64,000 bases of DNA from Klebsormidium nitens (taxonomy: Eukaryota; Plantae; Klebsormidiophyceae): contig DF237237.1 of assembly GCA_000708835.1 (NCBI GenBank), forward strand, positions 46,751 to 110,750, given 5' to 3'. The notes under the pieces were generated by a model. It was given only the letters and a program-made list of their open reading frames with translations. It made no database searches and was not told the origin of the DNA. Position numbers and translations under genes: made by a program. Positions 1 to 64,000 of the stretch are shown here, in pieces. Within the stretch, counting starts at the first letter, position 1. Each line of letters opens with the position of its first letter.

Positions 1-2279
1 GCTCCCCGCATGTTGGCATATTTTCTTGCCCTCACCCGCTTCCCAATGAATTTGGTCAGCTTCATTGAGTCCACCCGTGGTTTTCGTTGCTGCATGCCGC
101 CATCTTTTGAGAAATGCAGTGGCACTTCGGCATGAGCCCGTAGTGACTGCAAAAGAGAAGGAGCATCGATCAAACTATGTATAGAACCATTTGAGTATGT
201 CCCGCAATATGAAGTCAGGACTTTCTCCTCGACTTCCTTCTCGACTTCCTCCGACTTTAGGACACAAGCAAAGTGCGAGAGAGCAGATTCAATGGCTACA
301 TACAGGGTTGTCTTTGCTGGACAAGAGTGACAAGCCAGGAGCAAGATGACTCACTGCTGTGGAGTCCCAAGGGAGTTCTACCGTTCCTCGGTACTCAACC
401 CGCGGTCTTTCATGTTGCCCCTGTGGCTGTACTCTGACCTGTCCGAGAACAAACTCTCAAGCTCACAGGTCGGTTTTGCCACCACAGCTTCTAGAAATAT
501 CGTCAGATAGGTATTGTCTGCAGTTTTCAGTAAACAGCTTGGAAAACGACCTTACAACACATCAACGCAGCTGACTCCTCTGCAAAAGCACCATACTGAA
601 CTTTCAAGGCCTAAAGAAAGGGCACCAAGCAAGAGGGCCCAGAGCGACAAAGGCAGGCACCTCACCAGACTTCTGTGCTTCCAGCCCAGCTGGAGACCAG
701 CGTGGGGGAAACAACAGGGGCCCTTGTCGCCTCGCTGCAAGGTCGCAACTCTAGAATGTTACCCAAAAACGCTATGAGCGACGCTGTATCTGCCAAGCAA
801 GCAAACTTCACATGAGCGCAGGGCGCACAGAGTGGGTGTTAAGATGCATCTGGGGGCGTTCGTGGGCAGGGCCCCACCTGGAGGGTGAGCCCCAGAGTGA
901 GGTACGAGTGGGCTGCAATGCGGACGTCTCGCTGGATGGTCACCTTTGACTCCGGCAGGATCTCGATAGTGGGCCGCAGGCCTGCACAGACCACAGGTTG
1001 GCAGCTCGACACGTGGGGCAACCATGACAGGGTCAACGCCATTGATGCTGTCTGCTAATCACACACACTTGTCGCCTCGCAAGCTTCAAAACGTAACGCT
1101 GCTTTCTGGATCAGCAATTCTTATCACAACAAGCTTGGACTTCCATGGCTTCCAAGCAAGATTGGCCGATGCTGGACCACTTTGCAATGCACCATATTGA
1201 CTTCCCACTCCCCTCACCAAGCGAACCACCCAATGGGCTCAGTATCTTGACCTTGGCGGCTGGAGTCACCCACGAGATGGTTGGGACTGATTTCGATGGG
1301 GGGTGCCTGGGCCGTGAGCCCATGTGTGGCAGCGCTGCAGCCCCCTTGAGCCCCACCAGAAATGAGACGGGGATGAACGGCCAGCGCCAGTGAGCATCAT
1401 CGCCTGCAATTTCCACAGCACCCGTCGATGTTTGCTGGAGTGTACAGCTAAAGACGCTGGCGTGCAGGAGCGGAGCAAGTTGGGATGCAAGAGGCTGCGC
1501 AGGACGGCCACGGGCAGCAAACTAAGGACAAGAGCGGTTCATGCGGGCGCTTATAAACCACAACTGGCTTCAAAGCCCAAAGACAACAAAGCGATGTACG
1601 CCGCAGAAGCTATCTGACTCACTTAAGCCTAGGACATGAGGAAGCGCCAATGCTTTGTAGGCTTTGAATTGCAGCTCCCGGCGGTCACAACCCTCAATGC
1701 TCTGCGCCTTGAGGCCTACTTTCCATCTAAAGTCCTGCGGTTCAAGACATCGGGTGGCCCGGGGAGGAGTCAGCAATGAGGGTTCCCCGAAAACCAGCCC
1801 AACAGGTTGATGCAACTGCCCAAGCTCCAGGCTGGCCGTTTGAAACTTGACACATGCAAATGCTCGTTTCAGAGCGGCTGCGACATCAGAACGGGATTTT
1901 TGTTGCTTGCTTGCACACATACACGGCACTCGGAAATGCTGCCTCACCATGCCGGGGACCTTGTGGCGCAGGGGCAGGCGGTACACCTTGATGGGGGGGT
2001 GCGCAGGCTGGCCGGCCTCCATCTCTTGCGGGGCTGCCTGCCTCTCGGGGCTGTCAAAGCAGCGCGGCGCAATGCAGTACCCCTCCCAAGGGAAAGCACC
2101 CTCCCCCCCATTGTCGGAGTCCGTGCTCTCAGCCTCATCAACTGTTGCCTGCAACCAGCGAGGAAGATGCCAGAGCTGCCTCCAAAGAGACATCATTTCT
2201 GAATTGGCATTTTTTCCTGTTGAATGCGAATTCTTTTTCACGGGCGCGGACGCCCTATCCTACCTTATGTCGTGTACCG
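1..2279 (-). CDS. Hypothetical multi-exon protein, partial at both ends, beta-strand-rich, function unknown
   Basis: Phase-consistent GT-AG exon chain on minus: (gap)-2264, 2148-1948, 1734-1623, 1403-1218, 981-878, 734-666, 438-355, 146-<1. It gives one open frame (ATVDEAES...VPGM/DFRWKVGLKAQ...HVLGL/SDDAHWRWPF...GGSL/GLRPTIE...LTLQ/RGDKG...HRSL/VRVQ...WDSTA/SLRAHAEVPL...). The start codon is lost in the N gap. No family recognised. Confidence 0.6.
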
Positions 2280-2299
2280 NNNNNNNNNNNNNNNNNNNN
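2280..2299. other. Assembly gap (20 N)
   Basis: Run of N; true size unknown. Confidence 1.
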
Positions 2300-2639
2300 C
2301 TACCATACCTTAAGAGTTTAAGAGTTTAAGCTGATTCCTGACTTTGCCTGTCAGTGTGATACCTAGTGTGTTAGGCGCGCGGCCGCCCGACGGCAGCGGC
2401 CGCCCCGGGCCCGGCACATGCCGCGGCGCGGCGCGCGAACTCTACGCGTGGAGTCTGGACTGTGAGGTCTCAGGTGTCCGAGGACTCGACTCTCGAGTCT
2501 CGGACCAACCGGGGACCGCCGCGCCAGAATGTGCGGCATCATGAAGTTCGAATGTTCGACCGTCTGCGCCGCGTCAGGATTGCGAGAGGCTGGAGCGGGC
2601 CTCCGCGACGCTTCGCCTTCCTACATTATGCACTCCGAG

Positions 2640-3110
2640 TCCTGGAGAACTACTACCTACCTAGTACCTTCTACGGTACCTATCATACCGTACCCTGTAG
2701 GCAGTGGGCACCATTTGCCTACCGTACTTCATAGCAAACCCACGTACCGTACCAGCGTTTAATTTCGTCGGTCTTGTTGCCAAACAATTAATTACGAATC
2801 GATCTGACATTTCGGCGGAGTATTTTATATTTTTCTGACATTTCGAAAAAGTAGCATTCCCCTGCTAAAACTAAGCATTACCAGCCTTTACCGCCCGTAC
2901 ATCCTATCCGACCTTTTCGTCATCGAAGAAAAATATTTTCCAAAATATTCGGCAGCCCAAATAAGTATTTAATTAAAAACGAAATTAAACGCTGGTACGG
3001 TATGTACCTACCAAAGTTTGTATGTACCTACGTAGTATGGTATCTAGTATGTATCGGTACCAGTACGTTCCGACCTAGAGGCTACGTGTAGGTATACCGT
3101 ATTACGTGAA
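2640..3110. repeat. GTAC/TACC/CTAG-rich low-complexity tract flanking both sides of MITE 1
   Basis: Dense short palindromes (GTAC, GGTACC, TACGTA, CTAG) at about 2640-2746 and 3001-3110. Confidence 0.7.
2747..3000. mobile_element. MITE 1 (254 bp), Tc1/mariner-pogo-like: 22-bp perfect TIR, TA target duplication
   Basis: CCGTACCAGCGTTTAATTTCGT at 2747-2768 is the exact reverse complement of 2979-3000. TA lies at 2745-2746 and 3001-3002. The interior is AT-rich and non-coding. Confidence 0.85.
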
Positions 3111-3462
3111 GCTTTCCAGTGTCAGTGTCACATGACCACTCCAGTGACTCCACCATGAAGTGAACCATATTCGTTCAGCTCGTCGCCGAACGTACAGCAG
3201 TCCAAGCGCTGTCTATGAAGACACTGCGAATGCAGGTCCTTTTGAAACCTCTCAGACATTGAAGAGACGCTGATTGCCATTCTTACAGGTGGTAGACCTT
3301 TCAACTCTCTGATTAAGGCACGGGGACTGTATACCTACTAACGCCGCATCTTCAGCTGATAGGAAGATCAGCACCCCGGCCGACCTCAGCTCAAAGCTGG
3401 CTCCTTGCCGCGTCATGCCAGGCTTGGGGCGGTGACTCATGTGCTTGAAGTCCTCGAGCAGA

Positions 3463-6400
3463 ATGGCGGACAGGCGGAGTGCTCAGCTCTTCGGTGTCAT
3501 ACCCTTGCAGCTGCTGCTAATCCTGACCGTTGGGACGACTGGTGAGTGAAGTCTTTGGACTCGGCAGCAGAAGGCTGCCACTAGTTCTTTGCAGCTTCTA
3601 TGTATTGTAGACAATTCATATGTGTACTGAGCATCGAACGAGGAAGTGCACAAGAAATCATATGGGAGCATGAGCTAGATTCGTTCCACCCAAACAAATC
3701 ATCATCGCTTATCTAGGGACGTTTTCACATTTCTGCAGGAGTACTTGGCCAGCCCTGGGGTGATGCCATCTACAGCCAAACTTTTGATTCGGGCTTGGGG
3801 ACATGGAAAGTGGTTGGCATAACAGCTGAAGCGATTGCACAGTACGGCGTGAATGGCAACGTGTACAGTAACACTGGAACTTCAGCAACGCCCACCTACA
3901 GTTCCAGTGGCGGAAATAGTGGTGGCTTTATGGCCGCCTCCGATCCTGACGCCCCAACGTATGGCATCGATGGGATATATACTGGGGTCAACAGTACTCA
4001 GGAAGCTGACTTCTACTCTTTTGATGCTGGCGCTGATTTTGCTCCTACTTCGGGGGGCACAGCATCAGGCTGGCCCACAAGAGCGTATGAAGGCGTCTTG
4101 CAATTTGATTACAGGTTGAATGCTTCACCAGAGCTTCGGGCATACGCTGTTGCTCCTGGAAGAGTTTACCTGAGGGGCATCTCGTCGAACAACATTTCGT
4201 TCCCGTGGCCAGCAGCGGTAACCCAGCCCTGGCCAACATCAGCTTGGCAAACAATGACAATCTATCTGAGTGAGCAGGCTGGCTGGACCATGCAAACCCT
4301 CAGTGGCCCCAGCCAGAGCATACCAACACAAACGCAATTCAAAAGTGTCTTATCCCGCGTTACAAGTCTTCGATTACCCGGAGACTGGCTGCAAACTACG
4401 CTGAACGGGGCAAATCTATTGGATACCTCACAGATCGACAACGTCTACGTACGACAAGGTAATGCGAGCTTGTCAGGCAATCAACAAGTTGGTCCTTGAA
4501 AACCCTCTGATGGAGTCCTGCTTTTGACCAAAAGAGCAATTTTTTTAAATGCACCCAAGAGATGATTTTCTGATAGGTCAGCTGCCGATTGTTGCTGACT
4601 TTCATATCAAGTGCTGCTCCATGGTTCTGACCGGTTGAAGCCGTCTTGGGTTGCAGCTATTGAAAGTCCTTCGAGGTGCACACTGTCAGCATCAGGAGGA
4701 ACAGCTGGGGCAACTTTGACAGCGACATTGACAGCAAGATCGTACTATGGGGCGGTGCTAACAACTCAGGACACTTACAACCGATGGCAAATATCTTTCA
4801 CCTACCCGAATGGTTCAGCCGCGACCACCGTTGGCTCATTGACCTGGCTTGACTCCGGTGGAAGATACAGTTTCACCTACAGCTCCAACATCAGTGGTAC
4901 CCACCTGATGGTCGTTACATGGAATGGAGTACCCATCAGCGGCATGCCTCTGTCGGTGCCCATCTCACCTGGTAAGTTTCTTGCAAGCAGGCCACTGATT
5001 CTCAGGCCAGGCCAAAATGCTCGTCACAAGAGGCTGTGTACATGGTGTTCAAAAACGGTGCTTATTCAAGCAGTTTGTCTGAAAAACCTGAACCACTAAT
5101 TCTTGTTGTACCTGCAGATGCTATCTCTGCACCAAATTGTCTGGTTTTTGGAGCTGGCCTCTATCAGGCAATCGCCGGAGTGCAAAGTGCTATCTTCGTA
5201 CAAGCTGCAGACAAGTACAACAATGTGTACACGACAGGGGACACAAGCACCGCTGGGTTGCTCGGCTTGACTTTCAGTGGGCCAGCCACTTTATCATCGT
5301 TGAGTGCCTCCTATGTCAGCAATGGGACATACTCCGTTCCCTATATAGCTCTGACAGCGACCACGAACTCTGGCACAAACTACTCGATTGTCGTCAAGTT
5401 ACTTAACGCCCGGATAGGATCATACGCGAACACTCTGCAAGTTCTCCCAGGTATGCTTCTACCATTGCAAGTCGTGTTGCCAAACTACTAGTGTGAGTGG
5501 TCCATGAGGTCTCAGGCATTTGATAAACACTTCCTCGTACTCTTAGAGGAAGGAATCTGGCAAAGATTCTTTTCTTGACGTGACTCCGATAGAAGTAATT
5601 GATGTCTTTATTTTGCCTAAGTATGGCCCTCTCGTATGTTCCAGGACCAACCGCTGTGGACAGCGACAACGGTAAAGGTTGCCTTGCATCCGGCAGTGGG
5701 CTTTCAGCATCAACCGTGGGCACTATCACAACCTTCCAGATCTACGCTAGAGATGCCTACAACAATTTGCAAGTTTCTACTACCGACACGTTTACAGTGA
5801 AGATGACGGGTCAAGACGGTCTTACAGTAACCGGCATAAACATCACGAACTCGTCTCCGGGAATATATAATGTTCAATACATGACCACGGTTGCTATGGA
5901 CTACAACGTCAGTGTCTTCTTTGGTGGATCGAGAGTATTGGGCACTCAACCTTATGGTAGGACTCTAACGGTATCGCCAGGTGAGTTATCCAATGAGGCA
6001 GTCCTGTGAGCACTGTCATCCGTTCAGGCTTAATCTTATTCAATTGGTGGTCCTGAAAGAGCTGGTTCAGGTCGATAATTTCCAGCATGCAGCCTTCTAC
6101 TTCTGCAAGACACCGGCCCTCTTGACCGTCAAGACGTTTGCGTTTTGTACGTGCAGGCTCGGTCAGTGTACCCACTTCTCAAGCTGTTTGGACCAGTGGC
6201 CGTCCAGCAACATTCACAGCCGGGGCAACTCCAATCATAGTCGGCATCGTTCCGTACGACTCTTTTGGAAATACAATCGTATCTGAGAACGTTCCTGCCG
6301 GAACATTCACCGCTTATTATTACTCACAGAGCGACTCCGCAACTAACGTCAGCGCTCGCACCGGAGTGCAAGTCAGCAACCTGGGGGTGAATTTCAACAT

Positions 6401-9400
6401 TATTCGAGCTGGTCTTTACTGGCTAAAGATCGGTAACGGAAGCAACGACATTATTGGTTCTCCAATTTCCATCAAAATGGACGCTGGTGAGGATGACTCA
6501 CCGATTTGGTTTCCCTGCCCCGCTGAAGAATTTGAGCCGACTCAAGGTTTACTCTGTTTTGTCTGAAACGTCCAATCAATTCGTTCCCAAGTCAACGGTT
6601 CGTTTTTCAGGCGATGACAGATTGCGGGAAACCTTGCCGGTCACATTGACGATTGATCCAATAACAAATTTGAAAAGCTCACATGTGAAAAACGTGGCTC
6701 GTTTTATTTCGATGCAGGCGAAATAAGCTTGAGCACGAGCTCCATATCACCTGACTGCCCCTATACTGCGCAAGCTGGAAGTATCATCAAATTTTCGATT
6801 TTGGCACGAGACCAATATAGCAATCCCGTGCCAATGGATGGCGTACCGGGCGTAGCAGCATCCGTCGACGGGCCAGTCAGTGTGAATCTGACGATCACCC
6901 AGGATCCCAACTTTGCCGGCAACTATCTAGCTCAGATTAACGCAACAGTAGCTGGGATCTACATACTACGCGTTATTGCTTCTGGACAAGCTCTTCCAAT
7001 CGATCCAAACACCGTCTCGATCCTCCCAGGTAAACATTTTAACATGTTTTTGAAACACGTGTTCGGGACTTTTGTCGGAAGGCTTCTCAGCTGAGCTTAT
7101 GTGAGTGTTTATTTCTTGGTCTCGAAGACGAGCACTTCAACTCGCAACTCTTGAGGGCTTGTGGCTCTGCGAAGCAGAAAGTCTGAAACGTGAGAGCTGG
7201 TACCTCTTTGAACGTCTTTTGCTTGACATCGACTACAAGGCTCGGAGCAAACGGGTTGATGTAGTACCATTCGTTGTCACTCTCGTAGGCAGTCTCGACG
7301 CTGTGTGATCCGCATTGCTAGTACCTTACGTAAAGACAAGGATGTTCTCTGGGAGTAGAACCGCGCAAAATGAACGGTGAATTTTCTGGGCACTGACGCT
7401 GCTTCTGCTTCTTCATTGCAGCCGCGGTGAATCCATCTAACTGCGTCGCTTCTGGAAACGTCCTGGGGAGCACAATAGTGCAGACGCCATTAAGCGTCAC
7501 TATACAAAGCAAGGACTCTTGGAATAATAGTGTGACTAGTGGAGGCACCAACTACACATTCGTATCGTCTCCGCTGATGGCGTCCTGGGCATTTCTAGAT
7601 AATCAGGACGGAACGGTGACCCTCTCGTATACACCGGTTGTCTCGGGACAATATGTAATGCGAATCCTACAAGGAGGAGGACAAATTCCAGGCAGCCCTT
7701 TTATGGGACTCTACGTAGAGCCGGGTGAGGAGATCACTGGCCAGCAAGTTGTGCAAATACGACTGATTACCATATTCAGCTGGTTGATCGCCTCATCTTT
7801 TGTGAGCTTGATTCTTTGAAGAAAATGGTTTGGGTGCCTTGCTTCGGCAGGAAGGTCGGAGTTATTGCCCTGTGATGGACTCTGAAGTGATTTTGGTTGT
7901 TTCTCATTGCAGGATTCGTCGATCATAATTATGTCTATGGGGCCGGGGCTACTGCAGCTATTGCGAGCCAGACGACCTACTACTACGTCAAAGTTGTTGA
8001 TCAATGGAATAATCCATCCACCCGATTCAGCGACGCCAATAACGACGTAGACCCGAACGTAGCCACTGACCCCGATTCTATATGTTCATACTTCTCAATC
8101 TCCTTCTACTACGGCAACTTCAACACCGACGACTACCCGGGTGCCCCTGACAGCGTTACACCGACGGGAAATCTTGCGGAGTGTCTTGTCACCTATACCT
8201 TAACAGTTGCTGGAACTTATCAGAACTACATCTCGAACAACTATGCGGGCGGCTACCTTCTGTTGAATCTGATAGTCTCTCCAGGTGCGTTTGAGGATCC
8301 CAACTTACGTTACATACTTGTCAACGAGATAATCCACCAAGTTATTAGTCGTAATTTGGTGCTTATGTAATGCAAGCGGATTGCTTAGGTACTATAAAAC
8401 TCTCTTGTTTATTCAGTCTCTGGAGCTCGCATCTTCAACTTTCAGGGCTTGAATTATCCCGCTTCCTCTGGGTGCCATCCATAACCCCTGTATCTGACCA
8501 CAAAAGTAACTTTTTGTGCAATACTTTCTCGCATCTCAAAGCTATGACAGTGGAAGTATGTTTTATAAAGTTTCCTAATCTCCTTCCGTGGGGGTGGGGT
8601 TCCCTCTCGTCCAGTTCCTTCCCCTTCCCCCTCTCCATCCTTGTCACCGTCCCCTTCAAGAACCCCTTCACCTTCCCCTGCACCGTCATTGTCCCCCTCA
8701 CCATCACCCTCCCAATCATCAACACCTTCGACGTCTCCCTCCATCTCCCCGACCCCCTCTCCTTCCACGACCCCTGCGCCTTCTAGCAGCCCCTCAACCT
8801 CTCCTTCTCCCTCGCCTTCCCCTTCACCGTCGCACTCACCGATCCCTTCCACTTCTCCTTCTGTTTCGCCACTTCCTTCCTCCTCACCGTCCCCTTCCAC
8901 CACCCCCCCACCTTCTAGCAGCCCCTCTCGTTCCCCCTCTCCCTCTTCCACCCCCGCGGCATCCCCCTCCGCCTCCAGCTCGCCCGCCCCCTCCTCCTCG
9001 CCATCTCCTTCTCCCTCCGCGGCAGCGTCATCTAGCCCGTCCCCGTCTTCATCCTTCATTCCTCCATCACTTTCGCCCTCCCCCACCGCTTCCCCGTCAA
9101 GTTCTCCCTCCGCTTCACCCACCGCCTCTCCGTCCCCTTCCTCAATTCCTCCCTCGCCTTCAAGAAGTCCCTCTCCTTCTCCTTCTATCGCTGCCTCACC
9201 TTCAACCTCCCCAGCGGCCTCTCCTTCTAGTTCTTCCCCTGCATCTCCCAGCCCGTCACCGTCGTCTTCAGCTCTTTCCCCCTCCCCTTCCGCCTCCTCC
9301 TCCCCCGCTGCTTCGTCCTCTAGCTCGCCAGCACCCTCCTCCTCTCCTTCTCTGTCCCCCTCCCCTTCTCTGCCAGCCAGCCCTTCACCGTCCTCTTCGT

Positions 9401-12400
9401 CNNNNNNNNNNNNNNNNNNNNNNNNNNNNNNNNNNNNNNNNNNNNNNNNNNNNNNNNNNNNNNNNNNNNNNNNNNNNNNNNNNNNNNNNNNNNNNNNNNN
9501 NNNNNNNNNNNAGCCAGCCCTTCACCGTCCTCTTCGTATCTTCCCCCTTCCCCTTCCGCCTCGCCCTCCGCTGCTTCCGCTTCGAGCTCGCCAACGCCCT
9601 CCTCGTCCCCCTCCTCCTCCCCCTCTCTCTCTCCCTCGGCTGTTCCGCCAGCCAGCGCTTCGCCATCCTCTTCGTCTCTTCCCCCTTCCCCTTCCGCCTC
9701 CTCCTCCCCCTCTGTTTCCCCTTCTAGCTCGCCAGCACCCTCCTCCTCTCCCTCTCTTTCTCCCTCGCCTTTTCCGCCGGCCAGCGCTTCGCCATCGTCT
9801 TCCCCCGTTCCCGCTTCCCCTTCCGCCTCCTCGTCGCCTGCTGCTTCCCCTTCTAGCTCCCCCGTTCCCTCCTCCTCTCCTTCTCCCTCTCTTTCTCCTT
9901 CACCTTCTCTGCCGGCTAGCGCTTCTCCCTCAACTTCGGCCGTCCCCCCCTCGCCGTCGGCTTCAATCCCACCTTCCACTTCGCCGGCATCATCCCCATC
10001 CCCTTCGCCGCCTAGCATTCCTCCCTCAGCTTCTCCTTCTCCTTCGCAATCCCCCACAGCCTCTTCACTCCCTTCTGCTAGCCCGTCCCCTTCTAGCTCT
10101 CCCGCTTCGTCTCCTTCGCCCTCCCCTTCAAATCTCCCCGCTTCAGCCAGCCCGTCCCCGTCAGCATCCTCTGTTCCCCCTTCTCCGTCCGCAAGCCCTC
10201 TGGCCTCGCCTTTCCATTTGTCGTCACCCTCCCCCTTTCCTTCACCTTCCTCCTCCACCATTACCGCCCCATCACCGTCGCAGAGCACCTCACCGCCTTC
10301 TCCCAGCCCTTCTCCTTCTTCATCATCCAGCCCCGCTCCTTCGCCGCAGCCCACCCCTTCCAGCTCTCCTTCTCCCTCTCCTCCCCTCCCCCTCGGCCTC
10401 TCCGTCTCCTTCCTCCGTTGCCCCTCCCCAACCCCCCCACTGCCCTCCCCTTCCCCCGCCCCATCCCCACTGGCTGTCTCTCCTGCCGCTGCTCCCACAG
10501 GGACGGACGGCTACAAGTACTTGCCCACTGGGCCCGGCTTCACGGCCGCCGTGGCGGGCCAGACGGCCACCTTCCAGCTCAGCGCGCGCGACCTGTATGG
10601 CAACGCCGCCCCGCTGGGCGCTCTTAATCTGACGGCCTATTTTGTGCCCAACAACACTGTGGCCTTCAATATGAACGTCACGTCATCCACCGTCACCGTG
10701 ACGTACAAGATCAACGTAGCTGGCTCGTATAGTTTCCGGCTGCTGAGGAACGGAGGCAGCATTTACAACGGCACTCTCAACGGGCTCACCGTCAATCCTG
10801 GTAAGCGATGGCACCGTCAAAGACGCAGGTGGTTCCAACATATAAGATAAATTGGTACGACGGTTCTGGCAGAACGATGTCGAAACAATCAACAATCAAA
10901 TGCTTCAATTTATGTATCTTTAAAGTTCATCACTGTCTGCACAAATGGAACGCCGAAAGCTTCTCTTTTTATGTATCACTTGTCTTGCAGTGAACTGAAG
11001 GAGAGTTTGTTTTTGTCTGCGCAGCTGCGGCTTACGTGACCAAGTTCAGCGTTGCTGGCGCTGGGCTCAACACGACGATGGCGGGCACCGCGACGAGCTT
11101 CCAGATCCAGGCGCGCGACGTGTACGGCAACCTGGCGGCCGCGGACCAGACGCTGCTGGCGGCCCGCCTCGTGTCGAGCGCGGCAGCCGTGGTGCCGACC
11201 GTAACGGTGGTGGCCGGCTCTGTGGGGCTCTACAGCGCGGCGCTGACGGCCACCGTGGCGGGGCAGTACAACCTGTCCGTCACCTACAACGGAACGCTCA
11301 TTGCCGGAGCCACGAGCCCGCTGCTCAAAACAGTACTGCCCAGTAAGCCCACAGCAATCGGAAATGGTCTCCGATTGTTCTGCATCAAGTCGAGGGAAAA
11401 ACAAGCGTGTAGCATCTGCAGTTGACAGCTCCGCAGGGAAGAATTGAAAGACCACTTCACCGATGAAGGGATCTGAAGTGCCGTCTCGTATGAAAATCTG
11501 ACATTCTCGACTTCTTCTGCTGCTAGGCACGGTATCCGCCCGGCAATGCTTTGCATATGGGGCGGGCATTAGCGGGGGCCTAGCCGGCGCGAACCTGTCG
11601 TTCACGGTGCAAGCCGCGGACCAGTACGGCAACGCCATCACGAGCGGCACGTATCTGTTCTCGGCGGCCATCAGCCCCGCCGTCAGCAGCAGCCTCACGC
11701 TGACGGCCTCCGCGGCCGGGGTGGCGACGGGCAGCTACAGCATCTCGCAGGCCGGCACCTACACGCTCACGCTCGCGCTCAACGGGACCACCATCAACGG
11801 CGGACAGGCATACAGCATTGGCATCGGACCATGTGAGCAGACGGCGCTCGATCAGAGGGCATCACCCGATTCTGAATGCAACCACTCAAAGTCTTCCTGT
11901 CGGAGAACTTCTGCAAGAAGACGAACTGGGCGACTCCCGCCTTATTCATCAAGTCGATTCGCGTGAGTGTTTGAATCTGAAATACAAGGCATCGGCTTAA
12001 ATAGAGAGAACGTTTTGAACGGTCAATTTCAAAAGGGAGCTTCTCGGATTGTTTGTATGGTCAAACTTGTGCGACCTCCCAACAGAGCTGGCAGCTTGCA
12101 AACCAAAAGCCTGCCGCTCGCTTGAGGTACCAAGACTCATCCGGATATTCGTGCCTTTCGTTTCAGCTGCTGTGAGCCCCGCCCAGACGACTGTGAGCGG
12201 CGCGGGGCTGGCCAGCTCGGTGGCTGGCGTGGCGGGCGTGGTGGTGATCCAGGTGCGCGACCAGTACGGCAACACGCTGCAGGGCGAGCAGGCGCAGCTG
12301 TCGGTTGTGCTGCGCAGCCTCGCGGGCGGCAGCAACCTGACGGCTACGGTGACGGCGGTGGCGGGCAGCACGGGGCAGTACCAGGCTAGCCTGAGCCCCA

Positions 12401-15400
12401 CCGTGGCGGGGCCGTACAGCGCCGAGGTGCGCTACAACGGCACGCTCGTCGGCGGGGCCACCGCGGGGACGCCCAAGACGGTCACGCCAGGTACGGGCGG
12501 GCCGCGATCTTTCTTCCCCGACGCAAATGTTGATTCTTAGTCTTCGAAGGCTTTTTGATTTCTTAGAAACAAGGTAATGTTACTCTAGTAGACGGACGGC
12601 ATTCTCATGTTGATTGGAGAATGCCAGTCTGGCTCCAAAATGGCCCATCAAGGCACAATTCAGCGACCCGCGTTGCACAGTGCTTTCGTTGCTCCTCGAT
12701 CCATCATCGTTCCGTCTTGTGCAGGCCCCGTGTACGGCCCCGCGTGCACGGTGAGCGGCTTGGTGAGCTCCGCGGTGGCGGGCGTGGCCCAGTCGCTGCG
12801 CATCCAGGCCGCGGACCAGTACGGCAACGCACAGACCAGCGGCAGCCCCGCCTTCGCGGCGGCCTTCACCCCGGCCGCGGGTACCACGTGGACGGTGATG
12901 AGCAACAACGACGGCAACAGCACCTTGCAGTACCGCCTCACCGTCGTCGGCAGCTACAAGATGGCGCTTACGCTCGGCGGCAGCCCGGTCGCAGGCAGCC
13001 CCTTCTCGCTCACCGTCACGCCAGGTGAGGGCCCACGAGGCGTCTGGTGCTCTCAACTTTTCTGAAATGTACCGAATTTGATTGTTAACAAAACTAATGA
13101 GCCCTTGACTTGCAATACTTCTTCTCAACTCAACCCACTACGTGGTACTCCTATCATTCCAACAATTTCAAGATAGTCATAAAGCAAAGCGTCACCTGCC
13201 TCTGTCTTGCACTCGTTAAGATCTGGACGTCAACTACGAGCACTTAACTTTTCGGTTTCATTCAGAGACGAGCTTGCCCTTCCAAGGACCCTACCAGCTT
13301 GATCATTGAAGCTTGACGCGAGGCAAGCTCGAGTGACTGAGCGAGCTCGCGGCTCCCTCATCGCTCGACTCACTCCCGGCCCCTGTTCTCCGTCAGGCCC
13401 TGTGTCTGCTGCCCAGTGCACGGCCAGCGGGAGCGGTCTCTCCACCGCCACCGCGGGCGTGGCGGCCACGTTCAAGGTGCTGCTGTACGACGCCAGCGGC
13501 AACGCCGTCTCCAACGCCGCCCCCTCCAGCCTGGCCGCCACGCTGACGGTAAGCGGTGTGCCGACCGTGATGGGGAGTGCGCACTCGGACGACGTGGCGG
13601 CCAACGGGGTGACGGTGTCGTACGTGGTCACTGTGGCCACCGCGTACACGCTCACCATCACGTGGCAGGGCCAGACCATCAGCGGAGGGGTCACCACCGT
13701 CACCGCAGGACCGGGTGAGGGGCCAAAGCGGGCGCTCGACTGTCTGTAGCCTGGTGAAACATAGCCTTCTGCAACTTTGTCAGGTTCCACATCTCTTCCA
13801 AAGAGAACCTTTTTATGACTCTTGAAAATCTACTGGAGACGGACCAGACGACGAGGGACTCACAAGCTTGCCCTGGTTTTCGAGGGCTGCTTTGCCCCCG
13901 GAACTTGAAGCACCTCTTTGGAAAAGATGACTGTTTCGAAAGGTCGATTCCCTCAAGGAACGGCCTTCGCCAGCTTTTTCGTGGGGCCTGCTCGCAGCCA
14001 ATCAGCCGAGCACAGCTCATGCAGCGCTGAATCCGACAGTGAGTGCTTGCGCTGGTGAAAAGCTTCAGCAATCAGATGCGCCCGCGCAAGCTGACTGTCT
14101 TCGTCGATTGTGCCCCAGGCGCCGCGTCTGCCTCGACCAGCACTGCTACGGGCACGGGCCTGTCCGGCGGGGTGGCCGGGAGCAGCCTGGCCTTCACGCT
14201 GCGGGCGCGCGATGCGTTCAACAACGCCCTCTCCACCGGGTCCCAAAACTTCAGCCTCAGCTTTGCGCCCGCCACCCCGACGACCGCCAGCGTGACTGAC
14301 AACGGGGACGGCACCGCGGGCGCTACGTACTCGTTCAACGTGGCGGGCAGCTACACGGCACGTCTGTATCTGGCCGGTGCCGAGCTGGCTGCAAGCCCCG
14401 TCGCCGTGCTTATCTCGCCAGGTGGGCATGGTGTGGGAGCATGCGCTCTTCGGCCAACGAGCCCCTACATGGGGTTGTCTGACCAGCCGAGCACGTTCTT
14501 GTTCAGAAGCGCATTTGATGTACATCATCATATTAGTCCCTGCTACGTTTATCGTGTTCCCGAACTTCAAAGTTCCTTCAGATCGTTTGCATAACCAACC
14601 ATCACGAGCTGACGACACGTCCTGTTGCGCATGGGTGGTGCAGGCGCTGCTGTGGCGGGCCAGTCGAGTGCCACAGGGGAGGGCCTCTCGTCGCCCAGCA
14701 CGGTGGCCGCCAACTCGATCTTGGTGCAGCTGCGCGACAGCTACGGCAATGCGCTCGCCAGCGGGGGCGACAGCGTCACGTACAGCGTGGCGGGGCCGTC
14801 TGCGGCGGTGAAGCAGGCCGTGGTTTATGTCGGCGCGGGGGCCTACTCGACGTCGTACACCGTGTCGGGGCTGGGGGCGTACACGGTCACGGTCAGCGTC
14901 AACGGAGCACAGCTGCCGGGGAGCCCCTTCAGCGCCACGGCCACCGCCGGTGAGCGGCTCGCGGGCGGCTGTCAGCACTGCCGGCCGCGATATGCGTCGG
15001 CCGTTTGAACTTCGGTGGACAAAGTCCATGCAGGGTTTAAGCTAACCCCTACCATCAAATATTGCTTTATGACCCAGACCACCGGGTTTTATCGAAGGTT
15101 ATGCTAAACCAGGTTTAGACGCTGCGCGCGAGCAAAGGTTTCTTCAACTTCTTGTCCAAGCTGATTTGCCGACGAGAAGTTGAGACCATTCAGCAGAACA
15201 CACCTGCAATGATCAATTGGATGTGTGCCAGCATGAAAGGGCGCTGCAGCGTTACGCTTTTCTGCTACTTTCCAATGCTCATGTCAAGCTAGGCGCACTC
15301 ACCAATTACTAGGAGCACGCGCCTGACGCTACAATGCTGTGTGTGCCCCTTCAGGCACTGCCCGCGCCGCCAGCTGCAGCGGCAGCCTCAGCGCGGCCAC

Positions 15401-18400
15401 ACTGGTGGCGGGCCAGTCCGGGCTGCTCACGGTGCAGGCCAAGGATGCCAGCGGCAACGCGCTCTCCAGCGGGGGCCTGGCCTTCAACGTCCGATTCAGC
15501 CCCACCCCAGCGACTGGCCCCGCCCTGGCCACCACCACCACGGACGGCAACAACGGGGCATACACGCTGCCCTTCCAGATCAACGTGGCCGCCACCTACT
15601 CTGTCGCAGTCACGCTGTCGGGGACGGCCATCGCAGGGAGCCCCTTCGCACTCACCGTGCTGCCAGGTGGGGGCAAGGGCTCCAGAATGCACCCATGAAA
15701 GTGGACTTATGTCTTCTTAGCCATGATTCCTGATTCTAGACCTCCTGATCCTGTTTTCAAGGCTTGAACTTTAGCTTCTGCAATGTGGAAGCATGCTGAG
15801 GTGATCATTGAAGTCAGCATTGGGCCCTGCATCCATTAGACCAACTGCCCCTGGTGTTTCCCTGTCTGTTGCTGAGCCGCGTGTCTGTGTGCAGGTGTGG
15901 TGAGTGCCTCTTCCTGCACTGCGGCCGGGAGCGCCATCTCATCTCACACGGCCGCCAGCAATGACTCGCTGGTGGTCACGGCCAAGGACAGCTACGGCAA
16001 CACCGTCACGGCCGCCACCGATGCGGGGGGGCAGCCCATCAGCTTCACGGCCACCCTGGCGGGCCCCGCGGGGAGCAGCAGCACGGCGCTGGCGGCCACG
16101 CCCAACCAGGGCCTGTACAACGCCACGCTCAACATGCAGGCCGCAGGCACCTACAGCTTGCGCGTCTCCTACCAGGGCACCAACATCAGCGGCAGCCCCT
16201 TCGGAGTCACCGTTTCTCCAGGTGGGCACCTCTGCTGTCACTGCTGGACACGAGGTCAACAAGAGGACAGCATGATTGGTCCTCCATATTTGCATGTCAA
16301 GCTGGAACCAGAGACTCAGGAAATTGAGCTTTTTATATTGGACATCTTGCCTTGAATACTGGGACAGGATTCGCTAGGACCGACCACATGTTCATCTCTA
16401 AGAAAGAGGGACTTGGTTGTCTGCTGTCCGGTCCACCTGGACGAACCTGGAAGACTCACTTGTTCCTCTTGTCCCTTTGGTCCAGGCCCGCCCTCTGTCG
16501 CGTACAGCATCCTGTCTGCCGCCATGAATCCAGTGGTGGCGGGGGCGCAGGGCGCCCTGGTGATTCAGGCGTACGATGCATTCAACAACAAGCGCACCGC
16601 AGGGGGTGACGGTTTCAGAGTGACCATGACCCTGGGCAGTGCCTCCTTCAGCGGCACGCCCGCCGACAACGGCGACGGCACCTACACGCGCGCCTTCAAC
16701 AGGACGGCCGCCGGCAGCTACACCATCCAGGCCACCTACAACGGGGCTGCCTTCAGCACGCTCGCCGCTCCGCAGATCGTCGTGCCAGGTGCGCAGTGCC
16801 CAGAGGACGTACAATTGCATTTTATTGTGAGCCCGTACTTGGAGGCTGAGCTGATACAAGATCCGAGGCTGGTTCTGCCTCATGCCTTGCACCGGTTTCT
16901 TCTCCCAGCATGGATTCATTTCAGTATGAGCGTTGACTAACACCTGACTCGGCTCTCTGTTCCTTCTTCCCAGCTGACGTGTCGGTGAGCCAGAGCGTGG
17001 TGAGCGGCACTGCCCTGAGCAGCCAGGCCGCAGGCACCGCGCGCGTGCTGCAGCTGCTGGCGCTGGACGCGTTTGGCAACGCCATCACGGCGGCCACCAC
17101 CGCCAGCAGCGTGCCCATCATCTTCACGGCCACCGTCGCCGGCCCGCAGGCCCTCACTGCGCTGCTCACTGCGGCGGGGGGCGGCGTGTACCAGGCCACC
17201 ATCACCCTCACGGTGGCGGGGACGTACTCGCTGGCGGTGGACTACAACTCGCAGCTCATAGCGGCCAGCCCGTACCCCGTCGTCACAATTCCAGGTCCGA
17301 TGAAGGACCTCTGCCGCTCCCTTGTGCCACAACAGCCTGTGTTGCAGGTCGACAAGCTGACTCATGTTGTGTTCGGCCAGGCGTTTTGAGAGCTCCAAAA
17401 TTGACGGTTGCTCGTTGCTGCCAAAAGAGTTCGCCTCGGTACATATTCCCTGTTACGTTGCACTCGACCTCTAAGCTCTCCTTCCAAAGCTCAACGGGCG
17501 TCTTTCGCATCCGCAGGCCCCATCTCCGCGGCAGGGTCGTTGTTGGCGCTCCCCGCTGCGAGCGTGGTGGCGGGGCAGCCGTTCAGCGTGCTGGTGACTG
17601 CGCAGGACGCGTACGGCAACGTGCAGCCCGCGGCGGACCCCGCCTTCCTGGTGCTCCTGCAGCTGGCCACCACGGGGGGCGGGCCCCCCGCGTACACCGG
17701 CGCGGGCGTCTACAACTACTCGGCCGCCTACAGCGCGGCCGGCCTCTACACCGTCACCGCCACCTATAACGGCGTGCCAGTCGGCTACAACTCGCTCATC
17801 CTGTCCATCGTAGCCGGTGAGGGGGGCACCGCCCGCACCCCGGCTCATGGGGCATGGACCAGCGTGTCTGGAGAGGACCATCAGTTTTCGTGTCTGCAAG
17901 CACTGCGTGGCCATTTAGTCGCTGGACGACGCTGACGATCTTGTTCCCATCTCCACAAGGCAACGACCGTCCATCCCTGGTTAGCTTCAGCCGCCTGCTG
18001 ACTGCTGCATGCGGTGGTGTGCGCAGGGTCGCTGTACCCGCCGTCGTGCGTGGTGCGCGGCAGCGCGCTGGCCGACCTGGCGACGGGCGCCACCCGGTAC
18101 CTGTCGGTCCTGGCCACGGACGCGTACGGGAACGTGCTCAACTCGCAGTACGACGCGAGCAGGAGCACCATCCAGTTCCAGCTGGCCATCAGCGGCGCGG
18201 AGACGCGCAGCACGGCGCTCGTGTACGCGGGCACCGGCCTGCACGAGCAGAGCTTTACGCCGCTTACCGTCGGCACGTACGGCCTGGCCATCACCTACCG
18301 CGGCGTGGCCGTCGCAGCCAGCCCCTACACCATGACCGCCTCCGCCAGTGAGCGCACCGAGCCGCCTGCCGCTCCGTGCAGAGCAGGCCAGACGCCGAAA

Positions 18401-21400
18401 TAGTACAGCTGACCGAGGGAAAGACGGGCGGGGCTTTGGCTGGCAGCCGGCCACCAAGATTGGCACCAGTTGTGCAGCCATATTGAAAGATACTGCCGTC
18501 CTTGCTTAAAAGTAGAGTCCAATTTTCTAGGTGAAGCACAGCTGGCGCCTGAGACCGCTGCTCCTTCCCTGACCACGGCCGGCTTCTCGTGTTTGCAGAT
18601 GACGTGTCAGCGGCACAGTCCATCGTGACTGTGAACGGGCCGACGACGATGCAGGCGGGCCAGGTGACGTCGCTGACCATCCAGGCGCGTGACGCGTACG
18701 GCAACCCGAAGCCGAGCGCGGCCGCGGGCTTCCTGGTGCTGCTCAGCCTGGACGGGGCCACCAGCGGCGGCGCGCCGACGTTCGTGGGCAACGGCACGTA
18801 CGTGTACAGCCAGAACGTGACGCAGCAGGGCGACTACGTCATCCACGCCACTTACAACCAGCAGGACATTGCTGGCAGCCCGCTGCAGCTGCACGTCGTT
18901 GCAGGTGAGGCACCGCCCGCAGGGACCCAAAGAACTCATCTAGAGTGCCAGCAAACTTCCGGAGAGATTAGTTGTGATGCACACCGCTTCTCAAAGCTTT
19001 TAGACGATTCGGCAGACGAGACCCGCCGTCGTGGCAACTTTGTCAGCTTGATAGGGTTGTTACACTTGAGCGTGAACAGGGTCCGATCGAGACGACCAGA
19101 GCCCGATCAGGCTCGGGCAAATGCCCTTTTGTTTACATGGCCCAAATTTTGTAGCTGCCGGAGGCCCCAATTTGGGTCGGGGGCTCGGGCAGATGTTGGG
19201 TCGGGTCGTGAACTGCCCAACCCGAGGGGCATCGGATTGTGGGCAACCCAATCAAGATTTCTGACAGGCTGAGGTCAGCCGAAGGTCCAGCTGATGGGGC
19301 TTCGAACGTAAAGTCTCCAGTGTAACAACCCTAAGAGTTTCTGTGTGCGTGCAGGCCCCGTGGTTGCGTCGGCGTGCTCGCTGTCCGGCAGCGGGCTGCA
19401 GTCGGCTGCGGCGGGCACGCCGCTGACGGTGGACGTGCAGGCGGCCGACGCGTGGAGCAACCCGACGGGCGGCCTGGTGGACGCGCTGGGCGTGGCCGTC
19501 GTGTTCCAGCTGGCGATTAGCGGGCCATCCGCGGTGAACCAGGTGTTTGCGGTGCTGCCCGGCAAGCAGGAGGCCACGTTCACGCTGACACGTGTCGGAC
19601 CGTACACCGTGGCCGTGACCGGCAGCAGTACCGCCACAAACGTTCTGGGCAGCCCCTACCAGATTACCATCTTCCCAGGTGCGCGCCCCGTGAGATACTC
19701 AGAAGTGCAAAATGATTAGGCTTTGTAACAAAGCTGGTCTGGGGCTTTTGTCGTCGTGCGGCTTGGAACTCTTGGTTCTGCACGTCCTGGACAACAAGCT
19801 TCTCTCATCTGCAATGACGAGTCCATCCGGTCCTTGGCAGAAGTCTTGGACGGCTAACTCGTTGCCCTGGTCACGCTGCCCGTCTGAGGACTTCGATCAC
19901 GTCAAATTGATGGCAACCGCGCATCGTGTTGCATTGCCGCATGACTGACACGCTTCTCTCCCTCCCCCTCTGTGCGTGCAGGGTCCATCGCCGGCAGCAA
20001 GAGCAGCGTGAGCATCCCTGCGCTGCCGTCCCTGGTGGCGGGCACCGCGAGCAGCGTGCAGATCCAGGCGCGCGACGCGTACGGCAACGCGCGCGTGCAG
20101 GGCGGCCAGGGCTTCACCGTCTGGCTCACCGCGGCGGGGCAGACCGTGAACGGGGCGCCCACCGACAACGGCGACGGCACCTACACCTACCCGCTCAACC
20201 TCACGGTCGCCGCCGCGTACAGCATCAGCGTCACCTACAAAGGCACCACCGTGCCCAGCAGCCCCTACACCCTCACCGTCCTGCCAGGTCAGGCCAGCAG
20301 CAGCAGCTCCACGCCACACATGTCTAGCCCGTCTGCTTTGCAGTAGCGGGTTGGAGTTTCGTGAAGCAGCATATGAAAGCAGCCTCGCCCCAAGCTGTTT
20401 TCCAAAACTGGCGCAGCTAACCCGCCATGCTTCCTCGGGTGCAGGCGTCGTGTCTGGCCCCGCCAGCACCGCCACCGGCAGCGGCATCGCGTCTCGGAGC
20501 GCCGGCGACGCCGCCCACGTGGTAGTGACGGCGCGGGACGCGTTCGGCAACCCGGCGACCGCGGCCACGGACGCCGGGGGGCCGGTGTTCTATACGTACA
20601 CGCTGAGCGGGGCGCTGGCGCTTACGGGCAACCTGACGGCGGCAGGGAGCGGCAGTTTCACGCTGGACTTGCCGCTGGTGCAGGCCGGCAGCTACAGCCT
20701 GGCCATCGCACTGCGCAACCAGAGCGCCATCCAGGGCAGCCCCTTCGCCGCCATCGTCTCGCCGGGTGAGCAAGCTGGGACGTACATACACAAGGTGACG
20801 CCGCTGCAGGTCTTTGCAAGGCGTTCTGTTTGTTCTCCTAAACGAGCCGCTTCTCGCTGAGAGTCTAAACGTTGGCTCTTGGAAACAAGCAAAGAGAGCG
20901 CTTTGTCAAGAAGGGAACAGCTGTGTCATTGCCTGCTCAACTTCTTCTTTTATTCTCTTCTCCAGTCTTTTTCGATTCATTCTTCTGAGATTTTAAAAGG
21001 TTTGGCTGAGCGTACGTGCAGGCGCGCCGAGCCCGACGACGAGCCGGCGGCTGCTGGTGGTGGCGGGCGTGCCGAGCACGACGGCGGGCGTGCCCATCGT
21101 GTTCACGGTGCAGGCCGAGGACCGCTTCGGCAACAGCGTCACCGGCGACCAGGCGCAGCTGACCGCGCTCGTGTCGGACGGCGGCAACGCCACCGCGGTG
21201 GTGCCCATCGCGTATGCTGGGGGGGGCCAGTACAGCACCAGCTTCGCCACGACGCGCACGGGGCCGTACATCCTGCAGGTCGTCATGGCGGGCCAGAACG
21301 TCGTCAACAGCCCATCCACCTTCACCGTCCTTCCAGGTGCGCGCGCACGCACCTCATTTGCTTGCACCACCTGGCAGCTACGAGAGAAGTTGCGCTCACT

Positions 21401-24400
21401 GCTCTGAGCTTGCTTTGGCTTCTACTCTAGCTTTTACTGTACTCTCATTCCCCCTCTTATACCGCTGGCCGGTGCAGGCGCGCTGGACGCGAGCCGCACG
21501 ACGATCAGCGGCCCGGAGCTGGTGAAGGGCCCAAGCGCGTGGACGCTGGCGACGCAGGCCACGCACATGAGCAGCCTGCTCATCACCACGTTCGACCAGT
21601 TCGGCAACCAGCGCGCGCCCGGCGGGGACGCCCTGCTCGCGTCCGTCACCATGCTCGCGCAGGGGGGGGCCACGCCCACGGGTGAGCAAGCGTAGCAGGC
21701 CTGTGGCATTTCGGAGTTGAGCAGTACAAGAAAAGCACCTCATTTTGATTAGTTCGAGCAAGTAAACCCAGAATTCGAGACTCCTCCCTTGACGTTTGCT
21801 TAAGACGTTCTGCTGCACGCGTGCTGCATTGATCCATATCAATCTGAGCACTACGTCAGCCTACTCCGCCTCTTTTCCCAAAGGTGCCTGCTGAACAAAA
21901 CCGGCTACAAATTCAGAGAGCACCAGCCTTTCTGCATTAGGTAGGCGACCAGCTGGACAAGAAGTCACTCCCCTTTCGTTTGCCTCCCCTGTTTCCAGTG
22001 ACTGCGGTGGACAACGGTGACGGCAGCTACTTTTTGCGTTGCGTGGCCCCTTCCCCCGGCAACGGCGTCCTTAACGCGTCCTTGGCCGGGCGGCCCCTGC
22101 TCTTCGGCAGCAGCCCCCTGCTGGCGTGGACCGTGGCGCCCCCCGCGGCCGTGTCCATCTCCGCGCTCTGGCCCCCCGCCGGCCCCGTCACCGGCCAGAC
22201 GGCCATCACCGTCACGGGCCTCAACTTCTTCGCTGCGGACGTGCTGACGTGCCAGTTCGGCGGCGGCGGCGCGGCCAGCACCGCGGGCAGCTTCGTGAAC
22301 TCGACGGCCGTGGTGTGCCCCTCCCCGCGCGTGGGCGCGCCCGCGCAAGTCAGCCTGCTGCTCACGCTTGGCAGCAACGCCAATGGGCCGCAGGCTTCCT
22401 TCATGGGCTTCCGCTTCTATGGTGAGCGCCCCACCCTCTTCGGCCCATCTCCCTGCCTGCTATTCCATGAACTCTTTCCCGTCGTTGGCACAAAGTCTCC
22501 GAAAACTACCATAGATTGGGCTTGTCAGATCATGAGTACCCTTCCACTTGCTCGTGCTGCCTGACCTTTCCGCCCCTGCTCCTTGCAGCTGCCATTTCCA
22601 TCACGGCCGTCTCCCCTGCGTGGGTCAGCGCTGCGGGCGGCGACGTGGTGACCGTATCAGGGACCGGCCTGGTGGCGACGGGCGCGGCGTGGTGCCGCTT
22701 CACCGACATCTCCGCCGCCGGCACCACCGCCGACCCGGGCCTCGTCTCCGGCCCCAACGTCGCGCCCGCCGCGACCGCGCTTAGCATGGCGACCGTGAGC
22801 AGCGGCGGTAGCGTGTCGTGCAGTGTGCCGGCCATGGCGGGCGCGAGCCTGGTGGCGGTGGACGTGTCGCTCAACGGGCAGCAGTTCAGCGCGGAGCGGC
22901 TGCCGCTGCCGCTCGTGGCCGACTTCGCGCCGAGCGCCAGCAACAGCTCCTTCACCGTCGGGCCCGGCCAGGCCGTCGCCCTCGACACCGCCACCACCGC
23001 CAAGGTCGCCTTCGGGAACGCCACCTTCGCCGGCATCACGCAGGTGCGCCGCCGCGCAAGGACTTGCGTCGCGTTCTACCGCCAAGCAAGAGGCACCAAG
23101 CTTCAGTGCAAAAGCAACCTGGAAGTAAAACGGTACCGTCGAAGAGCCAGGCTGCAAGGTCGGTTTATTTCTCGCTTGCTGTGCCGTGCTTCCTTGTCCG
23201 CCGTGTTGACAGTCACGCTCTTCTGCGGCGTATGCAGGCCCCTCTCCACGGCTCTACGGCTGTGTCGGGCAGCGTGGTGCGCTACACTCCGGGCGCCAAC
23301 TTCTTGGGCTCCGATTCCTTCACGTACTCCATCGCCGACGGCCGCGGCAGGACGGCCACGGCGGTCGTGAGCATCGCCGTGCTGCCGCCGCCGCCCCACT
23401 TCGCGGCCGTGCCCGCCAGCATCGTCGCGGACGAGGACGTGCAGTTCCCGGTCACCGGGTGAGCCACCGCCGCGCCGAGCCGCATCGCACGTGAGGGTGA
23501 ACAGCCTGACAAGATTTGAGGTGCTGTTCTTGAGGTTTGACTTGCAGAAGCTTCCCTTTTCTAAGCTTAAGCTGGTTTGAGGCCCTGACTCTGGTGTGCG
23601 CTCGCGTGCAGGACGCTAGACGGCTTCGTGCTGCAGTACCTGGACCCTGCCGCGCCCCTCTCTGTGTCCGTCTCCGCTGCGCACGGCCTCTGCTCCCTGG
23701 CCCCCGCGCAGAGCGCTCTTTGGGCGGCCGCCGCCCTTCCCCCCGCGGCCGCTGCCGCCATGACCACCAAGGGCCCGCTCACCTTCAGCGGCACGGTGGC
23801 CACCATCAACTCCGCGCTCCAGGCCGTGCGCTGCACGGGGTGAGCCGACCAAAGGGCAGGCGTGCCCAGTAAGCGTGCGGATCAGCAGTGGAAGATCGAG
23901 GAAGACGTTGAAGCGTGGTGTTGCTTTGTTGCATCCACTGAGAGCGCTGCGTGCGCTATAATTACGGGTAGCGATCTCTATCCTCCCGTTTATCCACGTC
24001 TGAAGGGCTCTCTTGTGTTTCTCGATGCTCACGGGTTCTCGCGGCGGCTGCAATTGCAGGTCGCAGTACTTCAACGGCAACGACACGCTGACGGTCAGCG
24101 TGACCAACTCTGCCGGCGCGGGCGACTTTACGCTGGTGCCCATCTACGTGCGTGCGCGCAACAACCCGCCCTTCGCCACCGCGCCCTCCAGCGTGGCGAT
24201 CAACGTGACGGGCTCCGGGGTCATCCCCGCGGCGGGCAGCGTCGGCCTGGCCAACGGCGCCGCCACGGGCGTGCGCATCCCGGGGGTCGCACTCGGGGAC
24301 CCCGACAACGCGGACACCCGATGTGAGGAGCACTGCGCAGGAGCTGCCTGGCGTGCATGGAAAGTCAGAGGCAGGGGAGGCGTATAAGCATGTTTCTTTG

Positions 24401-25900
24401 GCAGTGGAAAGGGCAGTGTTGGACTGCACCCGTCAGCCAGGTCTCGGCTGCCGTCGTTGTGCCATACCACATCCAGATTGTCGCTCGCACCCCTGCTGCT
24501 GACCGCTCTCCGTGCTCTCCGCAGTGGATGGCCGCCGGTTGACGCTGTCGGTCACGCTGTCCGCTGCCAAGGGCACTCTCAGTGTGGACGTCACCAGCGA
24601 CGTCCTCGTGACGGCTCCCGCCGATACGCCTGTTGCGGCCAGCGGCCTGACGCGCGTGCAGGGCGGCAGCCTGGCTTTCACCGCCACCGTGGCGGCGGCC
24701 AACGCGGCGCTGCTCACCCTCGTCTACGACCGGCAGCCCGTCAACGTGAGCCGCCCGCCGTAGCGACACGCCGCACGGCTGCCTGGCATGCTTGCTTGCA
24801 TTCTCTTTTAATCAGGAGCTTGGCTCCGGGGTTCAAAGGAAGCACCGAGACCCTCTCAAATGGAGTTTGCCGTTGTTGACCGTGCTCGTGCTGTGTTCGT
24901 ACGTGCAGGGCACGATGAGCAGTGCGGGCGACCTGGTGGTGGTGGCGGTGTCGGACGGCGGCAACTTTGGGTGCGAGCTGCTGTGCGGGGCCGGCGCGCC
25001 GCTGCCCATGGCCGCCACCGCCAGCATCGCCATCGTCGTCGCAGGGGCCTCCCCCGACCCCTACGACCCGCTCCAGCCCAGCAGTGAGGGCCCGCGCCAC
25101 CTTTCGTTGCGTGGCCACAAAACGCCAGGCCTGCGACAAATTCCCCTGGCCCTTTCCAGCCTTCAACGTCGAGACCCATTGTTGAGTATAGCCTCTGTCA
25201 ATTCCTGTCGTGGACAGGCGCTTCTGCGCGTGCCGTCCTGGCAGGTATTTGCCGCTGAAGCGTGGCTGCGTGTGTGCAGGCACGCCTGCGACGGTGCTGG
25301 CGGGGTCGCTGGGCGGGCTGGGCCTGATCGGGCTGGCCGTCATGGCCGCGGTGGGCGGCCTGGTGTACGTGGCCGTGCGGCGGCACCGCGCGGCGCTGGA
25401 CGGCGCGGACGACGACGACGACCAGGCGTACGAGGCGGCGCGCGTGTACAATCCGCTCTGGGTGCCGTCCGCGGGGGGCGACCACGCGGCCGGCTTTGTG
25501 TCCACGCCCAACCCGCTGCTGCTGCGACAGAGGTCCGCCGAGCGAGAGCAGTGAGTCGCGCGCCGCACCCTGAACCTCCACTAATCAGTCGTACCGTTCT
25601 GCTCTATCAGCCTGTTAGAGCAAATCAAGGCTATGCGTTCAGCAGAGATGTGTTGGACGGATCTCCGCAAATATGATCATCTGGACCCTAAGCGCTCACT
25701 CTGTAATACCGTTTTCTCTCTTGCCCCCTTGTTTTCGTTCTCTGCTTACAAACTGCGTGCGCAGGTTGGCCGCCATCGACCGCGAGATTGCGCACCGGGC
25801 AGACGCCAGCAGCCGGGCTGCTAGCCGCGGAGGGCCGCGCGCCCCGCCGCCGGGAGTCAGACGAGGCAGTAATGGGGCCACGCCGGCCCAGAACCAATGA
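3463..25900 (+). CDS. Giant (about 4,500 aa) type-I transmembrane protein: SP + laminin-IV-like + 27 filamin-type Ig repeats + Ser/Pro shaft + 2 IPT/TIG + cadherin-like/Big modules + TM + cytoplasmic tail
   Basis: ATG 3463 gives signal peptide MADRRSAQLFGVIPLQLLLILTVGTTG (exon 3463-3541). About 38 GT-AG exons are in continuous phase: 3739-4458, 4657-4971, 5118-5450, 5645-5980, 6157-6486, 6718-7029, 7422-7724, 7913-8284, 8615-10800 (contains the gap), 11025-11342 through 21022-21336 (18 repeat exons), 21478-21681, 21999-22421, 22589-23043, 23238-23458, 23612-23839, 24060-24322, 24525-24745, 24909-25083, 25280-25550, 25765-25900. Repeats carry filamin signatures (QARDxYGN, DNGDGTY, I.GSPFxxxVxPG) and many N-x-S/T sequons. 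Confidence 0.85.
3739..4458 (+). other. Laminin-IV (laminin B)-like N-terminal domain exon of the giant protein
   Basis: The pattern YEGVLQFDY...W.TMTIYLSE..GW...T...F.SVLSRVTSLRLPGDW...IDNVYV resembles the laminin domain IV consensus. Recognised by eye, no HMM run. Confidence 0.6.
8615..10500 (+). repeat. Ser/Pro-rich (SPSP/SSSP) hydroxyproline-rich-glycoprotein-like coding repeat, about 600 aa
   Basis: Pyrimidine-rich coding strand translating to (SP)n with A/T interruptions. The subrepeat GCCAGCCCTTCACCGTCCTCTTCGT occurs on both sides of the gap. Confidence 0.9.
9402..9511. other. Assembly gap (110 N) inside the Ser/Pro exon
   Basis: Run of N. The Ser/Pro reading frame differs on the two sides, so the placeholder length is not the true length. 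Confidence 1.
22130..23043 (+). other. Two IPT/TIG domains of the giant protein
   Basis: ISALWPPAGPVTGQTAITVTGLNF...LTCQFG...G.FVNSTAVVCPSP and ITAVSPAWVSAAGGDVVTVSG...CRF...VSCSVP...VDVSLNGQQFS are typical IPT/TIG patterns. Confidence 0.8.
25280..25400 (+). other. Single transmembrane helix with basic stop-transfer
   Basis: TVLAGSLGGLGLIGLAVMAAVGGLVYVAV followed by RRHR. Confidence 0.9.
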
Positions 25901-27194
25901 CACAACCCCGCTCGGGAGAGCAGCCGCCGTTAGTATGACACACTACGATGCCGGACCAATTTGTTACCTTTTTAAGGTGGATACGCGCAAGCACGTACTG
26001 AATTCCGGGAGCAGGAACTCTACATTCTTTGCATTTTTTAGTACACAACATACTTGCCAGAAGCCTCATGTTTTATAGGAGCGAGTACTTCGCACAGATT
26101 CCTTTGAGCTTTTAAAAGAAAGGCCGGAGGGCTGGGTTCGGCCTCTGTCTCATTTAAAACATAATCAAACTATGCGTGAAGTTTGGCAGCTAGAGAGATA
26201 TTGCACGTACATTCGAAGTAGGTCACCGAGTTTTTGTGGGTTTGGCCGGACAATCCATGAATCATTCTATGATAATCGCTGCTAGCTAGGCCCTGCTTGT
26301 GGTCCGTTGACAGGCCGGCTTCAGATACATAGGCTCATCATTCCACAGTTGAGCAAATGTCATTGTTGCGCGTTGATGCAATGCTTCGTGTGACTTCGTT
26401 CAGTTACTCCCGGTTGCTAAAGATAATCTGCGTTGCGCAGGCACGCGGCACAATATGCCAATATGATGCGATACTTTGATAGTAGTGCACTTCAAGGCTT
26501 GGATCGCGATCCAGCTCAAAGTTCGCGTCACAATATGTAGTTTGTCGAGTCCTCAGATTAGCACTTAGCAATACAACCAACGCGTTGTCCATCAAAATAA
26601 TTGCATACATTACCAGATATATGCGGGCGCCGCCGTGGCACCATATGCATGCATTGATCGACGATCGGAACCCATCATTGGGATGCAATTGCGTAAAGAG
26701 CGATTGAATCATGGTCGCGCCGACAAGTACGCATGTTGGAAGGATATGGACAGACATGTTACATTACGTAATTATACACAAATTGGTAACTTAATTTTGC
26801 AGAGCATTGCATCTGAGCTCTGTCGAATAGCACCCTTGAGAGCTGACGTGGCATCGAATCGCTAATTGGGTCACATTCAGAAAATTACTCCCTCGCGTTT
26901 ACTACATGAGCGACTTTTAGGGTTCGAGTGACCCTCAGATGCACAAGATATGCATGCGTTCTCACACAATACCGTCCAATCTATACAAATCAATGTACAC
27001 AGCAAATTAGATCATGCCAGAGCTTCCTGAACAGACTGGTCTCACTTGCATGCGCTGGACCAATCGAAAGCAAGTGACAAGGTGTGGAAGGGTGTAGAAG
27101 GTTTTTCACAAAGAGGTTCGGCGTTGAGGTCCCTTCACGCATGTGTTGCAGCTGCACCTCAAGGCAGGCAAGCAGAAACTTCGTTTGTTCCTTC

Positions 27195-30100
27195 TTACAG
27201 CCTCATGAGCAGCCGGACATCGTTCTCTCGTGTTTGTCTCTGCACACGAAACACGCTGCAGTTTGAGAACGGCCGAAAAAAATCGAAGAGCGGCCACAGA
27301 AACGAGTGTCGCTCAAAATAGTATCTAGCGGGCACTGCAGGGACTGCCATTAGACATAATGGTTGCAATTAAAGCCCTTTTGTGCAGCTGCGTCAGGAAA
27401 AGCTGCGTCTCAACGGTCACAGGGTAGTTCGATCGACCCGCCCTTCATCAATCTGTCAAGCGATGCGTGGGCTTGCAGAGGTGGCGTCCGGTGCCCGTAC
27501 CTGTTGGGCGGAGGTCTGATGAGAAAACGCCGCCGTGGCGAGTGCGCGCTTCCGCTCCTGCAGCTGCACCCCGCGGCACCAGCCCCGGTCAGGGCAAGCC
27601 GGCGGAAGGCGGCCAGACGGGCGCGCCAAGGAAGGCCGCTCTCGAATGCTTGAGCACTGGGCCTCTTAAGCGCTTTCAACAGCTGAAGCGGTGACAGAAG
27701 CACGATCTGTGCTTTACTAGAAGGGCACGCTCCCTTTGGCTCTGCTGCTCGACCGTTGTGCGCATGTGGGTGGGGGTAGCCTTACCTCGAGGATGCGCTC
27801 CTCGATGGAGTCGGTGACGACGAAGCGCGTCACGTGCACGTCGCGGGTCTGGCCCAGCCGGTGGACGCGGTCGTGCGCTGCAGCACGCACCAGACGGGCC
27901 GCCTCAGGCAGGCACGCGCAGCGAGGCGAAGGCGGGGCGGTGGAACCAAAATGCACTAGAGCAGCGGTCAATGGCACTTAGCGAGACAGCGTCGGCCTAC
28001 CTTGCTCCTCGGTTGCCGGGTTCCACCTGCAAGAAAGTGGTGCTCGATTGGAGTTGCGTTTCCAGTTGTAAGCCCACATACACGTGCCCGAACCCGGCCC
28101 CAAAGCACAAGGGTCTCGCGGGTCCAGATACTTCCAGGAGGCGCTAGAGGCAACTGCAAGCGGGCCCGGGGGGCGGGGCGGGCGGGCGCTCACCAGGGGT
28201 CCATGAGGTACACGTGTGACGCCGCCACCAGGTTCAGGCCCACCCTGCAGCCCACACAGCAGCGCCCACACATCAGATCCTTCTTCTCGCAATCGCGTGA
28301 TGCCTGCAGCAGCACCCCGCCCCTCGCACTGCAGGTCCAGCATGCGGGTCCGGGCTTGAGCAGGGTGGGTGTGCGAGCTCACCCCGCGGCCTTGAGGCTG
28401 AGCAGAAACACGGCGGGGCTGCGCGGGCCCTTCTGCTTGAATGCCTCCATAGCCGCCTCGCGCTGCCGCGCCGACATGCTGCACACGCACAGCACACCGC
28501 CCGTCATCCCGTGCGGACAGACGTGCCCGCCAGGGAGCACGCGGCACTGCGCGATGCCAAACAACCTACGGGCATCGCGCACCAGCCAGCACAGCTTGCG
28601 GCTGCTGCTGGGCGGCAAGCGGAGAGTGCGACGGCGACGCACGCGCACCTGCCGTCGAGGCGGACGAAGGCGAAGCCGGCGCGGGTGAGGGGCTCCTCGA
28701 GCAGGGTGAGCATCTTGGTGAACTGCGAGAACACCACCGACTTCACGCCCGGCTCCGCCGCACGCGCCGCGCGCAAGCAGTCCAGCAGAGCCGTCACCTG
28801 CACGACGTGAATGGAGGGGGGAAACGCCCGAGAAACTTCGTCAAAACCCAAAAAGAAAGAGCTAAACCTTGAGGGTTAGACCACCTTCCAAGCTTGGTCA
28901 ATATGTATTGCCTCTTCGCACGGTAACCAAGCAAAATCTGTTCCAGATTGTGCAGACCGCCGCCGTTGCTGTGTGCTCACCTTGGCGCTGGGGGCCACGG
29001 CGGGTGGTGGTGCGGGGCCTGGCTGGTCCGCGGCGGCGTCGTCCTCGGGGGGCGCCTCCAGCAGGTCGGCGGGGGCCACGGCCGCGCGGCACAGGGGGCA
29101 CTGCGCCTTGTCGCGCACCAGGGACATCTCGATGCACCTGCAGCGGCAAAGTCGCGGGCCAAGTGTGGGAACTCGGAAAGTACACCTCCCGCCAAGCTCT
29201 CATCCCCTTTCACCAACGCAGACGTATGGTTCAATGCTGCTTGTTCCTGCTAGCAGCAAGATGTCGGGGTCAGTCTCGCTGCTTATCTGGCCAGGTAATC
29301 GGTCGCAAGCTTTTGAAGGCAGTCAAGTGCACCAAGAGACATTTGGGAGCGGGCGGGGCCGACCTGCGGCAGAACACGTGTGCGCAGCGTGTGATGACCG
29401 CGGCCGTTGGCGGGCAGAGGCAGATGGGGCAGTCGTCCTCGCCGCCCTCCCGCAGAATGCCGATCAGCTTCGCCACCAGCTCCGGGCTGCGCACACGACG
29501 CCCAGCTCCAGCTTTTCAGTACGGACGCCGAGCGGCTCATTCGTGTCGTTGCCGGGAAGGCCGTGTCTGACACAACACCAGGGGCGAATCGAAACAGGGT
29601 CGGGCAAGCATGCTGTGTCCCAGAATCGACAAGCGAATGTAAAACGTGGCAGGCCTAGCCAGGCCTTCGTAGTGCGGCTGCCTGCCTGGGTCGCTCACCT
29701 GGGCGCTGGGGCCGCACCCTGGGCTGGGGCAGCCAGGAACTCGACAGCGTGGGCAGGGCACAGAGAGGTGTGGTCTAGACAAACAAGCAAGCGTGAGTGT
29801 CAGACTTCGGTTTAAGGAAAGCAAGCATTTTGCTAGGACCAGCGTCATACACCGAAGTTTTTCGATCTGCGAACAAACCGCTTTCAAAACATTACCGGAT
29901 TCAGTGCAAAGGCGTGGATACGAGACAGACTCTTCACATCGTGCAGAATATGGATAGCTTCATCCGAGGTGTTTTCGAATGTGTGGATATGACAGCTGGG
30001 CCTCACCGCAGATCTGGCGGAGGCGCGTGATGAGGCATAGAATCTGCAGCCATCCGAAGCCAAGAGGGCCGCTTCAAGCGCTCGCAATTCAGGGGCGCAC

Positions 30101-33100
30101 CAAGAGCGTACACAGCAAAGGGCCAAGAAGCATCCGACACAGGCGAAGTCGGGTAATTGCAAGTTGAGCAACGTGCATGAAACAGAATGATCCCTTCAGA
30201 CTTGCTGGGCGGCTGCGGCCGACGGAGGTGTGGCGCGCGGTCTCACCGCGGCGTAGTTGTGCATGAGCGTGCCGGCCTGCAGGAACCCGCTGACGAGCTG
30301 CCGCCCTTGCAGCTCCACCCGCTCGTACAGCGCGCGCTCCTCGGGGGACAGCTCCACCGCCTGCCACACAATGCGGCCGCGGCGTCACCGCAGGTCGTGA
30401 GCAAACGCGCATGAAAGCTTGGGCATATCCAGACCCGACACCGCGGTGTGCACACTCCAGCGCTTCAGAGCGACTGCAGGCCAGCACTCGGCCCCTTGCC
30501 CCGGCTCCTCGTTGTGCTTGACGGTCTGGTTGCACGCTCACCTGGACGGCGATGGTCTTGCGAGGCAGGTCGACGATCGGCCGGCCGTTGGCGCGCGTCT
30601 CCTTGGTTCTTCGCAGCGCGCAGTTCGTCAGGAGCGCGCGCAGGCGGGGCAGCCCCCGCGGGTCGCCGGCCTTGATGGGCCGCTCCACCACGCGGTTCCA
30701 AAACGACTTGTCGCTCAGCGGCTCCAGCCTGCACACCCCAGATAGGCCAGGTGAGAGTGGTCTCGGGGGCTCCGCACGCAGGGCAGGTACTGGTAGATCG
30801 CTTGCGGACATCGAAGACATCGGCGAGGACTTTGCAGGCTCATCCTCAACCGACGAGGCGCATCCATGGCAATAAGCTTCCAGGCTAAGGGTCCGCGTCG
30901 TGGGTGCTCACTTGAGGAAGGCGATGATGCTGTACAGGTCGGCCAGGCGGTTCTGGATGGGGGTGCCGGTGAGAGCCCAGCGCGCGTACGCAGAGAGCGC
31001 CAGCACAGCTGCAGAAAAAACACGCTGAGAGCTTCTGGCAGGACTTAGTGAGGCAGGGCACAGGGCCACAAAACAAGTTTGCATCATGAAGCTTGGAACA
31101 GACAGTTGAAAGAGGCTCGACCCCAAGCATGCAGAAAGGAGAGGAGCGTCTTGAGGCCTAGACAGATGAAGATCTACGGCTTGCCTTTCGTCTGCTTCGC
31201 GCTCGGATTCTTGACAACGTGCGCTTCTGCAAGGAGGCGAGCCGATGCTTTGAAGAGTAAATTCAGCCAGGGTGCTTCAGCGGCCAAGATGTATGTCAGC
31301 AAGAAGCAAACAGACGCAGCCAGCAAAACGTAGCGGAGGTCTGTTCAAGGCGGTCTAGAAAGTAGCTGCAGATGTGCCCGCGATCAACCCTCAAAGGCGA
31401 ACGGTTACAATGTTGATGTCTCGGTGTGTCTGACCATCCAGGATGCACCTCAGCCACTGCACGCGCTGCAGGGGCGAGCTGGACCCTTCTGACGCCAACG
31501 TGCTGCACAGACGAAACAATATCAGCGTGTGAGCCAGGCAGTGCGATGCCACGCACAGCGCGTGCACCCACTCGTGCTGCACCGCACGAGATGGGAGCCA
31601 GGCCACACATCCCTGCTGCACCACAACCGATATGAGCCAAGAAGGGTCCAAGGCCGGTGATAACTTCACCTGTAGGTGGTGATGACGACATCGAAGTTGT
31701 CCAGGAACGTCGCGTCACGCACGCGCTCGGAGCCGTAGTACTGGTAGCTGCGCCAGAAAGGGGTGGCACCGCGTGTCAGCCAGGACGGGAGGACGGAAAC
31801 AGAGCGACGCAACAGTGGACGAGGCCAAGCGCAGCAGCGTGTCGGCTCCGGTGTGATGCGGGGCAGGGGAACTCACACGCTGAGCTGGCCTCCGGCGTGC
31901 TCCTGGATCTGGTTCGCCCACTTGGACATCACCTGCAGCCAGGGGCCACACGCGTCACCCTGCAACCGAGCCGATCCAGCACATGTTGCCTTCCCGCACA
32001 ACCAGGAACAGACCTGGCGATCCAGAAAGATGAACAGAAGGTGGGAGGGGCACTTCCGAGCAAGGGCCCAACGGAAGAGAGGCCGGCGCAGTGGCTGTAC
32101 CGAGAGAGGGCAGACGATGAGCGTGCTGCGTGGCCCGGTGGCCGGCGGGGGAGTGGCGGGGGGGACGTCCTCCGGGGCCTCGCCCACCTTGGCCTTGCCC
32201 TTGCCACCAGGCGCAGCAGTGGCCTGCAACGGGGGAGGCGAGGAGGGGGGGCTTAAGAGGCCGCTAATTCAGGACGAGAGGTTTGCAGAATCGGGAGGGT
32301 TCGATAGCAAAAGTATCTGGCGGTCACTACAGGCCGGAGACCAAGGAAGCGATGCTCCTGCCATCGCATTTTCGCGACGTGGGCCTTGCCTTTCCGTCCT
32401 TCCCCTTGCGTCGCTTGGCCGGCGGCTCGCCCGCAGTGTCGTCGTGCGGAAGCTGGGTCATTTGGAGCAGGGCTGCGCCGGCGCAGTTGGTGGCGATGAG
32501 CGCGATGGCCGTCAGCGTCTTGCCCAGGCCCATGTCGTCCGCCAGCAAGCCGCCGCGCACCGCAGCAGGGCGCCGCACTGTAGACCACGAGAAGAGGGCG
32601 GGACGCAGCCTGATCAACCAGGACGGAGAAGCGGAAGCCTCTGTCTTGATGGCTTTGACGATAGCCCAAAATCGTACTGACCTTGATTGAATCTCAGCCA
32701 AGGAATAGTACGGGGCGTCTTCTCAGAAAACGCCTGACCGAGGGTGCTAAGGTAGTCCGCGACTACCCACGAGGGCTGGAACAAAGTCAACGGCAGCTCG
32801 ACGCACTCCAGGTCTGGCGAAGGGAGCATCAGCTCGCACAGTCTGCCCTGTCTGCCTGCCTGAATGAGATTTGGGTGGCCTCGTACCTGTGGTGAAGTTG
32901 GTGAGGCTGTTTTTGTAGGTGATGTCCGCGGTGCCGCGCGCCTTCTTGGTCTCCCAGAAGGGCGGCAGCCGGTTCGAGTTCTCGCGGAGCAGCATCCAGC
33001 AGAGGGCCGTCAGCTGGTGCGGGTACAGCGCCGTCGTGACCCCAGCAGGCTGCTCCATCGTCAAGTTCTTCTCCTCGCCTTGAGCCAACGACTGCAAGCG

Positions 33101-35689
33101 TCAACCGAGCCGTAATTAGTATCTATTCTGCCGAGAGCTCCCCTGCAAAAATGTGCTTCCTTCGTGGTTGTTCTGTTGACATTTTCAGCCGATTAGAACA
33201 GGAACTGTGCTTGAACTTCGTCAGGTAAGACTGCAAAGAACTTTGAGGTCTAAACATTTGAAAAATACCAAAGAAAACACGTAGGCACTGAATCTCCAAC
33301 CACCGTTCGTCGAGGGGGAAAATATAGGCAAGGTTAAGAACTTACACACCTGGTTATAAAGCGATTCCGCGGAGTGGAGCGGATTGTCATCATCCTCGCC
33401 GAGCTTGTTGACTAATCATTAGTCCAAACGGACTGAACTTGATTAATCAGAGCGCTCTATGATCTTGTCTCAAAAACACGGACAAAAGGTACGCTCACAG
33501 AGGAAGCCTCTTTCCGTCTCGGGCAATCTCCTTCTGCATCTTAATAACTAAAATGAAAACAGACACGTCCACAGCATGAGCAAGTGGTACGGGCCGCACC
33601 TCGAAGAGACTCTCCAGTGCCGCTTCCTGCTCCGCCACGGATGTGCTCCCAGAGACGCCAGGGCCGGCGCCCCCGGCTGCCCCAGCACTGCCTTCGCAGG
33701 GCGTCAACACCATGCCTGGGACACCGCAAGAAACAGCCTCTTAGGGGAACAGGCAAGCGCTTGCAACCTCAATCAAAAGTTCATCAGACAGGCAATGAAT
33801 GTCAACCTGCAGGGATGGACAAATTGATATCGAGGTATAAGCTGGGAATCGCGCAGGGCCCCTTGGCCTCGAATCGGGGCCGAATCTCGCTCCATTTAAG
33901 CGGCGGGCCAAACCGAGCTAGGTCCCGGTGCGGCGCAAATAACAAGAGTCGGTCCATTACGACAATCACGTACTGTTCTTGTGAATTGGTCTCAAACCGT
34001 TGGGGCCTAACTGCAATGAGTCCGCCACTGTCCTGAGTGAGATGCTCCAAGTGGGCCCCATTCGGCTCAGGTTATCATCCAAGGCGCCACGTTTTGGTTT
34101 CACGGCCAGACGGCCACAACTTCTGACACTTCTCCTAGTGTGCGAGGAAGTGGGCTCACCCCCGGCACTCAGAGCACGCCGCACTTGGCTGGCGTCCTCC
34201 GCTGTGGCGTACACCATGACGTGGCAGGGCATCTTGTACATGTTCTTGGAACCGCGCGGGATGAGCCCCTCCACCCGAATCAGCCCCGCGTCAAGGAGCG
34301 GCGACAGGTGGCACGCCTTGTAGCGCTCAACGTGGCCAATCTGCAGAAGGGGGAATGCGTACAACTGTGGACACAGTCCCTGTTCAGAAGATTGTCAAGA
34401 TACCAGACAGCTAAATCAAAGCCAATCTAACAACTGTTACAAGTTCTGAGTCTCGTAAAGTCACATCTGTTTCTGCATAGAAGGGCGCAATCAATTGTGC
34501 AATGGAGGAAGAAGTGTCAAATACGTTCGGTGGTCACCTGCTGGTGAGCCGCGTTGTCTACTCTGATGGCGAAACGATCATATGCATTGTTTGGTTCCCG
34601 CGTGAGTAGCACCATCTCCTGCATATCAGGAATGTCACCAGAATTGGTCATACACACACATCTCGGTCAGGTTCTTCAACACTCAAGGGAAGGGGCATTT
34701 TGAGCTTGGTAAGGCACCATGGTTGCGGAGTCATAACACGTCCCTCGACATTGAGTCTGACACCAGTATCTCCAGCCTTTCTGCCCCAACCATAGACTAT
34801 GATCTGGACCAGATATTAGAAGCACGAGCGTAGCATGAGAGATGGGGAGCTTGAAATGAACCCCATTGGCTTATTCCGAAGATGGTGATTGGCTCAACCG
34901 ATATCTAGGAGAAACAGGTGTGGTTGAAAAGAAGTCGATCAACTTTGAAACTGAAGGTTGCCAGTTGACTTCTGACTAGCCCAGAATGATACCATGCCTT
35001 ATCGTACTCAAGGGAGTGGTGGTGGTCGAGGGCCCCTGTTCATATGTAAACCTCCCTCTCTGAGTACTACTAACCACCAACTGAACAAATTGAGGGGCAC
35101 CCTGGTTGTAGCATGCAGGTATGTTATTGAAAACATTTCCAGTAGCAGACTTGGAAGTCGGAGAGTAACGTTAAGGAGATGGGGAAACTTAGACCGAAGG
35201 AGTGGCATACCTTGTCGCTGACGATGCCATTGTAGTACCTGTAGGGCAAGGCACCTTGGTCAAAGAGCCTCTTGCTGAAACTCCAAAGGACACTGAGCTA
35301 TGTCATCGCTGTCAGGACTTCAGGGAACCAGCTGCTTGAAGACAGAAAGAAGAAACTCTCAAAGGCAGCATCGATCACAAAACTGAAAGTCCTGAACGGT
35401 GTGCTCACTGGAGGCCAACAACTGAAACTGTCGTGATGCCCAGGCACTGTGGGCCGTTCTCATTCTCGTCCTCTGCACAAGGAGGTTGCAGGCCTGGATC
35501 AGCGCTACAGCTTGCAGCAGAAGACCGCATCATAACAAGCATCATTGTCCAGTACTTCAAAGCTTGCAGCCAATCGACGCACACATTGTGCAGCACGAGC
35601 TGCGCCTCACCTTCCTCGCTCTCCTCGTCAGCATCCTGCTGATGGTGCTGCTGCTGGTATACGCGAGCAGCTCCGGCATTGCGCCTCAT
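27195..35689 (-). CDS. HLTF: HLTF/RAD5-type SNF2 helicase with HIRAN and RING domains
   Basis: 27 phase-consistent exons from ATG 35689 (GCCACCATG context) to TAA 27195. HIRAN: VVGLQYYNG...REPNNAYDRFAIRVDN...QIGHVER. Walker A: GGLLADDMGLGKT. Walker B: ILDEAH. Also WALTGTPIQN, C3HC4 RING (CPICL...CAHVFCRRC...CPLCR) and helicase-C (VFSQF, FLLSLKAAGVGLNL, DPWWNP, DRVHRLGQ). Confidence 0.95.
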
Positions 35690-36197
35690 GGTGGCGCGGA
35701 CAGCCAAGTAGGGCAGCGGCAGGGCTGCAAGGTCCAGGGGATACGGGGCCAAAAGAGGCTCAAAAGGTACACCACTCTCAATGACCGCCTCTCGCCCAGA
35801 CTCTAGCTGCTCATGTGCTGCTAACCACTTTGCTTTCTTCTGGAGGCACAGGGATGGCCCAGGCCCAGGGATCCAGTACGAATGGATCTCTCACTTCACG
35901 AGGAGTCAGTGTAAAGTGTCCTTTTACAACACGATCGGACGGTGACAAACACATGTTTTGGTGATGCATCTATCTCTGACCGTCCGGTGTCCGGAAGCTG
36001 CTCCAAAGTGAGTTTTCGCACTACTCCTTTTCGCACTACTCCTGCTCTAGTACCAGTGCTTTCTGGCGTGCGCTGTTGCTACAATGCTCGTGGGGCCAGT
36101 TCTGCCTTGTAGTCCCATGACAGGGTCCTTTGATGTTGCTCAATGATACTGCTGCAAATAACAAAACCCTTTGAAACTAAGCAATCACTTGGCGGCC
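35690..36197. promoter_or_regulatory. Putative bidirectional promoter between head-to-head HLTF and KDM5
   Basis: Divergent ATGs at 35689 (minus) and 36198 (plus) are only 508 bp apart. No specific element is identified with confidence. Confidence 0.6.
36013..36042 (+). repeat. Perfect 2 x 15-bp tandem repeat TTTTCGCACTACTCC
   Basis: Copies at 36013-36027 and 36028-36042. Confidence 0.95.
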
Positions 36198-47836
<11,639 letters not shown>

Positions 47837-48879
47837 CCACGCCCGCTCAGACAGGCTGCGTAACCGACCAGCAGAAGCAGGTACATGGCGCGGTCAGGCT
47901 AGTGCACAAATGGTGTACGCCGGTACGGCACAAAAGCTTTTCCCTTCCTTCTAGTCCTTTCGAAGCGCAGGTCCTGACAGCCACTCGGGCAGTTGTGGCA
48001 CGCCGTGATCACGATGCACCGCGCTTCTCGGGCTCTCCGTAGTCAGGTTGATGCGCGAGCCGTTCGTGAGCCGTGGTTAGGTTGAAGATTTTGACACTGC
48101 GCAGTTGGAGACTTACTCCTTAGTCGCGTCGCACCAGCAGAGAGTAGTTAGATAGATCAACTCGACCAAAGCTATAACGGGACACTGCGAACTTCTTTAG
48201 GGGGTTTGGCATAGGCTGTTCAGCTGTATATTACAAGCCAACAATCGAAACTTCTATTCCATTGTTGCACAACCTACTAAAACGTGGTTGCATGTTCGGC
48301 TGCAGAGCGCATGGTGATATGCGCTAGGCTTCGCAAACGTATTCGCAAGGCATGCCTAGTAAAGGGCGCAGTACTATGATGCGGGTACTGAAGAAACGCA
48401 TCAGCTTTCCTTTGGGCGGCCTCTCTTTGTAAAACAAAATTTTACTAAGTGCACAGCGCTTGTCGATCTGATTGTGTTAGCGAGCCCCGTTATATTTGGA
48501 CTTTTGAGCACGTGCATCGTACCTAGTCCATGCCCATGACCCTGACTCGTCAACTTTACTTGTACTGAAATCCACATGCACAGATTTTCTTAAACATCTC
48601 AAAACGCGTACTACTTATGAGCTGCTGCCGCGGGTTCCTCTGCATATCGACCGCCCACGCCCAAACAGTTGATCAGTTCGTCTCAGACGACGTTTCACCA
48701 TGAAAAAGCAACCATAAGTGAAATTCGCAAGGGGCAAGGACAAGGACCGATTCCCCTTAGCACGGACAATCTACCCGGCCTACAACAGCATCTACATCGT
48801 GGAAAAAGCCGGTGAGTTAGTTTTCGATGACCATTCGCTAGAGGCTTTGATGTGATATCCCTTCGAAGTTTGTCAGAGT

Positions 48880-49390
48880 GTGCTTGGCATGCAAGACCAA
48901 GGGGAAGAGCATGGGCGCAAGGACTGCACTTACTCTGAGAACGTGAAGCAAGGTTATTCGTATAAAAGTCCGACCTATTTGGATCAAATAGCGCAAACTC
49001 CCTACTTGTATACGTTGGCGAGATTCAGACTCGGGGCTCATATTCTGGCAATAGAGGGAGGAGCTTGGCATGGCAAGCCTCGAGCCGAGAGGTCTTGTAC
49101 CATGTGTACGACGGGTGAGGTGGAAGACGAACTTCATTTCGTTTATTGTAATTGTCCAGCGTACGGAGACCTTAAGAAAGATTTTCATTCCATCTTTGAG
49201 GACAACAAGGAGAAAGACTTGAAATCGTTCCTCAATCAACAGGATAAGTACGCAGTAGGGAAGTTTTTGGATTGAAATAAGCTTTGCAGTGAAGGCAGCC
49301 TTAGTGCATAGTTTAGAGTAGCTATGTTCGTCGACTTAGCCGCCCGACCAAGGCTCCAAACCGACGTCAAATTCCAAATCCAAATCCAAT
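48880..49390 (+). mobile_element. 5'-truncated non-LTR retrotransposon (RTEX/L2-like) 3' end
   Basis: The ORF ending at 49275 carries the LINE ORF2 C-terminal motif YL...LARFRLGAH.L.IE.G.W...R.ER.C..C...VEDE.HFV..NCP.Y. It is followed by about 90 nt of 3'UTR and a (CCAAAT)n tail at 49368-49390. The 5' boundary is approximate. Confidence 0.8.
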
Positions 49391-50528
49391 AGCATCTCTG
49401 CATGCATGTCTCATTTGCATAACATCCAATTCATGCATCTGGCACATGCTAGCTAGCTATAGAATTTGAGTCGTTAGCATGTAGTTCAGGTATTCTGCAT
49501 CTTCCCGGGACGGTTGACATACCTACATGCAGCCGTACGTAGCAGGCTGTAGACATCGTGCTCGGTGGCTGATTAAACGACCGTGACGCTACATAAGGAC
49601 GTCAGAAAATGGGAATTATTTTACCATCTAAGCAAAGAATTTGCAGGTGCAGCGTGTGCACAGTTCGGTCATCCAAAAATCAATTAGCCATAGCGTCCCG
49701 CCTTTAATTGAAGACGGCGCCCTCGAAAGTAGTGATGACCTGGAGTCAGTAGTTTGCTACCGCGTCAAGCAACTCTGTGCGAATGGCTATTTTACAATTG
49801 CAGCACGTCAATCTTGGGCTAGCTTCATTGCATAAGCGGGCCGAGTTATAGACCACTGTCTATATTGCATGACCATCATGTCGGCCTCGAGCCGCACTAT
49901 GATGTGCCCAAGTTGCATGTATCACATGCATGCAGACCGCAAACATCATCCTTCGATCACTTCCGTTCAACTTTATCCGGACACAAACATCGTTGTCGTT
50001 GGGCTTCACGGGGGTATTAAAATTATCGCTCATGACAGACTGTCGTGTAAAGCATCTTCCAGTGAGGAGAAAAACGAGTAGTTCGGATATTATGCTTCAA
50101 CGCTAGTGCCGCCTGAATGCGACAACTGCATACAGAGGATCGTATATCAACAACAATTGCATGCAGAAGATTGGGTACATCAAGGCATACAGATTTGCGG
50201 ACTCCCTGGACCTCATCCGTTGTCTCTCAGAACAAGCTAGCAAAGCTACTTTGTGAGGTTGTTCTGCTTACTGTACAAGTCTACAAACGAAAGTGCTCAA
50301 CGACGGAGTCGAGATCGAATTCAGGTCAAATAGTATCAACTTGCGCCTGACCCGGTGGTCCACTGACTATCAACGAGGATGCATGGACCATGTCGACTTC
50401 AAAGAATCAATATCATTTGACCCGCAATGTATGCTGTGCGCACATACTAGGTGGCACACTTGAATCGACGTGATCAACACGCGCTTGCTGCCCTCGGGTG
50501 CGGCAGCCGGCAGTGTGGTGTGCGTAGC

Positions 50529-53500
50529 CTACGCTTGGGCGCGCGCCAACGGGTCGAACTTGACCCACTCCTTCTTGTCGTGGTCGAACAGGTTGCACTG
50601 GCTCACCACCGTCTTCATGAGCGGTACCCCGAAGCGCGCCTTGTTCACATATTGGCCCCAGTGCTCCTCAATTGCAGCGTACGCCTTCCGCAGGTTGTAG
50701 CTGCAAAACACCGCAGCAGCAACACATCAGCCACCCAGCGTGTACGCAGCACAAAGACACAGCAGCCGAAGTCAGGGGGCTGCGCGCCAGCTGCGGGACA
50801 CTGTGAAAGACCTGGCTGCCACTCTCAACGAATCGTTCATGTTTCGCGTTTTGAACCGTCGCCTGTGTGCACCTGGTTAGGCCACAAGTACAGACTCAGC
50901 GGTGCAGGTGGAGCGAGCCAGTGCGGGTAGGCTTACTGGGGGATCTTGGTGGACAGGTGGTGCGGCACGTGCACGCTGATGTCGTGGCACAGCACCTCAA
51001 CCCTGCACACACAGGAACAAGCGCATCGTAACCACGACCCAGCGTGATATACCCAGTCGGTGGGAACAAGCTGATGCATTCCCTTACCCTGCTCTGTGCA
51101 CCGCATCAACTCTGTTGCTGCAATAACGCAAGCCCCTCTGGCAGCTCAGCCTCCAAAATCAGCATGCACAATTGCCGTTCAATCTGAAAGGGCGTGAGCG
51201 GGCCGAAGTGTGGCGAAGCTGGTCGCAGGGCGTACCATCGCGGGTACTCGCAGTGCACCGTCCCGCCCAGCTGCGCCTTGACCTGGTCCCACTCGCGCGC
51301 GTGCTTGAACGGGATGTGCGGGGCTGCACGGGGCAGACGTGGCGCAGCGTGAGCAACAGCATTGTCGAGGGGATGGGGGCCGGGGAGAGGAGCTGTCCCC
51401 CGAACGAAGCAGGCACCACCGATTGGTCGACACATGTCTCGGCGAACAACACTTTGCCCTCTGAAAGCTGGCAGGTCCCAAGCACAACCCGTATCACTTA
51501 TCTTGGCCTGTTTCGAGGAAGGTCCAAAAGAGCCAAAGGATGCAGGGAAAAGCATGGACAAGTGGTCGCTTGCAATGCTTCCTCCCCCATGCTCCAGGAC
51601 CTTTGCTCCCAGTGGCGGCAACGGGGACAAGTCAATAGCAGTCATAGAGAGGCTGTACTCCAAAGATACCGCTGACATCTACGGATGCACGATAGACAAC
51701 TGTGCAGTGCGACGTGTCATGCCTGAGTGGTAGGAGCATCACTCTGGCGTGTGTCCTCTGTTTCCTGCTGCCTGTTGCGTCTTGCTACGCGCTGCCTCAC
51801 CTGTGTGGTGCACCAGCGTGAAGGTGGACATCCAGAAGTGGAAGCCCAGCCACGGCATCAGCCTGCACCACCGCACACAACCACCACCAGGCTCAGCCCA
51901 GCAGCAAAGGACCAGAACGTGCACCAGAGAAGGATGAGCCCAATCTCACCATGAACGTCAGCCCTACTCTGATGCTCCCCACTGCCTGACAGCAAGTAGC
52001 CCTCTGTGCATGCAATTGGTCAGCAGGGTGCAGCGCGCGCGAGCGAAGCGGGGCGGCCACAGCCCTGCACGGTGCGCAGCACTCACCACCACTTGACAAA
52101 GGCAATGGGCCCTTGCGTGACGAGCAGCGGGACCAGCACGCCGGCGGTGAAGGCCGCCACAGCAGCCAAGCTGATCTTCACCTTGCCCTGCTCCGCGGCG
52201 CGATACTTGCTCACATCGTAATGCCAGATCTACATGAGAAGTGTGGGGTCTCACAAGATTAGCTTTCCAGCTTTGTCTGCATGCCTTGTGCCGAGTCTTA
52301 TGCTCAATTCTCCTAAAAACCGGTTTGATTTTGAACACAAGGAGAGGCTAGCGCAGAAACCAGGTCTTCATAGTGGTCAGACCACTTGATTAAATGCTTC
52401 CTCCGCGATCACTCATCTCATCCTTGCTCTGTCGTGCTCTCAATACATACACCACAAGTATTTGTCAAAGCTCAATCCTGAAAAGAGATGAGACTTGTGC
52501 TCTAGTATCAAAAACACCAAGACATGTGCCTTCTAAAGTACAGTCTATTTTGATAATGTGGGCGGACTAAATGATTGGAGCATTGCTAGTACATGAGCCT
52601 TCTGTCATTAACAGAAGATCGCAGCTGATACTTAAAGAGGCTTGCAAAGCCTTTGTTGGCCGCTGGCCCGCTCCTCACCAGCTGATGGCCGATGCTGGCT
52701 AGCCACCACGCAGGGCCCATTGCAGCGCGCATCAGGAAGCGCGCAACAGGGCCACCTTTGTCAAACTGAGCGGGAGTGAAAGGCTGCCACGCGGTGTCAA
52801 TCTTGAGCTTGTTGGTGTGGGCATGGTGCGTGTTGTGCTGCCAAGAGCAATGCAAAGTCTCAGTCCGAGCTGTCAACAACTTCGTCTCACCCCTGAAAGA
52901 GGGCCTCTGTGAGGCAAGCCACTGTCCTGCACCAGCAAGAGAGGTTCCACTGACCTAGCCTGACTCTCTGATCACTGATTTGACGAAGCAATTGGCCTTC
53001 GCCGTCTTGTCTTCTTAAACAGAGCTTGGCCCTGCTGCAGCGGAAATACCCCACGCGGCCTGATATGTGGGAGAGCCGCACAGGCAGGAAAAAAGCTGCT
53101 TCTGGTGCAACCCCAGGTGCTCGCCAGATTCCAAAACAGCGGCACCCATCTCCAGAAGGGTGTACCCTGCCTGCGAGCCCTGGCTGTCCACTCTGCTCCT
53201 CAAACACTGAGCACAACAAAAGTCAGGGCCCTCACCTTGATGCGCCACGGCTCAAAGGGATAGACCAGGGGGGCAAACACCAGCGTTCCCACAACGTCAT
53301 TTACAAGCTGGTTCTTGGAGAAAGTGTTGTGCCCTGCACAGCGCACTCAGGGCAGCCTCAGCAGAGGCAGGGCGGGCCGAGGAAGAGGCAAACAGGTGCT
53401 GCAGTCTGTGAGAGCGGCTGTTGGTCAAGGGGCAGCAGGGCAGTGCAGAACCAGGGATGTTGTTGACATACATGCGGACAAGGAGCATGGGAGGCAAACC

Positions 53501-54842
53501 TGCATCGTGGCCAATGACAAAGAGGCCCGTGACTGCAGCGCTGATGTAGGCGTAGACCGCCGGCAGCAGGTACCAGGGGGCCACCGCCAGGGCGGCATAC
53601 CCCAGGGCCACCGCGGGGATGGTCACGGCCACCGCGCGCCAGCTCTTCCACTCATTGATCTCAAACACCTGCACATCGGCCGGACACCAGTCACAGCCAG
53701 CACTAGCACGGTTGCCCAGTTGCATGGTGCTTGTTGACAGCGTTCAAAGCAAACAATCAAGAGAAGCAAAAGCTTACAGAGAAACGGTGGAAAGCAATGA
53801 AGAGAAGCAAAACCTTACAAGGAAACAGTTGAATCCAGCTTTCGAGAGATGCCATCACCAATGTCTTCAAGTTAGGCAAAAGTCCAGCCAGATCTTGCTA
53901 GATGCTTTCCCAGATTGGGTGCCTAGCTAGCAGGTGAGCGACCACCGAGTGCCGGCTGCCTGATGCAGCCTCGTGGGCAACCACCCCCAGGGCCTCACTT
54001 CTTTAGGCAGCGTTTTAAGGACATCGGACATGGAGATGTTGTCCGGGACGGGCTCCCCAATCTGAGTGAAGCCCTCCACAGCGGTGGGGGTGAGGGGAGC
54101 CACCGCGGCGCGCACACCACCAGAGCGACGCTGCCCGCTGAGCTGACCAACCTGATGAGAGCAGGAGGGGGTGCAATGGGCAAGGGGCAACGTGCAAGAG
54201 GATGCTGGGAAAGTGTTGTTTTAGGATCGTTGACTGTCCAGTTGCCAGTCTCCAGTGAACCACAAACAATCATGTGGGCAAGCAAACCGGAGGAGTGGTG
54301 TCATTGCAAGAATCCTTTCAATTGCAAGTTTTGAGGACCAGCTTCTAGTAAAGACACCTATTAACATAAGGGGCGGGGCTTGAGATTAGCGTTTCTGGCG
54401 GAGAATGCATAGGATCATCCAGTGCGCGGCTGCATTGTATCGAGCTTTTGCGCATTCCCGCTCTTCTGCCCACCTGTCCACTGCGCTTCAGCTGGCAGAT
54501 CTGGCCCAAGAACATTTGCGAGGAGACAGGGCCCCGGCGGGAGCCAAGCAGCGGAGAGGCCGGGCAAGAGCTGCCATCCAACAAGCTCGCCTGCAGACCG
54601 CAGATACAACACATGGGTCAGAACGGAGCAGAATTGCACGGGACCCAGATCTACTGCTCCAGCTCAGAACCACACTTGCCACTCCCAGCCTCAGGCAAGG
54701 GGGCCCCAGACCATGTGCGTATGTCATTCCTGGTGACATTGAATTGCAGATCCAACCGCACATGGTGCTATACCTGGGCACTCGTAGATGCAAAGGCGGC
54801 GGAGGAGATCCGGGCAGCCGTTGCCGCAGCACTGAGCGCCAT
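50529..54842 (-). CDS. FAD6: Plastid omega-6 fatty acid desaturase
   Basis: ATG 54842 starts an Ala/Ser-rich transit-peptide-like sequence. Motifs: [28 protein letters not shown]; three His boxes (GHDAGH, HHxHTNKL..DTAWQP, HVPHH); HTAPHIPFK...[10 protein letters not shown]; terminal [15 protein letters not shown]. All match the FAD6/desA type. Confidence 0.95.
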
Positions 54843-55034
54843 GGCGGACTCAGGGACACCTCACCACAGAAGGGCGAAAGACAACGATGGTCCGCTCAAC
54901 CAGATCACCAAGGTAGGTACTGCACAGTTTACTAGATTGCTTCCCTTAGCAAGTTCGAAAATTGGATGCAGTACTCCCTTCCTCGCAGGCATTCCGCTCC
55001 ACAGCCGGCGCACTGCGCAGTGCATTCAACCGTA

Positions 55035-55480
55035 GGAGTCCTAGGTAGGTAGCGTAGGGGCGGGTTGTGCTACCTAGTCATAGGTACCTAGTACGGTAGG
55101 TATACGATGTACCTAGCCAATACCGGTACCTATTACCTAGTACCTACCCGGTACCGGATTTGGTACACAGTACATGAAGTTTCATGGCCGGGCGCGAGAC
55201 GGCAAGGACCAATCCCCGATACCATGCCTTTGCAATCTTTTTACGGAAGCCTATTGGTCGATCACTTCCATGTAAGAGGACATCTTGAGGTTGAGAGGCA
55301 TCCGCATCTCGTCCAACGGCTGCCAACGCATCCACGCCACCCATTTTCCTCTCAGTGGTGTACCAGCAACCATACTACCGTAGGTAGGTACGGTGGTTAC
55401 ATAGGTATGGTACGGGTATGGTACGGGTATGGTTTGCTCCCGTATGGTACAGTAGCAAGTACAGTGTACATGTGGATGCA
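55035..55480. repeat. GTAC/TACC-rich low-complexity tract including (GGTATGGTACG)x2.7
   Basis: Same composition as 2640-3110; 11-bp tandem repeat at 55404-55433. Confidence 0.75.
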
Positions 55481-56773
55481 TGACGGAATCCCTGCATTTA
55501 CTAACTATCCAGGCATACTAACTATAAAAATACGACCTGTGCGTTTTGCACCGTCAGATTTACACGTGGATGTATTGTACGTGCTACGATTGTATTTCCG
55601 CTCTTGGTCGTATCTAAAACTGGAGGATGCGAATCAATAAAATGTTCAAAGTTCGAGTCGAAGTGTGTCTGAGACGCGCGGCCGTATTTTCATGGGATCA
55701 TTGATCCTTACTGATATAACCCGTCGGGTGCCGAGGGTCAAGGCCAAACTGCCATATTCGCGCTAGTCGCGAAGGCAGGCTCGAGCTATGCAAGCCGCTG
55801 CCTAACTCACCGGCCGCATGATATAGCCGGCATAGCTTCAGTGTAGATTGTTGTACGCCTGCCATGCAAGCGTATCCACACCGGAAGCTTCAGCAACAAT
55901 TTATAAAACATGAGACATCATTGTTCATTTGTGACAAACTATGTGAGATTTGAAGAGAAGAAATATGTGGATAAGAGGTCACAACTTAACGGGGTCACAA
56001 CAAGCATGCTGAAAAGATTGTGAGCATGAATGTAACTTAGCCGCAGTAGCTGGAAACTGGACCCCAGTGCACAATCCGAATAAACTACCTAACTACCAGT
56101 GCAGAAATATAGTATTGCAGTATGGCACGGCTGCAAACCAGGGTATGTGCTGCTCGCGTGCTATCTTCACTAAACAACTGGAACAAGCTCAATGGGTCTC
56201 ATGCAGGCCCTCGGGGGCACTTCAAGTGTCATCACAAAAGGTGACTCGATACAGTTCCGGTTAAGGTCCGTACAGAAACTTACAATTCCTATACGGGAAC
56301 CAATTGGGAATGAAACCTATGTTGAGAACCATATGGAACCTTATGGACCTTTATATAGGTAATCATTCCATACCGTTCCTATATCCGTTTTTGCATGGTT
56401 CCTTTATAAAATGTTGCATAGGCCCGGTACGGGTTACATGTAGTGTTCCGCATGGGCTTTTAACCGATATAGACTCGTATATGTGCATTATAAGGATTGT
56501 ATATAGGATTCGTACATCAACGTTTGGACACTGAACAGTTCGTCTACATGTCGGACGCATGTTCCGAGTTGTACATTCATTGAGACGGACGTCGAGACCG
56601 CGCCGTACTTTTACATACCCTTAGTCACATTCCATCATCTCAGATCGTCGTAGATCAGAATGGATATTGAAGACGGAAAGCAGATGAACAATAGCGTCAC
56701 AATGTTATTTCGATGCAAATAATCAGCGGACCAAATTGAGCTCATCTAGTAATTCGCAAATTGTTCACTGAAC

Positions 56774-59700
56774 CTAAGGACCTGGCTGGCTGAGATTTAC
56801 TTGCCCCGACATTATCATTGCGAGTACCTTCGACACAATTTGCGGATCAATTGCTGCGGGCTGGCCACCCGGGTTGCCAGGAGTGCTGACCGATGGCTGA
56901 GGCACGTTTACATGTTGCGGAGTCAGCGGTGTCCTGACGCTGCTGCCTGAAGTGCTCAAATTGTTCGGCGCAGTGCCTGGTGGGGACAGGCCATCCACCT
57001 CATCCTCCCCGTTCATAAATAGGGACGGCTCCGGAGCTCGGATGAACGTGTACTCGGTCCCCGCAGCGAATGCGTCGACTTCCGACTGGAGCTTCTTGAG
57101 GCACGCCTCGTAGTGCAAAGCCATGCCTCCATCGTTGGGCAGCCTATCGGAAGGCGCACGGTTCTCAGCCGGATTCCCAATGACGATGTCGATCTGCAAA
57201 GAGAGTCGAACTGAATCAAAGAGATGTTTGCTTGAGCCCCCGTATGATCTTCAACTAGGCGCTTTCTAAATCCAACAAGGGCCAGGAAAACAACGTTGAA
57301 TTTCAAGATTGGAAGACAAACGACAGACGCGCAAAGTTTGGGCAACGGGTGTGTCGTCCTTAGGTGCATCTTCAGAACTGAGTCCGCCTTTTCGATTAAC
57401 GAGTCCAGATATGTAACAGATAGATCTCTAAAGCAGATACGTGTAAGTCGGATGAAGGTTTATGGGCCCAGTAAGGGCAGATCGCTTCTTGGATCGAGGC
57501 GAGATCTGCGAGCATTACTGCGTGCTACAAACGACAAAACGAACTGCATTCCGATTCCGTTTCGTGTGTGAAGACGTTTAGCCACCAGCTCGGGTTCAGA
57601 ATCCCAAGTTCTTGCATCAGATAAACTCCCGCTAGCTCCATTGGATTCCGTCGACTTTGTATATATGGAACTTAATATCAGATGGATCAATATCCTGCCG
57701 ATGAGAGGCAGTCTACGGGCAGCAACACCAAAACCTTCAGTTGAACATGAAGGTCACGGCAACAGAGTCCAATTCTGTGTTGGCAAAACTTGAAGACGGC
57801 AAAAGCTTACCACGGCAACCACAATGGCAGCTTGCTGAATGAACACACGCAGCTCGTCCACCCGCTCATTCCAGTTTCGGAGGAAGACATGGCCGATGAC
57901 CTTCTTCACACGGATGTCACCGAAGGGGTCACCATGTCGGACGCGAAAGCCGTCCCCTAGAGCAAGAGCAACCATTCAGAATCAGGACGGTCGAGCATCC
58001 AGCCCATCTCAACGGATCGAGCTAACAATTCCAGAGGTCACTCGAGAAATCAACTGACGCCTTAGAGTCAATCCCGGCTGGAAACCTTCCGGATCAGGGA
58101 CACCTCGCAAGTAATCTGTAATTATAGCTAGAGACCAAAGCTGACATCTGGTGCGGGATGTAGGCACGAAGACGGACGGTGCACATGCTAAAGGATCTGG
58201 CCCCTTAGTGTCTTGATTGTCTTGGCGCTCTTCCTTCTGTAATACCAACACTTGAATCAATAACCATTTATAAACTCCAGACCCGAGATAAATGTATCAA
58301 GGAGAGAAAGCAGACAGGTCAACGCTTACCCTGCAGAGGTGCAATGTCAGTTAGGAAGCCGTTGTAGTCCACCTTCGGCTTCCGGATCTCGTACACACCA
58401 TAGAGATGATGTTTCACCTTCTTCACCACCTCCGACCGCTGCTGCATCTGCTTGGTGGAAGCCGCCTGCCACAGGTCGCCGTGATTGGCTACCCAGCCCA
58501 CGGACCAGTCGTAGTCGTCCTTTGGTACTTTGAGCAGGACGCGGGTCACCTTGGCGATGGGGTCGACCGCGGTGTAGAAGCCGCCTTCGGAGCACCCGCT
58601 CTCAAACACAGCGTGGACAGCTCTCCCGATGGTTTTCTGTGGAGCGGCATGATAGAAAAAAAGGACTCTCACATCCCAGCGTTTGGGAGGTATTGAGAAA
58701 GTGACAAAAAGGAAGCACTATAATTCAAATTGAAGTGCGGTCTTGAACCGAGTGGAACCTAAACGTCAATTCAACGCAATCAGAAGATTTGTACTCCTCG
58801 CAGAGTGAAAGCTCCAAGTGCTCCCCTGAAAAGCAAGTCCGCAGTGAAAAGTGGTCCTCTCACAAGGGTGGGGGTTTCGCCACTTCTGCTGGCTTGGCTT
58901 AGATTATTGTACACTTGATCGATAACCTTCGTGCCACCACCAGAACTTTGTCGCTCCAAGAAGATACATCTGGAAACCCATACCTTCAGTACTATGTGGT
59001 ACATGAAAACTCAGAAATCTGAGCAAATCTGTGCTTTTGAAACCAGCTTGATTTGGGGCACATTTGCAAAAGCCCTCTGACCTATACAATAAGAAACAGC
59101 CTACACCTGCATTTCAAAATGTCCAAAATTTACTTGATCAAGGCCATCATGATAAGTAACCTTGACTGTCAACTCACAAATGTCTTTGGTGTGCTGTACT
59201 TGTTCGGGGCTCCGCTGTTGCCGGTGCTCGGTGGGGGAAGACCAGATGGCGCAGCTACGCTTGCACGTCCGCCTTGGAGAGCACCTTGCATTGCCTGCGT
59301 GACCATGGCCTGAATTGCTGGCAATAGGTCAGCTGCTCCTCCAGAGGGCATCTGGAGAGCTGCCAAGCTCAGCGCAGGCGCGAGGCTCTGTGGCATTCCG
59401 AAGGGCACTAGAGCTGTCGAGGGAGCATACTGGGTGCTTTGCATCGCCAGCAGCTCCTTCTGCAGCCTGATCTTCTCCTGCATCTGCAGGATCTGGCTGC
59501 TGGACGTCACCGCCCCTGGAGCTCCACGCTTGAGCGCGCTCTTCTTAAAGGCCTTCTTTCCGGGTGTCTTCTTCTTTTTGGAGCTCGGGTCTTTTGAGGA
59601 GCCTGCATATGTCAGCCTGTGCAATGCGTGAATTTATGGTACTCATACAATGTACAAAATACTGTATGCAACTCTTGGAAGATAAGTTGAAGTTGTGCTC

Positions 59701-60557
59701 GACCAAGAAGACGGAACTGACAGCAAGCAGCATTCTTTCCGGGCCTCTGAACTTTGTGCAGGTCTAGAGCCCTCTTGCATTGTCTGCACTGAGCAAAAAT
59801 AGTGGCCCAGCAAAGAGCTTGTCCGGATATATGCAGGAGCTGGGATTGAAGCAAGTCTCAGTCTTCCTCCTTACGATGACATACTCTTAGGTTTCAGAGA
59901 GCAGCATGGCGTTGTGTACTTGCCCGGATTGGAGCGAAAAAGAAGCGTAAGACAACTCTGCGGCAAAGACAAGAAAGAAACCAGCACAATCGTCAGAAAG
60001 GGAAACCAAGTATCTCAAATACGAAGAACTCGTCAGAAGCCAACCCAAAACCGCCCTTGCTGTGATAGGGTACTTGCCTGACTTCCCTTCTTGCGCACAT
60101 AATCATCACCCCCAGCTGGCAGGCTTGCATCATCGCGCTGTTGGCTCTTCTCTCTCGCTTCTGCTAGGATCTTCTCAAGTGATGGCAGTCTGTCCGCTGA
60201 ACTCCTTCCCCTTGTACCTGATTGCTCGCCCTCCTCCGCTTCCTTGCCTTCCTCTTCCTCCTCCTCTTCATCCTCCTCCTCCTCCTCTTCATCGTCGTCA
60301 TCGTCGTCCTCCCCATCCTCCTCGTCATCATCCTCGTCATCATCCTCGCTGTCATCTTCCACATCCTCTGGCTCTTTTTTGGTTCCAGTCTTGACGAACC
60401 TTCTGCAAGGTGGACTACGCCGGCTCTGTTCTTCTCCCTCATCGTCATCATCATCAATCCTTTGCTTTTTCTTTTTTCCTCCTTGTGCAACATCACCATA
60501 CCCTTCATCTTCCAGATGCTTTGGAGGTCTCCGGTCTCTCTTGCCACCTGTAGGCAT
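56774..60557 (-). CDS. Hypothetical multi-exon protein with N-terminal acidic tract and basic NLS-like clusters; candidate accessory gene of the Plavaka element
   Basis: ATG 60557 (GTCACCATG). Exon 60557-60078 has KKKKQR and a long D/E tract. Exon 59602-59178 has SSKKKKTPGKKAFKK. Exon about 58636-58330 is GC3-rich (KTIGRAVHAVFESG...). There are further exon-like blocks near 58.1 and 57.8-57.95 kb and a last exon about 57190-56774. Internal exon structure is only partly resolved. Confidence 0.55.
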
Positions 60558-61084
60558 GGTGACTGCGACTGCGAGGATGTCAACAGAGCTTGATGATGAG
60601 TGAAGGCTATTAACAGCGCCTGGGGCCTGTTTGAGGGGGATGCTTGTCGAAACTTTGCGCTCAGGACCTTTTCTGTTTAGAGAAGGTAGCTCACAAGGAA
60701 CCTGTGAAGTTTTGAAGAGCTCAGGAGGACGACTGAATGACCAAGAATTTTGAATCCAAGCCCGAACCCGCTCCCGCTCCAGCAAGGTGTCAAAAAGGCC
60801 CGCGTGACAGGACTCGATTTAGAACTGGAATTCTCTTGGTAGGGCCTCACGGGTTCCAGGACAATGCTTTCTAAATTACCGGTCGATTGGCCTCCAAACT
60901 CTCAAACAGATTTGAATTTGCCCTTGCCTGAATTTGCAGGGGGCGCTCATCGTGGATTCCAAACCCTCCATACATCGACGGCCATCAACTTCTGAGCAAA
61001 ACCCGATATAGGAGGACTGCGGCACAGCAGCTGAACTGCCGGCGGCCCGGCCGCGATAATTAGGCCGCGGCCGCCCCGGTCACA

Positions 61085-61099
61085 TTTTTTTTTTTTTTT
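61085..61099 (+). repeat. Poly(dT) tract, 15 nt
   Basis: T15 between a GC-rich motif and MITE 2. Confidence 0.95.
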
Positions 61100-61148
61100 G
61101 ACACTCATATTCAAGCGCTACATGAGCATCGGACTAAGACACAGTATA

Positions 61149-61422
61149 CCGTAGTGGCACGGGAATTCGCGGGAAAATAATCCGAAAAGGAGCGACGCGA
61201 AAAAAACGGTAAAATGCGGACCCAGTCCGCGAAAATGTCGAGAAATTAGAGACTGACAGCAGCAAGCAGAAAAGGCCTAAAATTAAGCAAATAAGCCCTA
61301 GTTTGGGTGCTTATAGGCTGACCGCGAAAATGTGAAAAATTGCTCAAGTTGCCCGCAAAAATGTAAAAAGATCGAAAATAATCATTCGCGGCGCCAGACC
61401 GCGAATTCCCGTGCCACTACGG
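61149..61422. mobile_element. MITE 2 (274 bp), Tc1/mariner-pogo-like: 24-bp perfect TIR, TA (TATA) flanks
   Basis: CCGTAGTGGCACGGGAATTCGCGG at 61149-61172 is the exact reverse complement of 61399-61422. TATA lies at 61145-61148 and 61423-61426. The interior is A-rich and non-coding. Confidence 0.9.
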
Positions 61423-61661
61423 TATACAGTCTAGACTGGCTCGACAACACTTGACCATTTGTCAACTGGCTCAACTGAGCTTTAGAGGTCTTCTTCGATC
61501 AAAGGCGCATTGCTCTGGTGAATGGGTGCCCAGAGATTGGATCTGCGCAGATCGCTGTGGGTGGAGCTGCAAAGCAAAGATTGAGGGCTTGCACTTGTTC
61601 TTAGGGGCGCTGCGTTCAGTTCACCTCCCTTATATATCACTTGGTAAAGGTCAGTTACACC

Positions 61662-64000
61662 ATGTTTGATTGCATCTGTGGTTCAGCTTTTCCTACGGTG
61701 CAGCAGCTTAGCAACCACCGCCGTAGTAGCACACGGTGTGGTGCTCAAAACCTAGCCAAGCGCCCAAGGTTGGACTCAGCGGCTGCTCAAACCGTAAGGG
61801 CACAGCATTTGACAAGTGGTCTTGCTGCAGGTCAATGGGGACCTCCTCCGCTGGCTGCAGGCAGCCCAGGCATGCCAGCATTTGAGCAGTTTGCAGATCC
61901 GCCGAGCGTAATCTCGATTGAGCAGCATTCTCGATTTCAGGACGCACTTGATGGTTATGAAGATCCGCTGCCAATGTCCGCAGGGAACGGCGGCGTGCCT
62001 CTTCAGGATCAGAGCTGCTCTTCAGCTCCTGCGCTGGGAGCCTTTAATCCAAGCAAAGCGATGCTGGATTTTCTTACAAATGCCTGCCAGGGCAGAGGGC
62101 TCTCCAACTCGGACATTGACTGGTTGCTGGGGATCATTTTCCATCCCGACTTCGACAGGACAGAACTGAGGTTTCGAAATGCAAAAGAGTTTCGCAAGTT
62201 CCAAGACGGCCTCCAGGCGATTCAGAATGCCATGGCAGCAATGGAGCTGGACGGTTTGGTGCCAGATGAGAAGGTAAGCTGCGGATCTGATACTACAAGT
62301 TGTCACTGCAGTTTGCGTGGAAATCATGCTGCTCAATAGGTATCACCTAGGTATCACCTTTTCAGTGTTTGCATGAACACTCATGCTTTTGGTACTTGAA
62401 GTGTCTCATGTCTGCAAAGTATTTTAGCTCGGTCGTTGGTTCTTCCGGGCGTCCGCCAATGCAGATTTTCGTTTTGTGGGCAGGGGTGGTATTCTCGGAA
62501 CATGAGACAGGACGGCGATCACCAAGACCTTATTTTCCGGTGGAGAAACCCTGTTGAGGTGGTCCGGAAGCTTTACGGCAATCGTCGGTTCCGGGGGGCA
62601 TTTAAAGTATACGCCAGGCCTATCTATAACAGGGAAGGAAAGAGATGTTTTACCGATGCGGCTTCCGCAGGTTGGTGGCTTCGCTTGCAGGTAAAAATTG
62701 TTGGACAAGCACTCCTGGTTCCACCATGCAGAAGTTTGCTCTGATTGCGTTGAGCCACTTTTCTGGTCCTACGAATGTACTGCGCATTGTCTGAAGTGCG
62801 TAAAGCCACTCGCAACAGTCTTAAAAGTTCTTGTCATGATTTGTCGCTATTGCCTTCCTTATGTGCTTTGGATCGTCCCCATTGGTTGGGAGACCTCCTA
62901 TTGCATGAGGTCAGCACGTGTGTGCGACAGAGTCTCCTGTCGCTTTCCTCTGAGTACTTGCTGCAAAATCTTAACTTACAAGGGTTTAATGCGCAGGAAA
63001 GGATCGATGGCGTCGTCGCTGCGGTCGCTATGTACAGCGACCCAACTGCAGTATCAGGTGACATGAGTGTAACAGGGTGGCCGGTCACCCTGACAATCCG
63101 GAACATCGGTTCATCGGTGCAGCACCGCGGGGAGTACGCCGTCTTGGTGGGGGTTGTATCGCAGCTCCAAGAGCTCCCAGAGTTCGGTGCGTCACTGTCA
63201 ACTGGATACTTTTCGCAAACTAATGGAAGACCTTGAAGATTGCTAAGTTGCATCTGAGCATTGTCAGCCTGCACATGGCAAGTTTTTCCATTGAGCTTTT
63301 GCTCCTTTGTCAAGATCTTACCAAGTATTGGCTGCAGCCTGGCCATGCTGTCAAGGTCTGATCCCTTTGCTTCTCTGCTCTCAGGATTCATTGCATCCTC
63401 GCGCGCTTTCAAGGAGCGGCGCTCAACCCTCCTGTGGCAGTGCGAAACACAGATCTTGGCTCTCTTGAAAGCCGCCAGCTCAAGGTCAGTAACACGGTGA
63501 TCAGGGGTTTTTCGGACGAATTTTTCCTGAAAGAAGTGGAGGGTGCGAGGACTGCATCGTCAGTCCAGCCACGGGCGTTAAACTACTACTTTGATCAGGG
63601 ATCTGTTGAACATACTGATGTGGAGGTGGAAGCAAAGTTATCATTCTTGGAGCAAATGGTCAATTCTGGTTCTCAACACCACTGCCTATTCACCAGGTTT
63701 TCTTGGCGTTCGCAGAGGTGTCTTCATGCGAGACCCCTGGGGCGTCCTTCGTAAGGTGTACCCGGGGCTTTACTCGTACAGTTGTGATCTCCAGGAGGCC
63801 TACAAGCTCGGCGTTGTCAAAAGCGGTCGGTGCCTTGACTGTCTGGTTCCTCCGAGCGAGTTGAACGACCTGGAGGGCCGATGGCCCGAGAGATCGGAGG
63901 CCTTCATGGGCAGGGTGGTGGCAGCGTGTACCGCTGCTCTAGAAGAACGAGAGCCGGGGGTGGTTGGTGTGACGATTCGAGTCTATGAATCTTCATATCG
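61662..64000 (+). mobile_element. Plavaka-family DNA transposase gene, intron-containing, 3'-partial
   Basis: Exons 61662-62273 (N-terminal CxC...H...C finger, MFDCICGSAFPTVQQLSNH), 62484-62690 (FRWRNPVEVVRKLYGN...YNREGKRCFTDAASAGWW), about 62996-63187 (AMYSDPT...GWPVTLTIRNI), about 63386-63485 (RRSTLLWQCETQIL), and 63716 onward (DPWGVLRKVYPGLYSYSCDLQE...KSGRCLDCLVP.SELNDL...WPER). These follow the Plavaka motif order. Recognised by eye. Confidence 0.8.

Follow-up and report, generated by a model that had tools for sequence, protein, structure and literature searches.

FUS1 and GEX2 of green plants carry filamin-like Ig arrays and a transmembrane (TM) segment, and their ectodomains consist entirely of seven Ig domains (bioRxiv 10.1101/2021.09.03.458930). 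At the RNA level, pairing of conserved complementary boxes promotes use of the distal of two alternative acceptors in Drosophila Nmnat (PMC2724269). The window, a 64,000-nucleotide stretch of DNA from the soil alga Klebsormidium nitens, contains a gene that can be compared with both systems. What is new is an HRGP-type shaft that behaves as an all-or-none splice cassette. We lean towards a model in which one gene with two acceptors, chosen between by an RNA duplex, encodes a membrane tether or receptor with two reaches. The first-pass annotation recognized no described family, and no published description of the gene or its architecture was found in the literature searched, whose coverage is incomplete; the annotation overlooked the known FUS1/GEX2 layout of green plants, in which a filamin-type array lies outside the cell and is joined to a TM segment.

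The exon-by-exon model describes a single gene of 38 exons running from the ATG at 3463 to the TGA at 25900 without internal stops (Table 1). The length of a 7,467-nt RNA contig equals exons 10-33 plus two shared nucleotides, in agreement with the model, and exons 2-38 are colinear with ortholog L008. The predicted topology supports a type I membrane protein. The signal peptide and single TM helix annotated earlier were both recovered, as a hydrophobic leader retained in orthologs L001 and L005 and as one candidate helix, in calls that rest on hydropathy and conservation only. Profile searches of the spliced protein were run per exon rather than on the joined sequence.

Table 1. Features of the gene, with positions in the window and the basis of each assignment.
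Feature	Position	Strand	Basis
Exon 1: start codon and signal-peptide-like segment, 26 aa	3463..3541	+	hydropathy 1.89; in-frame stop upstream
Exon 2: laminin-IV (L4)/CBM-like beta-sandwich head	3739..4458	+	predicted fold, sequence searches
Exons 3-9: distal array, 7 filamin/GEX2-type Ig repeats	4657..8284	+	exon model, Pfam
Branch-point-like CTRA motif	8575..8579	+	inferred branch point; position in four lineages
5' arm: conserved intronic G-rich 12-mer (GTGGGGGTGGGG)	8588..8599	+	intron comparison
Optional Ser-Pro cassette, proximal acceptor 8615	8615..10500	+	RNA contigs; orthologs
3' arm: conserved CCCCATCCCCAC	10459..10470	+	-42..-31 of distal acceptor
Distal (internal) acceptor and Ig8	10501..10800	+	RNA contigs; four lineages
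Exons 11-30 (5' part): Ig9-Ig27, proximal filamin-type array	11025..22140	+	Pfam; exon model
Two IPT/TIG domains, exons 30-31	22141..23043	+	Pfam
Exons 32-36: Big_9/cadherin-like membrane-proximal modules	23238..25083	+	Pfam; exon 34 feature matches
Single Gly-rich transmembrane segment, then RRHR	25294..25377	+	hydropathy; orthologs
Cytoplasmic tail, exons 37-38, 102 aa	25378..25900	+	intron 25551-25764; orthologs

The annotated laminin-IV-like head was borne out by structure prediction. The exon 2 match to Pfam Laminin_B was weak (E 0.007; score 16.6, below the cut-off of 22.4), and the predicted model (pTM 0.81) had as its best structural matches the L4 domains of perlecan (Z 16.4) and laminin alpha-2 (Z 15.2), with CBMs (CBM11/22-like sandwiches) ranking after L4 and atlas TM values of 0.61-0.67. 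The head is thus predicted to have the L4 beta-sandwich fold. Its identity is 12-14% to animal L4 domains and about 30-36% to bacterial ones, and its closest sequence relatives are bacterial surface proteins carrying Laminin_B. The tail retains 57 of 60 residues alongside 21 synonymous changes, includes an invariant run of 52 residues, an acidic patch and YNPLW and NPLL motifs, as the earlier mention of a motif-bearing tail had anticipated, and NPLW and NPLL are invariant in three lineages. Such strong constraint is consistent with an inward partner. These features bear on another reading, a microbe- or glycan-sensing receptor whose head binds foreign polysaccharide outside the wall while the conserved tail drives uptake or signaling: the head fold is common to CBMs, the nearest sequences are bacterial, and the tail YNPL fits the tyrosine-based endocytic pattern. 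We regard this reading as improbable, given that the head, at 61-75% against L008, ranks with the better-conserved of the distal domains and that the protein is without a kinase or other signaling domain.

The 27 filamin-type Ig repeats, split 7+20 by the Ser-Pro segment, agree with the earlier count. One phase-1 exon encodes each repeat in exons 3-9, where GC3 is low (about 0.5); GC3 in the proximal array is 0.84-0.99. Pfam Filamin and/or Ig_GEX2_N, Invasin_D3 or Big matches were obtained for 25 of the 27 repeats, several of them below the gathering score, and Pfam gave none for Ig7 or the split Ig27. The two TIG domains (E 1.8e-11 and 6.4e-7) and the cadherin-like modules (Big_9/Cadherin_5) previously noted were also detected by Pfam, and the cadherin-like feature matches in exon 34 are a lead only. 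No VWA match was found by Pfam on any scanned exon. None of the branches in the tree of Ig repeats was starred, and we therefore propose no history of duplications. Searches for Ig8 homologs with 236-750 aa and scans of metagenomes found nothing.

Ig4 and three repeats further along score above the Ig_GEX2_N cut-off, as might be expected of a FUS1/GEX2-type adhesin of gametes or zoospores acting in cell-cell recognition in a wall-less stage, possibly a sign of cryptic sex. The filamin-like Ig arrays and TM segment of FUS1 and GEX2, the GEX3 homolog reported in K. nitens and the faster divergence of the distal Ig array (46-70% against L008, compared with 61-86% for the proximal part) point the same way. 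However, FUS1 and GEX2 ectodomains all have seven Ig domains and the algal one is four to five times larger with extra domains, and the gene is transcribed in runs of several studies (conditions coded). A gamete or zoospore adhesin is therefore unlikely, and the tether or receptor with two reaches remains our preferred reading.

RNA contigs show that the Ser-Pro shaft between Ig7 and Ig8, roughly 590-630 aa long, is an optional cassette, present or absent by acceptor choice. The exon 9 donor at 8284 is common to both isoforms and joins either 8615, which includes the cassette (runs X5 and X9), or 10501, which removes the cassette together with the assembly gap (runs X5, X6 and X9; two studies). 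These joints come from contigs rather than reads and have short sides of only 25-27 nt; both are GT..AG, are missing from the DNA run and have unique flanking 30-mers, so a genomic deletion or repeat artifact was rejected as the source of the skip junction. No single RNA contig spans the whole long isoform. A 13025-11079 back-joint and loose ends at 11079/11131 are explained by the similar exon 26. The roughly 600-aa (SP)n segment of the first-pass annotation is thus present (592-593 known residues) but not constitutive, and its total of roughly 4,500 aa describes the long form, since a shaft-less form of 3,875 aa is also made.

The Ser-Pro segment is 45% S, 32% P and 10% A (S+P+A+T 91% over 592 residues) and contains 126 SP dipeptides, 129-nt units, one SPPP (a count made before a homopolymer-rich stretch was corrected), one Tyr and no Lys. 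It is Ser-rich (P 32-35%) and not a classical poly-Hyp helix, and full extension is therefore an upper bound. The gap at 9402-9511 lies inside the cassette; its 110 N do not keep the reading frame, and its real length has to be divisible by 3. No RNA contig crosses the gap inside the segment and the reads carry repeat variants missing from the assembly, so the gap hides at least one further unit; for the same variants, a mere 27-nt overlap of duplicated ends is unlikely. Three single-C omissions in the assembly (10382, 10387 and 10425) produce a false non-Ser-Pro stretch. Two separate genes across the gap, the outcome against which the earlier annotation had asked for a check, were rejected, because RNA contigs splice 8284 to 10501 over the gap and L008, which has no gap, continues through an in-frame 1,731-nt cassette with an open 576-aa Ser-Pro segment.

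It is very unlikely that the long form is splicing noise or passenger exonization of a pyrimidine-rich intron end, with the short form alone of importance. An intron-retaining RNA contig is present, 10501 starts Ig8 in phase 1, in the regular manner of every other Ig exon, and cassette length differs between lineages, all of which such noise would accommodate. Against it, every relative (L003, L004, L005 and L008) has a cassette that reads through in frame (237-576 aa read, no stops) with its composition kept, and at its start 22 of 28 residues are identical with only 7 of 21 synonymous sites kept. Both acceptors are kept in relatives, and the CAG/G context of the distal acceptor is the same in four lineages.

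Acceptor choice is where the two conserved arms come in. The intronic 5' arm, the longest word shared among the 36 introns compared, lies downstream of the branch-point-like motif and upstream of the proximal acceptor, and the 3' arm is complementary to it at 12 of 12 positions with one G-U. In all four lineages the A of the CTRA motif is found 10-11 nt ahead of the G-rich arm, at -37 relative to the proximal acceptor; CTRA occurs near the acceptor in 26 of 37 cases and not near the distal AG. Both arms are invariant in four lineages, which form two closer pairs and in two of which the halves are linked only by sample, and the synonymous sites of these lineages agree only about 45%. Within the 22-kb gene no site other than the 3' arm complements the 5' arm with one G-U or fewer, and the 3' arm stands at exactly -42..-31 of the distal acceptor in all four; synonymous shuffles placed such a complement within the final 60 nt at a rate of 0.1-0.4% (P 0.001-0.004). 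Four-fold sites at the 3' arm agree in 11 of 14 cases vs. 63 of 140 in Ig7-9. Four-fold sites upstream of the arm are also conserved (9 of 14), which protein binding or acceptor constraint could explain. The G-rich element is not coding, because its distances from the AG in different lineages do not differ by multiples of 3, and it had no match in Rfam. Together, the arms suggest that two conserved complementary segments flanking the spacer set acceptor choice through a long-range RNA duplex. The predicted duplex has -30 to -36.5 kcal/mol vs. -17 to -20 for the local partner, and its pair probability is 0.66 in the full fold of L008.

The same data can be read as one gene with the same isoforms in which a protein bound to the G-tract sets the choice, a weak acceptor working with a trans factor, and complementarity is a by-product of C-rich coding and a constrained distal acceptor. 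The proximal acceptor is the only one of 37 with a G run of at least 4, and this tract occupies the place of the usual pyrimidine tract (pyrimidine fraction 0.55). The C-rich cassette offers other pairing partners, one of them nearly equal (-29.1 vs. -30.0); the full-length fold of the window's own sequence favors the local hairpin, with a long-range probability of about 0; and the arms, whose core is invariant in four lineages, display no compensatory changes. We nonetheless consider the trans-factor reading doubtful in view of the unique complement, its fixed offset and the shuffle results, and because the third-position A's of the 3' arm pair with two U's of the 5' arm although CCA makes up only 10-20% of Pro codons.

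Under the duplex model, both acceptors would use one common branch point. Pairing between the G-rich arm and its C-rich counterpart, which lies about 1.9 kb downstream, would loop out the proximal AG and the cassette and place the distal AG about 40 nt from the branch point, yielding the short form; with no pairing, or where the local hairpin wins, the proximal AG would be used and the long form made. Hydroxylation and O-glycosylation would turn the spacer into an extended linker, and the distance at which the head is held would then differ between the forms: about 140 nm for the short one and up to about 330 nm for the long one at full extension. A lectin-like head on an Ig rod could then serve as a membrane-to-wall or membrane-to-substrate tether or receptor of two reaches, and the tail may bind a trafficking or cytoskeletal adaptor. 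The cell may in this way tune the reach of a sticky tip by splicing. More tentative, and clearly less probable than the gene-level model, is the wider proposal of a streptophyte two-length tether/receptor in which a conserved RNA duplex decides inclusion of the ~600-residue glycosylated spacer, possibly in a temperature-, water-status- or elongation-rate-sensitive manner. Spacer inclusion would then roughly double the reach of the head, and one gene could serve thin and thick walls, or the inner wall and the outer surface; no value for wall thickness was found in the literature searched. The gene is a concrete, conserved and transcribed candidate for attachment of the plasma membrane to wall or substrate without integrins in an early-diverging relative of land plants, and its complementary arms are an algal candidate for control of acceptor choice by an RNA-structure switch.

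Comparison with known systems places the protein beside several families. It shares with FUS1/GEX2 a predicted signal peptide, an extracellular filamin/invasin-type Ig array, a single TM segment (the leader and TM by hydropathy and conservation only) and Ig_GEX2_N matches. By the published definition it nevertheless falls outside FUS1/GEX2: it has 27 Ig repeats rather than 7 and also carries an L4 head, TIG and cadherin-like modules, a Ser-Pro spacer that is optional, and a conserved long tail. It extends the filamin-type extracellular arrays of green plants past the seven-domain gamete adhesins. Cytosolic filamins have an N-terminal calponin-homology region and no signal peptide or TM; here there are a hydrophobic leader, an L4 fold and a TM segment. 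The head has the predicted fold of perlecan and laminin alpha-2 L4 while scoring below the Pfam cut-off. Like Chlamydomonas mastigoneme MST1/MST3 (PMC11015965) and the sexual agglutinins (PMC2113723), the protein joins a Pro/Ser-rich segment to globular or Ig-like domains, in what would be a long surface fiber. It differs from these HRGP rods in that serine dominates the segment, which has an Ig array on either side and is included or skipped by splicing, and in that its anchor is a single TM rather than a PKD-like channel. A long Ser/Pro/Ala/Thr-rich segment with SP repeats in a predicted secreted protein is the pattern of chimeric hydroxyproline-rich glycoproteins; repeated Ser-Pro3-5 blocks with Tyr cross-link motifs, as in extensins, are absent from it. 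Dictyostelium SibA and integrin-beta-like receptors (PMC9197732) are likewise large type I proteins with a Gly-rich TM and two tail Asn-Pro motifs; the algal tail has NPLW and NPLL rather than two NPxY, and the extracellular VWA of those receptors has no counterpart on the scanned exons. As in Drosophila Nmnat and Atrophin (PMC2724269), conserved complementary boxes are found at the proximal one of two alternative acceptors or on either side of it; in the alga the 3' box is in coding sequence, the part that would be looped out is a 1.7-1.9-kb in-frame spacer, and the pairing is inferred.

The gene rebuilt from the window sequence comprises 38 exons on the plus strand, with all introns bounded by GT and AG, and encodes the single protein of about 4,500 aa proposed in the first-pass annotation. 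Outside the Ser-Pro segment the frame covers 3,875 aa with zero stops; the segment contributes 593 known residues and an assembly gap. One phase-1 exon encodes each Ig repeat, the last being divided over two, and the model confirmed 27 repeats, 7 N-terminal and 20 C-terminal to the Ser-Pro segment. Pfam matched 25 of them (Filamin, Ig_GEX2_N, Invasin_D3 or Big), and the top PDB match of one repeat was the Dictyostelium gelation factor. C-terminal to the repeats, two TIG matches and Big_9/Cadherin_5 agree with the modules claimed earlier, and hydropathy supported the proposed signal peptide and membrane helix as an N-terminal leader and a single Gly-rich transmembrane candidate followed by RRHR. 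The gene and its architecture are real. GC3 was 0.49-0.58 in exons 2-9 and 0.81-0.99 after the cassette, intron GC was 0.45 before the cassette and 0.54 after, and the GC3 step is also present in the orthologs. This step may mark two older genes fused, or a regional bias.

Coordinates of features in and around the gene (window positions, except where a contig is named)
Feature	Position	Remark
Assembly gap upstream of gene	2280-2299	20 N
Start and stop codons	3463, 25900	ATG, TGA
Head domain	3739-4458	
Exons 2-9	3739-8284	
Retained intron 9, RNA contigs	8256-8639	
Exon 9 donor	8284	
5' arm, G-rich 12-mer	8588-8599	intron 9
Proximal acceptor	8615	cassette included
Base difference	9353	T/C
Assembly gap in cassette	9402-9511	110 N
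Added C's	10382, 10387, 10425	
3' arm	10459-10470	coding
Start of X6 contig	10498	
Distal acceptor	10501	cassette skipped
Region after cassette	10501-25550	
Match to part of exon 12	11562-11804	skip at 11645-11730
End of X6 contig at exon 33 donor	23839/24060	
Tail site just ahead of VYNPLW (intron in two orthologs)	25440-25445	
Tail intron, ortholog contig L011	4866-5110	minus strand
RVT_1 fragment, ortholog contig L003	2494-3375	

The exon 9 donor was joined to the proximal acceptor in contigs of RNA runs X5 and X9, and to the distal acceptor in X5, X6 and X9, which represent two studies. Both joints are GT..AG and neither was present in the DNA run, X1. Apart from shared letters, the short side of each joint measured 25-27 nt, which is usual for contigs broken off at a branch; the flanking sequence was unique. 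The length of one X6 contig, 7,467 nt, is that of modelled exons 10-33 with two shared letters. The two junctions place the gene halves in one transcript and make the Ser-Pro segment an optional cassette; almost certainly this is one gene with two splice forms. Two separate genes across the gap, the outcome named earlier as contrary, are contradicted by the distal junction, and the segment of about 600 aa exists but is not a fixed part of the protein.

Intron 9 was retained in RNA contigs of X5 and X6; these represent either unspliced precursor or a third outcome for the exon 9 donor. The X6 contig seems to stop exactly at the exon 33 donor, which suggests another branch, either a retained intron or an alternative splice. 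In X1, part of exon 12 is also matched by a separate contig that skips 84 nt and has flanks unrelated to the gene, a partial copy of that exon elsewhere in the genome.

The assembled length of the cassette gap leaves its flanks out of frame, so the true length is a multiple of 3. No contig from the sequencing runs spanned it. Reads hold repeat variants missing from the assembly, and the gap therefore probably hides at least one further unit. RNA contigs added single C's at three positions, restoring the Ser-Pro reading there; their omission from homopolymer runs is a probable assembly error and fits the platform, since the published assembly was built from 454 and Illumina data (PMC4052687). 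The base difference within the cassette, seen in the DNA run as well, is also a probable error.

Homolog searches made exon by exon, together with contig look-ups, found three further lineages, the four grouping as two closer pairs; in two lineages the halves were joined by shared sample alone. The whole gene lay gap-free on one JGI contig (L008 with L011), where exons 2-38 were colinear at 46-86% identity and exon 1 gave no match above the cut-off. The cassette of L008 is in frame (1,731 nt, 576 aa), and an open cassette also follows exon 9 in the other two. That the cassette is a mere passenger is an unlikely alternative. The tail was the most constrained part, with 57 of 60 residues identical, an invariant run of 52 residues and 21 synonymous changes. 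An intron directly before the tail VYNPLW motif in two orthologs is absent from the window gene and is a loss or gain. A reverse-transcriptase fragment lies about 4 kb upstream of one ortholog.

Complementary arms flank the cassette choice. The 5' arm is one word kept in intron 9 across lineages and the longest shared word among 36 introns compared; such a G run occurs at only 1 of 37 acceptors, the proximal one. Splice choice by a protein bound to this G-tract is a rival to RNA pairing. The 3' arm pairs with it at 12 of 12 positions (one G-U) and is the only such complementary site across the 22-kb gene. Its position relative to the distal AG, -42 to -31, is exactly the same in each of the four lineages, and so is the context of that acceptor. 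When the sequence was shuffled synonymously, 0.1-0.4% of trials put such a site within the last 60 nt. Agreement at four-fold sites there was 11 of 14, against 63 of 140 in Ig7-9. A branch-point-like CTRA precedes the 5' arm by 10-11 nt in all four lineages; no CTRA was found near the distal AG, nor a further AG between it and the 3' arm. Pairing of the arms would bring the distal AG to about 40 nt from CTRA, a distance close to the 35-37 nt between the proximal AG and the same motif. Duplex energies were -30 to -36.5 kcal/mol vs. -17 to -20 for the local hairpin. Full folds favoured the long duplex in L008 (0.66) and the local hairpin in the window, and the arms showed no covariation across the four lineages, so the duplex is a step that we infer. 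Rfam gave no match. A long-range RNA duplex probably controls acceptor choice. The same layout of complementary elements occurs in Drosophila Nmnat, proven there by compensatory mutation (PMC2724269).

The head gave a weak Laminin_B match in Pfam, and perlecan and laminin alpha-2 L4 domains ranked first against its predicted model (pTM 0.81), ahead of CBMs, which upholds the laminin-IV-like reading. Only 35 matches were found among 1.84 billion representatives, and those inspected, the algal ortholog aside, resembled surface proteins of bacteria; many of them carry PEP-CTERM-type ends. Atlas neighbours were mostly Bacteroidota, Acidobacteriota and Verrucomicrobiota. Judged from these relatives, a bacterial origin of the head is possible. 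A head of this kind might bind glycan, and a receptor sensing microbes is an alternative role.

At about 4.5 nm per Ig domain and 0.31 nm per residue, the Ig array would span about 120 nm. The cassette could measure no more than 180-195 nm; with proline making up only a third of the segment, this figure is an upper bound. The tail may bind an adaptor, its YNPL matching a tyrosine-based sorting pattern. In secreted proteins of the green lineage, Ser-Pro runs become extended linkers once hydroxylated and glycosylated (PMC11015965), and by that established behavior the cassette would form one; composition ruled out an extensin. The protein may be a tether or receptor of two reaches, membrane-to-wall or membrane-to-substrate. 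We lean slightly toward this whole picture, with glycan-binding head, adaptor-binding tail and duplex-set splicing.

Literature searches of incomplete coverage found no paper on this gene or on an HRGP shaft removed by splicing, in line with the earlier remark that the architecture was not recognised as a described family. The gene and its spliced-out shaft are apparently undescribed, the Ig adhesin and HRGP parts being individually of known kinds. A FUS1/GEX2-like adhesin of gamete or zoospore is a further rival: the protein would work like such an Ig adhesin lengthened by an HRGP shaft, but departs from the published definition, in which the ectodomain is entirely 7 Ig domains (bioRxiv 10.1101/2021.09.03.458930). 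With SibA it has in common a Gly-rich transmembrane segment and paired Asn-Pro motifs, although it has neither a VWA domain nor a true NPxY.
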